From NCBI RefSeq assembly GCF_051903065.1, contig NZ_CP178438.1: a stretch of 64,000 nt of DNA. One strand, 5' to 3'. Below are positions 1 to 64,000 of the stretch, piece after piece. How positions within the stretch are numbered: position 1 is the first letter of the stretch; each line of letters starts with the position of its first letter. The translations under genes were made by a program, and so were the position numbers. A model generated the notes under the pieces. The model worked only from the letters and a program-made list of their open reading frames with translations, searched no databases and had not been told where the DNA came from. The stretch is from Escherichia coli. GTDB lineage: Bacteria; Pseudomonadota; Gammaproteobacteria; Enterobacterales; Enterobacteriaceae.

Positions 1-1
1 C

Positions 2-883
2 AATGATTTTGTTCGCGCCGCCAATATCATCCTGCACTGCGAAGGCAAAGTGGTGGTTTCGGGAATTGGCAAATCGGGCCACATTGGTAAGAAAATCGCC
101 GCAACGCTTGCCAGTACTGGCACACCGGCTTTTTTTGTCCATCCGGCAGAAGCACTACACGGCGATCTGGGGATGATCGAAAGCCGCGATGTGATGCTGT
201 TTATTTCTTACTCCGGTGGCGCGAAGGAACTGGATCTGATTATTCCGCGTCTGGAAGATAAATCTATCGCGCTGCTGGCGATGACCGGCAAACCGACGTC
301 ACCGCTGGGCCTGGCGGCGAAAGCGGTGCTGGATATCTCCGTAGAACGCGAAGCCTGCCCGATGCACCTTGCGCCGACCTCCAGCACCGTCAATACCCTG
401 ATGATGGGTGACGCGCTGGCGATGGCGGTCATGCAGGCGCGCGGATTTAATGAAGAAGATTTTGCCCGCTCCCACCCAGCCGGGGCACTGGGCGCTCGCT
501 TGCTGAATAAAGTGCATCATCTGATGCGCCGTGATGACGCTATCCCGCAGGTAGCGTTAACCGCCAGCGTGATGGATGCGATGCTGGAACTCAGCCGCAC
601 CGGTCTGGGGCTGGTGGCGGTATGTGACGCTCAACAACAGGTACAAGGCGTCTTTACCGACGGCGATTTACGTCGCTGGCTGGTTGGCGGCGGCGCACTC
701 ACCACGCCAGTTAATGAAGCGATGACGGTCGGCGGCACCACGTTGCAATCGCAAAGTCGCGCCATCGACGCCAAAGAGATCCTGATGAAGCGCAAAATCA
801 CTGCCGCACCGGTGGTAGATGAAAACGGCAAACTCGTCGGCGCAATTAACCTGCAGGATTTCTATCAGGCCGGGATTATTTAA
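2..883 (+). CDS. gutQ: D-arabinose 5-phosphate isomerase GutQ (SIS + CBS domains); 5' end lies outside the window
   Basis: Frame is open from position 2 ([26 protein letters not shown]...); SIS-domain motif VVSGIGKSG and C-terminal CBS pair; stop TAA 881-883; ORF track 50..883 is the internal-Met version. Confidence 0.85.
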
Positions 884-2394
884 TCCTTCAATCCCAGACG
901 TTTCGCCAGCCGATGCAGGTTGGCGACGTCGGTTTCCAGCATTCGCGCGCAGGCTGCCCAGTTGTGATGATTTTGTGCCAGTGCCTGACGAATAGTTTCA
1001 CGCTGGAACGCTTCTGTCGCTTCACGCAGGTTTTGCTTAACAACGGGCACCGCCGCCGCTTCTGGCGGCGGTAACGTCACCTCAGGAAAAGCAAAATGTT
1101 GCGCCTCAAGAATCACTTCATCGCCGCTGCGGGTGGCTCTCGCCAGCACTACCGCCCGATGAATAGCATGTTCCAGTTCGCGCACGTTCCCCGGAAAACG
1201 ATAGTGTTGCAGTAAATTTCGCGCTCCGGCACTTAATACCACGCGGGAGAGCCCCTGCCGCAAACGACACTGCTCGCAGAAATACCCCGCCAGCAGAATG
1301 ACATCATCGCCCCGCTCACGCAGCGGCGGCACCGAAAGTGGAAACACGCTCAGGCGGTGGAACAAGTCAGCGCGAAATCGCCCTGCCAGCACCTCTTCGC
1401 GTAAATCGCGGTTAGTCGCCGCCAGCACGCGCACATCGACCCGCAAACTACGGTCATCGCCAACGCGCTGAATATCGCCATACTGCAACACCCTCAGCAG
1501 CTTGGCCTGCAATGCCAACGACAACTCGCCGATCTCATCCAGAAACAGCGTGCCGTTATCCGCCATTTCAAACTTCCCACTGCGGTTACTGATTGCGCCA
1601 GTAAACGCTCCTTTCACATGCCCGAACAACTCACTTTCCGCCACACTTTCCGGCAGTGCGGCACAGTTGAGATAGACCAGCGGATTCACCGCCCGTGGCG
1701 AGGCCTCATGAATCGCTTTCGCCACCAGCTCCTTACCGGTTCCCGTCTCACCGCTGATCAGGACGTTGAGATCGGACGCCGCCACAATCTCAATCTCTTT
1801 TTTCAGTTGCGTCATGCCTGGCGACAGACCGATCATCTGCGTCTGTTTCACCGCTTCAAATGGAGCGGCATCGCCCGGCAGCATATTCTGGCTTTCCAGT
1901 TGCTCAATCAGCAACGCATTGCTTAACGCTCCCGCCGCCAGCGCGGCAATCAGGCGTAACTCTTCGTCACTGAAAACATCGAACTGATCGGGCTGCATTC
2001 CGTCGAGCGTCAATGCGCCGATCAGGTTTTGTCCGGCAAACAACGGCAGACCAACGCAGGCGTGGACCTTCAGACTCTCCTGTCCGGGAATCAAACCATC
2101 ATAGGGATCGGGCAATTCGCTGTCTGCGGGAAAGCGCACCACGTCCCCGGCGCGGGCAATCGCTTCCAGCCGTGGATGCCCTTCCAGCGCAAAGCGTCTA
2201 CCGAGTACATCCTTTGCCAGACCGTCGATGGCAAGCGGAATAAACTGCCGCGAATCGTAACGTAGCAACGCAGACGCATCGCACTCCAGCACCTGACGCA
2301 GCGTGGTGATCAGGCGCTGAAAACGATCCTGATGACCAATCCCACGCTGCAATTCGATGGCGATATTCGCCAGCACATCAACGGAAAAACTCAT
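880..2394 (-). CDS. norR: Sigma54-dependent NO-responsive transcriptional activator NorR (GAF + AAA+ + HTH)
   Basis: ORF 880..2469; start placed at [18 protein letters not shown] (ATG 2394); AAA+ motifs GETGTGKE and GAFTGA; divergent from norVW. Confidence 0.9.
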
Positions 2395-2406
2395 CTTTGC
2401 CTCACT

Positions 2407-2462
2407 GTCAATTTGACTATAGATATTGTCATATTGACCATTTGATTGATAGTCATTTTGAC
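2407..2462. promoter_or_regulatory. Three NorR enhancer sites of GT-N7-AC type
   Basis: GTCAATTTGAC (2407-2417), GTCATATTGAC (2428-2438), GTCATTTTGAC (2452-2462), upstream of the sigma54 promoter. Confidence 0.6.
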
Positions 2463-2517
2463 TACTCATTAATGAGCATAATTCTATTTATATAGTAAAA
2501 ACAATCAGATAAAAAAC

Positions 2518-2533
2518 TGGCACGCAATCTGCA
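2518..2533 (+). promoter_or_regulatory. Sigma54 (-24/-12) promoter of norVW
   Basis: TGGCAC-GCAAT-CTGCA, 48 nt upstream of norV ATG; AT-rich tract between it and the NorR sites. Confidence 0.65.
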
Positions 2534-2580
2534 ATTAGCAAGACATCTTTTTAGAACACGCTGAATAAATTGAGGTTGCT

Positions 2581-4020
2581 ATGTCTATTGTGGTGAAAAA
2601 TAACATTCATTGGGTGGGTCAACGTGACTGGGAAGTGCGTGATTTTCACGGTACAGAATATAAAACGCTGCGCGGCAGCAGCTACAACAGCTACCTCATC
2701 CGCGAAGAAAAAAACGTGCTGATCGACACCGTCGACCATAAATTCAGCCGCGAATTTGTGCAGAACCTGCGTAATGAAATCGATCTGGCGGATATCGATT
2801 ACATCGTGATTAACCATGCAGAAGAGGACCACGCCGGGGCGCTGACCGAACTGATGGCACAAATTCCCGATACGCCGATCTACTGTACAGCCAACGCTAT
2901 CGACTCGATAAATGGTCATCACCATCATCCGGAGTGGAATTTTAATGTGGTGAAAACTGGCGACACGCTGGATATCGGCAACGGCAAACAGCTCATTTTT
3001 GTCGAAACACCAATGCTGCACTGGCCGGACAGCATGATGACTTACCTGACAGGCGACGCGGTGCTGTTCAGTAACGATGCTTTCGGTCAGCACTACTGCG
3101 ACGAGCATCTGTTCAACGATGAAGTGGATCAGACGGAGCTTTTTGAGCAGTGCCAGCGTTACTACGCCAATATCCTTACGCCGTTCAGCCGCCTGGTAAC
3201 GCCGAAAATTACCGAGATCCTCGGCTTTAACTTACCAGTCGATATGATAGCGACCTCTCACGGCGTGGTATGGCGCGATAACCCGACGCAAATTGTCGAG
3301 CTGTACCTGAAATGGGCGGCTGATTATCAGGAAGACAGAATCACCATTTTCTACGACACCATGTCGAATAACACCCGCATGATGGCTGACGCTATCGCCC
3401 AGGGAATTGCGGAAACCGACCCACGCGTGGCGGTGAAAATTTTCAACGTCGCCCGAAGCGATAAAAACGAAATCCTGACCAATGTCTTCCGCTCAAAAGG
3501 CGTGCTGGTCGGCACTTCGACGATGAATAACGTGATGATGCCGAAAATCGCCGGGCTGGTGGAGGAGATGACCGGATTACGCTTCCGTAACAAACGCGCC
3601 AGTGCTTTCGGCTCTCACGGCTGGAGCGGCGGTGCGGTGGATCGTCTTTCCACGCGCCTGCAGGATGCGGGTTTCGAAATGTCGCTTAGCCTGAAAGCGA
3701 AATGGCGACCAGACCAGGACGCTCTGGAGTTATGCCGTGAACACGGTCGCGAAATCGCCCGTCAGTGGGCGCTCGCGCCGCTGCCGCAGAGCACGGTGAA
3801 TGCGGTAGTTAAAGAAGAAACCTCTGCCACCACGACGGCTGACCTCGGCCCACGGATGCAGTGCAGCGTCTGCCAGTGGATTTACGATCCGGCAAAAGGC
3901 GAGCCAATGCAGGACGTTGCGCCAGGAACGCCGTGGAGTGAAGTCCCGGATAACTTCCTCTGCCCAGAATGCTCCCTCGGCAAAGACGTCTTTGAAGAAC
4001 TGGCATCGGAGGCAAAATGA
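2581..4020 (+). CDS. norV: Anaerobic nitric oxide reductase flavorubredoxin NorV
   Basis: 479 aa; metallo-beta-lactamase-like N-terminus, flavodoxin-like middle, C-terminal rubredoxin CxxC...CxxC (CSVCQW...CPEC). Confidence 0.95.
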
Positions 4021-5150
4021 GTAACGGCATTGTGATCATCGGTTCGGGCTTCGCCGCCCGCCAACTGGTGAAAAATATTCGCAAACAGGACGCAACTATT
4101 CCATTAACCCTGATTGCCGCCGACAGCATGGATGAGTACAACAAACCTGACCTCAGCCATGTTATCAGTCAGGGGCAACGTGCCGATGACCTTACCCGCC
4201 AGACGGCGGGTGAATTTGCCGAGCAGTTTACTCTGCGCCTGTTTCCGCAAACCTGGGTGACGGATATCGATGCCGAAGCCCATGTGGTGAAAAGCCAGAA
4301 TAATCAGTGGCAATACGACAAGTTAGTGCTGGCAACCGGTGCCAGCGCCTTTGTCCCGCCTGTGCCTGGGCGTGAGTTAATGCTGACGTTAAATAGTCAG
4401 CAAGAGTATCGCGCCTGTGAAACGCAACTGCGGGATGCCCGACGCGTGTTGATTGTTGGCGGTGGTTTGATTGGTAGCGAACTGGCGATGGATTTTTGTC
4501 GTGCAGGCAAAGCGGTCACGCTCATCGACAACGCTGCCAGTATTCTGGCGTCGTTAATGCCACCGGAAGTAAGCAGCCGCTTGCAGCATCGGTTGACGGA
4601 GATGGGCGTTCATCTGCTGTTGAAATCTCAGTTGCAGGGGCTGGAAAAAACGGATTCTGGCATTCTGGCAACGCTGGACCGCCAGCGTAGTATCGAAGTG
4701 GATGCGGTAATTGCCGCCACCGGACTGCGCCCGGAAACCGCCCTGGCACGACGCGCCGGGCTGACGATTAATCGCGGCGTTTGCGTCGATAGTTATCTGC
4801 AAACCAGTAATGCCGATATTTACGCGCTGGGCGATTGCGCGGAAATTAACGGTCAGGTATTGCCGTTCCTCCAGCCGATTCAACTTAGCGCGATGGTGCT
4901 GGCAAAAAATCTTCTCGGCAATAACACGCCGCTGAAACTACCGGCGATGCTGGTGAAAATCAAAACGCCGGAATTACCGCTGCATCTGGCAGGCGAAACC
5001 CAGCGTCAGGATTTACGTTGGCAGATTAATACCGAACGCCAGGGAATGGTGGCGCGCGGCGTTGACGATGCTGACCAGCTTCGCGCCTTTGTGGTAAGTG
5101 AGGATCGGATGAAAGAGGCATTTGGATTGTTGAAAACGTTGCCGGTGTAG
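4017..5150 (+). CDS. norW: NADH:flavorubredoxin reductase NorW
   Basis: 377 aa; ATGA overlap with norV stop; FAD/NAD Rossmann motifs GSGFAA and GGGLIG. Confidence 0.93.
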
Positions 5151-5154
5151 GTGG

Positions 5155-5560
<406 letters not shown>

Positions 5561-5569
5561 CAACACGTT

Positions 5570-7822
5570 TTATCCGTTCTGGACTTCACCCGCTAACCAA
5601 CGCGCCGCAGCAATAACCCCCTGCCCCAGAGACAAACCGCCATCACCCGCCGGTAAACTCTGTGGAAAGAGCAATGTGAAATCAGCGAGATAATGCGCCA
5701 GACGTGCACGCAGCAAACGGTTATGAATAACCCCGCCGCTAAATACCAGCGTAGTGATACCACGCATCGTGGCCTGCTCACGCATCAACGCGGCAAAACC
5801 CTGCGCCAGCGCATCATGAAACGCCCACGCGCGTTGATTAACCGGTGCCTGCCAGTTCAGCCACTGCTGCCAGAAAGTGGCGAGATCCAGTTGATTGTCC
5901 ACCAGCGGCATTGTCACCGGATGCGTCACTCCGTGGCATGAGGCTGCGAGCGCCTCCAGAGCACAAGCCGCTTCACCTTCATAACTTAACGTGGCTGGCG
6001 CACAGCCCAGTGCCGCCGCCACTGCATCGAACACCCGCCCACACGATGACGCCAGCGGCGCGTTAATTCCACGCTCAATGGCCCGCGCCAGTACGCTCCA
6101 GTTTTGCTGTTGCACACTTGCCGTTTCAGGGTAATTCTGCCACTCCGGCACAAAGCGCAGGCACTGCGCCAGCAGGTTACGCCACGGCTGCTTCGCCGCC
6201 AAATCGCCACCCGGAAGCGCCACTGCAGGCAAGCCGCCCAGGTGCTCACATTCGCGATAGTTCACCCGCAGGCACTCGCCGCCCCACAAAGCGCCGTTCT
6301 CCCCCATACCGATACCGTCGAGCGTCAAAGCAATGACATCACCGCCATCCAGCGGCCAGTGATGTTCTGCCAGACACGCCGCTGCATGGGCATGATGATG
6401 CAGTACCGTTTGCGTCGGCAGATTCATTTCGCGCGCCCACTGGCTGGAGACATAGCCAGGATGTGCGTCATGCACAACGTATTGCGGGGTGAAATCGTAG
6501 ATGTTTTGCATCAGGCGTAACGCTTCGCGCCACTGCATCTGGATGCCATCGTCACTTAAATCGCCCAGATGCTGGCTCAACACCGCTTGTTCACCGCGCA
6601 CCAGGCAGAAGGTATTTTTCAGATCCGCGCCGAGACACAGCACAGGCGGAACATTTTTAAAGCCCGGAGGCAAAGACAGCGCGTCCGGTACATACCCTCG
6701 CGAACGGCGCAGCATTTCGCCGCTTTCGCGCACCACTGAATCATCCATCCGCTGCACGATGTCGCGGTTATGTAGCAAGAATCCGTCGGCAATGCCCTGC
6801 AAATCCGCCAGCGCCTGTTCGTTGCTGATAGCCGGTGGTTTACCGCTCAGGTTGCCAGAGGTCATCACCAGCGGGCATTGCAGTTCCTGTAACAGCAAAT
6901 GCTGGAGCGGGTTCGCAGGCAACATTACCCCGACTTCGTTAAGGCCAGGGGCGATATCATCACAAAGCTCAGGAACGTATTTTTTATCCACCAGCACAAT
7001 CGGCGCGGCGGGCGTGGTAAGCAACTGGCGCGCAGCGTCTGGTAAACCGTCAGCCACTGGCAACATGACCGCCAGCGGTTTCGCCGGGCGATGTTTGCGC
7101 GCCCGAAGTGTCGCCACCGCGTTACTGTTACGTGCATCGCAGGCAAGATGAAATCCGCCAATCCCTTTGATGGCGACAATGTTGCCCATTTTTAACTGTG
7201 CGATAGCCGCCTGTAATGCCGCCTCTTGTTCCGCATGTTCACCATGACTTACCCATTCAAGATGTGGGCCACACTCCGGGCAGGCCACCGGCTGGGCGTG
7301 GAAGCGACGATCGAGCGGGTCGCGGTACTCTTTATCACAGGCTGGACACAGAGGAAACGCCGCCATTACGGTAAACGGGCGGTCGTAAGGCATGGCGCGA
7401 ATAATGGTGAAACGCGGGCCGCAGTGGGTACAGTTGATAAACGGATAACGATAACGCCGTTCGCCTGGGGTATTCATTTCGGCAAGGCAAGCAGGGCAAG
7501 TGGCGGCATCGGGAACAATTTGCGTATTCATGGTGCCGCCTGTGCTCTGGCGGATGGTGAACTCGGTGGGCGGCTGTGACCAGATAAACGGCTCACGCTC
7601 GACGCTATCAATACGCGCCAGTGGCGGACAGTGCTGATGCAATTGAACAAGAAACGTTTCCGGGTCTTCCAGCAGCCGGACTTCTACGCCATCGCCGTCA
7701 TTACAGACATCGCCGTGAAGATTTAATTGCTGTGCCAGTTGCCAGACAAACGGACGAAAACCGACGCCCTGCACTTTGCCACGAATACGCAGTTGGACAC
7801 CGCAAGATGTGTTTTTTGCCAT
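5570..7822 (-). CDS. hypF: [NiFe]-hydrogenase maturation carbamoyltransferase HypF
   Basis: ORF 5570..7894; start placed at [25 protein letters not shown] (750 aa); acylphosphatase domain, two zinc-finger CxxC pairs, YrdC and Kae1-like domains. Confidence 0.9.
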
Positions 7823-7974
7823 TGAGTTATTCCCGCCATCATGAATTGCGTAACCCGCCCAGCCGGACATGACAGCGTCGTATCCGGCAGTCACAGGTCG
7901 GCGATACCGCCCGCTCCGTATTCTACGAATATTTCCGGGAATTCCTTTGATGCCAGAACAGTTCTGTAAGATTT

Positions 7975-8502
7975 TTAGAACATCAGCGCCGTACGGCGGC
8001 GTTTTTCTGCGCTCAGTTGTTCAAGTTTATTACGATCGACACAAATCAGCGCATGAGTTGGGCAAGCCGCCATACACGCCGGGCCGTCTTCACGATGGTT
8101 GCACAGGTCGCATTTATTTGCTTCGGCTTTGTCAGCCCGTACGTTAAGCCCTGCGCCGCTGTTGCGAATCACCGGACGTACCACCACTTCCATCGCACCA
8201 TACGGGCAAGCCACAACGCAGGTTTTGCAACCAATGCAACGTTCCTGCATCACATGAACAAACCCTTTATCACGGCTGATAGCACCATTCGGGCAGACGT
8301 TAGCGCACGGTGCATCTTCACACTGACGGCAAACTGTCGCCGTGGAAATGTTCACACCTTTAATGACATGGATACGCGGTAGAAATGTTTCCGGGGTCAG
8401 CGATGCACAGTCCTGATTTTCCTGATGAGAAACCACGCACGCCACTTCACAGGTACGGCAACCAATACATTTACTCGCGTCAGCAATGATGAAACGGTTC
8501 AT
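7975..8502 (-). CDS. hydN: Ferredoxin-like electron transport protein HydN (4Fe-4S clusters)
   Basis: ORF 7975..8517; start at [22 protein letters not shown] (ATG 8502); multiple CxxCxxCxxxCP motifs; upstream of hypF. Confidence 0.88.
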
Positions 8503-8651
8503 CAAATTCTCCAGCAATGACAGTTAATGCGCCGATACATTCACAAATCATGCCAGTTTTTAATTCACTGTTATTTAAGGAAATTAATTTCTGTAATGCA
8601 GGAAAAAAAGATGTCATCGACACTAGTGACGATGACATGTGATGACAATGT

Positions 8652-9662
8652 TTATCGCGAAAGAGCAATGAGTGAGTCGCGGCGGATCAGTTTTCCGCTG
8701 AAGGTTTTCGGCGGTGAGAAATCCCCACCATCGAGCATAAAAATCAGCCGTCCAATAATTTCCTGAATCATCTCAGTCACCGGAATTTTTACGCTGGAGA
8801 GCGCCGGAACGGTGTAGGGGGCAATAGCGATATCATCGAATCCGATAACTGACACCTGCTCTGGCACCGCTACGCCGCGCTCGTGTAACGCTTTCATCGC
8901 ACCTATCGCCATATCGTCGTTACTGGCAACTAACGCGCTAAATTTAGCCCCACGTTCGAGCAACGTTTCTACCCCTTCGGCCCCGCTGGCGGGCGTCCAT
9001 TTACCGTTAGCGATAAGTTTTTCATTGAGCGCAATACCATGCTGCACCAGCGCGTCTTTATACCCGGCAAGACGTTCAATGCTGGTGGGGGAATCCATCG
9101 AGCCGGTAAGGAAAGCAATCTCCTGATGCCCGGCGTTTATCAACTCTGCCACGGCGTTAAAGCTGGTCTGTTTATGATCGCACCAGACGCTATGGCTGCT
9201 ATTTTTGCGCAGGCGGCGATTAAGCACCATTATCGGCTGACTGTGCGCGTCAATAATGTCATCGATCTCATCCACGCTTAAAAAACGCGGGTAAATCATA
9301 ATGGCGTCGCAGCGCAAATCCAGCAGATACTGAATCGCCTGGCGCTCTTCTTCGGCGCTGTGTTTACCATCTGCCAATAGCAACTGCCGCCCTTTCTCTT
9401 CCGCCATTCGCGCGGCATGAAACAGTAATTCACTAAAATAAATGCCGTGGTAAAGCGTGTTGGTCACTACCAGCCCCAGCGTCTGAGTACTCTTCGCCGA
9501 CAGATTGCGCGCCAGCAAGTTTGGGCGGTAACCGCTCTCTTCTACCGCCTGAAACACGCGATCTTTAGTCTCCTGGCTGACGTAGCCATTACCTGAAAGC
9601 ACGCGGGAAACGGTCGCTTTTGAAACCCCGGCGCGCTTCGCCACTTCCAGCATCGTCGTCAT
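8652..9662 (-). CDS. ascG: LacI/GalR-family repressor of the asc operon
   Basis: ORF 8652..9728; start at MTTMLEVAKRAGVSKATVSRVL (HTH); periplasmic-binding-like effector domain; divergent from ascFB. Confidence 0.88.
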   Translation of the reverse strand: MTTMLEVAKRAGVSKATVSRVLSGNGYVSQETKDRVFQAVEESGYRPNLLARNLSAKSTQTLGLVVTNTLYHGIYFSELLFHAARMAEEKGRQLLLADGKHSAEEERQAIQYLLDLRCDAIMIYPRFLSVDEIDDIIDAHSQPIMVLNRRLRKNSSHSVWCDHKQTSFNAVAELINAGHQEIAFLTGSMDSPTSIERLAGYKDALVQHGIALNEKLIANGKWTPASGAEGVETLLERGAKFSALVASNDDMAIGAMKALHERGVAVPEQVSVIGFDDIAIAPYTVPALSSVKIPVTEMIQEIIGRLIFMLDGGDFSPPKTFSGKLIRRDSLIALSR

Positions 9663-9747
9663 CATTTTCATCCCTTTACACGCAATCAACGCAGTGTACT
9701 GCACCGTTTGCCGATTGTCCTTGCGCAATCGGCGGGAAAAATATTCA

Positions 9748-9837
9748 GGTGACCGGTTTCACAAATATAAAAAATGAACAATTCACTCTCTTGCTTATTC
9801 AGTGACAACTATTCATGATTTTGTGAAACCGGTTTCT
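9748..9837. promoter_or_regulatory. Paired operator-like palindromes in the ascG<>ascF intergenic region
   Basis: GTGACCGGTTTCACA (9748-9763) and TGTGAAACCGGTTTC (9823-9837), both centred on AAACCGGTTT; typical LacI-family operator geometry. Confidence 0.4.
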
Positions 9838-9921
9838 TAATTCCGTTTCAGCATCGGCATTTTTCCGTCACGTCGACTGATAACAACCACATCTACCCTA
9901 CTGATAACAGGATAAACTCCG

Positions 9922-12812
<2,891 letters not shown>

Positions 12813-12820
12813 GCAACCGT

Positions 12821-12900
12821 GCCGGATGCGGCGTGAACGCCTTATCCGGCCTACATAGTTCGTGCGACATGTAGGCCCGATAAGCGCAGCGCATCGGGCA
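12821..12900. repeat. REP/BIME pair between convergent ascB and hycI
   Basis: GCCGGATGCGGCGTGAACGCCTTATCCGGCCTACA followed by an inverted copy TGTAGGCCCGATAAGCGCAGCGCATCGGGCA. Confidence 0.75.
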
Positions 12901-12970
12901 ATTTAGCATTTGGCATCAGAGCTGGTTCACCCCATCAAGAACATCCCTGTCCTGATTCCTTATTGAAAAA

Positions 12971-13441
12971 CTACTCTTCTTCCACCGCTAACTGCGCGAA
13001 GCCGCCGTTCCCTTCCCAGCCTTCCAGTCGTTGATAAACGGTTTCTACCGCATCTTTAATCGGCTGAGTCATCGGGTAGTAAAAGCCGACGATATCCGGC
13101 TGGATGCCGAGGAAAATCACTTCGCCAATGTCTTCTTTTAACTGGTCGATAAGGTAGTTCAACGGCATGTTATGGGTAGTCATCATAAACATCTCGGCGA
13201 TATCATCCGGGTCGATGATGCGGATTTCGCCGGGGTTTAGCCCCATATCCGTGGCGTCGACAATCAGCAGTCGTGTCGGGCGCAGTTCACGGATAGCGAC
13301 GATGTCGTTTTCCGGTGCGCTACCGCCGTCAATCACCACCCAGTTACCTTTCGGCGCGGCGGCGCACTTTTCCGCCAGCAGCGGACCTGCGCCATCATCG
13401 CCCATCATGCTATTGCCAACACAGAGTAAAACGTCAGTCAC
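12971..13441 (-). CDS. hycI: Hydrogenase 3 large-subunit maturation endopeptidase HycI
   Basis: 156 aa; position at distal end of hyc operon; family recognised from translation. Confidence 0.92.
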   Translation of the reverse strand: MTDVLLCVGNSMMGDDGAGPLLAEKCAAAPKGNWVVIDGGSAPENDIVAIRELRPTRLLIVDATDMGLNPGEIRIIDPDDIAEMFMMTTHNMPLNYLIDQLKEDIGEVIFLGIQPDIVGFYYPMTQPIKDAVETVYQRLEGWEGNGGFAQLAVEEE

Positions 13442-13844
13442 GCAGTCTCCTCACCATCAAATAGATGGCGTTTTCCTGATGAATATCATGCAGCATACTT
13501 AACAGCATTGTACTCCATTCCTGCTGCTGCGAAGTTTGCGCTGCCCGGGCTTTATCGAATGCATTGGCCAGCATCGGCACATGGTTAATGTCGATGACGA
13601 TCTCACCATATTTCGGCACACCTTCCATTTTGCGGCGGGCTTCGCTGCCCGCCTCCAGAGTGGCAATCCATGCCAGATATTCATCCCACGGGCAGGTGAG
13701 CGCCGCTTCCAGGCAATCGATAACCCCAAGGTGGTGACCAATCGCCAGGCTGTAATAGACCACCTGCTGCGCCTCGGCGGGCGTGGCATCGTTCTCATCA
13801 ATAAATTTACGGCTCAGTTGACTCAACACCACCTTTTCACTCAT
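13434..13844 (-). CDS. hycH: Formate hydrogenlyase maturation protein HycH
   Basis: 136 aa; 8-nt overlap with hycI. Confidence 0.9.
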
Positions 13845-14608
13845 CGGATACGCGCCTCTTCTACAACATGATTCAGATGGCTGACAATCTCGTTCAGACG
13901 CGGATCGTTTTCCGCTTCCAGCCAGCGTGCAACCTGTTCTTCGCCCTGCCCTAACTGTGTAAGGTAATCATCGGCAATCTGACGACCGTAACGATAACCC
14001 GCCAGTCGACGTGCTTCGCGATCCACTTTCACACGCAGCGGCTGCACCATATCGCCATGCAGAATTTCTGCCGGTTGTTCATCCTGCTCACCCGGCCCAC
14101 GGGCGTGAATTTTCTGCTCCAGCAGGCCGAGCGCCATTGCAAAGCCGTACAGCGTGGCGGCAGGCGTTGGCGGGCAGCCAGGGATATAAACATCCACCGG
14201 GACGATTTTATCCGTACCGCCCCACACGCAGTAGAGATCGTGGAAGATCCCGCCGCTGTTACCGCAGGCACCGTAGGAGATACAAATTTTCGGGTCCGGC
14301 GCGGACTGCCACGCACGCAGCGCAGGGGATCGCATTGCACGGGTGACCGCGCCGGTAAACAGTAAAATATCCGCATGACGCGGTGAAGGAACGACTTTAA
14401 TGCCGAAGCGTTCTGCATCAAACAGCGGCGAAAGCGTGGCGAAAATTTCGATTTCGCAGCCGTTGCAGCCGCCGCAGTCCACGCGGTAAACGTAGGCAGA
14501 GCGTTTGATTTTTTTCAGTAACGACGCCTTCATACTGGCGATGGATTCATCCACCGTCATCGGGACCGGAATGCCGTTGGCGTCACGGGGGCCTAATAAA
14601 TTGCTCAT
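13841..14608 (-). CDS. hycG: Formate hydrogenlyase (hydrogenase 3) small subunit HycG
   Basis: 255 aa; NuoB-like cysteine motifs ([12 protein letters not shown]). Confidence 0.93.
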
Positions 14609-15150
14609 CAGATGGCCTCTTTCATATGGCGAGTCAGTTCAATACGGTCGGACGGCACCAGGCATTTCTGGCGCTTACATTCCGGGCAAGTCTCAAAGCT
14701 TTCGCGGTGGTTTTCCGCGCGGCTGTCGCCGTTGTGCTTAAGCAGCGCAATGGCGTAGTCGATCTCTTTCTGGACGGCGAAAGGACGATTGCAGACGCGA
14801 CAGTTGCACAGCGCGAAGCGGGACTGTTGCAGGAAGTCTTCTTTCTTCCACACCGCCAGTTCGTACTCTTGCGACAGCTTAATCGCCGCCGTCGGGCAAA
14901 CTTCTTCGCAGCGTCCACAGAAGATGCAACGCCCGAGATTAAACTCCCACGCAAGCTCTCCTGTGGCGAGGTCAGTTTCAACCGTTAAGGCGTTTGACGG
15001 GCAGGCATTGACGCAGGCCGCGCAGCCGATGCACTGCTGCGGGTTCTGCTCTGGCTTACCACGGAAGTTTTTATCAACCGCAATCGGCTCCAGCGGATAA
15101 GACGAGGTCGCCGTGCCGGTTTTGATGACTTTTTTGATAAAGGTAAACAT
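14608..15150 (-). CDS. hycF: Formate hydrogenlyase iron-sulfur subunit HycF
   Basis: 180 aa; two CxxCxxCxxxCP ferredoxin motifs. Confidence 0.93.
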
Positions 15151-15159
15151 GGCGATTCC

Positions 15160-16869
15160 TTATTTCAGCGGCGAGTTTTTACGCTCAATGCTGTAACGCT
15201 CGAGTTCTTTGTACGGCACCACTTTGCTCTTCTTCTTACGCACATCGACCACGGTCATGCGGTCGGTACAGGAGTAGCAAGGGTCGAGGCTACCGATAAT
15301 CAGCGGCGCATCGGAAACGGTATTGCCACGCAGCATGTAGCGCAGGGTCGGCCAGTTCGCGTAAGTCGCGGCACGGCAGCGCCAGCGGTACAGCTTCTGG
15401 TTGTCGCCGGTCATGCTCCAGTGGATATCATCGCCGCGCGGCGCTTCGGCAAAGCCCAGCGCAAAGCGGTGCGGAATGTAGGTAAAGCCTTCCACCATCA
15501 GTGGGCCACCCGGCAGGTTATCCAGACCGTAGTCGATCATGTTCAGCGCGGTATAGACTTCGTTGATACGCACTTTCAGACGGGAAATAACGTCGCAGCC
15601 CTGCTCGCTGTGGACTTCCATTGGCAGCAGGCCATAACCAACAAACGGGTGATCGGCGCGAGTATCGCGAGCGTGACCGCTGGCACGGACCATCGGGCCG
15701 ACGTTACTGAAGTCGCGAGCGATTTCCGGGTCCAGACGACCAATGCCGACAGTGCGTTGTTCCATGTTCGGTGTGCTCAACAGCACATCCACCAGCTCCT
15801 GCACTTCACGACGCATCTGTTGCGCCAGTTGGCGGGTCTGGATCATGTCATCTTTCAGCAGATCGCGACGAATCCCGCCGATCAGGTTCAGGCCGTAGGT
15901 TTTACGCGCACCGGTAAGGATCTCTGCCATTTTCATGGAGGTTTCACGCACGCGGAAGAACTGCATAAAGCCGGAGTCAAAGCCGGTAAAGTGGCAGGCA
16001 AGACCGAGGTTGAGCAGATGCGAGTGCAGGCGTTCCACCTCCAGCAGAATGGCGCGGATCATCTGCGCACGTTCTGGCACCTGAATACCCATCGCGTTTT
16101 CCACCGACGTGGTGTAGGCGGTGCTGTGAGCAAAGCCGCAGATCCCGCACACACGGTCAGAGAGGAAGGTCACTTCGTTGTAACCCATGCGGGTTTCCGC
16201 CAGTTTTTCCATGCCGCGATGGACGTAGAACAGACGGTAGTCGGCGTCGATAATGTTTTCGCCATCGACGAACAGACGGAAGTGACCCGGTTCGTCGGAA
16301 GTGACGTGCAACGGACCAATCGGCACGACGTTGTTTTTCTTGTCGCCCAGTTCGTTGATGAACTCGTAGGTTTCAGCATCAGTAGTTGGTGCCGGACGCT
16401 GACGGTAATCCATGCTGTCTTTACGCAGCGGATAAAGTTCATCCGGCCAGTCATCCGGCAGCACCAGACGACGTTCATCCGGCAGACCAACCGGAATCAA
16501 ACCGTACATATCGCGCACTTCGCGCTCGCCCCACACCGCCGCCGGAACGCGCGGCGTCACGGACGGATACTCCGGTTTGTTGGCATCAACTTCGACGCGC
16601 ACCGTAATCCAGCACTTGGTACCCTTCTCCATCGACAGCACGTAATAAACGGCGTAATGACCATTCAGTTTGCGTTCGTCGTTACCAAAAAGCACCGACA
16701 GCCAGCCCCCCTGCTTGTAGTAGAGAAACTCCACCACTTCCGGCAGATAGTTCACCTTTACGGTAACAGTCAGCTGATCTTTGGTCTGCCAGGCGTGGTC
16801 CAGCACGACGCCCGGAAATGCCTCATTCAGCGCGGCGAGATAATGTTGACCTAATTTTTCTTCAGACAT
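15160..16869 (-). CDS. hycE: Hydrogenase 3 [NiFe] large subunit HycE
   Basis: ORF 15160..16890; start at MSEEKLGQHYLAALNEAF (ATG 16869, 569 aa); N-terminal RVCGICG and C-terminal DPCYSCTDR Ni-binding motifs. Confidence 0.93.
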   Translation of the reverse strand: MSEEKLGQHYLAALNEAFPGVVLDHAWQTKDQLTVTVKVNYLPEVVEFLYYKQGGWLSVLFGNDERKLNGHYAVYYVLSMEKGTKCWITVRVEVDANKPEYPSVTPRVPAAVWGEREVRDMYGLIPVGLPDERRLVLPDDWPDELYPLRKDSMDYRQRPAPTTDAETYEFINELGDKKNNVVPIGPLHVTSDEPGHFRLFVDGENIIDADYRLFYVHRGMEKLAETRMGYNEVTFLSDRVCGICGFAHSTAYTTSVENAMGIQVPERAQMIRAILLEVERLHSHLLNLGLACHFTGFDSGFMQFFRVRETSMKMAEILTGARKTYGLNLIGGIRRDLLKDDMIQTRQLAQQMRREVQELVDVLLSTPNMEQRTVGIGRLDPEIARDFSNVGPMVRASGHARDTRADHPFVGYGLLPMEVHSEQGCDVISRLKVRINEVYTALNMIDYGLDNLPGGPLMVEGFTYIPHRFALGFAEAPRGDDIHWSMTGDNQKLYRWRCRAATYANWPTLRYMLRGNTVSDAPLIIGSLDPCYSCTDRMTVVDVRKKKSKVVPYKELERYSIERKNSPLK

Positions 16870-16886
16870 GCTCAAACTCTCTTTAA

Positions 16887-17810
16887 TCACGCCGCCAGCA
16901 AGGAGACGAACGCTAAAAATGCAAAGCCAAACCCAGCCCAGGTAATGCGCGGAGTAATATCAAGACGCAGACGGGCCATGCTGTTTTCGAACAGCGCGAT
17001 AACCAGGACGCCGACGACCAGTTTGACGATGGCAATCACCAGCGCCAGCAGCAGCCCACCGACGGTGAAGGTTTCCATTTGTCCCCACGGAATAAACACC
17101 CCGACGAACATCTGCAGCACCACCAGCTGTTTCAGGCTGATACCCCATTTCATGACGCCAAAGCCGCTGCCGCTATACTCAGAGAGCGGACCTTCCTGCA
17201 ACTCCTGCTCGGCTTCCGCCAGGTCGAACGGCAGTTTGCCCATTTCGATAAAAGTGGCGAACGCACAGGCACAAAGCGCCAGCACCAGCGGGATGCTCTG
17301 GCTCAGCGGCCAGTGATAAACGGTGTCGGTGATGTTGCTGATGTTGGTGGAACCGGCAACCTGTGCGGCAACCCACAGACCAAGCAGCAGCATCGGTTCG
17401 ACCAGCACGCCAAGCATCGCTTCACGGCTCGCGCCGATAGCGGTAAACGGGCTACCGGTATCCAGACCAGAAATGGCAAAGAAGAAACGCGCGATGGCAA
17501 AGAGATACAGTAAGGTGATCAAATCACCCAGTTGCGGCAGCGGAGAACCGACGGTCACCACCGGCAGCGCAGTAGCGATAGTCAGCATGACGCCCACCAT
17601 CACATACGGCGTCAGGCGGAACACCCAGCCGGAGGCATCCGGGCCAACGCTCTGGCGGCCCAGCAGTTTGAAAATGTCACGATACTCCTGCAACACACCC
17701 GGCCCACGACGGTTATGCAGACGGGCGCGCGCCACGCGGGTAATACCGGAGAGCAGCGGCGCAACGGCAAATAACACCAGCGCCTGAATTAACGGATATA
17801 AAACACTCAT
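16887..17810 (-). CDS. hycD: Formate hydrogenlyase membrane subunit HycD (NuoH-like)
   Basis: 307 aa, polytopic membrane protein. Confidence 0.92.
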   Translation of the reverse strand: MSVLYPLIQALVLFAVAPLLSGITRVARARLHNRRGPGVLQEYRDIFKLLGRQSVGPDASGWVFRLTPYVMVGVMLTIATALPVVTVGSPLPQLGDLITLLYLFAIARFFFAISGLDTGSPFTAIGASREAMLGVLVEPMLLLGLWVAAQVAGSTNISNITDTVYHWPLSQSIPLVLALCACAFATFIEMGKLPFDLAEAEQELQEGPLSEYSGSGFGVMKWGISLKQLVVLQMFVGVFIPWGQMETFTVGGLLLALVIAIVKLVVGVLVIALFENSMARLRLDITPRITWAGFGFAFLAFVSLLAA

Positions 17811-17812
17811 TC

Positions 17813-19639
17813 TCAGGCTCCTCGTGAAACAATAATCACCACCAGTACCGCCAGTTCAACCAGCGCCATCCGGCGGAACAGCAACGCACTCCCCTCGCAC
17901 TGCCAGCCCGGCACCAGAGACACCGGATTCAGCCATTTGCGTAGTTTCAGCACCGGCGCAAACGCCTGTTTCACCGGCATGGCAAAACCGTGAGCGGTAA
18001 TCACCATTGATTTTTCGTGGTCGTAGCCGCACACCCAGGCCGCGCCGCGGGAACGCGATGGCAAACGATCGCCTTTGCAAATCGCCATAATGATGAATGG
18101 CAGCAGCGGGCAGGCAATCAGCAGCAACGTGATCATCGGTTGAGAAACGGTGGTGTTAGCAGGCTCCAGCGGCAGAGGTACAGCAGCAGACAGCATCGGC
18201 AGCAGCCACGGCGCAGCAACACCGCCAATTACGCAGCAAATCGCCAGTGCCACTACGCTTACGCTCATCAGGAGCGGCGCACAGGTGGCGTTTTCGGCTT
18301 CTTTGGTACGCGGCGCGCCGAGGAACGTGACGCCATAGACTTTCGCCATACACATCACCGCCAGCGCACCGGTAATTGCCAGACCCACAGCGAGCAGCGG
18401 CCCCAGCAGACGGGCAATAAACGCGCCACTATTGCTCAGTTTGAAGAAGGATTGATAGATAACCCATTCCCCGGCAAAACCGTTCAGCGGCGGCAGTGCA
18501 GCCATTGCCATCAGCCCGACTAACATAGCGATGGAGATAACCGGCATTTTCTTGCCAATACCACCGAGTTTTTCGATATCGCGATGACCGGTACGGAACC
18601 AGACGCTCCCCGCCCCGAGGAACAGTACGCTTTTGAACAGGCTATGGTTAAGCAGATGGTACAGACCACCGACCAGGCCAAGAGCAATCAGCGCCGGTTG
18701 TTCGAGCGCGATACCCGTTACGCCAGCGCCCAGCCCCAGCAGGATAATGCCGATATTTTCCAGGGTGTGGTAAGCCAGTAGACGCTGGATGTTATGCTCC
18801 ATCAGCGCATACAGACCACCGACGAACGCGGTGATCATACCGAGCACCAGCAGCGCGATCCCCCACCACAGCGGTGCATTACCGCCCAGCAGTGACAGGG
18901 TTAAAATGCCCAGCAGGCCAATTTTCATGACTACCGTAGAAAACAACGCGGCAGCTGGCGCAGAGGCGTTCGCATGTGCCTGCGGCACCCAGCCGTGCAG
19001 CGGAATAATCCCGGCCAGCAGGCCAAAGCCAATCACACCGAGCAGCCAGATATCGGAACCGAGCGGCAGCTGTTGCATACGCATATCCAGCAGGCGCAGA
19101 TCCAGCGTGCCGTAACGCTGCCACAGCAGCCAGCAAGCAATCGCCAGCAGCAGAGTGCCAAGACGCCCCAGCGCAAACCACAGTTTGCCCTCTTTGCTGT
19201 TGTTGGTGAGGAACACCGCACACAAGGCCATGACTTCAGCCATTACCACGAACATGCCGAGGTTGCTGGCGATGACGGCGCAGACGGCGGCAGCCATCAA
19301 CATATTGATCTGCAAGCCGTTGCACTTCACCTGCGCGTGGCGATGCCAGTCAATGTTGTAGAGGCTGACAAACAGACCGCACAGACCGAGCGTAATCAGC
19401 CAAATCGCGTTAAGCGGAGAGATTTGCACATCGTAGCTTACCAGCGACAGCGCACCGCTCACGCCAACCGCGCCAGTCAGTACAGTGAAGCCCGCGGCTG
19501 CCGTATACAGACTACCAACAACGCCGCCAATTCCGGCTATCCAGCCGCTTAGCGCCTTTTGAAAAGAAAAGAGAAATGCCAGAACAGCGGCGGCGACAAA
19601 CCACGCCACGCCGCTATTGATCAGGGAAATTGCGCTCAT
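17813..19639 (-). CDS. hycC: Formate hydrogenlyase membrane subunit HycC (NuoL/antiporter-like)
   Basis: 608 aa, polytopic membrane protein. Confidence 0.92.
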   Translation of the reverse strand: MSAISLINSGVAWFVAAAVLAFLFSFQKALSGWIAGIGGVVGSLYTAAAGFTVLTGAVGVSGALSLVSYDVQISPLNAIWLITLGLCGLFVSLYNIDWHRHAQVKCNGLQINMLMAAAVCAVIASNLGMFVVMAEVMALCAVFLTNNSKEGKLWFALGRLGTLLLAIACWLLWQRYGTLDLRLLDMRMQQLPLGSDIWLLGVIGFGLLAGIIPLHGWVPQAHANASAPAAALFSTVVMKIGLLGILTLSLLGGNAPLWWGIALLVLGMITAFVGGLYALMEHNIQRLLAYHTLENIGIILLGLGAGVTGIALEQPALIALGLVGGLYHLLNHSLFKSVLFLGAGSVWFRTGHRDIEKLGGIGKKMPVISIAMLVGLMAMAALPPLNGFAGEWVIYQSFFKLSNSGAFIARLLGPLLAVGLAITGALAVMCMAKVYGVTFLGAPRTKEAENATCAPLLMSVSVVALAICCVIGGVAAPWLLPMLSAAVPLPLEPANTTVSQPMITLLLIACPLLPFIIMAICKGDRLPSRSRGAAWVCGYDHEKSMVITAHGFAMPVKQAFAPVLKLRKWLNPVSLVPGWQCEGSALLFRRMALVELAVLVVIIVSRGA

Positions 19640-20247
19640 TTAACCTCTCCACTTTGAGCCTGCTGAAACAAGGTGAGATCGCCAAAGTCCGTGTTAAAGG
19701 TCAGCTCACGCTTACGTTTGCTGACGCGGGCGATATCGGTGTTATCCACCAGATGCAGGGCTTTAGTCGGGCACATCCGCACGCAGGCCGGACCTTGTTC
19801 ATCAAAGCTACAAAGGTCACATTTGACGGCGATCGCGCGAATACCTGGCACCCAGTCAAGCAATGTGCTGACACGCGCCGGAGCAGGCGGTGCCGGTGGC
19901 GCTTTCGGGGTATTGGCGTTTGCCGGAATATCCAGCGGACGGCTGCCGGAAAATTCAATTGCGCCAAACGGGCAGGCGATGCCGCACAGTTTGCAGCTTA
20001 CGCACAGGCTTTCATTCAACTGCACGGCCCCATCAACGCGGGTGATGGCGTTAACCGGGCAGACCACCGCGCAGGGTGCATCTTCACAGTGGTGACAGAG
20101 CTGCGGCGCAGATTCTTTTTCATTTAGCATCACTCTCAGGCGCGGCATTGATTGCAGGCCGTGCTGGCGATGCGTCTCTGAACAGGCGGCCTCACAAGTG
20201 TGGCAGCCGATACAGAGCGTGGAGTCAGCAATTACAAAACGATTCAC
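19636..20247 (-). CDS. hycB: Formate hydrogenlyase iron-sulfur subunit HycB
   Basis: 203 aa; four ferredoxin-type Cys clusters. Confidence 0.92.
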   Translation of the reverse strand: MNRFVIADSTLCIGCHTCEAACSETHRQHGLQSMPRLRVMLNEKESAPQLCHHCEDAPCAVVCPVNAITRVDGAVQLNESLCVSCKLCGIACPFGAIEFSGSRPLDIPANANTPKAPPAPPAPARVSTLLDWVPGIRAIAVKCDLCSFDEQGPACVRMCPTKALHLVDNTDIARVSKRKRELTFNTDFGDLTLFQQAQSGEVK

Positions 20248-20371
20248 CAGGCATTCCTCAGGTGATTGTCATTTTTGACGAAAACATGCCGATGAAATGT
20301 CATTTTCGACACTCATCGACACGCCCATCCCCAAACAGGCGTAACGCCTGCAAAACGGGCAAAGCCTCAGC

Positions 20372-20833
20372 TCATGCTGCCGGGCTTTGTCCCTTTACCA
20401 GTTGGCTTAAATTCACCGGCACATTGTTTTCAATAGCGGTGTATAAGCTGTCGTAAACGCCAGCGATTTTTTCGAGATAGTGTTCCAGAACCTGTTCGCG
20501 ATCGCGGATGTTGACCTTGCCATCAATCATGCCGTCAATGCTCAGTTGTGCCTGCGCAATCCGCTGTTTGTCTTCGCCATCTTTTGTTTCGACGTAATAC
20601 TCGATGGTGTGGCTGTTAAAGCCATCCGCCAGGGTGACGTAAATACGAAAATGTTCAAAAAGGACGAAACAGAGTTCTTTGTCCGGCGCGCAGCTCATGG
20701 CGTGATGCAGGCGAGCTTTCGATAACGTGATCCCCTGAACCAGCGAATTGCAGTAGATGTGCCACTGGTCCTGTAGGCGACGATGCCGCTGTGCGATGTA
20801 ATCGGCTTTCTCGCTTATTTCCCAAATAGTCAT
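20372..20833 (-). CDS. hycA: Formate hydrogenlyase regulatory protein HycA
   Basis: 153 aa; first gene of hyc operon, divergent from hypA. Confidence 0.9.
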   Translation of the reverse strand: MTIWEISEKADYIAQRHRRLQDQWHIYCNSLVQGITLSKARLHHAMSCAPDKELCFVLFEHFRIYVTLADGFNSHTIEYYVETKDGEDKQRIAQAQLSIDGMIDGKVNIRDREQVLEHYLEKIAGVYDSLYTAIENNVPVNLSQLVKGQSPAA

Positions 20834-20870
20834 TGTCAGGTTACCCGTTTAACAGAGATGCCAGCTTTAA

Positions 20871-20886
20871 GCATTTTTTGTGCCAA
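20871..20886 (-). promoter_or_regulatory. Candidate sigma54 promoter of the hyc operon
   Basis: Minus strand reads TTGGCAC-AAAAA-ATGC with GG-N10-GC spacing, about 35 nt upstream of hycA ATG. Confidence 0.5.
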
Positions 20887-20940
20887 CTTTTAATTTATTG
20901 TTATTAAAGCGATTTTTAAGATTTTGGTGAATTTCGTCGC

Positions 20941-20975
20941 CGTGTCGACGTGTCATTTCGACATCATCGACATTA
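20941..20975. promoter_or_regulatory. Cluster of TCGAC(A) motifs, candidate FhlA enhancer between hycA and hypA
   Basis: GTCGAC (20944-20949), TTCGACA (20957-20963), TCGACA (20967-20972) lying between the two divergent sigma54 promoters; assignment to FhlA is inference. Confidence 0.3.
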
Positions 20976-20998
20976 TTCACTGCAGGGATAATCAACAC

Positions 20999-21013
20999 TG
21001 GCACAATTATTGC
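20999..21013 (+). promoter_or_regulatory. Candidate sigma54 promoter of the hyp operon
   Basis: TGGCAC-AATTA-TTGC, 32 nt upstream of hypA ATG. Confidence 0.55.
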
Positions 21014-21044
21014 CTGTAGCTGGCAATAGTTAATGGGAGGCGAT

Positions 21045-21395
21045 ATGCACGAAATAACCCTCTGCCAACGGGCACTGGAATTGATCGAACAGCAGGCCGC
21101 AAAACACGGCGCAAAACGCGTAACTGGGGTCTGGCTCAAAATTGGCGCATTTTCTTGTGTCGAAACCAGCTCTCTTGCCTTTTGTTTTGATCTGGTTTGC
21201 CGCGGCAGCGTGGCGGAAGGTTGTAAACTGCACCTCGAAGAACAAGAGGCCGAATGCTGGTGTGAAACATGCCAACAGTATGTGACGCTACTGACCCAGC
21301 GCGTCCGCCGCTGTCCACAGTGTCATGGTGACATGCTACAGATTGTGGCAGACGACGGTTTACAGATTCGGCGGATAGAAATAGACCAGGAGTGA
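21045..21395 (+). CDS. hypA: Hydrogenase nickel incorporation protein HypA
   Basis: ORF 21033..21395; start at MHEITLCQRA with GGGAGG RBS; zinc motifs CWCETC and CPQC. Confidence 0.92.
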   Translation: MHEITLCQRALELIEQQAAKHGAKRVTGVWLKIGAFSCVETSSLAFCFDLVCRGSVAEGCKLHLEEQEAECWCETCQQYVTLLTQRVRRCPQCHGDMLQIVADDGLQIRRIEIDQE

Positions 21396-21398
21396 GCG

Positions 21399-22271
21399 AT
21401 GTGTACAACATGCGGTTGCGGTGAAGGCAACCTGTATATCGAGGGTGATGAACATAACCCTCATTCCGCGTTTCGTAGCGCGCCATTTGCCCCGGCGGCA
21501 CGCCCGAAGATGAAAATCACCGGCATTAAAGCGCCTGAATTTACCCCCAGCCAGACTGAAGAAGGCGACCTGCATTACGGTCATGGCGAAGCGGGCACTC
21601 ACGCACCGGGCATGAGCCAGCGCCGGATGCTGGAAGTCGAAATTGACGTGCTGGACAAAAACAACCGTCTGGCTGAACGCAACCGCGCGCGCTTTGCTGC
21701 CCGCAAGCAACTGGTGCTCAACCTGGTTTCCAGCCCTGGTTCCGGTAAAACCACCCTGCTGACGGAAACCTTAATGCGCCTGAAAGACAGCGTTCCGTGC
21801 GCGGTTATTGAAGGCGATCAGCAAACCGTGAACGATGCCGCACGCATTCGCGCTACCGGCACACCAGCGATTCAGGTGAATACCGGTAAAGGCTGCCATC
21901 TTGACGCACAGATGATTGCTGACGCCGCACCGCGCCTGCCACTGGACGATAACGGTATTCTGTTTATCGAAAACGTTGGCAACCTCGTATGCCCGGCCAG
22001 CTTCGATCTCGGTGAAAAACACAAAGTGGCGGTGCTTTCCGTTACCGAAGGTGAAGACAAACCGCTGAAATATCCGCATATGTTTGCCGCCGCCTCGCTG
22101 ATGCTGCTCAACAAAGTTGACCTGTTGCCGTATCTCAACTTTGACGTTGAGAAGTGCATCGCCTGCGCCCGCGAAGTCAATCCAGAAATTGAAATCATCC
22201 TTATTTCCGCCACCAGCGGCGAAGGGATGGACCAGTGGCTGAACTGGCTGGAGACACAGCGATGTGCATAG
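21399..22271 (+). CDS. hypB: Hydrogenase nickel-binding GTPase HypB
   Basis: 290 aa; N-terminal [10 protein letters not shown] metal-binding motif and GSPGSGKT P-loop. Confidence 0.93.
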
Positions 22272-22534
22272 GCGTTCCCGGCCAGATCCGCACCATTGAC
22301 GGCAACCAGGCGAAAGTCGACGTCTGCGGCATTCAGCGCGATGTCGATTTAACGTTAGTCGGCAGCTGCGATGAAAACGGTCAGCCGCGCGTGGGCCAGT
22401 GGGTACTGGTACACGTTGGCTTTGCCATGAGCGTAATTAATGAAGCCGAAGCACGCGACACTCTCGACGCCTTACAAAACATGTTTGACGTTGAGCCGGA
22501 TGTCGGCGCGCTGTTGTATGGCGAGGAAAAATAA
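22262..22534 (+). CDS. hypC: Hydrogenase maturation chaperone HypC
   Basis: ORF 22235..22534; start at MCIGVPGQI (90 aa), overlapping hypB stop. Confidence 0.9.
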
Positions 22535-23655
22535 TGCGTTTTGTTGATGAATATCGCGCGCCGGAACAGGTGATGCAGTTAATTGAGCATCTGCGCGAAC
22601 GTGCTTCACATCTCTCTTACACCGCCGAACGCCCTCTGCGGATTATGGAAGTGTGCGGTGGTCATACCCACGCCATTTTTAAATTCGGCCTCGACCAGTT
22701 ACTGCCTGAAAACGTTGAGTTTATCCACGGTCCGGGTTGCCCGGTGTGCGTACTGCCGATGGGCAGAATCGACACCTGCGTGGAGATTGCCAGCCATCCG
22801 GAAGTCATCTTCTGTACCTTTGGCGACGCCATGCGCGTGCCGGGGAAACAGGGATCGCTGTTGCAGGCAAAAGCACGCGGTGCCGATGTGCGCATCGTCT
22901 ATTCGCCGATGGATGCGTTGAAACTGGCGCAGGAGAATCCAACCCGCAAAGTGGTGTTCTTCGGCTTAGGTTTTGAAACCACCATGCCGACCACCGCCAT
23001 CACTCTGCAACAGGCGAAAGCGCGTGATGTGCAGAATTTTTACTTCTTCTGCCAGCACATTACGCTTATCCCGACGCTTCGCAGTTTGCTGGAACAGCCG
23101 GATAACGGTATCGACGCGTTCCTCGCGCCGGGCCACGTTAGTATGGTTATCGGCACTGATGCCTATAATTTTATCGCCAGCGATTTTCAGCGTCCGCTGG
23201 TGGTCGCTGGTTTCGAACCCCTTGATCTACTGCAAGGCGTGGTGATGCTGGTGGAGCAGAAAATAGCGGCCCACAGCAAGGTAGAGAATCAGTATCGTCG
23301 GGTGGTACCGGATGCCGGTAACCTGTTGGCGCAACAGGCGATTGCCGATGTGTTCTGTGTCAACGGCGACAGCGAATGGCGCGGCTTAGGCGTGATTGAA
23401 TCTTCTGGCGTGCACCTGACGCCGGATTATCAACGATTCGATGCCGAAGCACATTTCCGCCCGGCACCGCAGCAGGTCTGCGATGACCCGCGCGCGCGTT
23501 GTGGCGAAGTCTTGACGGGCAAATGTAAGCCGCATCAATGCCCGCTGTTTGGTAACACCTGTAATCCTCAAACCGCGTTTGGTGCGCTGATGGTTTCCTC
23601 CGAAGGAGCGTGCGCCGCGTGGTATCAGTATCGTCAGCAGGAGAGTGAAGCGTGA
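22534..23655 (+). CDS. hypD: Hydrogenase maturation Fe-S protein HypD
   Basis: 373 aa; conserved CGGHTH and GPGCPVC motifs. Confidence 0.93.
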   Translation: MRFVDEYRAPEQVMQLIEHLRERASHLSYTAERPLRIMEVCGGHTHAIFKFGLDQLLPENVEFIHGPGCPVCVLPMGRIDTCVEIASHPEVIFCTFGDAMRVPGKQGSLLQAKARGADVRIVYSPMDALKLAQENPTRKVVFFGLGFETTMPTTAITLQQAKARDVQNFYFFCQHITLIPTLRSLLEQPDNGIDAFLAPGHVSMVIGTDAYNFIASDFQRPLVVAGFEPLDLLQGVVMLVEQKIAAHSKVENQYRRVVPDAGNLLAQQAIADVFCVNGDSEWRGLGVIESSGVHLTPDYQRFDAEAHFRPAPQQVCDDPRARCGEVLTGKCKPHQCPLFGNTCNPQTAFGALMVSSEGACAAWYQYRQQESEA

Positions 23656-24662
23656 ATAATATCCAACTCGCCCACGGTAGCGGCGGCCAGGCGATGCAGC
23701 AATTAATCAACAGCCTGTTTATGGAAGCCTTTGCCAACCCGTGGCTGGCAGAGCAGGAAGATCAGGCACGTCTTGATCTGGCGCAGCTGGTAGCGGAAGG
23801 CGACCGTCTGGCGTTCTCCACCGACAGTTACGTTATTGACCCGCTGTTCTTCCCTGGCGGTAATATCGGCAAGCTGGCGATTTGCGGCACCGCCAATGAC
23901 GTTGCGGTCAGTGGCGCTATTCCGCGCTATCTCTCCTGTGGCTTTATCCTCGAAGAAGGATTGCCGATGGAGACACTGAAAGCCGTAGTGACCAGCATGG
24001 CAGAAACCGCCCGCACGGCAGGCATTGCCATCGTTACTGGCGATACTAAAGTGGTGCAGCGCGGCGCGGCAGATAAACTGTTTATCAACACCGCGGGCAT
24101 GGGCGCAATTCCGGCGAATATTCACTGGGGCGCACAGACGCTAACCGCAGGCGATGTATTGCTGGTTAGCGGTACACTCGGCGACCACGGGGCGACTATC
24201 CTTAACCTGCGTGAGCAGCTGGGGCTGGATGGCGAACTGGTCAGCGACTGCGCGGTGCTGACGCCGCTTATTCAGACGCTGCGTGACATTCCCGGCGTGA
24301 AAGCGCTGCGTGATGCCACCCGTGGTGGTGTAAACGCGGTGGTTCATGAGTTCGCGGCAGCCTGCGGTTGCGGTATTGAAATTTCTGAATCAGCGCTGCC
24401 GGTTAAACCTGCCGTGCGCGGCGTTTGCGAATTGCTGGGACTGGACGCCCTGAACTTTGCCAACGAAGGCAAACTGGTGATCGCCGTTGAACGCAACGCG
24501 GCAGAGCAAGTGCTGGCAGCGTTACATTCCCATCCACTGGGGAAAGACGCGGCGCTGATTGGTGAAGTGGTGGAACGTAAAGGTGTTCGTCTTGCCGGTC
24601 TGTATGGCGTGAAACGAACCCTCGATTTACCACACGCCGAACCGCTTCCGCGTATATGCTAA
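23652..24662 (+). CDS. hypE: Hydrogenase maturation carbamoyl dehydratase HypE
   Basis: 336 aa; PurM-like fold; C-terminal ...PRIC. Confidence 0.93.
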   Translation: MNNIQLAHGSGGQAMQQLINSLFMEAFANPWLAEQEDQARLDLAQLVAEGDRLAFSTDSYVIDPLFFPGGNIGKLAICGTANDVAVSGAIPRYLSCGFILEEGLPMETLKAVVTSMAETARTAGIAIVTGDTKVVQRGAADKLFINTAGMGAIPANIHWGAQTLTAGDVLLVSGTLGDHGATILNLREQLGLDGELVSDCAVLTPLIQTLRDIPGVKALRDATRGGVNAVVHEFAAACGCGIEISESALPVKPAVRGVCELLGLDALNFANEGKLVIAVERNAAEQVLAALHSHPLGKDAALIGEVVERKGVRLAGLYGVKRTLDLPHAEPLPRIC

Positions 24663-24735
24663 TAAAATTCTAAATCTCCTATAGTTAGTCAATGACCTTT
24701 TGCACCGCTTTGCGGTGCTTTCCTGGAAGAACAAA

Positions 24736-26814
24736 ATGTCATATACACCGATGAGTGATCTCGGACAGCAAGGGTTGTTCGACATCACTCGGACACTATT
24801 GCAGCAGCCCGATCTGGCCTCGCTGTGTGAGGCTCTTTCGCAACTGGTAAAGCGTTCTGCGCTCGCCGACAACGCGGCTATTGTGTTGTGGCAAGCGCAG
24901 ACTCAACGTGCGTCTTATTACGCATCGCGTGAAAAAGACACCCCCATTAAATATGAAGACGAAACTGTTCTGGCACACGGTCCGGTACGCAGCATTTTGT
25001 CGCGCCCTGATACGCTGCATTGCAGTTACGAAGAATTTTGTGAAACCTGGCCGCAGCTGGCCGCAGGTGGGCTATACCCAAAATTTGGTCACTATTGCCT
25101 GATGCCACTGGCGGCGGAAGGGCATATTTTTGGTGGCTGTGAATTTATTCGTTATGACGATCGCCCCTGGAGCGAAAAAGAGTTCAATCGTCTGCAAACA
25201 TTTACGCAGATCGTTTCTGTCGTCACCGAACAAATCCAGAGTCGCGTCGTTAACAATGTCGACTATGAGTTGTTATGCCGGGAACGAGATAACTTCCGCA
25301 TCCTGGTCGCCATCACCAACGCGGTGCTTTCCCGCCTGGATATGGACGAACTGGTCAGCGAAGTCGCCAAAGAAATCCATTACTATTTCGATATTGACGA
25401 TATCAGTATCGTCTTACGCAGCCACCGTAAAAACAAACTCAACATCTACTCCACTCACTATCTTGATAAACAGCATCCCGCCCACGAACAGAGCGAAGTC
25501 GATGAAGCCGGAACCCTCACCGAACGCGTGTTCAAAAGTAAAGAGATGCTGCTGATTAATCTCCACGAGCGGGATGATTTAGCCCCCTATGAACGCATGT
25601 TGTTCGACACCTGGGGCAACCAGATTCAAACCTTGTGCCTGTTACCGCTGATGTCTGGCGACACCATGCTGGGCGTGCTGAAACTGGCGCAATGTGAAGA
25701 GAAAGTGTTTACCACTACCAATCTGAATTTACTGCGCCAGATTGCCGAACGTGTGGCAATCGCTGTCGATAACGCCCTCGCCTATCAGGAAATCCATCGT
25801 CTGAAAGAACGGCTGGTTGATGAAAACCTCGCCCTGACCGAGCAGCTCAACAATGTTGATAGTGAATTTGGCGAGATTATTGGCCGCAGCGAAGCCATGT
25901 ACAGCGTGCTTAAACAAGTTGAAATGGTGGCGCAAAGTGACAGTACCGTGCTGATCCTCGGTGAAACTGGCACGGGTAAAGAGCTGATTGCCCGTGCTAT
26001 CCATAATCTCAGTGGGCGTAATAATCGCCGCATGGTCAAAATGAACTGCGCGGCGATGCCTGCCGGATTGCTGGAGAGCGATCTGTTTGGTCATGAGCGT
26101 GGGGCTTTTACTGGTGCCAGCGCCCAGCGCATTGGTCGTTTTGAACTGGCGGATAAAAGCTCCCTGTTCCTCGACGAAGTGGGCGATATGCCACTGGAGT
26201 TACAGCCGAAGTTGCTGCGTGTATTGCAGGAACAGGAGTTTGAACGCCTCGGCAGCAACAAAATCATTCAGACGGACGTGCGTCTAATCGCCGCGACTAA
26301 CCGCGATCTGAAAAAAATGGTCGCCGACCGTGAGTTCCGTAGCGATCTCTATTACCGCCTGAACGTATTCCCGATTCACCTTCCGCCACTACGCGAGCGT
26401 CCGGAAGATATTCCGCTGCTGGCGAAAGCCTTTACCTTCAAAATTGCCCGTCGTCTGGGGCGCAATATCGACAGCATTCCTGCCGAGACGTTGCGCACCT
26501 TGAGTAATATGGAGTGGCCGGGTAACGTACGCGAACTGGAAAACGTCATTGAGCGCGCGGTATTGCTAACACGCGGCAACGTGCTGCAGCTGTCATTGCC
26601 AGATATTGCTTTACCGGAGCCTGAAACGCCGCCTGCCGCAACGGTTGTCGCCCAGGAGGGCGAAGATGAATATCAGTTGATTGTTCGCGTGCTGAAAGAA
26701 ACTAACGGCGTGGTTGCCGGGCCTAAAGGCGCTGCGCAACGTCTGGGGCTGAAACGCACGACCCTGCTGTCACGGATGAAGCGACTGGGAATTGATAAAT
26801 CGGCATTGATTTAA
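24736..26814 (+). CDS. fhlA: Sigma54-dependent formate hydrogenlyase transcriptional activator FhlA
   Basis: ORF 24700..26814; start at MSYTPMSDLGQQ (692 aa); two GAF-like domains, AAA+ ([14 protein letters not shown]), C-terminal HTH. Confidence 0.93.
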   Translation: MSYTPMSDLGQQGLFDITRTLLQQPDLASLCEALSQLVKRSALADNAAIVLWQAQTQRASYYASREKDTPIKYEDETVLAHGPVRSILSRPDTLHCSYEEFCETWPQLAAGGLYPKFGHYCLMPLAAEGHIFGGCEFIRYDDRPWSEKEFNRLQTFTQIVSVVTEQIQSRVVNNVDYELLCRERDNFRILVAITNAVLSRLDMDELVSEVAKEIHYYFDIDDISIVLRSHRKNKLNIYSTHYLDKQHPAHEQSEVDEAGTLTERVFKSKEMLLINLHERDDLAPYERMLFDTWGNQIQTLCLLPLMSGDTMLGVLKLAQCEEKVFTTTNLNLLRQIAERVAIAVDNALAYQEIHRLKERLVDENLALTEQLNNVDSEFGEIIGRSEAMYSVLKQVEMVAQSDSTVLILGETGTGKELIARAIHNLSGRNNRRMVKMNCAAMPAGLLESDLFGHERGAFTGASAQRIGRFELADKSSLFLDEVGDMPLELQPKLLRVLQEQEFERLGSNKIIQTDVRLIAATNRDLKKMVADREFRSDLYYRLNVFPIHLPPLRERPEDIPLLAKAFTFKIARRLGRNIDSIPAETLRTLSNMEWPGNVRELENVIERAVLLTRGNVLQLSLPDIALPEPETPPAATVVAQEGEDEYQLIVRVLKETNGVVAGPKGAAQRLGLKRTTLLSRMKRLGIDKSALI

Positions 26815-26858
26815 CAGATGTGGTTATACTCGATCAACATTCAATGAAAGGAGGCAGT

Positions 26859-27287
26859 ATGGCAGTTTCAGCAAGAAATCAATTAACCGGAACAGTTAGC
26901 GCAGTAGCAATGGGCGCGGTGAATGACGAAGTAGAACTGACGCTGGCAGGTGGTGCAAAGCTGGTGGCAATTGTGACTCACAGCAGCCAGCAGGCTCTGG
27001 GTCTGGCGAAAGGGAAAGAAGCGATTGCCCTGATTAAAGCCCCGTGGGTAACGCTGGCAACGGAAGACTGTGGACTGAAATTCTCTGCTCGCAACCAGTT
27101 TGCTGGCAGCGTGTCGACAATCACCGAAGGCGCAGTGAACGCCACTGTCCATATCAAAACGGATGCGGGTTTTGAAATTGTGGCAGTGGTAACAAATGAA
27201 AGTCAGGATGAAATGAAACTCACCACTGGCTCACGCGTTATTGCATTGATCAAAGCATCAGCCATCCTGATTGCCACCAAAGCGTAA
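26859..27287 (+). CDS. Tandem Mop/TOBE-domain molybdate-binding protein (two ~70-aa repeats)
   Basis: ORF 26820..27287; start chosen at ATG 26859 after AGGAGG RBS (MAVSARNQLTGTV...); internal duplication SARNQLTGTVSAV / SARNQFAGSVSTI typical of Mop repeats; 45 nt downstream of fhlA stop. Confidence 0.75.
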   Translation: MAVSARNQLTGTVSAVAMGAVNDEVELTLAGGAKLVAIVTHSSQQALGLAKGKEAIALIKAPWVTLATEDCGLKFSARNQFAGSVSTITEGAVNATVHIKTDAGFEIVAVVTNESQDEMKLTTGSRVIALIKASAILIATKA

Positions 27288-27298
27288 ACGCCTTATTT

Positions 27299-27321
27299 GC
27301 CGGAGAGTATGGCTCTCCGGC
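27299..27321 (+). terminator. Stem-loop terminator after the Mop gene
   Basis: GCCGGAGAG-tatgg-CTCTCCGGC, perfect 9-bp stem followed by a T-rich tract on the + strand. Confidence 0.6.
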
Positions 27322-27325
27322 AGAT

Positions 27326-27670
27326 TTATTTCTTTGGACGATATTTTTCTGGCAACTCCGGCACCGGACGCTTGTCATCGATGAGATGACGCACGGTTAA
27401 GATCGGATGACGCCACAGCATTCTCGGCCCGGCCCAACGCATAATCTGTTTCATCTCTTCACGCTTTGCAGGCTGGTAACAGTGCACCGGACACTGCTTA
27501 CAGGCTGGTTTCTCTTCGCCGAACACACATTTATCCAGCCGCTTTTGCGCGTAAGCAAACAACGCCTCGTAATGCTCCGGCTCCGCTGACGCCTGCGGGC
27601 ATTTCGCTTGATAAAGATCGATCATTTTTTTAATCGTCAGTTTTTCACGAGAGATACGCTTGCCGGACAT
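27326..27670 (-). CDS. ygbA: Cys-rich protein YgbA (function unknown; nitrosative-stress regulon member)
   Basis: 114 aa with conserved cysteines (CPQ...CKQCPVHC); divergent from mutS; upstream inverted repeat TTAAGATGCATTT...ATCTTAA at 27686-27718 resembles an NsrR-type operator. Confidence 0.8.
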   Translation of the reverse strand: MSGKRISREKLTIKKMIDLYQAKCPQASAEPEHYEALFAYAQKRLDKCVFGEEKPACKQCPVHCYQPAKREEMKQIMRWAGPRMLWRHPILTVRHLIDDKRPVPELPEKYRPKK

Positions 27671-27956
27671 GCTGCCTCCATCTCATTAAGATGCATTTAT
27701 ATTACAACTTAATCTTAAAGGGCACTATGACTCTAAAGAAGAAGGGTTCGCCAACCGATACAATTTTGCGTACTTGCTTCATAAGCATCACGCAAAAGCT
27801 GCAAAACAGCATCTTTCCCGGAACCAGCATCAAGAACTCGCCGTTCGCTTCTTCCCCTGAAATGATTAACTCCGGTATCATGTGCGCCTTATGTGATTAC
27901 AACGAAAATAAAAACCATCACACCCCATTTAATATCAGGGAACCGGACATAACCCC

Positions 27957-30518
27957 ATGAGTGCAATAGAAAATTTCGACGCCCATACGCCCATGATGCA
28001 GCAGTATCTCAAGCTGAAAGCCCAGCATCCCGAGATCCTGCTGTTTTACCGGATGGGTGATTTTTATGAACTGTTTTATGACGACGCAAAACGCGCGTCG
28101 CAACTGCTGGATATTTCACTGACCAAACGAGGTGCTTCAGCGGGAGAGCCGATCCCGATGGCGGGGATCCCCTACCATGCGGTGGAAAACTACCTCGCCA
28201 AACTGGTGAATCAGGGCGAGTCCGTTGCCATCTGCGAACAAATTGGCGATCCGGCGACCAGCAAAGGTCCGGTTGAGCGCAAAGTTGTGCGTATCGTTAC
28301 GCCAGGCACCATCAGCGATGAAGCCCTGTTGCAGGAGCGTCAGGACAACCTGCTGGCGGCTATCTGGCAGGACAGCAAAGGTTTCGGCTACGCGACGCTG
28401 GATATCAGTTCCGGGCGTTTTCGCCTGAGCGAACCGGCTGACCGGGAAACGATGGCGGCAGAACTGCAACGCACTAATCCTGCGGAACTGCTGTATGCAG
28501 AAGATTTTGCTGAAATGTCGTTAATTGAAGGCCGTCGCGGCCTGCGCCGTCGCCCGCTGTGGGAGTTTGAAATCGACACCGCGCGCCAGCAGTTGAATCT
28601 GCAATTTGGCACTCGCGATCTGGTCGGTTTTGGCGTCGAGAACGCGCCGCGCGGACTTTGTGCTGCCGGTTGTCTGTTGCAGTATGCGAAAGATACCCAA
28701 CGTACGACTCTGCCGCATATTCGTTCCATCACCATGGAACGTGAGCAGGACAGCATCATTATGGATGCCGCGACGCGTCGTAATCTGGAAATCACCCAGA
28801 ACCTGGCGGGTGGTGCGGAAAATACGCTGGCTTCTGTGCTCGACTGCACCGTCACGCCGATGGGCAGCCGTATGCTGAAACGCTGGCTGCATATGCCAGT
28901 GCGCGATACCCGCGTGTTGCTTGAGCGCCAGCAAACTATTGGCGCATTGCAGGATTTCACCGCCGGGCTACAGCCGGTACTGCGTCAGGTCGGCGACCTG
29001 GAACGTATTCTGGCACGTCTGGCTTTACGAACTGCTCGCCCACGCGATCTGGCCCGTATGCGCCACGCTTTCCAGCAACTGCCGGAGCTGCGTGCGCAGT
29101 TAGAAACTGTCGATAGTGCACCGGTACAGGCGCTACGTGAGAAGATGGGCGAGTTTGCCGAGCTGCGCGATCTGCTGGAGCGAGCAATCATCGACACACC
29201 GCCGGTGCTGGTACGCGACGGTGGTGTTATCGCATCGGGCTATAACGAAGAGCTGGATGAGTGGCGCGCGCTGGCTGACGGCGCGACCGATTATCTGGAG
29301 CGTCTGGAAGTCCGCGAGCGTGAACGTACCGGCCTGGACACGCTGAAAGTTGGCTTTAATGCGGTGCACGGCTACTACATTCAAATCAGCCGTGGGCAAA
29401 GCCATCTGGCACCCATCAACTACATGCGTCGCCAGACGCTGAAAAACGCCGAGCGCTACATCATTCCAGAGCTAAAAGAGTACGAAGATAAAGTTCTCAC
29501 CTCAAAAGGCAAAGCACTGGCACTGGAAAAACAGCTTTATGAAGAGTTGTTCGACCTGCTGTTGCCGCATCTGGAAGCGTTGCAACAGAGCGCGAGCGCG
29601 CTGGCGGAACTCGACGTGCTGGTGAACCTGGCGGAACGGGCCTATACCCTGAACTACACCTGCCCGACCTTTATTGATAAACCGGGCATTCGCATTACCG
29701 AAGGCCGCCATCCGGTGGTTGAACAGGTGCTGAACGAGCCATTTATCGCCAACCCGCTGAACCTGTCGCCACAGCGTCGCATGTTGATCATTACCGGTCC
29801 GAATATGGGCGGTAAAAGTACCTATATGCGCCAGACCGCACTGATTGCGCTGATGGCCTACATCGGCAGCTATGTACCGGCACAAAAAGTTGAGATTGGA
29901 CCTATCGATCGCATCTTTACCCGCGTAGGGGCAGCGGATGATCTGGCATCCGGGCGTTCAACCTTTATGGTGGAAATGACCGAAACCGCCAATATTTTAC
30001 ATAACGCCACCGAGTACAGTCTGGTACTGATGGATGAGATTGGGCGCGGAACTTCCACTTACGATGGTCTGTCGCTGGCGTGGGCGTGCGCGGAAAATCT
30101 GGCGAATAAGATTAAAGCATTGACGTTGTTTGCTACCCACTATTTCGAGCTGACCCAGTTACCGGAGAAAATGGAAGGCGTCGCCAACGTGCATCTCGAT
30201 GCACTGGAGCACGGCGACACCATTGCCTTTATGCATAGCGTGCAGAATGGCGCGGCGAGCAAAAGCTACGGCCTCGCGGTTGCAGCTCTGGCCGGCGTGC
30301 CAAAAGAGGTTATTAAGCGCGCACGGCAAAAACTGCGTGAGCTGGAAAGCATTTCGCCGAACGCCGCCGCTACGCAAGTGGATGGTACACAAATGTCTTT
30401 GCTGTCCGTACCGGAAGAAACCTCGCCTGCGGTCGAGGCACTGGAAAACCTCGATCCAGATTCACTCACCCCGCGTCAGGCGCTGGAATGGATTTATCGC
30501 CTGAAGAGTCTGGTGTAA
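27957..30518 (+). CDS. mutS: DNA mismatch repair protein MutS
   Basis: 853 aa; Walker [10 protein letters not shown]; full length and intact. Confidence 0.96.
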
Positions 30519-30623
30519 TAATAATTCCCGATAGTCTTTTGCTATCGGGAATATTAACGATAACTGACGAATCAAATAAAAATACCCTGTATAATAGGAA
30601 AGCTTATTTTACAGGGTAAAACC

Positions 30624-31280
30624 ATGCCATCTACACGCTATCAAAAAATCAATGCCCATCACTATCGCCATATATGGGTCGTTGGTGATATTCATGGTGA
30701 ATATCAGTTATTACAATCCCGCTTAAATCAACTCTCTTTTTTCCCCGAAACCGACTTACTTATTTCTGTCGGTGATAATATTGATCGTGGGCCGGAGAGT
30801 CTTAACGTCCTGCGCCTGCTAAACCAGCCCTGGTTTATCTCCGTTAAAGGCAACCACGAAGCAATGGCGCTGGATGCGTTCGCGACCGGCGATGGCAATA
30901 TGTGGCGTGCCAGCGGTGGTGACTGGTTTTTCGATTTAAATGATTCAGAGCAACAAGAGGCAATAGATCTGTTGCTGAAATTCCATCACCTTCCACATAT
31001 TATTGAAATCACTAACGACAACATAAAATATGTCATCGCACATGCAGATTATCCGGGGAGTGAATATCTCTTTGGTAAAGAAATAGCGGAGAGCGAATTA
31101 CTCTGGCCTGTTGATCGTGTGCAGAAATCACTTAATGGCGAGTTACAACAAATAAACGGCGCTGATTATTTTATATTTGGACATATGATGTTTGATAACA
31201 TTCAGACGTTCGCTAACCAGATTTATATTGATACCGGATCGCCGAAAAGCGGGCGGCTGTCATTTTATAAAATAAAGTAA
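30624..31280 (+). CDS. pphB: Serine/threonine protein phosphatase 2 (PP2B-like metallophosphatase)
   Basis: 218 aa; metallophosphatase motifs GDIHG, GDNIDRG, GNHE. Confidence 0.9.
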   Translation: MPSTRYQKINAHHYRHIWVVGDIHGEYQLLQSRLNQLSFFPETDLLISVGDNIDRGPESLNVLRLLNQPWFISVKGNHEAMALDAFATGDGNMWRASGGDWFFDLNDSEQQEAIDLLLKFHHLPHIIEITNDNIKYVIAHADYPGSEYLFGKEIAESELLWPVDRVQKSLNGELQQINGADYFIFGHMMFDNIQTFANQIYIDTGSPKSGRLSFYKIK

Positions 31281-31284
31281 TGAG

Positions 31285-31319
31285 GCCGGGTAAAGCAAAG
31301 CCACTACCCGGCACTTTTT
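31285..31319 (+). terminator. Rho-independent terminator after pphB
   Basis: GCCGGGTA-(12 nt loop)-TACCCGGC followed by ACTTTTTA. Confidence 0.6.
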
Positions 31320-31320
31320 A

Positions 31321-31557
31321 TTAGCGCTTACCTTCCGCCAGCAGCGGCGGGATGCTCGGCACCATTGGCGCGTCATCAATATCTTTCTGCGTCATGCGGA
31401 ACGCTTCGGGATAATGTTCGCGGCTGGTACGGCGCAGCGGTTCGGTATCGCGCCAGGTATAAAGGCAATGCTGGCACTGATATACCGTCCAGACATCTTT
31501 CACCGGCGATTTCGCCATCACTTCAATCTGTTCATCGGCACAACGTGGACAAATCAT
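31321..31557 (-). CDS. ecdD: Small zinc-ribbon subunit D of a UbiX/UbiD-type aromatic acid decarboxylase (BsdD/VdcD/KpdD family)
   Basis: 78 aa with CxxC...CxxC (MICPRCADEQ...CQHC); immediately downstream of the UbiD-like gene; symbol follows my recollection of E. coli O157 naming and needs confirmation. Confidence 0.7.
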   Translation of the reverse strand: MICPRCADEQIEVMAKSPVKDVWTVYQCQHCLYTWRDTEPLRRTSREHYPEAFRMTQKDIDDAPMVPSIPPLLAEGKR

Positions 31558-31567
31558 CTTGTTCTCC

Positions 31568-32995
31568 TTATTTACGTGCAGCCAGCATAGCGGTCAGTTT
31601 TTCAGCCCAGGCTTTGGTTTCCGGCAAATCCACCACCGGCTGGCTGTAGTGACCACGGTTGTCCGGGGCGACAGGCGTGGTGGCGTCGATAATCAGCTTG
31701 TCGGTGATCCCCGCCGGGCTTGAGCCAGGGTCGAGTTCCAGCACGGACATATTCGGCAACTGCACCAAATCCCCTGCCGGATTTACTTTCGAGGAGAGCG
31801 CCCACATCACCTGCGGCAGGTTGAACGGGTCAACGTCTTCATCGACCATAATCACCATCTTTACGTAGCCCAGACCGTGCGGCGTGGTCATCGCACGCAG
31901 GCCCACCGCGCGGGCAAAGCCGCCGTAGCGTTTTTTGGTGGAGATAATCGCCAGCAGGCCGTGGGTGTACATGGCGTTTACCGCCTGCACTTCCGGGAAC
32001 TCGGCTTTCAGTTGTTGATACAGCGGTACGCAGGTGGCTGGCCCCATCAGGTAGTCGATTTCGGTCCACGGCATGCCGAGGTACAGCGATTCGAAAATCG
32101 GCCTGGTGCGGTAAGAGACTTTATCGATGCGCACCACGGTCATGTTACGCCCGCCGGAGTAGTGTCCGGTAAACTCACCGAACGGCCCCTCGATTTCGCG
32201 TTTACGGCTTTCGATGACCCCTTCGAGGATCACTTCTGAACCCCACGGCACATCAAAACCGGTCAGCGGGGCGGTGGCGATCGGGTACGAGCTTTCACGC
32301 AGCGCGCCTGCCATTTCATACTCAGACTGATCGTATTTCAGCGGCGTGGCCCCCATCAGCGTGATGATCGGATCGTTACCGAGCGTGATGGCAATCGGCA
32401 GATCTTCACCGCGCTCTTCTGCTTTATGCAGATGCAGGGCGATATCGTGCATCGGCACCGGTTGCAGGCCGAGCTTACGCTTGCCCTTCACTTCCATGCG
32501 GTAGATGCCGACGTTCTGCTTGCCGAAGTTATCTGGGTCGAGCGGATCGCGGGAAACCACGCACGCTTTGTCGAGATAGAAACCGCCATCACCGTCGTTT
32601 AAACGAAACAGCGGCAGGATATCGAACAGATTAATCTCGTCACCATCGACGGTGTTCTGCGCCCAGGCTGGATTGGCGCGGCGCTCCGGGGCGATCGGGA
32701 AGTTATCCCAGCGGCGGATAAACTCATCAATCTGTTTTTTAACCGGGGTGTTTGGCGGCAGGCCCAAGGAAATCGCGTGGTTCTGCCAGGAACCGATGGT
32801 ATTCATCGCCACGCGGGCATCGGTAAAACCGCGAATATTATCAAACCACAGCGCCGGTGCACCATCGCCGATACGCCCGGTGGCGTTGGCAGCGGCAGCC
32901 AGATCCGGTTCCGCGTTCACCTCTTCGCTGATTTTCAGTAACTGGCCGTGGTCATCAAGCGCCTGTAAAAAGCTGCGTAAATCATCAAATGCCAT
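31568..32995 (-). CDS. ecdC: UbiD-family (prFMN-dependent) aromatic acid decarboxylase, subunit C
   Basis: 475 aa UbiD-like translation; operon order B-C-D on minus strand. Confidence 0.8.
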   Translation of the reverse strand: MAFDDLRSFLQALDDHGQLLKISEEVNAEPDLAAAANATGRIGDGAPALWFDNIRGFTDARVAMNTIGSWQNHAISLGLPPNTPVKKQIDEFIRRWDNFPIAPERRANPAWAQNTVDGDEINLFDILPLFRLNDGDGGFYLDKACVVSRDPLDPDNFGKQNVGIYRMEVKGKRKLGLQPVPMHDIALHLHKAEERGEDLPIAITLGNDPIITLMGATPLKYDQSEYEMAGALRESSYPIATAPLTGFDVPWGSEVILEGVIESRKREIEGPFGEFTGHYSGGRNMTVVRIDKVSYRTRPIFESLYLGMPWTEIDYLMGPATCVPLYQQLKAEFPEVQAVNAMYTHGLLAIISTKKRYGGFARAVGLRAMTTPHGLGYVKMVIMVDEDVDPFNLPQVMWALSSKVNPAGDLVQLPNMSVLELDPGSSPAGITDKLIIDATTPVAPDNRGHYSQPVVDLPETKAWAEKLTAMLAARK

Positions 32996-33588
32996 TATTC
33001 ATTCTCCTGAGAAAAATTCCGGGCCTGCGGCAATCCTTGCCAGCGCCTGGCGTGGGGATGTTCGAGGCCAAATTGATCCAGCACGCGGGCTACTACATGG
33101 TGGACAATGTCATCTACCGTTTCGGGATGGTTATAAAAGGCAGGCATCGGCGGCACCATCGCCACGCCCATGCGTGAAAGTGCGAGCATATTTTCGAGAT
33201 GGATGGTGCTAAGCGGCATTTCACGCGGCACCAGCACCAGTTTGCGGCCTTCTTTGAGCACGACGTCCGCCGCGCGCCCTACCAGGCCATCAGCGTAACC
33301 AGCGCGGATACCGGCGAGCGTTTTCATACTGCACGGAATAACGATCATGCCGTCGGTACGAAAGGAACCTGAGGAGATGGTCGCCGCCTGATCCGCCGGG
33401 TTATGGCTGAAGTCAGCGAGGGCAGCAACATCGCGGGCGCTGTAAGGCGTTTCCAGTTCAATGGTGGTTTTCGCCCACTTCGACATCACCAGATGAGTCT
33501 CGACATTCGGCATCTCCCGCAGCGCTTGCAGTAATGCCACACCAAGAGGCGCACCGGTAGCCCCTGTCATCCCGACGATCAGTTTCAT
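32995..33588 (-). CDS. ecdB: UbiX/Pad1-family flavin prenyltransferase, subunit B
   Basis: 197 aa; N-terminal MKLIVGMTGATGA flavoprotein motif typical of UbiX. Confidence 0.8.
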   Translation of the reverse strand: MKLIVGMTGATGAPLGVALLQALREMPNVETHLVMSKWAKTTIELETPYSARDVAALADFSHNPADQAATISSGSFRTDGMIVIPCSMKTLAGIRAGYADGLVGRAADVVLKEGRKLVLVPREMPLSTIHLENMLALSRMGVAMVPPMPAFYNHPETVDDIVHHVVARVLDQFGLEHPHARRWQGLPQARNFSQENE

Positions 33589-33605
33589 TGCTTATTCTCT
33601 TAATT

Positions 33606-33619
33606 GTTCGTATACGAAC
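33606..33619. promoter_or_regulatory. Perfect 14-bp palindrome, candidate MarR-type operator
   Basis: GTTCGTATACGAAC, 18 nt upstream of the ecdB start codon in the divergent intergenic region. Confidence 0.35.
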
Positions 33620-33734
33620 GTTATTATTAAAATACGCCTCTGTTCTCATCGCGGCAAGCACTGAAAAGTAACAACATCCCCTTCGTCACTGAAAAACCGC
33701 TATGATAGCGGCAGAGAATTAGCCCGGAGTTTAC

Positions 33735-34142
33735 ATGGCGTTACGAAATAAAGCGTTCCATCAGTTACGACAGCTTTTTCAGCAGCACACATCTCGCTGG
33801 CAGCATGAGCTACCTGGCCTGACCAAACCGCAGTACGCGGTGATGCGCGCCATTGCTGATAAGCCTGGTATCGAACAGGTTGCGCTGATGGAAGCAGCAG
33901 TCAGCACCAAAGCAACGCTGGCAGAAATGCTGGCAAGAATGGAGAATCGTGGCTTAGTCAGACGTGATCATGATGCCGCTGACAAGCGGCGTCGCTTTGT
34001 CTGGCTGACTGCCGAAGGAGAAAAGATACTTGCTGCGGCGATACCGATTGGTGACAGCGTGGATGAGGAATTTTTGGGGCGTTTGAGTGCAGAAGAGCAG
34101 GAGCTGTTTGTGCAGCTGGTGCGCAAGATGATGAACACATAG
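33735..34142 (+). CDS. MarR/SlyA-family winged-helix transcriptional regulator
   Basis: 135 aa; MarR-type wHTH (LTKPQYAVMRAI...GLVRR); divergent from the decarboxylase cassette. Confidence 0.8.
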   Translation: MALRNKAFHQLRQLFQQHTSRWQHELPGLTKPQYAVMRAIADKPGIEQVALMEAAVSTKATLAEMLARMENRGLVRRDHDAADKRRRFVWLTAEGEKILAAAIPIGDSVDEEFLGRLSAEEQELFVQLVRKMMNT

Positions 34143-34204
34143 GATGCAAATTGCCGGGTAGGACGCTGACGTGTCTTATCCAGGCGACAAAAACACAAGC
34201 TTCC

Positions 34205-34250
34205 CAAACAAAAGAAAAAGGCCAGCCTCGCTTGAGACTGGCCTTTCTGA
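34205..34250 (-). terminator. rpoS terminator (also serves the convergent MarR gene)
   Basis: GGCCAGCCTCGCTTGAGACTGGCC hairpin flanked by an A-run on + and a T-run on the minus strand. Confidence 0.65.
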
Positions 34251-34261
34251 CAGATGCTTAC

Positions 34262-35254
34262 TTACTCGCGGAACAGCGCTTCGATATTCAGCCCCTGCGT
34301 TTGCAGGATTTCGCGCAAACGGCGCAGGCCTTCAACCTGAATCTGGCGAACACGTTCACGGGTGAGGCCAATTTCACGACCTACATCTTCCAGTGTTGCC
34401 GCTTCGTACCCCAGCAAACCGAATCGACGTGCCAGTACTTCACGCTGTTTGGCGTTCAGCTCGAACAGCCATTTGACGATGCTCTGCTTCATATCGTCAT
34501 CTTGCGTGGTATCTTCCGGACCGTTCTCTTTTTCATCGGCCAGGATGTCCAGCAACGCTTTTTCGGAATCACCACCCAGCGGGGTGTCTACCGAGGTAAT
34601 GCGCTCGTTAAGACGAAGCATACGGCTGACGTCATCAACTGGCTTATCCAGTTGCTCTGCGATCTCTTCCGCACTTGGTTCATGGTCCAGCTTATGGGAC
34701 AACTCACGTGCGGTTCGCAGGTAAACGTTCAGCTCCTTTACGATGTGAATCGGCAAACGAATAGTACGGGTTTGGTTCATAATCGCCCGTTCAATCGTCT
34801 GGCGAATCCACCAGGTTGCGTATGTTGAGAAGCGGAAACCACGTTCCGGGTCAAACTTCTCTACCGCGCGGATCAGCCCCAGGTTGCCCTCTTCGATAAG
34901 GTCCAGCAACGCCAGACCACGATTGCCATAACGGCGGGCAATTTTTACCACCAGACGCAAGTTACTCTCGATCATCCGGCGGCGAGAGGCGACATCTCCA
35001 CGCAGTGCGCGACGCGCAAAATAAACTTCTTCTTCGGCCGTTAACAGTGGTGAATAACCAATCTCACCAAGGTAAAGCTGAGTCGCGTCCAACACACGCT
35101 GTGTGGCTCCCTGCGATAACAGTTCCTCTTCGGCCAAATCGTTATCACTGGGTTCCTCTTCTACTAAGGCCTTTTCGTCAAAAACCTCAACTCCGTTCTC
35201 ATCAAATTCCGCATCTTCATTTAAATCATGAACTTTCAGCGTATTCTGACTCAT
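34262..35254 (-). CDS. rpoS: Stationary-phase sigma factor RpoS (sigma-38)
   Basis: ORF 34262..35290; start at [21 protein letters not shown] (330 aa); intact with no premature stop; codon 33 is GAG. Confidence 0.96.
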
Positions 35255-35316
35255 AAGGTGGCTCCTACCCGTGATCCCTTGACGGAACATTCAAGCAAAA
35301 GCCTGGTTCCGCCGAT

Positions 35317-36456
35317 TTATCGCTGCGGCAAATAACGCAGCGGGTTTACGGATTTCCCCTTGTAACGAATTTCAAAATGCAAGCGTGTTGAACTGGTTCC
35401 GGTGCTACCCATGGTTGCTATTTTTTGCCCCGCCTTCACTTCTTGTTGTTCCCGGACCAGCATTGTGTCGTTATGGGCGTAGGCACTCAGGTAATCATCA
35501 TTATGTTTGATGATAATCAGATTACCGTAGCCGCGCAGCGCGTTACCGGCATAAACAACGCGGCCATCTGCGGTCGCGATAATTGCCTGTCCTTTGCTGC
35601 CTGCGATATCAATCCCCTTGTTGCCCCCCTCAGAAGCGCCAAAGGTTTCGATCACTTTGCCCTCAGTCGGCCAGCGCCAGGTGGAGATAGGCGTACTGGT
35701 TGATGTACTGCTGACAGTCGGCTCGGTTGTGCTTGCTGTTGGTACCGTTACAGGCGCTGTGACCGTGGTCGCAGTTGGCTTGTTGTTCGGCAACATTTTG
35801 TTAGCACTCTGTTCACCCGAAGACTCAGAATACGTAATTGTCGGTTGCGACGCAACAGCAACGGTGGAATTTTGTGCAGGCTTGATCACAACTCCTTGCT
35901 CTGCTGCGTCGGCCTGGGTAATGGCATTTCCGCCAGTGATTGGCGTACCGGAAGCATTCCCCACCTGTAAGGTCTGACCAACGTTCAGCGCGTATGGTGC
36001 CTGAATATTGTTGCGCTGAGCAAGGTCACGGAAATCGTTGCCAGTAATCCAGGCGATATAGAAAAGTGTGTCGCCTTTTTTCACGGTGTATGTACTGCCG
36101 CTATAACTGCCTTTCGGAATGTTCCCATACTGACGGTTATAGACGATGCGTCCGTTTTCCATCTGTACCGGCTGCTGAGCTACTGGCTGCACTGGCTGGA
36201 TTTGCGGTTGTTGAGTAGCCTGAATTTGTGGCTGCTGTACCGGCTGAATTTGCGGTTGCTGCGCTGTAGACGTCGTCCCCATTTTCGGCGGCGGCGTAAT
36301 CAACATACCAGAATTGGTATTTGCAGGCGCATTGCCATTGACGGAACTGACCGGTGCCGGTGGATTTGAAGTGTCAGAACAGCCTGCCAGCCATAGCGAA
36401 ACCAGTGACAAAGCCGCAATGCGGCGAACGGTGAATTTTGGGCTTCCCGCGCTCAT
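35317..36456 (-). CDS. nlpD: Lipoprotein NlpD (LysM + M23 peptidase-like; amidase activator)
   Basis: 379 aa; lipobox LAGCS; proline/glutamine-rich repeat ([13 protein letters not shown]...). Confidence 0.93.
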
Positions 36457-36595
36457 TTATCCCCCAGGAAAAATTGGTTAATAACCAGTGACATAATTAC
36501 CGTGCAAGGCACCATACTGAACACTGGAAAAGATGTTCACGATACGCTGACCTGCGGCAAAATAACCAGGAAAAATCCAGGTATTTCCTCACGTT

Positions 36596-37957
<1,362 letters not shown>

Positions 37958-37977
<20 letters not shown>

Positions 37978-39007
37978 AATCACCTGTTGTGTTGATAAGT
38001 TCCCTGACAACGCTGGTTGCAAAACTACCCGCCGGAAGCCAGAAACGGATCTCTACGGTGACGTCATCCCACCAGTTCCAGCTTAATTGTTGCGGATACA
38101 GCAGCATCGCTCTGCGCGCGGCTTCAACTTTTTCGCGCACCAGTAAGGTTTGTAATTCAGTTTCTGCGGCGACCGCTGCTTGTTCGAATGCCAACGCTTC
38201 ACGCTGAGTTCCCCATTCGCCACTGCCCGGCAATGCGGCGGTTATCATCAGCTCTTTATCGTTGACGCGACGCTGTAATTCCGCCAGTTCTTCGGTGGTT
38301 GCTACAAACCAGCTACCACGTCCGGCTAATTGTAGCGCATCGCCGTCAACAACTTGATTAACGTCTGCTTTTTTGAGGCGCTCAGCAACAATCTGATTAA
38401 ACAACGCACTGCGGGCTGCCGACAACCAAAAACTCCGTTTATTGCGATCGCGCACCGGAGTATTGGTTTGCGCCCAGCGCAGCGCGCCCTGCAAGTTGCT
38501 ACCGCCAATCCCAAAACGTTGGGCACCGAAGTAGTTCGGTACACCTTTTACGCAAATATCGATCAGACGTTGTTCAACGTCATCGCGATTGCTCACTTCG
38601 CGCAGAACCAGGGTAAAGGCGTTACCTTTCAGCGCCCCTAAACGCAGCTTGCGCTTGTGCCGCGCATACTCCAGCACTTGGCAGCCTTCCAATTGAAAGG
38701 CGCTCAGATCGGGCATTTCCTTGCCCGGCACGCGAGCACATAACCACTGTTCCGTTACAGCATGTTTGTCTTTTTGCCCAGCGAAGCTGACTTCACGGGC
38801 ATGAATTTTCAGGAATTTCGCCAGTGCATCCGCCACAAAACGGGTATTGCAGCCGTTTTTGAGGATTCTAACCAGAATATGCTCACCTTCACCATCAGGC
38901 TCAAAGCCCAAATCTTCCACCACCACAAAGTCTTCCGGATTGGCTTTCAGCAGCCCGGTGCCTTGCGGTTTACCGTGGAGGTAAGTGAGATTATCAAACT
39001 CAATCAT
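37958..39007 (-). CDS. truD: tRNA pseudouridine(13) synthase TruD
   Basis: 349 aa; position between ispF and surE. Confidence 0.9.
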
Positions 39008-39483
39008 TTTGTTGCCTTAATGAGTAGCGCCACCGCTTCACAGGCTATCCCTTCCCCACGTCCGGTAAATCCAAGTTTTTCCGTAGTAGTGGCTTTCACG
39101 TTAACATCATCCATATGGCAGCCGAGATCTTCGGCAATAAACACGCGCATTTGTGGAATGTGCGGCAACATCTTCGGTGCCTGAGCGATGATAGTGACAT
39201 CGACGTTGCCAAGGGTATAACCCTTCGCCTGAATACGACGCCAGGCTTCGCGTAGCAGCTCGCGGCTATCGGCACCTTTAAATGCCGGATCGGTATCCGG
39301 GAACAGCTTGCCGATATCCCCCAGCGCCGCCGCGCCAAGCAATGCATCGGTCAACGCATGGAGCGCCACGTCGCCATCAGAATGCGCCAGCAATCCTTTT
39401 TCGTAAGGAATGCGTACGCCACCAATGATAATTGGGCCTTCACCGCCAAAGGCGTGTACGTCAAAACCGTGTCCAATTCGCAT
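39004..39483 (-). CDS. ispF: 2-C-methyl-D-erythritol 2,4-cyclodiphosphate synthase
   Basis: 159 aa; [15 protein letters not shown]-terminus. Confidence 0.95.
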
Positions 39484-40193
39484 TATGTATTCTCCTGATG
39501 GATGGTTCGGGTGAGGTAAAACTCGGCCAGTGCCAAATCCTCCGGGCGCGTGACTTTAATGTTATCCGCACGGCCTTCGACCAACTGAGGATGGAATCCG
39601 CAATATTCCAGCGCCGAGGCTTCGTCGGTAATAGTCGCGCCTTCATTTAGAGCGCGCGTCAGACAGTCATGTAACAGCTCACGAGGGAAAAATTGCGGCG
39701 TCAGCGCGTGCCATAAGCCGTTGCGATCAACGGTATGAGCAATGGCATTTTTGCCCGGTTCGGCACGTTTCATAGTATCGCGCACTGGTGCTGCTAGGAT
39801 CCCTCCCGTGCGGCTGGTTTCGCTCAACGCCAACAATCGCGCGAGGTCATCCTGATGCAGACAAGGACGAGCGGCGTCATGCACCAATACCCACTGCGCG
39901 TCGCCAGCGGCTTTCAAACCTGCCAGCACGGAATCGGCACGCTCATCACCGCCATCTACAACGGTGATTTGCGGATGATTCGCCAGAGGAAGTTGTGCAA
40001 AACGGCTATCGCCAGGACTTATGGCAATGACGACACGTTTCACCCGGGGATGCGCCAGCAGCGCATGCACCGAGTGTTCAAGAATGGTTTGATTACCGAT
40101 TGAGAGATATTGCTTAGGACATTCCGTTTGCATTCGACGGCCAAATCCGGCCGCCGGAACCACGGCGCAAACATCCAAATGAGTGGTTGCCAT
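39483..40193 (-). CDS. ispD: 2-C-methyl-D-erythritol 4-phosphate cytidylyltransferase
   Basis: 236 aa; [11 protein letters not shown] motif. Confidence 0.95.
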
Positions 40194-40211
40194 GTTAATT
40201 CCCGGGCTGAT

Positions 40212-40523
40212 TTATCGATTGTTTTGCCCCGCAGACTGTGCGCGCTTCGACGCGTCAGGTACCAGACGATAAAAAGTTTCGCCCGGCCTGGTCATGCTGA
40301 GTTCATTACGCGCACGCTCTTCGAGCGCCTCCTGGCCGCCATTGAGATCGTCAATTTCGGCAAAAAGTTGATCGTTTCGCGCTTTAAGTTTCGCGTTTGT
40401 AGCTTGCTGTGCCGCCACATCATCATTGACGCGGGTATAGTCATGTATACCGTTCTTACCGAACCACAGCGAATACTGTAGCCAGACCAGAATAGCCAGC
40501 AACAGCAGCGTTAGTTTACCCAT
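40212..40523 (-). CDS. ftsB: Cell division protein FtsB
   Basis: 103 aa; N-terminal transmembrane segment then coiled coil. Confidence 0.92.
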
Positions 40524-40716
40524 CCTGCCCCCTGAAAAACGGCATCATCATCCCATGCATCCGAAGACGACTCTACATCCTCTGTTGGGGATACCGCGAC
40601 AACGCGGGCAAATGTACCACATTTGTCCATTGTTACGTATACCCAGGGCGTGCAGAACATAATCTCATTATTAGTTACGGTTTGAATTATGAACAGAGGA
40701 GACGAGAAAGTACAAA

Positions 40717-41040
40717 TTAGCCCAGTAGCCACATAAACAGTGCGCCAAACATAATGCCTACTGTCACCAGGGTGAAAACAATACTGTAGCGTAGCTTTCC
40801 GTCCATCAATGAATGCAGCGCAATCCCCACCACTACCGCGACGGGCATCAGCGCCAGAAAGAAAGGCCAGGTGTAGATAAAGAAGAACAGCGTGTTAGAG
40901 CCATAAATCAACATCGGCATCGCCAGCGCAAATAACCAGGAGATAAAACCGACCACGGCACCAGGCAGTGACCATGTGGTTTCTTCATCCTCAGTAAGGC
41001 TGTCGTTATTTGTTAGTGTAATGTTATGGCTATTACGCAT
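40717..41040 (-). CDS. ygbE: Small inner-membrane protein YgbE
   Basis: 107 aa, predicted multi-pass hydrophobic protein. Confidence 0.8.
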   Translation of the reverse strand: MRNSHNITLTNNDSLTEDEETTWSLPGAVVGFISWLFALAMPMLIYGSNTLFFFIYTWPFFLALMPVAVVVGIALHSLMDGKLRYSIVFTLVTVGIMFGALFMWLLG

Positions 41041-41089
41041 ATTTGATCCTGTTACTTTGACGAACCGGGCATGGAAACCCGGTGGTGTC

Positions 41090-41695
41090 TCAGGATCTGA
41101 TAATATCGTTCTGTCTCAACAGATCTAATAATTGCTGTACCAAATTTGTTACTAATTGTTCACCATTGAGATGAATTTCTGCCGATTCAGGCGCTTCGTA
41201 AACGGAATCTATTCCCGTAAAGTTGCGCAGTTCACCGGCACGCGCTTTCTTATATAAGCCTTTGGGATCGCGGGCTTCGCAAATCGCCAGCGGCGTATCG
41301 ACAAACACTTCGATAAAGCGCCCTTCTCCTACGCGTTCGCGAACCATCTGGCGTTCGGCGCGGTGTGGCGAGATAAATGCGGTCAGCACCACCAGTCCGG
41401 CTTCAACCATCAAATTCGCCACTTCACCGACGCGACGGATATTCTCTTTACGATCGGCATCGCTAAAACCGAGATCGCTGCATAATCCGTGGCGAACATT
41501 ATCGCCATCCAGCAGATACGTACTGACGCCGAGTTTATGTAACGCCTCCTCCAGCGCCCCGGCAACCGTTGATTTACCGGACCCGGAGAGGCCGGTAAAC
41601 CACAGCACTACACCACGATGACCGTGGTGTAGCTCGCGTTGTTGCACAGTGACCGGATGGCTATGCCAGACGACGTTTTCGTCATGCAGCGCCAT
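41090..41695 (-). CDS. cysC: Adenylyl-sulfate (APS) kinase
   Basis: 201 aa; P-loop GLSGSGKST. Confidence 0.95.
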
Positions 41696-43122
41696 TATTT
41701 ATCCCCCAGCAAATCGCGCGCGCCCCAGTGTGGAAAGTGGCGGCGAACCAGGGCATTCAATTCCAGTTCGAATGCACTAAATTCAGATGGCGCAGCAGTT
41801 GCCTGGCTAACTGGCTCCTGCACCATACCGGCACCTACGGTCACATTGCTCAGGCGATCGATAAAAATCAGCCCACCGGTAACCGGGTTTTGCTGATAAC
41901 GATCTAACACCAGTGGCTCGTCAAAAGTGAGATCCACCAGGCCGATGCCGTTCAGCGGCAGGTTTTCAACTTCGCGTTGGGTAAGGTTATTAATATCAAC
42001 CTGATAACGAATGCCATCAACACGAGCACGCGTCTTCTTACCGGCAATTTTGATGTCATAACTCTGGCCCGGGGAAAGCGGCTGTTCCGCCATCCATACC
42101 ACATCCACCGACGCGCTCTGCACAGCTGGTAACGCTTCGTCTGCCGCCAGCAGCAGATCGCCACGGCTGATGTCGATCTCATCCGTCAGCACCAGGGTGA
42201 TCGCTTCTCCGGCAAAGGCTTCTTCGCGATCACCATCAAAAGTCACGATCCGCGCGACGTTTGATTCCACACCAGAGGGCAGCACTTTTACACGTTGCCC
42301 GACTTCCACGCGACCGGATGCCAGCGTTCCGGCGTAGCCACGAAAATCGAGATTTGGGCGGTTAACGTACTGCACCGGGAAGCGCATTGGCTGGGCATCC
42401 ACCACTCGCTGGATCTCCACGGTTTCCAGCACTTCGAGCAGTGTCGGACCGCTGTACCACGGCATACTTTCACTTTGCGAAGCCACGTTGTCACCTTCCA
42501 GTGCGGAGAGCGGCACAAAGCGGATATCCAGATTACCCGGCAGCTGCCCGGCAAAGGTCAGATAATCTTCACGAATACGGGTGAACGTCTCTTCACTGTA
42601 ATCCACCAGATCCATTTTGTTGATCGCCACGACCAGATGTTTGATCCCCAGCAGCGTGGAGATAAAACTGTGACGACGGGTTTGATCGAGTACGCCTTTA
42701 CGGGCATCGATCAGTAAGATCGCTAGTTCGCATGTCGATGCGCCAGTCGCCATATTGCGGGTGTACTGCTCGTGCCCTGGGGTGTCGGCGATAATAAATT
42801 TACGCTTCTCGGTAGAGAAATAGCGGTAGGCCACATCAATAGTGATGCCCTGTTCGCGCTCAGCTTGCAGGCCGTCCACCAGCAGAGCCAGATCCAGCTT
42901 TTCGCCCTGGGTGCCGTGACGCTTACTGTCGTTATGCAGCGATGAGAGCTGATCTTCATAGATTTGGCGGGTATCGTGCAGCAGACGACCAATCAGGGTA
43001 CTTTTGCCGTCATCGACGCTACCACAGGTCAGAAAACGCAGCAGGCTTTTATGTTGTTGCGCAATCATCCAGGCTTCGACGCCGCCTTCATTGGCGATTT
43101 GTTGTGCAAGTGCGGTGTTCAT
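41695..43122 (-). CDS. cysN: Sulfate adenylyltransferase subunit 1 (GTPase)
   Basis: 475 aa; GTPase motifs GSVDDGKST and DTPGH. Confidence 0.95.
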
Positions 43123-43123
43123 C

Positions 43124-44032
43124 TTAAAAATACCCCTGACGTTTTTTCAGCTCCATGGATCCCGCCTGGTCGCGGTCAATCACGCGGCCCTGACGTTCAC
43201 TGGTGGTGGAAACCAGCATCTCTTCGATGATTTCCGGCAGTGTTTGTGCATTTGACTCCACCGCACCGGTCAGCGGCCAGCAGCCCAGCGTACGGAAACG
43301 CACCATCCGTTTTTTGATCACTTCGCCCGGTTGCAGGTCGATACGGTTGTCATCAATCATCATCAACATACCGTCGCGTTCCAGAACCGGACGTTCCGCA
43401 GCGAGATACAGCGGCACAATGTCGATATTTTCCAGCCAGATGTATTGCCAGATATCCTGCTCGGTCCAGTTAGAGAGCGGGAAGACGCGGATGCTTTCGC
43501 CTTTGTTAATTTGCCCGTTGTAGTTGTGCCACAGCTCCGGGCGCTGATTTTTCGGATCCCAGCGATGGAAGCGGTCACGGAAAGAATAGATTCGCTCTTT
43601 AGCACGGGATTTCTCTTCGTCACGGCGCGCACCACCGAAGGCGGCATCAAAACCGTATTTGTTCAGTGCCTGTTTCAGACCTTCAGTTTTCATAATATCG
43701 GTATGTTTCGCGCTGCCGTGCACGAATGGATTAATCCCCATCGCCACGCCTTCCGGGTTTTTATGCACCAGCAGCTCGCAGCCGTAGGCTTTCGCCGTAC
43801 GATCGCGGAACTCATACATCTCGCGGAATTTCCAGCCGGTATCAACATGCAGCAACGGGAAAGGCAGCGTACCTGGATAAAACGCCTTGCGCGCCAGATG
43901 CAGCATGACGCTGGAATCTTTACCGATAGAGTAGAGCATCACCGGATTTGAAAATTCTGCCGCCACCTCGCGAATAATGTGGATGCTTTCCGCCTCCAGT
44001 TGCCGCAGGTGAGTAAGTCGTTTTTGATCCAT
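43124..44032 (-). CDS. cysD: Sulfate adenylyltransferase subunit 2
   Basis: 302 aa; PAPS-reductase-like fold. Confidence 0.95.
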
Positions 44033-44283
44033 AACCGTTCCTTTGCAATACCGCTATTTTCTTGCCATCAGATGTTTCGACTATAGGGAGCGTAAGAGAA
44101 CGAATGAAATTACCAATTAGAATGAGTAGTTCCTTAACGGAATAACGATTTGGCAAAGCTAATATCAAAAAGTGCTTAAGGCACCGGATTTCGGGCGTTT
44201 AGGAAGATTTGAAATTGTTTTAGCGCAGCGGCAGTTTCATACTATGGCGGTAAAAAAATTTGCATGGTATTTAAGGACTCACT

Positions 44284-45321
44284 ATGTTTTCCGCATTGCG
44301 CCACCGTACCGCTGCCTTGGCGCTCGGCGTATGCTTTATTCTCCCCGTACACGCCTCGTCACCTAAACCTGGCGATTTTGCTAATACTCAGGCACGACAT
44401 ATTGCTACTTTCTTTCCGGGACGCATGACCGGAACTCCTGCAGAAATGTTATCTGCCGATTATATTCGCCAACAGTTTCAGCAAATGGGTTATCGCAGTG
44501 ATATTCGGACATTTAATAGTCGGTATATTTATACCGCCCGCGATAATCGTAAGAGCTGGCATAACGTGACGGGAAGTACGGTGATTGCCGCTCATGAAGG
44601 CAAAGCCCCGCAGCAGATCATCATTATGGCGCATCTGGATACTTACGCCCCGCTGAGCGATGCTGACGCCGATGCCAATCTCGGCGGGCTGACGTTACAA
44701 GGAATGGATGATAACGCCGCAGGTTTAGGTGTCATGCTGGAATTGGCAGAACGCCTGAAAAATACGCCTACCGAGTATGGTATTCGATTTGTGGCGACCA
44801 GCGGCGAAGAGGAAGGGAAATTAGGCGCTGAGAATTTACTCAAGCGGATGAGTGACACCGAAAAGAAAAATACGCTGCTGGTGATTAATCTCGATAACTT
44901 AATTGTTGGCGATAAATTGTATTTCAACAGCGGTGTAAAAACCCCTGAAGCAGTAAGGAAATTAACGCGCGACAGGGCGCTGGCAATTGCGCGTAGTCAT
45001 GGAATTGCCGCAACGACCAATCCGGGTTTGAATAAAAATTATCCGAAAGGCACTGGGTGTTGTAATGACGCAGAAATATTCGACAAAGCGGGCATTGCTG
45101 TACTTTCGGTGGAAGCGACTAACTGGAATCTTGGGAATAAGGATGGTTATCAGCAACGCGCAAAAACACCTGCCTTCCCGGCGGGAAATAGCTGGCATGA
45201 CGTAAGACTGGATAATCAACAACATATTGATAAGGCACTTCCTGGAAGAATAGAACGTCGCTGCCGTGATGTTATGCGGATAATGCTACCGTTGGTGAAG
45301 GAGCTGGCGAAGGCGTCTTGA
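44284..45321 (+). CDS. iap: Alkaline phosphatase isozyme conversion aminopeptidase
   Basis: 345 aa; signal peptide then M28-type peptidase domain; stop TGA 45319-45321 directly precedes the CRISPR array. Confidence 0.92.
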   Translation: MFSALRHRTAALALGVCFILPVHASSPKPGDFANTQARHIATFFPGRMTGTPAEMLSADYIRQQFQQMGYRSDIRTFNSRYIYTARDNRKSWHNVTGSTVIAAHEGKAPQQIIIMAHLDTYAPLSDADADANLGGLTLQGMDDNAAGLGVMLELAERLKNTPTEYGIRFVATSGEEEGKLGAENLLKRMSDTEKKNTLLVINLDNLIVGDKLYFNSGVKTPEAVRKLTRDRALAIARSHGIAATTNPGLNKNYPKGTGCCNDAEIFDKAGIAVLSVEATNWNLGNKDGYQQRAKTPAFPAGNSWHDVRLDNQQHIDKALPGRIERRCRDVMRIMLPLVKELAKAS

Positions 45322-45341
45322 TGGGTTGGAAAATGGGAGCT

Positions 45342-45858
45342 GGGTGTTCTACCGCAGGGGCGGGGAATTCTCAGTGATATCCATCATCGCATCCAGTGCG
45401 CCCGGTTTATCCCCGCTGGCGCGGGGAACACGTGTGGCACTCTGCGTCTGGTATTAAATCATTCGGTTTATCCCCGCTGGCGCGGGGAACACCCGCCACG
45501 CCGTGCGCATCAACAGATATACGCAGGTTTATCCCCGCTGGCGCGGGGAACACAAACCGAAACACACGATCAATCCGAATATGAGCGGTTTATCCCCGCT
45601 GGCGCGGGGAACACCGAAAAGGCACCGTGCCGGTGACGTTCAATTCCGGTTTATCCCCGCTGGCGCGGGGAACACCGTTTTCACTCACTGGCAATCTCCG
45701 AGCAGAGCGGTTTATCCCCGCTGGCGCGGGGAACACGTGCGAATACCGTGTAAAAAATTAGTGTTATTCGGTTTATCCCCGCTGGCGCGGGGAACACTCA
45801 CGGTAGCGCCACTGCGCGTCGGTGACGGGCGGTTTATCCCCGCTGGCGCGGGGAACAC
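45342..45858 (-). CRISPR. Type I-E CRISPR array: 8 canonical 29-bp repeats plus one degenerate terminal repeat, 8 spacers
   Basis: Repeat on + strand CGGTTTATCCCCGCTGGCGCGGGGAACAC at 45403, 45464, 45525 (first base A), 45586, 45647, 45708, 45769, 45830; 61-bp period; degenerate iap-proximal repeat 45342-45370 matches 19/29; spacers 32 bp; leader at the high-coordinate end, so crRNA is read from the minus strand. Confidence 0.97.
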
Positions 45859-45954
45859 ACTAAGCATACATATCTGTTTTTAAACAAATTTATTCCACAT
45901 CAACAATCTACCAACTAAATTCAAACATTTCCTTATTTTTAAAGAACACATAAC
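45859..45954 (-). promoter_or_regulatory. CRISPR leader (AT-rich, carries the array promoter)
   Basis: 96-bp AT-rich segment between cas2 stop and the leader-proximal repeat. Confidence 0.8.
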
Positions 45955-47164
<1,210 letters not shown>

Positions 47165-47168
<4 letters not shown>

Positions 47169-47815
47169 ACCTCTGCTCCGGGTTTGATCAGCATCAGACC
47201 ACAGCCGAACGCGCGGCTTTTGCCATACCCCTGACTGAGACGTTGCAGAAATAACCCGGGATCGGTGACCGTAAGCATCCCCGTATAATCCACGCTACTG
47301 AACTGGATCAGTTGCCGGGAGTTTTCCCGCCGCAGTTGCTGTTGTCGGTAGGCATCAACCGAGGTATCCAGCAGTGTAAAACCGCTTCTCTCCCCCTGCG
47401 CTGCCAGCCAGTCCAGCGCCGCCTGTTGTTGATGCAACCAGACATCACGCCCTTCCGCCTGTCCCCTCACCTGCCGTTTCGCCTCCATCAGCAGATCGTG
47501 GCGCTTGCCCGCTTTACAAATTGTGGGATTCGCCCGCAGGTTGAAACAAAGGGATTGTCCGGTACGCAGCTCCGGAGCAAATGACCGGCATTCGATAGTG
47601 AAAGTTTCACTTTCCGCCGGGCGTTCCTGCGAGAGGACAAAAAAGCGAAACGCACCCTGAAGTTCCTCCCGACGATAAAGAAATTGCCTTTCTTTGCCGC
47701 CAGGGAAGAGATCCCACAGCCACTGATGCATCACATATTCACCGCGATCCACCAGATGCAGCAACTGCGCAGGCAAAAGCTGAGCGGTATGTAAGGTTAT
47801 TCTTGAGAGGTACAT
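47165..47815 (-). CDS. casE: Cas6e (CasE) crRNA endoribonuclease
   Basis: ORF 47165..47953; start placed at MYLSRITL (ATG 47815, AGGAGG RBS), 216 aa; C-terminal glycine-rich segment GYGKSRAFGCGLM. Confidence 0.88.
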
Positions 47816-48543
47816 GGTTCCTCCTTGCTGAGCCACGGCCCCTGATTGACGGTGCGTTCCCCAAACAGCCACTGCTGGCGATTTAAAGGAACATCCCGGC
47901 GGCGTAATATTTTGCTCACGACCAGGCCGTCGTGCTCCCCTTCCCACCAGCATTCATCCTGAAGTTTCGGGAGTGAGACTTTCAGGTCGTGGAAATGATC
48001 CTGATACTGTTGGTATGCGTTACGTAAAACATCAGACGCGTTGCCTTCGAGCAGTAACGGCGCAAGTGGTAATGCCAGCGGATGACTTTTTCGCCCCAGA
48101 TAAAGAGGAAAAACTGGATGGCGTAAACCGCCCTGCAACTGTTCGAGGCTGTAAGGCGCATCGGCTGTTGTTGCCACCGCCACCATCCACCAGGCGTCGG
48201 TGTAGTAGTCGCGCCGGGAGATAATCGCGCTCAGAAGATCAGAGTCGCTCAACTCTTCGCGACGGCTGAAATAACGCGCTTTGCGCACCTCTTTTGGCAT
48301 CTGGATCGTGTGATAATCCCGTGCCCAGCGCGGGTTACGGCTGGCGCAAACCACCAGTGAATAGTGGCGATTAAACGCGTTTAAGCGTTCGGTATCATCA
48401 CGCCGAATCCCTACCCCGGCAGCCAGCAGACCCAGCAATGCTGAGCGCGAAGGCAGTTCATGGGTATGACGCACTTCGCCGGGGGCATCGACGCCCCAGG
48501 ATGCCATTGGCCCATGAAGCTGAAAAATCAGATATTGGCTCAT
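47797..48543 (-). CDS. casD: Cas5e (CasD) Cascade subunit
   Basis: 248 aa; N-terminus MSQYLIFQLHGPMASWG. Confidence 0.88.
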   Translation of the reverse strand: MSQYLIFQLHGPMASWGVDAPGEVRHTHELPSRSALLGLLAAGVGIRRDDTERLNAFNRHYSLVVCASRNPRWARDYHTIQMPKEVRKARYFSRREELSDSDLLSAIISRRDYYTDAWWMVAVATTADAPYSLEQLQGGLRHPVFPLYLGRKSHPLALPLAPLLLEGNASDVLRNAYQQYQDHFHDLKVSLPKLQDECWWEGEHDGLVVSKILRRRDVPLNRQQWLFGERTVNQGPWLSKEEPCTSQE

Positions 48544-48553
48544 AAGCCGCCCC

Positions 48554-49609
48554 TTACGCGCAGATAAAGTCCAGTACGTCCTTCATGCTTCCCTGTTTGT
48601 TCATCACGTCAAAACTTGCGCATTCAGTCTTCTGTTCGTAGACCGTATTCATGTTTTCGCGAAGCGTTGTAATACGCTGCACCGCCACATCTAACTGACG
48701 GGTACCATTAATGGGTTCATAGAAAGCCGCCGCCAGAGAACGCGGTTGATCAGTGCCTTTTTCCGCCAGCGCCCAGGAGGCGTAGGCACGGCTGGCAAAG
48801 CTATTTTGTTTACCGGTTGGGGAAACTTTAAGCGCGGCTTCCGTAAAAGCGCGTATGGTCTGATTAGCTAACGCTTCGTCACCGCCGAGGTTTTCTACCA
48901 GCAGATCTTTATCAATGCAGATATAGGTGTAGAAAAGTGCTGAACCGAATCCGGTTTCTCCGAGATGCCCGGCACCGGCATCTTCAGAGGCCTGGCGCAA
49001 ATCATCAACGGCGGTGAAAAAATCATCTTCGACAATCGTTTCACTGACACCAAACGCATGCGCGACCTGGCAGGCGGCTTCAACATTAAACTCAGGTTTA
49101 TTCGCCAGCATACGACCAAACATAGCGATATCTACCGCTATACGGTCTTTACGTAACAACGCGAGATCTTCCTCTTTTGGCGCGCGCTTTTCTTCTGCCA
49201 GTTGATGGGCCAGCGCTTTTACGGCGTCAAATTCTGCCGGGCTGATATGAACTAATTGTTCAGTTTCGGCGTTAGTGAGCGGATCTTTTGGTTTTTTGTC
49301 GTTTTTAGCTTTCCCAAGATAATCTGCAATTTTTGCCGCCCATTCGATGGCTTTTTTCTCTTCGATTCCTTTCTCAATCAGGATAGTTGCCGCCTCACGC
49401 GCAATTCGCCCACTGCGAATACCAATATGGCCCGCCAGTGCCTGTTCAAAAAGTGCAGAAGTGCGCCACGCACGTTTCAGACTTTGTGAGGAAACGCGCA
49501 GACGCGTTGCACCACCCAGTACCACAGTTTTTGGCGCACCAGTATCATCACGGTTAAGGTTGGCAGCAGGGTAAGCGGTTAACAAATGAAGCTGAATAAA
49601 TGTTGTCAT
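48554..49609 (-). CDS. casC: Cas7e (CasC) Cascade backbone subunit
   Basis: 351 aa; N-terminus MTTFIQLHLLTAYPAANLNRDD. Confidence 0.9.
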   Translation of the reverse strand: MTTFIQLHLLTAYPAANLNRDDTGAPKTVVLGGATRLRVSSQSLKRAWRTSALFEQALAGHIGIRSGRIAREAATILIEKGIEEKKAIEWAAKIADYLGKAKNDKKPKDPLTNAETEQLVHISPAEFDAVKALAHQLAEEKRAPKEEDLALLRKDRIAVDIAMFGRMLANKPEFNVEAACQVAHAFGVSETIVEDDFFTAVDDLRQASEDAGAGHLGETGFGSALFYTYICIDKDLLVENLGGDEALANQTIRAFTEAALKVSPTGKQNSFASRAYASWALAEKGTDQPRSLAAAFYEPINGTRQLDVAVQRITTLRENMNTVYEQKTECASFDVMNKQGSMKDVLDFICA

Positions 49610-49620
49610 GAGATAGTCCT

Positions 49621-50160
49621 TTATTGATTTTGTTCGTTATCGGCGTCGCCAGCCTGGTAATATTCCAGCGCCCAGCGGATACGGATAAATTCGGTTGGCC
49701 GCTGCTGGCGGCGGTGATGATTGAGCAGGTCGTCGCTCTCCTGACACCAGCGGAAAATATCGTCTGCCAAAGAGATAAGATTGACGGAACCGTTTAATAA
49801 TTTGACTGCGCGTCGTAACTGGCGCAGTAATTCATCCGGCGTTTTTACTGCCGACAGGCAAGTAAAACGCCCCTCTGACATTACCGCCGCCAGCTGTGCG
49901 GCAAAAGGCTGCCGTTCATCAATGGCTTTAACATTGGCGGCAACGGCGGCGACCAGTGCCAGTGCGGTAAAACGCCACTCTTGTGCTTCAATTTTCCACA
50001 AAGTGTGGGTCTGCATCAGCAGAGAACGAAACCCTTCTGACAAGCAAACATCATTAACCGTTGTGCTACGCCGCAGACTGGCACGATTGCCGCGTTTAGC
50101 CTGCAACTCTTCGTGCCATTTACGCAGCGTGGCTTTGTGCCCGTCTTTTACAATACTCAT
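49621..50160 (-). CDS. casB: Cse2 (CasB) Cascade small subunit
   Basis: 179 aa; position between cse1 and cas7; 4-nt overlap with cse1 stop. Confidence 0.85.
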   Translation of the reverse strand: MSIVKDGHKATLRKWHEELQAKRGNRASLRRSTTVNDVCLSEGFRSLLMQTHTLWKIEAQEWRFTALALVAAVAANVKAIDERQPFAAQLAAVMSEGRFTCLSAVKTPDELLRQLRRAVKLLNGSVNLISLADDIFRWCQESDDLLNHHRRQQRPTEFIRIRWALEYYQAGDADNEQNQ

Positions 50161-51719
50161 TCAGCAGCCTCCTGCTTTTTCTCCCTGGCGGCTTTAGCAC
50201 TTTGCTTCTCCGCCGATGTTGTAAAATATTTTTTGCGCGCGGTCATGACGCGTTTTAAATCAACGGGCTCATAAGGATTGGTGAATACACGCTCGTCAAA
50301 ATCCTGACGCGAGAATAACCAAATCTCCTTATTCCATTTGCTGAGTAATTCATCCGCATCCTGACCTTCTTCAATTTGGCGCACTAACCTCAGGAAGCGA
50401 TGCTGAGTTTTGTTCCAGAAGTCGATATCCACAAAACTGAAATCACCCCGTGCACCTTTTGGATCGGAGAACCATGCTTCTTTCAATGCACTCCGTAACA
50501 GACTTAGAATGCGTGAAGCCGTTTGCGCAGCCAGCCGCAGTTTCGGTATCTGGCCTTCTTTTTTATTGAGCAGCAGCGGGAAACGGTGTTCGTACCAACA
50601 GCGGGCTTTCATGTTGTCGAAATCATAGCCAAATCCCCATAGGCCTACTTTTGCCTGCTTGAGACTGCTGGCATTAAAGAGTTTCACCACCAGAGCGGGA
50701 AGTTCCGTATTGTTTTCTGACTTACCCGTTTCGATAAGGCCTAACCAGTCGCGCCAAATTAAACCGCCTGGTTGTGGTTTAACTGAGTAAAACTCGCCAC
50801 CCTCTTTAAGTGGTACACGGTAAGGCGTTAATGGATGCTGCCACATGGCATAATTCGCACCGTAATTTTTGGTCGTCATCAGGCTCAGAAGCGCGTCGTC
50901 CTGCTCACCGCAAATATCGCAGTTGCCGACTGTCGTGGTATTAAAATCAATACGAATACGCCGCGGCATTCCCCAGTACGCCTGGAGTTTATTGACCTGA
51001 TCATCGGTTACCACCGCACCGGCCAGTTCGCTGGTACGCGTCGGGCCAAGCCAGGGGAAAACCAGATCGTCAAATTTTTTGGGTAGCGGTAAGTCGGCTT
51101 CATCCTGCGGCATCACGTTGAGCCACAGTTTGCGCCACAAGGGGGCTTGTTGATTGCCCTGATACTCCTGCAATTCAATCAGAGTCGTCATCGGCCCACC
51201 GCCGCGTAAACCGGTTCGGTAGCCTTTGCCGCCTGACGGTGCATTTAACTGTAGGGAGAACAGAGCTAACGCGGAACAATGAGGGCATACGTGTTCAGTC
51301 ACGCCACGCTTAATAAAGTGGTCTTTATTAAACTTCGTTGTTTGAGCGCCGGGAATCTCAGGCAGTAATGAAGCAACCTGAACTTTATCTCCCGTGAGCG
51401 CCTCGAAATCCTGCATAAATGAAGGGGAATCTGGCCCAAACTGGAAAGCATGTTCTAAAGACAGCAATGCTTCCCGTAGCTTTTCGGCTTCCAGTCCGTC
51501 TTGCCAGATATCATCCCAACGACCATGATTTTTGGGCGCGAAACTGGTTTGTAGTAGCCCCAGTAAAAACTGCCATGCTGCTCCCTGGAGATCTGCTCGT
51601 GGCGCAGCGATATCGACAACATTTTCATCAGCCAGATCGACTGGCGCCAGTTTGCCTGTCGTTCCGTCTTTAAAACGAACGGGCAACCACGGGGTTGTCA
51701 GAAGTGAAAACGAGTTCAT
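50157..51719 (-). CDS. casA: Cse1 (CasA) Cascade large subunit
   Basis: ORF 50157..51725; start preferred at MNSFSLLTTPWLPV (ATG 51719, 6-nt spacing from GAGAGG); 520 aa. Confidence 0.88.
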   Translation of the reverse strand: MNSFSLLTTPWLPVRFKDGTTGKLAPVDLADENVVDIAAPRADLQGAAWQFLLGLLQTSFAPKNHGRWDDIWQDGLEAEKLREALLSLEHAFQFGPDSPSFMQDFEALTGDKVQVASLLPEIPGAQTTKFNKDHFIKRGVTEHVCPHCSALALFSLQLNAPSGGKGYRTGLRGGGPMTTLIELQEYQGNQQAPLWRKLWLNVMPQDEADLPLPKKFDDLVFPWLGPTRTSELAGAVVTDDQVNKLQAYWGMPRRIRIDFNTTTVGNCDICGEQDDALLSLMTTKNYGANYAMWQHPLTPYRVPLKEGGEFYSVKPQPGGLIWRDWLGLIETGKSENNTELPALVVKLFNASSLKQAKVGLWGFGYDFDNMKARCWYEHRFPLLLNKKEGQIPKLRLAAQTASRILSLLRSALKEAWFSDPKGARGDFSFVDIDFWNKTQHRFLRLVRQIEEGQDADELLSKWNKEIWLFSRQDFDERVFTNPYEPVDLKRVMTARKKYFTTSAEKQSAKAAREKKQEAAE

Positions 51720-52115
51720 ACGCATCCTCTCGTAGAAAAGACCATCCCTGGTCGGTTGTCCATCACCATATTTTCAGATTTAGTTGGAGACTTAATCTGA
51801 GTCGGATAAAAGAAAAGACGTTGAATGTGATACGAAAATCGAACTTAGTTTGTCGTTTTGAAAGCAGACTTAGCACAAGTTGAAGCAAAAAAATCGACAA
51901 CATCGTAGTCCTCTTCACCGCAGCTTTTCACCGGTCACGAAAATACGCCTTGTAACGGTGTGACTCAACTCCGGATCCGGACATTATTTAAAATCTTTGT
52001 TTCTCATTAACTCATAGCAATTACCCATCTATCATAATCACAATAGCATTGATAAAATAAATCCATTCCCTGATTCTAGGGATTAACCAAGTTAGTGAGA
52101 TACAAAAATTGGTTC

Positions 52116-52144
52116 CTGTTCCCCGCGTCAGCGGGGATAAGCCC
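52116..52144 (+). repeat. Solitary CRISPR-repeat-like element in the cas3-cse1 intergenic region
   Basis: + strand CTGTTCCCCGCGTCAGCGGGGATAAGCCC matches the crRNA-sense repeat GTGTTCCCCGCGCCAGCGGGGATAAACCG at 25/29 with the stem intact; orientation is opposite to the array; followed by a perfect 10-bp hairpin at 52142-52165 that abuts the cas3 stop. Confidence 0.8.
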
Positions 52145-52169
52145 TGGCGTCATCCGACGCCAGGGCATC

Positions 52170-54869
52170 TCAATCAACCTTGCCAATCAATCCTTCCGTA
52201 GCCGAATACCCGCAGCTTTCGTCATCGGTGACTAAAATCACGTTTGCCATCTCCGGATCTTGCCGTTGTTCAATGCACCACTGCCTGAACGCTTCCCCTT
52301 CCAGTAAAGAAAATTCATCCCGATGTTTTTTCCACCAGCTTCGACGCACTCTGGCAACGCTCATTTCCCATGCGTGAGCACCGCTGGCATAAGGCTTCAC
52401 CACACCGTCAATACAGGTAGCCAGCCACAGGGAAACAGACTCTTCAGCCAGACGTGTCGACAGCTTTTCCGGGAGGTAATCGTTGATATTGGCGGCATAG
52501 CCGGGCCTGAAGTTCAGCATAAACTTTTTAGCCATTGCGCGATCGCAGTAATATTTGCCCACTTGCTCCTGCTCGCTGCGGGCAAATCCTTCCGGCATTA
52601 CCACGTCCTCACCGTAGACGGATTCAATAAGAAGCCGGGCTGCGTGTGGCATCTGAATAGCGCCTTGCTCACGCAATACTCGCTGCGTCAGCCAGATTCG
52701 CCCATGATCGGGGTAGACATATGCGCTGTTACGCATCGCACTACCAAACCATTCGTCACCCGGAGAGTCGTCCCAGACGGGGGCCAGAATCAGCAATTCA
52801 GGAGGGGAACGCTCGTCTTTTCCATCACGTTTTAACTGACCATTAATATCACGAATATGCCGTTGTAATCGCCCCGCTCGCTGGATCAGCAAATCAATGG
52901 GGGCCAGGTCGGAGATCATTTCGTCCAGGTCAATATCCACACTTTGCTCAATTACTTGTGTACAAACAATGACTTGAGATGATCTTTTTAAACTACAATT
53001 TTTACCAAAGCGTGCCAGCGTTTCCGTTTCAATTCGCTGGCGATCGCTAAAAGCAAAGCGGCTATGAAAAAGTGAAAGGCTGGAAGCAGGAATGACGCCG
53101 CGGGCAAGTAACTGACGATAAACCTTAATAGCGTCATCGACAGAATTCCGGATCCAGGCGATGCATTTCCCCTGACTTACCGCTGATTCGATACGCGCAA
53201 TACATTCTTGTTCGCTATGAAGCCAACCCACGCTCACGCTACGCTCAACGTCTTTGCGCGTCGCTACCCGGTGCGAATGCACATCGGATTTCGTGACATG
53301 CGTCAGCCAGGGGTAATCATCCTTTTCTAGGAACGGAGCTTCTTGCTGGCCCTCTGTGCCACGCGCAAAGGCGGCGACAAGTTTGTCGCGCTGCTGTTGA
53401 GATAACGTAGCAGAAAGCAAAATGACGCTGTTTCCGCCACGCACCTGTCGCTCAATCAACCCTTCAAGAATGTACGACATGTAAGCGTCACAGGCGTGGA
53501 TCTCATCAGCCAGCAGGATTTTGTTACTCAACCCCAGAAGCCGCAGATTATTATGTTTAAACGGCATCACTGCCATCATCGCCTGATCCAGCGTGCCGAC
53601 GCCAATTTCAGCCAGTAAAGCCTTCTTGTTACTGTCGGCAAACCAGGCTGCACATCCTTGACTGAACGCTTGTTCATCCGGTTCTTCTGACCCGACTAAA
53701 TCACCGGACCAGAGTGATTCATTAAAGCGTTCCATTAATGTACGGGCGCTGTGTGCCAGCACCAGGCTGGGGCGGGATTCTGGCGAAAAGAAAGCAAGCC
53801 AGGTTTTGACCAGCCGATCGTACATGGCATTGGCCGTTGCCATTGTTGGCAGGCCAAAAAACAAACCCTGAGCTTTATTCTCAGCCATCAACCTGTGCGC
53901 CAGGATAAGCGCCGCTTCTGTTTTACCTGCGCCAGTCACATCTTCCAGAATAAATAACTGTGGCCCTGGCTGGCTGATATCCAGATCCAGTACCTTTTGC
54001 TGTAATGGTGTCGGGTGCTCAATAAAAGGAAACAGCGTATTAATTCCGGTGAAAGGTGCGGTTTCTGCTTTTGGAGGAAAGACGGTTAAGGCGTTTTGAG
54101 CCTGAACTAAAGTTTTCTGCCAGTAATCTTTAATATTCATTGTCTGTGCGACGCGTGGAAAAAATCGCGTTGACGAACCCGTCCAGTCTGCGAGTACGAC
54201 TGTTGCAGAGATATACCAGGAAAGTTGTTTTAAAAGTTCAACGCCCTCGTCATCATCCCAGAATGTGGGAATCTCTATGAGCGGAAACAGTGACTTGATT
54301 TCAAGGAGAAAATCTCGTGCGGCAGCTTTGTCTTCAGGCAGGAAATTATCCAGTTCATCAATACGGTCAGGGGGCCGACCATGATGCCCGGTAGTCATGG
54401 GCATCCACATCGCTATTACACGTTTAAGTTTGCGAGTAGAGAGTGAAGAGGCAGGAAGCAATTCTTCGCATTCACTTAAATAATGATGCCACAACCAGTA
54501 GCCCAGCGTTGAATGAGAGATCTTTTCGTAATTCTTTCTTGCGCCTTCCGGAACCTTGAGTTGTGGGTGCAGGTAAAGTTGCTGAAATGAGCGGGCAAAT
54601 TTTCCAATATCGTGCCAGCACAACAACCAGGCGAAAAATTGAGCCGCCTGTTCCTTGTCAGAAATCCCTAATTGACGAAAATAATCAGCCAGCCCGAAGC
54701 AATTTCTTTTAACCATTAAATAGCCCATCGCGGCCACATCCAGCGAATGCCAGCAAAGAAGGTGATAGTCGTCACCCCCTTCTTTCTCGTCGCGTCGGGT
54801 TTTTCCCCAGAAATCAAAGAAAGTCACAATATTTTTATCCTTCAGTAAACTTAAAGGATATTTACGCAT
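52170..54869 (-). CDS. cas3: Cas3 HD nuclease / SF2 helicase (type I-E)
   Basis: 899 aa; N-terminal HD motifs (LLCWHSLDV, WHDIGKF), helicase Walker A GAGKTEAAL and DEIHA box; highly AT-rich upstream region. Confidence 0.92.
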   Translation of the reverse strand: MRKYPLSLLKDKNIVTFFDFWGKTRRDEKEGGDDYHLLCWHSLDVAAMGYLMVKRNCFGLADYFRQLGISDKEQAAQFFAWLLCWHDIGKFARSFQQLYLHPQLKVPEGARKNYEKISHSTLGYWLWHHYLSECEELLPASSLSTRKLKRVIAMWMPMTTGHHGRPPDRIDELDNFLPEDKAAARDFLLEIKSLFPLIEIPTFWDDDEGVELLKQLSWYISATVVLADWTGSSTRFFPRVAQTMNIKDYWQKTLVQAQNALTVFPPKAETAPFTGINTLFPFIEHPTPLQQKVLDLDISQPGPQLFILEDVTGAGKTEAALILAHRLMAENKAQGLFFGLPTMATANAMYDRLVKTWLAFFSPESRPSLVLAHSARTLMERFNESLWSGDLVGSEEPDEQAFSQGCAAWFADSNKKALLAEIGVGTLDQAMMAVMPFKHNNLRLLGLSNKILLADEIHACDAYMSYILEGLIERQVRGGNSVILLSATLSQQQRDKLVAAFARGTEGQQEAPFLEKDDYPWLTHVTKSDVHSHRVATRKDVERSVSVGWLHSEQECIARIESAVSQGKCIAWIRNSVDDAIKVYRQLLARGVIPASSLSLFHSRFAFSDRQRIETETLARFGKNCSLKRSSQVIVCTQVIEQSVDIDLDEMISDLAPIDLLIQRAGRLQRHIRDINGQLKRDGKDERSPPELLILAPVWDDSPGDEWFGSAMRNSAYVYPDHGRIWLTQRVLREQGAIQMPHAARLLIESVYGEDVVMPEGFARSEQEQVGKYYCDRAMAKKFMLNFRPGYAANINDYLPEKLSTRLAEESVSLWLATCIDGVVKPYASGAHAWEMSVARVRRSWWKKHRDEFSLLEGEAFRQWCIEQRQDPEMANVILVTDDESCGYSATEGLIGKVD

Positions 54870-55061
54870 ATTTTAAAAATTATCTGTGATATATATCAGC
54901 CAATAAAACATTTATATTGTGAATAAATTTATGATTTTCATTTGAAATTCATAATAATAAATAGAGACAATATATTCACATAAAAAATATAAATTTAAAA
55001 AAGGGTGCAGGAGACCAAACCATCACAATTCAATACGCGGGGTTTTACCCCCGCGTGGTGG

Positions 55062-55214
55062 CTACTTCTTCGATTCGTAAGCGAGAACAGCCTTAAACTC
55101 CATACCACGTTCTCTGATACTCAACTCACACAACGAGTCACCTACCATCAGCGTGAATCCCAGTACTGTACAACACAGTACGATGATTGCCACAAGGGCA
55201 TATTTTGTCAGCAT
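55062..55214 (-). CDS. Hok/Gef-family type I toxin (50 aa), HokE-like
   Basis: Not in ORF track (too short). ATG 55214 after GGGAGG; translation [50 protein letters not shown] with the Hok signature SLCE..R.G.E..A.LAYES.K; stem-loop GCGGGGGTAAAACCCCGC just downstream (55036-55055). Confidence 0.7.
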
Positions 55215-55478
55215 GTCTTGCCTCCCTGCAAAGAAGAGACTAACATTCGAATTGCTTAGGTTCGAACGCTGGCCTCAGGTTGATAGAAATATCGCCTGGG
55301 GCTTTTGTCCATCTGGAACCTCGCGAATGCTTAACGCCAGACAGCCTCAAGCACCCAACACCATTCTATACCTGTTAATTCTTCCAGCGGCGTTCACGTT
55401 TAAAATCAGGAATGCTGCTCGCAAAATAAAAACGCCCCCATCATTTCTGACAGAGGCGTTTAATTTATCCGGCAATAT

Positions 55479-56213
55479 TTACCCTTCGTGTAACCCACAT
55501 TCCCTTTTTAAGCCAAAGAAACGCGTTTCTTCTTCAGCCATGCCGGGTTCCCATTTACGGGTTGTATGGGTATCACCAACCGATAAATATCCTTCATCCC
55601 ATAATGGGTGATATTTAAGGCCATGTTTTTGCAGGTACTGATAAATAGTTCGGTTATCCCAGTCGATAATCGGCAGCACTTTAAATACGCCACGCTGAAT
55701 TGCCAGCACCGGTAAATTGGCGCGGCTGCCGGATTGTTCGCGGCGCAGGCCAGCAAACCACGTTTGCGCGTTAAGTTCTTTCAGCGCCCGGTTCATCGGT
55801 TCGACTTTGTTGATGTCATTGTACTTTTCAATGCCTTCAACGCCCTGTTCCCACAGTTTTCCGTAGCGTGCTTCCTGCCAGGCTGCGCTTTCGGTAGCAC
55901 GGTACACTTTCAGGTTGAGCTTGAGTTTGTCCGTTAACTCGTCAATAAAGCGGTAGGTTTCCGGGAACAAGTAACCGGTATCGGTGAGGATCACTGGAAT
56001 ATCCGGGCGAATCTGATTCACCAGATGCAGGCTCACCGCCGCCTGAATGCCGAAGCTGGAAGAAAGCACATATTCACCGGGCAGATTATCCAGCGCCCAG
56101 GCTACGCGGCCTTCAGCGTCCAGTTTTTCCAGTTGGGCGTTAGTTTCTGCCAGCGCCAGAATGCGATCTACCTTCGGCAGTTCGTTCAGGGCGTTTAGAT
56201 CGAGTTTGGGCAT
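55479..56213 (-). CDS. cysH: Phosphoadenosine phosphosulfate (PAPS) reductase
   Basis: ORF 55479..56366; start at [14 protein letters not shown] (ATG 56213, 244 aa); C-terminal ECGLH motif. Confidence 0.93.
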
Positions 56214-56234
56214 AGATTCCTCACTGTTTGCCTT

Positions 56235-56272
56235 GCCTGATGCGACGCTCACGCGTCTTATCAGGCCTACAA
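56235..56272. repeat. REP element between cysI and cysH
   Basis: GCCTGATGCGACGCTCACGCGTCTTATCAGGCCTACAAG. Confidence 0.7.
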
Positions 56273-56286
56273 GACCGGGCTGATGG

Positions 56287-57999
56287 TTAATCCCACAAAT
56301 CGCGCGCCGGATCGAGCACCGGGCGAATGATGCCCGCACGCACCGTAAAGTCGCCGAAGCCTTCACCCGCTTCGCGCTCTTTCGCCCAGCGCCCTATCAG
56401 TTCATCAAGCGACGCCAGGATTTCCGGCTCGGTGATGTTTTCTTTATACATCCGTGGGATACGTGTCCCAATACGGTTGCCGCCAAGATGCAGGTTGTAG
56501 CGACCCGGCGCTTTACCCACCAGGCCCACTTCCGCCAGCATCGCGCGACCACAACCGTTCGGGCAGCCTGTTACACGCATCACGATATGCTCATCGCTAA
56601 CACCATGTTTCGCCATTAAATTATCGATGTTGTCGATAAAAGACGGTAGGAAACGCTCCGCTTCCGCCATCGCCAGCGGGCAAGTCGGGAACGAGACGCA
56701 GGCCATTGAGTTTTCACGCTGCGGCGTGACGGCATTCATTAACCCGCTCTCTTTGGCGATCTTCTCGATCTTCGCTTTCTCGCTTTCCGGCACACCGGCG
56801 ATGATCAGATTCTGGTTCGCCGTAATGCGGAAATCACCTTTGTGGATCTTCGCGATCTCCAGCAGGCCGGTTTTCAGCGGACGCCCCGGATAATCAAGGA
56901 TGCGACCATTTTCGATAAACAGCGTCAGGTGCCAGTTATCATCAATGCCCTTAACCCAGCCAATACGATCTCCGCGTCCGGTGAACTCATACGGACGGAT
57001 CGGTTCAAATTTGATCCCCGCGCGACGCTCCACTTCCGCTTTAAACGTCTCAACCCCCACGCGCTCCAGCGTGTATTTGGTTTTGGCATTTTTACGATCG
57101 GTTCGGTTACCCCAGTCACGCTGAGTTGTCACGACGGCTTCCGCCACCGCTAGCGTATGCTCTAGCGGCAGATAGCCAAACTCACTCGCGGTGCGGGCGT
57201 AGGTTTTCTTGTTGCCGTGTTCGATGGAAAGCCCACCGCCCACCAACAGGTTAAAGCCCACCAGCTTGCCGTTTTCGGCGATCGCCACGAAGTTCATGTC
57301 GTTGGCGTGCAGATCGATATCGTTCTGTGGCGGGATCACTACCGTGGTTTTGAATTTACGCGGCAGGTAGGTCTGGCCGAGGATCGGTTCTTCATCAGTG
57401 GTGGCGACTTTTTCCTGATCGAGCCAGATCTCCGCATACGCGCGGGTACGCGGCAGCAGATGTTCAGAGATTTTCTTCGCCCATTCATACGCTTCCGCGT
57501 GTAGCTGCGACTCGTAAGGGTTCGAGGTGCAGAGTACGTTACGGTTCATGTCGTTAGCGGTCGCCAGCGCATCAAGACCAACCGAGTGCAGCATCTGGTG
57601 CACCGGTTTGACGTTCTTTTTCAGAATGCCGTGGAACTGAAACGTCTGGCGGTTGGTCAGGCGAATGCTGCCATAGATGGTGTTTTCACCGGCAAATTTG
57701 TCTATCGCCTGCCACTGTTTAGTGGTAATCACCCCACCCGGCAGACGGCAGCGCAACAGCATCGCGTGGCGCGGCTCCAGCTTCTGTTCAGCACGTTCGG
57801 CGCGGATGTCGCGGTCATCCTGCTGATACATGCCGTGGAAGCGGATCAGCAGGAAGTTGTCGCCCTTAAAGCCGCCGGTCAGACCGTCGTTTAAATCTTC
57901 CGCAATGGTGCCGCGCAGGTAGTTGCTTTCAAGCTTCATGCGCTCGGCGTCTGTCAGTTTTCCTTCGACCACTAAAGGCCCTGGATGTTTTTCGCTCAT
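56287..57999 (-). CDS. cysI: Sulfite reductase hemoprotein subunit
   Basis: 570 aa; siroheme/Fe-S motifs CPNGCGR and CVSFPTC. Confidence 0.95.
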
Positions 58000-59798
58000 T
58001 AGTAGACATCTCGCTGATAACGGCGCTCTACGCGCAGCTCACTTAAAAATTCATCCGCCGCTTCGGTGTCCATACCACCAAATTCGGCAATCACTTCCAG
58101 AAGTGCCTGCTCAACGTCTTTCGCCATGCGATTAGCGTCGCCGCAGACATAAATGTGGGCACCGTCATTGATCCAGCGCCACAGCTCCGCGCCCTGTTCG
58201 CGTAGTTTGTCTTGTACGTAAACTTTTTCTTTTTGATCGCGCGACCAGGCGAGATCGATACGTGTCAGCACACCCTCTTTGACGTAGCGCTGCCACTCCA
58301 CCTGGTAGAGGAAATCTTCCGTAAAATGCGGGTTGCCAAAGAACAGCCAGTTTTTACCCGGTGCTTCATCGGCAGCACGTTGCTGCATAAAGGCGCGGAA
58401 CGGCGCGATACCGGTGCCTGGGCCAATCATAATCACCGGGGTTTCTGGATTGGCTGGTAGGCGGAAGTTATCGTTATGTTCGATAAATACGCGGAGTTCG
58501 CCCTCTTCTTCCACGCGGTCCGCAAGGAAGCTGGAGGCCCCCCCGGCACGGGCGCGGCCTTCCACGTCGTAACGCACCACACCAACGGTGACGTGTACTT
58601 CGTTCTCGACTTCCGCCTGCGAGGAGGCAATGGAATAGAGACGCGGCGTCAGCGGGCGCAGCAGATTAATTAGCGCTTCGGCATCAAGCTGTGCCGGGGA
58701 GAAACGCACCATGTCAACAATCGGCGTCGTCGCGGCGTAATGCTGTAACTTCGCTTTATCGCCCACCAGCGGCAGCAGTGTTTCACTGCGGGTAAGCGTG
58801 GCGTAATTCTCAACAATGTTGGCGGTGTTGACGGTCAGTTCGAAGTGCCACTGTAGCGCTTCGTTCAGAGGCAACGTTTTGCCCTCGACGGTGACAGGTT
58901 CATCGCCTTTCAGCCACAGCAGTTCGACAAGTTCTTTCACCAGTGCCGGATCGTTCTGATACCAGACACCCAGCGCGTCACCCGGCTGGTAACGCAGGCC
59001 CGAGTCACCTAAGTCAATTTCGATATGGCGAACGTCTTTTTCAGAGTTACGCCCGGTAATTTTCTGGTTAACAGAGAGGCTCGCCACCAGCGGCGAGTCT
59101 TTGCTGTACGGGCTGGTGTGGATTTCATTTACCGCGCCAGTAGCGACGGATTGCGAAGGTGCCGCGACAGGCGCACGCGATTTAAGCGCATCAACCACGC
59201 GAGCGCGCCACTCGCTGGCAGCGGTCTGGTATTCAACGTCGGCATCGACACGGTCGAGCAGGCGTTCACCGCCCAGTTCCGCCAGCTTGCTGTCAAAATC
59301 TTTCCCGGACTGGCAGAAAAATTCATAAGAGCTATCGCCGAGGCTAAACACGGCAAATGCGGTGTTTTCCAGCTTCGGCGCTTTTTTGGAGAACAGGAAC
59401 TTATGCAGCGCGACGGCTTCTTCCGGCGGTTCCCCTTCTCCTTGCGTTGACGTCACCACGATAAGCAGTTTTTCGCTGGCGATTTGTTTGAATTTATAGT
59501 CGCCCGCGTTCACCAGCTTAACGTTCAGTTTTGCCGTCAATAAATCATCGCGTAATGCTTCAGCAACCCGGCGCGCATTGCCGGTTTGCGAGGCGGAGAT
59601 AATAGTTATACCCGGCATTTCTGCGGCTGGCGCTGGCGTTGCTGCAAGCGCAGCAGGCTGCTGATTGAGCACGCCCCAGAAATAGCCAGAAACCCAGGCA
59701 AGCTGGGTGGGAGTTAAATCGGTCGTGGCCGCCTGAAGGCGTGCCAGTTGCTCCGGGTTCAACGGAAGCAACGCGGAAGGTGGGACCTGTGTCGTCAT
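57999..59798 (-). CDS. cysJ: Sulfite reductase flavoprotein subunit
   Basis: 599 aa; flavodoxin-like then FAD/NADPH-binding domains. Confidence 0.95.
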
Positions 59799-60113
59799 GC
59801 GTCGTTATGTTCCAGTAAGCAAAGCTGTTTCTGCGCCCTGTCAGCGCCCATAAAACAGAAGAAAAGGTAAGGTTAACGGGGTGAACGGTGTGGATTAAAG
59901 ACGGGATAGCGATAACTAATAACCAAATCGACTAACCTGTTTTAGCAATAGTCTTTAACAACAAAATAGATTAACCAACCTAATGAAAAACAAATGAATT
60001 TAGCCAATCATTAAGATAAATCAGCGATTTTGCGCAACAAAGTCGTTTTAGATAATGCGAAAAAACAGCCTTTCCGGTACTCTACGGCGGTTTTATCGTC
60101 CTGTAGAGAAATT

Positions 60114-60479
60114 ATGATGTCCACCACGTTATTTAAAGATTTCACCTTCGAAGCCGCTCACCGCTTACCACACGTCCCGGAAGGGCATAAATGTGGTCGC
60201 CTGCACGGGCATTCCTTTATGGTGCGACTGGAAATTACCGGGGAAGTCGATCCGCATACGGGCTGGATTATCGATTTCGCTGAACTGAAAGCGGCGTTTA
60301 AGCCAACTTATGAGCGCCTCGATCACCATTATCTCAATGATATTCCAGGTCTGGAAAACCCGACCAGCGAAGTTTTAGCAAAATGGATTTGGGATCAGGT
60401 TAAACCCGTTGTGCCGCTGTTAAGTGCGGTGATGGTAAAAGAAACCTGCACCGCTGGTTGTATCTATCGCGGCGAATGA
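60114..60479 (+). CDS. queD: 6-carboxy-5,6,7,8-tetrahydropterin synthase (queuosine biosynthesis)
   Basis: ORF 60030..60479 begins with TTG; start placed at ATG 60114 ([18 protein letters not shown]), 121 aa; zinc motif HGH. Confidence 0.9.
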
Positions 60480-60556
60480 TAAGAGTGTGTCGGCGGTCAA
60501 TTTCCCTTAAGTAACGCTATGTTAGGGTGTTGTGTTCAGGATATCTGGGGCATGAC

Positions 60557-61828
60557 ATGGAAGACGACTGCGACATTATTATTATTGGTGCCGGTATTGC
60601 AGGCACCGCTTGCGCGTTACGCTGCGCGCGAGCGGGTTTATCCGTTTTGTTACTGGAACGCGCTGAAATCCCCGGCAGCAAAAATCTTTCCGGCGGGCGG
60701 TTATATACCCATGCACTCGCGGAACTCCTCCCTCAGTTTCATCTGACCGCGCCTCTTGAACGACGCATCACTCACGAAAGCCTTTCCCTGTTAACGCCGG
60801 ATGGCGCAACGACGTTTTCCAGCTTACAGCCCGGCGGTGAATCCTGGAGTGTATTACGTGCACGGTTCGATCCGTGGCTGGTTGCCGAAGCCGAAAAAGA
60901 AGGTGTCGAATGTATCCCCGGAGCGACGGTGGATGCACTGTATGAAGAAAACGGCAGAGTGTGTGGTGTCATTTGTGGTGACGATATTCTCCGCGCCCGT
61001 TATGTGGTGCTGGCAGAAGGTGCCAACAGCGTCCTGGCTGAACGTCACGGATTAGTGACTCGTCCTGCTGGCGAAGCGATGGCGTTGGGGATCAAAGAAG
61101 TGCTGTCGCTGGAAACATCCGCTATTGAAGAACGTTTTCATCTGGAGAATAACGAAGGCGCAGCGTTGCTGTTCAGCGGCGGAATCTGTGATGACTTACC
61201 CGGCGGCGCATTTCTTTATACTAATCAACAAACGCTCTCGTTAGGGATTGTTTGCCCGCTCTCTTCCCTTACGCAAAGTCGTGTTCCGGCAAGCGAGCTG
61301 CTGGCTCGCTTTAAAACGCATCCGGCAGTTCGCCCGCTTATCAAAAACACGGAATCACTGGAGTATGGTGCGCATCTGGTGCCAGAAGGTGGCTTGCACA
61401 GTATGCCGGTGCAATACGCCGGTAACGGCTGGCTGCTGGTGGGCGATGCGTTGCGCAGTTGCGTCAATACCGGAATTTCTGTGCGCGGCATGGATACGGC
61501 GCTAACTGGCGCGCAGGCGGCGGCACAAACACTGATAAGCGCCTGCCAGCACTGCGAGCCGCAAAATCTGTTTCCGCTTTATCATCACAACGTAGAGCGC
61601 AGCCTGCTGTGGGATGTTCTACAGCGTTATCAGCATGTTCCGGCGCTTTTGCAACGCCCGGGATGGTACCGTACGTGGCCTGCGTTAATGCAGGATATTT
61701 CCCGCGATTTATGGGATCAGGGTGATAAACCTGTTCCACCGCTGCGCCAGTTACTCTGGCGTCATTTACGTCGTCATGGCTTGTGGCATCTGGCGGGCGA
61801 TGTTATCAGGAGTCTGCGATGTCTGTAG
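60557..61828 (+). CDS. ygcN: FAD-dependent oxidoreductase, FixC/ETF-QO-like
   Basis: ORF 60527..61828; start at MEDDCDIIIIGAGIAG (Rossmann GxGxxG), 423 aa. Confidence 0.82.
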   Translation: MEDDCDIIIIGAGIAGTACALRCARAGLSVLLLERAEIPGSKNLSGGRLYTHALAELLPQFHLTAPLERRITHESLSLLTPDGATTFSSLQPGGESWSVLRARFDPWLVAEAEKEGVECIPGATVDALYEENGRVCGVICGDDILRARYVVLAEGANSVLAERHGLVTRPAGEAMALGIKEVLSLETSAIEERFHLENNEGAALLFSGGICDDLPGGAFLYTNQQTLSLGIVCPLSSLTQSRVPASELLARFKTHPAVRPLIKNTESLEYGAHLVPEGGLHSMPVQYAGNGWLLVGDALRSCVNTGISVRGMDTALTGAQAAAQTLISACQHCEPQNLFPLYHHNVERSLLWDVLQRYQHVPALLQRPGWYRTWPALMQDISRDLWDQGDKPVPPLRQLLWRHLRRHGLWHLAGDVIRSLRCL

Positions 61829-62079
61829 CCCGTAATCTCTGGCGCGCTGCTGATGCGCCGCACATTGTTCCGGCTGACTCCGTTGAGCGCCAGACGGTAC
61901 AACGGTTGATTAACGCTTGTCCGGCTGGTCTTTTTTCGCTCACACCGGGAGGTGACTTACGCGTTGATTATCACGGCTGCCTGGAGTGTGGCACCTGCCG
62001 TTTGCTGTGCGACGAATCAACACTACAACAGTGGCGCTATCCGCCTTCCGGATTCGGCATCACCTACCGTTTTGGATAA
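61819..62079 (+). CDS. ygcO: FixX-like ferredoxin
   Basis: ORF 61783..62079; start at MSVARNL (86 aa); Cys motif CLECGTCRLLC; overlaps ygcN end. Confidence 0.78.
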   Translation: MSVARNLWRAADAPHIVPADSVERQTVQRLINACPAGLFSLTPGGDLRVDYHGCLECGTCRLLCDESTLQQWRYPPSGFGITYRFG

Positions 62080-62095
62080 ATAATAAGGATAATTT

Positions 62096-62671
62096 ATGCC
62101 CCTCTTACACCTGCTCCGCCAGAATCCGGTGATTGCTGCCGTTAAAGATAATGCCAGCCTGCAACTGGCAATCGATTCTGAATGCCAATTTATTTCCGTG
62201 TTGTACGGCAATATCTGCACCATCAGTAATATCGTTAAAAAGATTAAGAACGCCGGGAAATATGCTTTTATTCATGTTGATTTGCTGGAAGGCGCGTCAA
62301 ATAAAGAAGTCGTTATTCAGTTTTTGAAACTGGTGACCGAGGCGGACGGCATTATCAGTACCAAAGCCTCAATGTTGAAAGCGGCAAGAGCGGAAGGTTT
62401 TTTCTGTATTCATCGCCTGTTTATTGTTGATTCGATTTCGTTTCACAACATTGATAAGCAAGTTGCGCAATCGAATCCGGATTGTATTGAGATCCTGCCA
62501 GGCTGCATGCCCAAAGTGCTGGGCTGGGTGACGGAAAAAATCCGCCAACCGCTGATTGCTGGCGGGCTGGTATGCGATGAAGAAGATGCGCGTAATGCGA
62601 TTAACGCGGGTGTCGTGGCGCTTTCCACCACGAATACTGGGGTCTGGACGTTAGCGAAAAAATTGCTTTGA
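62096..62671 (+). CDS. ygcP: GlpP-like antiterminator-family protein
   Basis: 191 aa; position downstream of ygcO. Confidence 0.75.
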   Translation: MPLLHLLRQNPVIAAVKDNASLQLAIDSECQFISVLYGNICTISNIVKKIKNAGKYAFIHVDLLEGASNKEVVIQFLKLVTEADGIISTKASMLKAARAEGFFCIHRLFIVDSISFHNIDKQVAQSNPDCIEILPGCMPKVLGWVTEKIRQPLIAGGLVCDEEDARNAINAGVVALSTTNTGVWTLAKKLL

Positions 62672-62706
62672 CGGAATAATCGTAACGAATTGAATTTGTG
62701 TCATTT

Positions 62707-62790
62707 GTAGGCTGCACGCCACATCCGACATTCAGCGCCTGATGCGACGCTTGACGCGTCTTATCAGGCCTACAAGTCCCCAGGCCAGAA
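62707..62790. repeat. REP/BIME elements between convergent ygcP and ygcQ
   Basis: GCCTGATGCGACGCTTGACGCGTCTTATCAGGCCTACAAG plus flanking partial copies. Confidence 0.7.
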
Positions 62791-62817
62791 CCGTAGGCAG
62801 GATCATCCGGCAACACG

Positions 62818-63678
62818 TTATTGGCAATCTGCGTGAATGTTTGTCACCAGTGCCTCCAGCACCACTTTCCAGTCATCAACCACGCCAACATCTGCCTGTG
62901 AAAATACCGCTGCGCTGGCGTCATGATTAATCGCCACCACAAACTTGCTATTGCATACGCCCGCCATTAACGCTGCTGCGCCAGAAGCGCCAACAACAAT
63001 ACACACCTCAGGTGCCAGCAGATGTCCGGAAATACCAATCACTTTTTCAGCATCAACGCCACCGTTCATCACTCGCGCCCGACTGTAGCCCACTTCGGCT
63101 CCCAGCTTTTCTGCCAGCATAGCGATTTCCTGGTTATCTGCCACTCCGCCCTGCCCCACCACCAGCACCCATCTGGCCTCAGCTAATGGGTCGCGAGTAA
63201 CATTTTTCAGATCCTCTGTGCTAACCAGCCAGTCGGGAAGCGCACCTGGGACTATGTTCAGTTGCTGCATACCAGAGGGCAACGTGGCATTTTTATCTGT
63301 TCCCGCCTGGCGCGCCAGGGAAAGACATAGCGGGCGTTTTTCTGTTTGCAGCGTCGCCGTTAGCGCATTTCCCCAGTGGGATTTGCGCACGCTTACGGTT
63401 GGAATATCTAACGAAGTCACCTGGCAGATGCTTGCACCATGTAAACGCCAGGCCAGCCGGGTCGACAGTTCATCGCCAAACGTTCCCGGCGGAAAGAGAA
63501 CAACGTTCGCAGGCGTTCGCTGCCACTGTTCCACCAGCGCATCCAGCACCTGTTCCACCACTACGGGCTGTGGTTCTATTTGCCAGTGCGCCAGGGTACA
63601 ACCGCTGAAATCCTGCGCCGCCAGCCAGCCCGCTAATGCGGCATTATCCTGATTTATTGTCACAATTGCGATATTCAT
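62818..63678 (-). CDS. ygcQ: Electron transfer flavoprotein alpha-subunit-like (FixB-like)
   Basis: ORF 62818..63711; start at MNIAIVTINQ (286 aa). Confidence 0.8.
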   Translation of the reverse strand: MNIAIVTINQDNAALAGWLAAQDFSGCTLAHWQIEPQPVVVEQVLDALVEQWQRTPANVVLFPPGTFGDELSTRLAWRLHGASICQVTSLDIPTVSVRKSHWGNALTATLQTEKRPLCLSLARQAGTDKNATLPSGMQQLNIVPGALPDWLVSTEDLKNVTRDPLAEARWVLVVGQGGVADNQEIAMLAEKLGAEVGYSRARVMNGGVDAEKVIGISGHLLAPEVCIVVGASGAAALMAGVCNSKFVVAINHDASAAVFSQADVGVVDDWKVVLEALVTNIHADCQ

Positions 63679-64000
63679 GGCTGCATCCTTTGGCGTAAAT
63701 AGTCCTGCCATAGCTTTTGCGCTTTTTCTGCTACCGTTTGCCCATCAATCAGCGTCGCTCCGCGTCGTTGCTCTGCTCTTGCCAGTTGCAGACACTGCAT
63801 CGCTGGCAATTCGGCAGCAACAGTTTTACGGATAATTTCCGCTTTCCCCGCAGCCATTCGCTGGCGCATTCCCGGTACTGGCAAGGCCACTTCACCGCAC
63901 TGGCGCACGGCAATCACCGCAGGCAAGCGAATCCGACAACAGCGCAGCCCATGTTCAGTACGCTGTTCGAGGGTGATAAACGGCGCGTCGAGAGTGAAAC
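63675..64000 (-). CDS. ygcR: Electron transfer flavoprotein beta-subunit-like (FixA-like); C-terminal part only, start outside window
   Basis: Stop at 63675 overlaps ygcQ start; ORF-track start at 63926 is a TTG, so the real N-terminus is beyond position 64000. Confidence 0.7.
   Translation of the reverse strand, partial: FTLDAPFITLEQRTEHGLRCCRIRLPAVIAVRQCGEVALPVPGMRQRMAAGKAEIIRKTVAAELPAMQCLQLARAEQRRGATLIDGQTVAEKAQKLWQDYLRQRMQP

Follow-up and report, generated by a model that had tools for sequence, protein, structure and literature searches.

What do the flavoprotein genes beside queD in Escherichia coli do, and why does a GlpP-like gene lie among them? The original prediction described ygcN, ygcO, ygcQ and ygcR as resembling a FixABCX/ETF-quinone oxidoreductase module. 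We analysed a stretch of 64,000 nucleotides of the E. coli chromosome (the window), whose positions 60000-64000 are 100% identical to NZ_AP045789.1; the locus query was at least 80% covered in 5091 of 5426 complete E. coli genomes (~94%). The five genes at 60557-64000, with only the 3' part of ygcR in the window, are where they had been placed, since predicted ORFs and RefSeq annotation both match the coordinates (Table 1). All five were already annotated, and hence the finding as first written was already known. No substrate in E. coli had been considered established, in line with our literature search, which found no paper assigning a substrate or function to these genes; a paper of March 2026 terms YgcU just a “FAD-binding oxidoreductase.” What emerges beyond the original prediction is the membership of these genes in a larger cassette, a pair of regulatory leaders, and a route from YgcU to quinone. 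Taken as a whole, our explanation is that the region encodes the electron-disposal branch of this cassette together with the protein that operates its leader switch, YgcP, to which we give a probability of roughly 0.6.

Table 1. Features at the ygc locus (window positions, except for the full ygcR gene).
Feature	Position	Strand	Description
queD	60117-60479	+	neighbour of ygcN
ygcN	60557-61828	+	FixC/YdiS-like FAD protein with ETF-QO-type quinone-binding domain
ygcO	61819-62079	+	FixX-like ferredoxin; 10-nt overlap with ygcN
ygcP	62096-62671	+	GlpP family, PF04309
Convergent ygcP/ygcQ spacer	62672-62817	no strand	REP/BIME-type palindromes GCCTGATGCGACGC...GCGTCTTATCAGGCCTACA
ygcQ	62818-63678	-	divergent ETF alpha subunit, 286 aa
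ygcR, 3' part	63675-64000 (runs past window end)	-	divergent ETF beta; 4-nt overlap with ygcQ
ygcR, full gene	L001 17676-18455		259 aa

The redox genes are divided over two convergent operons, ygcNOP and ygcWUSRQ. The spacer where these meet is the end of both operons and holds no system-specific part: it gives multi-copy megablast matches (median of 4 places per genome), and the REP-derived family naRNA4 matches it weakly at about 62737-62769. Together with ygcE-yqcE, the two operons form a conserved and horizontally mobile catabolic cassette of 10 genes, syntenic in Klebsiella, Yokenella, and one metagenomic enterobacterium. In “Kacie_13” the cassette lies in another chromosomal neighbourhood, which argues that it moves as a unit. 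Its core (YgcP, the SDR YgcW, the flavoenzyme YgcU, the FGGY kinase YgcE, and a transporter) is common to several bacterial phyla and was found in Vibrio, Clostridia, Negativicutes, Bacillaceae, Listeria, Enterococcus, Streptomyces, and one alphaproteobacterium. The ETF pair is optional. It is missing from the cassettes of Halobacillus, Listeria, Streptomyces, Pantoea, and Serratia, and the many cassettes of this kind suggest that YgcU does not strictly need it. YgcN and YgcO are restricted to Enterobacterales and were seen only where YgcQ and YgcR are also present. In gain and loss the four redox genes behave as one set, with their overlapping stop and start codons kept, and several relatives have lost all of them; they are an optional accessory arm of the larger cassette. 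The substrate suggested by the enzymes and transporters is a small polyol or glycerol derivative. The earlier pointer to flanking genes of sugar type was right.

The assignments to the FixC, FixX, and ETF alpha and beta families were all supported by domain searches, far above chance. YgcN matches the NCBIfam models of FixC (2e-108) and of the YdiS type (PRK10015, 2e-113), and has the Pfam domains DAO and ETFQO_UQ-bd, the latter above cut-off at residues 176-273. Its BLASTP identity to the E. coli paralogues is 42% for YdiS and 41% for FixC. The best solved relative of both YgcN and YgcO is the bifurcating ETF-menaquinone oxidoreductase EtfABCX of Thermotoga maritima (PDB 7KOE; 4e-57 for YgcN against the FixC chain 7koe_C and 2e-13 for YgcO against 7koe_D); YgcN also matches pig ETF-QO (2gmh, 1e-18). 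YgcN is predicted to be the catalytic subunit of an ETF:quinone oxidoreductase. YgcO matches NCBIfam FixX (1e-23) and is 48% identical to FixX and 47% to YdiT by BLASTP. Its five cysteines, C34-P and C54-x2-C57-x2-C60-x3-C64, are enough for one predicted [4Fe-4S] cluster, and FixX, YdiT, and YgcO share the single-cluster pattern C-x19-C-x2-C-x2-C. In contrast, T. maritima EtfX has two sets of cysteines, the first of which is missing from YgcO in the 7koe_D alignment. The predicted ygc quinone reductase is of the two-protein FixC/FixX type, unlike the single-chain ETF-QO with its built-in cluster.

E. coli has two paralogous ETF and FixC/FixX sets from the same four families, FixABCX at the cai-fix locus and YdiQRST at the ydiO/fadK locus. 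Each of these is one co-directional run, whereas the ygc genes form two convergent operons with a regulator. The proposed FixABCX-like module stands at the level of families, but not, given this arrangement, as a self-contained operon of the fixABCX type. YgcQ and YgcR are only about 30% identical to FixB and FixA, over partial lengths. YgcQ matches Pfam ETF_alpha (1.3e-16) and ETF (3.6e-6) as well as solved ETF alpha chains at about 1e-22 (5ow0_A, 5e-22; human 1efv_A, 8e-22), with BLASTP identities of 30-38% to YdiR and FixB. Its FAD-binding domain is present, but in the alignment with orthologues and FixB/YdiR the signature SG-x-[IV]-Q-H is replaced by SGAAAL, and its N-terminal domain has some 30 aa fewer than those of its relatives. 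Given the loss of the Q-H near the flavin and of part of the N-terminal domain, the function of YgcQ could be impaired or altered. YgcR, even at full length, is the weakest assignment (NCBIfam ETF beta, 1.8e-11); its in-window 107 residues searched alone had no Pfam match, and its 32% BLASTP identity to FixA spans just 90 residues. Its best solved relatives are the beta chains of non-bifurcating ETFs (1efp_B, 3.5e-11; 5ow0_B; 1efv_B), and the 7koe ETF chains match YgcR and YgcQ more poorly (1e-6 and 1e-14), whereas the best solved relatives of E. coli FixA are bifurcating ones (LctB and CarD). Where FixA, YdiQ, and an LctB-like subunit share ..QVG, YgcR has GCQSSEGQNGQTP, and its orthologues likewise carry ..NGQTP or NGKTP; FixAB and YdiQR keep both the alpha Q-H and the beta QVG. 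With neither the Q-H nor the beta motif of bifurcating ETFs, which we read in part from published ETF classifications, “FixAB-like” denotes resemblance and not membership. YgcQ and YgcR look like an atypical, fast-evolving, and non-bifurcating ETF.

Which enzyme would feed this ETF? The best solved relative of YgcU is alkyl-dihydroxyacetone-phosphate synthase, AGPS (9e-40, versus 5e-26 for glycolate oxidase), and the residues aligned with AGPS Arg419, Tyr578, and His615-617 (the HHH loop) are kept in all YgcU orthologues, while co-located GlcD-type oxidases lack their equivalents. We take this Arg, Tyr, and HHH loop to be active-site features with catalytic roles in AGPS. AGPS is not known to catalyze a net redox reaction or to require an external electron acceptor, which makes it an awkward fit for a dedicated one. 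YgcU (484 aa) differs from AGPS (658 aa; PDB 4BBY and 2UUU) in lacking the long N-terminal region and in being encoded in a catabolic cassette alongside a kinase, an SDR, and in many cases an ETF. The conserved AGPS features, together with the order ygcU-ETFbeta-ETFalpha kept in every ETF-bearing lineage, suggest that electrons probably pass from YgcU to YgcRQ, then to YgcNO and to quinone. YgcU, with its alkyl-DHAP-synthase-like active site, would be the electron donor of the flavoprotein heterodimer YgcR/YgcQ, which YgcN/YgcO would re-oxidise while reducing the quinone pool, as in an ordinary non-bifurcating chain from ETF to ETF:quinone oxidoreductase. We infer from these sequence features that the four genes serve as an electron-disposal branch. 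The logic of a PF01565/PF02913 flavoenzyme feeding an adjacent ETF is shared with the mammalian and Pseudomonas D-2-hydroxyglutarate dehydrogenase-ETF-ETF-QO chains and with LctBCD, and LctD, LctB, and LctC are among the PDB matches of YgcU, YgcR, and YgcQ. The active-site motifs of YgcU are, however, of the AGPS type and not of the GlcD type.

Other readings of the redox arm have to be weighed against this one. The arm of Escherichia might be a decaying or redundant remnant, its intact genes contributing little while YgcU uses another acceptor. Identity to Citrobacter and Klebsiella is 56-78% for YgcQ, R, N, and O, versus 92-97% for YgcP, W, and U, and dN/dS reaches 0.07-0.42 in the four redox genes (0.14-0.20 in YgcQ), versus 0.00-0.05 in the core, a constraint 5-15 times lower; the truncated YgcQ with its altered signature and the relatives lacking all four genes fit the same picture. 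Yet these dN/dS values are far below 1, the ORFs are intact, the locus is present in most E. coli genomes, and the genes come and go as a set with their overlaps kept. In addition, Firmicute orthologues of YgcQ also carry SGAAA[LF], which suggests that the variant arose long ago in this clade and does not reflect recent decay. We therefore regard a remnant as unlikely. Could the four proteins instead be a true bifurcating complex of the FixABCX/EtfABCX kind, in which NADH would reduce quinone and, alongside it, a ferredoxin or flavodoxin of low potential? The identical four-subunit make-up and the closeness of YgcN and YgcO to the T. maritima complex speak for it, but the non-bifurcating relatives and motif of YgcR, the room for only one cluster in YgcO, and a gene order that ties the ETF to a substrate dehydrogenase make it very improbable. 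Slightly less likely still is that another dehydrogenase takes the place of YgcU as partner of the ETF pair, either the second oxidase of the GlcD/LctD type that some cassettes carry, in Firmicutes, or an unlinked enzyme in E. coli. Enzymes of the GlcD family are known to donate to ETFs, and the LctBCD structure 7qh2 is among the matches; in Clostridium, Sporomusa, and Geosporobacter the ETF genes are flanked by ygcU on one side and a GlcD-type oxidase gene on the other. This second oxidase occurs, however, in just 4 ETF-bearing loci and is missing in Vibrio, Syntrophomonadaceae, Ancalomicrobiaceae, and all Enterobacterales, where the ygcU-ETFbeta-ETFalpha adjacency is kept.

The other half of our explanation concerns YgcP, whose GlpP-like character was confirmed: PF04309 (G3P_antiterm) matches residues 12-184, its whole length, at 1.4e-62, and the closest solved proteins are 3kts (1e-27) and 1vkf (8e-15), from which the YgcP clade is distant. 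It is the best conserved of the set (96-97% identity in Citrobacter and Klebsiella, about 60% in Clostridia, Sporomusa, and Vibrio), a YgcP-like gene is present in every complete cassette, and its place between the redox genes is probably that of a cassette regulator and no odd insertion. Just beyond the window, the ygcW/yqcE control region holds two mirror-image leaders of 63-73 nt, one per direction, at the start of the yqcE-ygcE operon and of the ygcW operon, to which ygcR and ygcQ belong. In each, a small conserved hairpin (P1) overlaps a strong intrinsic terminator, such that the 3' half of P1 is the 5' arm of the terminator. P1 is a 6-bp hairpin with a purine-rich loop of about 19 nt, AGAG..(U/A)GAGAAA, and is weak (-6.7 and -1.4 kcal/mol alone, versus -31 and -21 kcal/mol for the terminators), which implies that a stabilising factor is needed. 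The stronger terminator-like hairpin in this spacer combines a 19-bp stem with a U9 tract behind it, and its folding z-score is -5.8. There is a CRP site at each of the two divergent promoters. ChIP-seq placed CRP at TGTGATTACGATCACA between ygcW and yqcE (PMC4287617), and yqcE-ygcE is listed as activated by CRP (PMC8085971).

A profile built from 14 leaders gave 92 full-length matches in 52 loci, 90 of them at most 150 nt upstream of homologues of ygcW, yqcE-like genes, ygcE, or ygcU, and no further match across the rest of the 64-kb window. The motif precedes cassette operons in all lineages examined, the Listeria variant scoring slightly under the profile threshold. Compensatory changes support P1 (GC<->AU in 27 sequences, UA<->CG in 20, AU<->GC in 3), and 91.8% of the cells of its alignment are paired, a value reached by 0 of 500 shuffles. 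In loci with the cassette, YgcP always comes with the leader motif, a co-occurrence that is partly by design since the genome loci were retrieved via YgcP. A motif-first scan of metagenomes, which tests the association of the motif with the cassette and not with YgcP itself (30 of the 94 loci reach as far as ygcP), gave 94 sites: 90 adjoin homologues of cassette genes, 1 more adjoins a YgcP-like gene, and the remaining 3 have no terminator. From this co-occurrence and its family membership, YgcP is most likely the antiterminator of both leaders. When no inducer is available, transcription would end at the leader terminator. By analogy with glycerol-3-phosphate and Bacillus subtilis GlpP, YgcP would bind a phosphorylated intermediate produced by the kinase YgcE, and in this ligand-bound form it would attach to P1 with its loop, blocking the terminator and allowing read-through. 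The anatomy of the switch is visible in the leaders, and we infer that YgcP is its actor.

The leaders might instead act without YgcP, as metabolite riboswitches or trans-acting sRNAs, with YgcP being a TIM-barrel pathway enzyme. The structures of its relatives 3kts and 1vkf are TIM-barrel-like. The published coordinates of two candidate sRNAs from RNA-seq, ecr2774 (73 nt, ygcW strand) and ecr2775 (63 nt, yqcE strand), coincide with the two leaders, and the figure 7 legend of the same paper names an sRNA upstream of yqcE as one of those examined on northern blots (PMC4681348); such short RNAs are also what termination at the leaders would yield. But a 6-bp stem with this loop is too small for a ligand pocket, the leaders match no Rfam family, and the element lies right before orthologous operons, in both orientations and several phyla, with a YgcP-like gene in all complete cassettes. 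Moreover, B. subtilis GlpP, of the same PF04309 family, has been established by experiment as an antiterminator, and its leaders share this layout: in the 5' UTRs of its targets, a promoter is directly followed by the binding site and an intrinsic terminator (PMC9604022). We consider action without YgcP quite unlikely.

The preferred reading, antitermination by YgcP, has a model in GlpP, with a kinase product as presumed inducer in both. The B. subtilis glpD leader has a hairpin, GGUC-[CUGAGAUGAGGAGA]-GACC, whose 3' side opens the terminator stem, in parallel with GUUACC-[AGAGAUAAUGAGAAA]-GGUAAC in E. coli. The ygc leader profile did not detect the glpD leader, and hence the likeness is one of architecture, judged by eye. 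The regulons differ: that of GlpP comprises glpD, glpFK, and glpTQ, and that of YgcP would comprise an SDR, an AGPS-like flavoenzyme, an ETF, a transporter, and an FGGY kinase. The RNA on/off element found here offers a direct route to the food source of the cassette.

The gene list and coordinates of the original prediction, including the adjacency of queD, are borne out by an ORF listing and by the RefSeq annotation, which are concordant (see table). The stretch 60000-64000 is 100% identical to record NZ_AP045789.1, which continues past the window end (hereafter L001), and at least 80% of it is carried by 5,091 of the 5,426 complete E. coli genomes. This 4-kb query matches a median of four places per E. 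coli genome because of the REP/BIME repeats in the ygcP/ygcQ spacer; within the spacer the REP-derived naRNA4 family is also matched weakly, below threshold. Overlaps of stop and start codons measure 10 nt at ygcN/ygcO, 4 nt at ygcQ/ygcR and 23 nt at ygcR/ygcS. The proposed FixC, FixX, ETF and GlpP-family assignments were all detected in Pfam, NCBIfam and PDB comparisons, and these matches support the likeness to FixABCX and ETF-quinone oxidoreductase (ETF-QO), taken as a resemblance. As written, the prediction is a correct restatement of known annotation.

Positions of the genes and leader elements (window coordinates unless another record is named)
Feature	Position	Strand	Remarks
queD	60117-60479	+	ORF listing, RefSeq
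ygcN	60557-61828	+	ORF listing, RefSeq
ygcO	61819-62079	+	ORF listing, RefSeq
ygcP	62096-62671	+	ORF listing, RefSeq
ygcP/ygcQ convergent spacer	62672-62817		146 nt, filled by REP/BIME-type palindromes
ygcQ	62818-63678	-	ORF listing, RefSeq
ygcR	from 63675	-	last 326 nt, gene runs past window end; ORF listing, RefSeq
ygcW terminator hairpin	L001 22246-22205	ygcW sense strand	outside window; consensus scan
ygcW leader	L001 22193-22266	-	~4.2 kb past window end
yqcE leader	L001 22401-22472	+	mirror image of ygcW leader
ygcW/yqcE spacer	NC_000913.3 2900274-2900591		contains both leaders

The real functional unit is larger than the genes in the window: it is a cassette of ten genes. Past the window, the same record carries ygcS (MFS), ygcU (FAD-linked oxidase) and ygcW (SDR), then the divergent yqcE (MFS) and ygcE (FGGY kinase), a CRISPR array and queE. 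These ten genes occur in unchanged order in all four contigs encoding YgcQ relatives, from Klebsiella michiganensis, Yokenella, a metagenomic enterobacterium and “Enterobacteriaceae bacterium Kacie_13.” In the last of these, YgcQ is only 42% identical and the cassette lies in a different chromosomal neighbourhood; hence, the cassette moves as a block. In E. coli, CRISPR loci and queD/queE flank it on both sides. Window positions ~46000-55214 (L001 1-9215), upstream of cysHIJ, hold a complete type I-E CRISPR-Cas operon (cas3, casA-E, cas1, cas2) and a Hok/Gef toxin gene, and the array past the cassette, between ygcE and queE, spans L001 25912-26428. The annotated ygcS has 469 aa here (L001 18433-19842) and 445 aa in K-12 MG1655 (NC_000913.3 2896533-2897870), reflecting a different start choice or a 5' difference.

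The components of the cassette differ in their distribution. YgcP and YgcW are 95-97% identical in Citrobacter/Klebsiella (YgcP 96-97%, in Raoultella too), where YgcQ is 56-62% identical, and YgcP is still ~60% identical in Clostridium, Sporomusa, Vibrio and Photobacterium. These distant ygcP genes are adjoined by homologues of YgcW, YgcU and YgcE, often also by ETF beta and alpha genes and a BCCT or MFS transporter. A table of presence and identity over 80 YgcP-related genome loci defines a core of YgcP, YgcW, YgcU, YgcE and a transporter, found in Enterobacterales, Vibrionaceae, Listeria, Bacillaceae, Clostridia, Negativicutes, Enterococcus, Streptomyces and one alphaproteobacterium; YgcU and YgcW share 58-79% identity between E. 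coli and Gram-positives. Not every cassette has the ETF pair; it is absent in Halobacillus, Listeria, Streptomyces, Pantoea/Erwinia, Serratia proteamaculans and Ewingella, and in the same table YgcN/O are restricted to Enterobacterales and to loci with YgcQ/R. Cassettes with an ETF belong mostly to anaerobes or facultative anaerobes, those without mostly to aerobes, a distribution that would fit a role in electron disposal where oxygen cannot be used.

Evolutionary rates are also very uneven inside this one cluster (window 60557-64000 and L001 14558-25274). Within Escherichia, dN/dS is 0.14-0.20 for ygcQ, 0.19-0.29 for ygcR, 0.17-0.42 for ygcO and 0.07-0.16 for ygcN, and 0.00-0.05 for ygcU, ygcW, ygcP and ygcE. 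YgcU is 99-100% identical within E. coli, as against differences of 6-14% in YgcO, YgcQ and YgcR. The electron-transfer arm is under purifying selection, much weaker than that on the core. The cassette thus divides into a core that is ancient and highly conserved and an electron-transfer arm that evolves fast and is optional.

Which known systems do the proteins in the window resemble? YgcN matches the NCBIfam models of FixC (2e-108) and of the YdiS type (2e-113), both under the equivalog cut-offs, as expected because it is a third paralogue. Its residues 176-273 match the Pfam domain ETFQO_UQ-bd (30.6 bits, cut-off 27.7). Among solved structures it is closest to the FixC subunit of T. maritima EtfABCX (4e-57) and then to pig ETF-QO (2gmh, 1e-18). 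The latter has an FAD domain and a quinone-binding domain in common with YgcN, but it is a protein of 584 aa, compared with 423 aa, and the best aligned stretch covers only residues 3-142. Moreover, ETF-QO has its [4Fe-4S] domain in the chain, whereas for YgcN the cluster-binding cysteines sit on the separate YgcO. This protein matches the FixX model (1e-23), and its five cysteines provide one complete ligand set, with room for one [4Fe-4S] cluster. T. maritima EtfX (7koe_D) has two clusters and its first cysteine set is missing from YgcO, the same one-cluster reduction seen in FixX and YdiT of E. coli; two [4Fe-4S] clusters have been reported for A. vinelandii FixX. YgcN and YgcO are 41-48% identical to their E. 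coli K-12 paralogues. YgcP contains a full-length PF04309 domain (1.4e-62, residues 12-184, profile positions 1-173 of 173) and is related to the solved GlpP-like proteins 3kts and 1vkf.

The ETF pair is more divergent, with only ~30% identity to the K-12 paralogues over partial lengths. YgcQ has the ETF alpha C-terminal FAD-binding domain (PF00766, 1.3e-16) and keeps the flavin-site Ser-Arg; YgcR is a distant ETF beta, matching models at 1.8e-11 and also ETF beta chains in the PDB. All four subunit families of FixABCX/EtfABCX (FixA, FixB, FixC and FixX) are therefore represented, and their genes are jointly present or absent across loci. The proposed FixABCX-type module holds to this extent. 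It does not hold as a single operon of the fixABCX type: the fixABCX and ydiQRST genes are contiguous and co-directional, whereas ygcN-O(-P) lie on the + strand and ygcR-Q come last in the convergent - strand operon ygcWUSRQ.

The kind of ETF was judged from our own alignments and from PDB rankings. The ETF alpha signature beside the flavin, which we take from PROSITE to be ...G-[IV]-S-G-x-[IV]-Q-H..., reads SGQIQH in FixB and YdiR and SGAIQH in human ETF. YgcQ reads GASGAAALMAG at this site, and every member of its clade, Firmicutes included, has SGAAA[LF] or SGTGAF, without the Q-H pattern. In the beta subunit, at residues presumed to define the bifurcating site (a second FAD in place of AMP), the YgcR clade has NGQTP or NGKTP, in contrast to QVG in FixA, YdiQ and an LctB-like subunit. 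Among solved structures, non-bifurcating ETFs rank first for YgcR, whereas LctB and CarD rank first for FixA. From these sequence comparisons, YgcR/Q probably constitute a distinct, non-bifurcating ETF subfamily with an altered flavin environment. YgcQ of Escherichia, Klebsiella and Yokenella (284-286 aa) lacks ~30 residues of the N-terminal domain that the orthologues of Kacie_13, Vibrio, Sporomusa and Clostridium (316-318 aa) keep. The ygc set is one of only three ETF-type systems in E. coli. The systems involved are of known kinds (ETF with ETF:quinone oxidoreductase, GlpP-type antitermination), of which the ygc set is a member with variant features.

Two flavoenzymes were considered as electron donor of the ETF. 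The closest solved relative of YgcU is alkyl-DHAP synthase (AGPS, 9e-40), ahead of glycolate oxidase (5e-26), LctD (1.5e-22) and D-lactate dehydrogenase (1.7e-17). When AGPS (4bby) and YgcU are compared over the PF01565 and PF02913 fold, R419 corresponds to R262, Y578 to Y398 and H615-617 to H438-440, positions of presumed catalytic importance in AGPS. The YgcU residues are invariant in all seven orthologues examined, and by this sequence criterion YgcU is an AGPS-like flavoenzyme. The second oxidases of GlcD/LctD type in some Firmicute cassettes read SEHG and have neither the Arg nor the Tyr segment. Gene order ygcU-ETFbeta-ETFalpha is common to Vibrio, Clostridia, Negativicutes, Syntrophomonadaceae, an alphaproteobacterium and Enterobacterales (where ygcS is inserted), and a second oxidase occurs in four loci only. 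YgcU is therefore the best candidate donor and the likely ETF partner; the GlcD-type oxidase of some Firmicute cassettes was rejected as the partner on its distribution and on gene order. Such GlcD/LctD-type additions are found in the genome loci L008 (422-3909, Clostridium sediminicola), L010 (14954-16495) and L051 (2348-3826), and the Clostridium cassette also has a second ETF pair, in which the alpha subunit bears a ferredoxin domain at its N terminus. The LctBCD-like set suggests that in those Firmicutes the pathway yields a 2-hydroxy acid, e.g., lactate.

The foremost addition to the annotation is a conserved RNA element at the start of both divergent operons. A very strong terminator-like hairpin lies directly 5' of ygcW on its sense strand, with a 19-bp stem, a 4-nt loop and then U9 (folding z-score -5.8). 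When the divergent ygcW/yqcE spacer of five genera was aligned, a second element became apparent on the yqcE side. In both leaders a small 6-bp hairpin (P1) precedes and overlaps the terminator, with arms GUUACC...GGUAAC for ygcW and AUUACU...AGUAAU for yqcE, and with the loop AGAG-N(3-5)-(U/A)GAGAAA. The 5' arm of the terminator consists of the P1 3' arm plus the 3' part of the P1 loop. The same element is found between promoter and SDR gene in Clostridium and Sporomusa, and ahead of both divergent operons in Vibrio and Pantoea. P1 alone has -6.7 and -1.4 kcal/mol, compared with -31 and -21 kcal/mol for the terminators, and such a weak hairpin cannot compete with the terminator unaided.

A profile made from 14 leaders gave 92 full-length matches (E<0.01) in 52 loci, 90 of them within ~150 nt upstream of homologues of ygcW (46), yqcE (39), ygcE (3) or ygcU (2). 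In the E. coli record it matched the two leaders only; it had no match in the 64-kb window, and inspection of the 77-nt queD-ygcN spacer found no leader ahead of ygcN. Of the 80 YgcP-related loci, 29 gave no profile match. Five of these are contigs ending before the control region, and five are Listeria, in which a GUUGCU/AGCGAC variant leader, just below the threshold, was seen by eye. Most of the others (Blautia, Lachnospiraceae and similar) have YgcP relatives of 46-51% identity without a cassette, and probably belong to other regulons. A motif-first scan of metagenomes returned 94 sites; cassette genes adjoin 90 of them and a YgcP-like gene one more. The remaining three have no terminator and look like chance matches.

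The pairing of P1 is supported by covariation. Aligned over 87 distinct leaders, P1 has six core pairs that are 92-100% paired; when seven pairs are counted, 91.8% of cells pair. Three pairs show double changes (GC<->AU 27, UA<->CG 20, AU<->GC 3), many of them inherited and not independent. None of 500 shuffles reached the observed pairing or covariation, and pairing is far lower in slid registers. At the first core pair, however, the AU variant turns up repeatedly, in Sporomusa, in a Syntrophomonadaceae genome and in a spirochaete. Covariation was counted for P1 alone because MAFFT places two leader types one column off on the terminator 3' arm. A search of Rfam 15 with the leaders of E. coli and seven distant loci found no family at threshold. 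The B. subtilis SurA sRNA matched the whole ygcW/yqcE spacer (L001 22204-22478, - strand; E 5.6e-4) with 26.9 bits against a gathering score of 100; we rejected this identity, since the match is probably due to chance, arising from AT-rich sequence and hairpins.

Both leaders match transcripts already published. Differential RNA-seq of K-12 listed ecr2774 (ygcW strand, 2898315-2898388, 73 nt) and ecr2775 (yqcE strand, 2898527-2898590, 63 nt), and in the same study the RNAs displayed and probed by northern blot include, according to the figure 7 legend, an sRNA upstream of yqcE (PMC4681348). In NC_000913.3 the start codons of ygcW and yqcE are at 2900273 and 2900592. Applying an offset between the two K-12 sequence versions that we assume to be ~1,978 nt, good to ~2 nt, the two RNAs begin at the first P1 bases and end at the U-tracts; they are therefore the terminated leaders. 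Hence, two published candidate “sRNAs” can be reread as products of a cis-regulatory RNA that is missing from Rfam. Their promoters carry CRP sites. A perfect consensus, TGTGATTACGATCACA, is centred ~40 nt upstream of the ygcW-leader 5' end, and a near-perfect second site, TGTGAGAGTAATCACG, lies ~43 nt upstream of the yqcE-leader 5' end. The first was found in ETEC by CRP ChIP-seq (PMC4287617) and predicted by PhyloScan (PMC1794230), and yqcE-ygcE has been listed as CRP-activated (PMC8085971).

This arrangement resembles that of GlpP. In B. subtilis, GlpP with glycerol-3-phosphate activates three promoters, each with a GlpP site and a 5' UTR terminator (PMC9604022). The glpD 5' UTR there has GGUC-[CUGAGAUGAGGAGA]-GACC running into the terminator stem, which is the layout of the ygc leaders, with a similar purine- and GAG-rich loop. 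The likeness is qualitative, consisting of shared architecture and a similar loop only, and the ygc leader profile does not detect the glpD leader. A GlpP-type system combines a full-length PF04309 protein with operons that start with a promoter-proximal leader terminator, and both are true of ygc. On indirect grounds, namely the co-occurrence of protein and element, the covariation of P1 and the weakness of P1 on its own, we predict that YgcP binds the leaders and causes read-through in the presence of a phosphorylated ligand. If so, this would be the only antitermination system of GlpP type known to us from E. coli.

What the pathway acts on may be approached from its components. The best solved relatives of YgcE are the AI-2 kinase LsrK and glycerol kinases, and YgcW is an SDR similar to KduD and gluconate-5-dehydrogenase. 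The regulator family of YgcP senses glycerol-3-phosphate in Bacillus, and the flavoenzyme family of YgcU binds a DHAP derivative. The transporters are not the same throughout: two of MFS type in E. coli, and BCCT in Vibrio, Clostridium, Sporomusa, Halobacillus and Salibacterium, the gene lying inside the cassette in Halobacillus and Salibacterium (L063 4237-5829 and L066 8161-9810). Salibacterium has one copy of the leader motif directly ahead of the BCCT gene, and in Enterococcus raffinosus the cassette (L073 11524-14858) includes an ABC system of OpuA/OpuC type together with an OpuAC binding protein. Taken together, the kinase, SDR, regulator, flavoenzyme and transporters suggest that the substrate is a small polyol; a C1-substituted glycerol is plausible, and in several lineages it may bear a group of quaternary-ammonium type.

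A more specific reading, to which we would give about one chance in eight, is that the cassette is a cross-phylum route for C1-substituted glycerols, e.g., glyceryl ethers, deacylated betaine-lipid head groups among them. YgcE would phosphorylate the free primary hydroxyl, giving a glycerol-3-phosphate analogue that would be sensed by YgcP. YgcW would then oxidise C2 to a substituted DHAP, and the flavin chemistry of YgcU would break off the C1 substituent, passing electrons to YgcRQ/NO in the absence of oxygen. Such a route accords with the likeness of the kinase to glycerol kinases, with a sensor of G3P type and with the AGPS active site, and also with the betaine-type transporters (BCCT, OpuAC) of the halophile, marine and enterococcal versions. 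A full-text literature search for ygcN/O/P/Q/R/S/U/W, yqcE and ygcE returned no functional study, and one for the enzyme combination or for betaine-lipid catabolism returned nothing relevant.

The ygc genes are part of the still-unassigned genome of E. coli K-12, and a bare annotation has now become a testable system. Beyond the leader element, the analysis adds the definition of the cassette, the gap in conservation between core and arm, and an AGPS-like partner whose active site narrows the chemistry to seek. If YgcP acts on the leaders, there would be GlpP-type antitermination in E. coli, with an RNA motif recognisable across phyla. The element gives YgcP a concrete predicted function, and leader reporters would provide a direct screen for the inducer and hence for the substrate.
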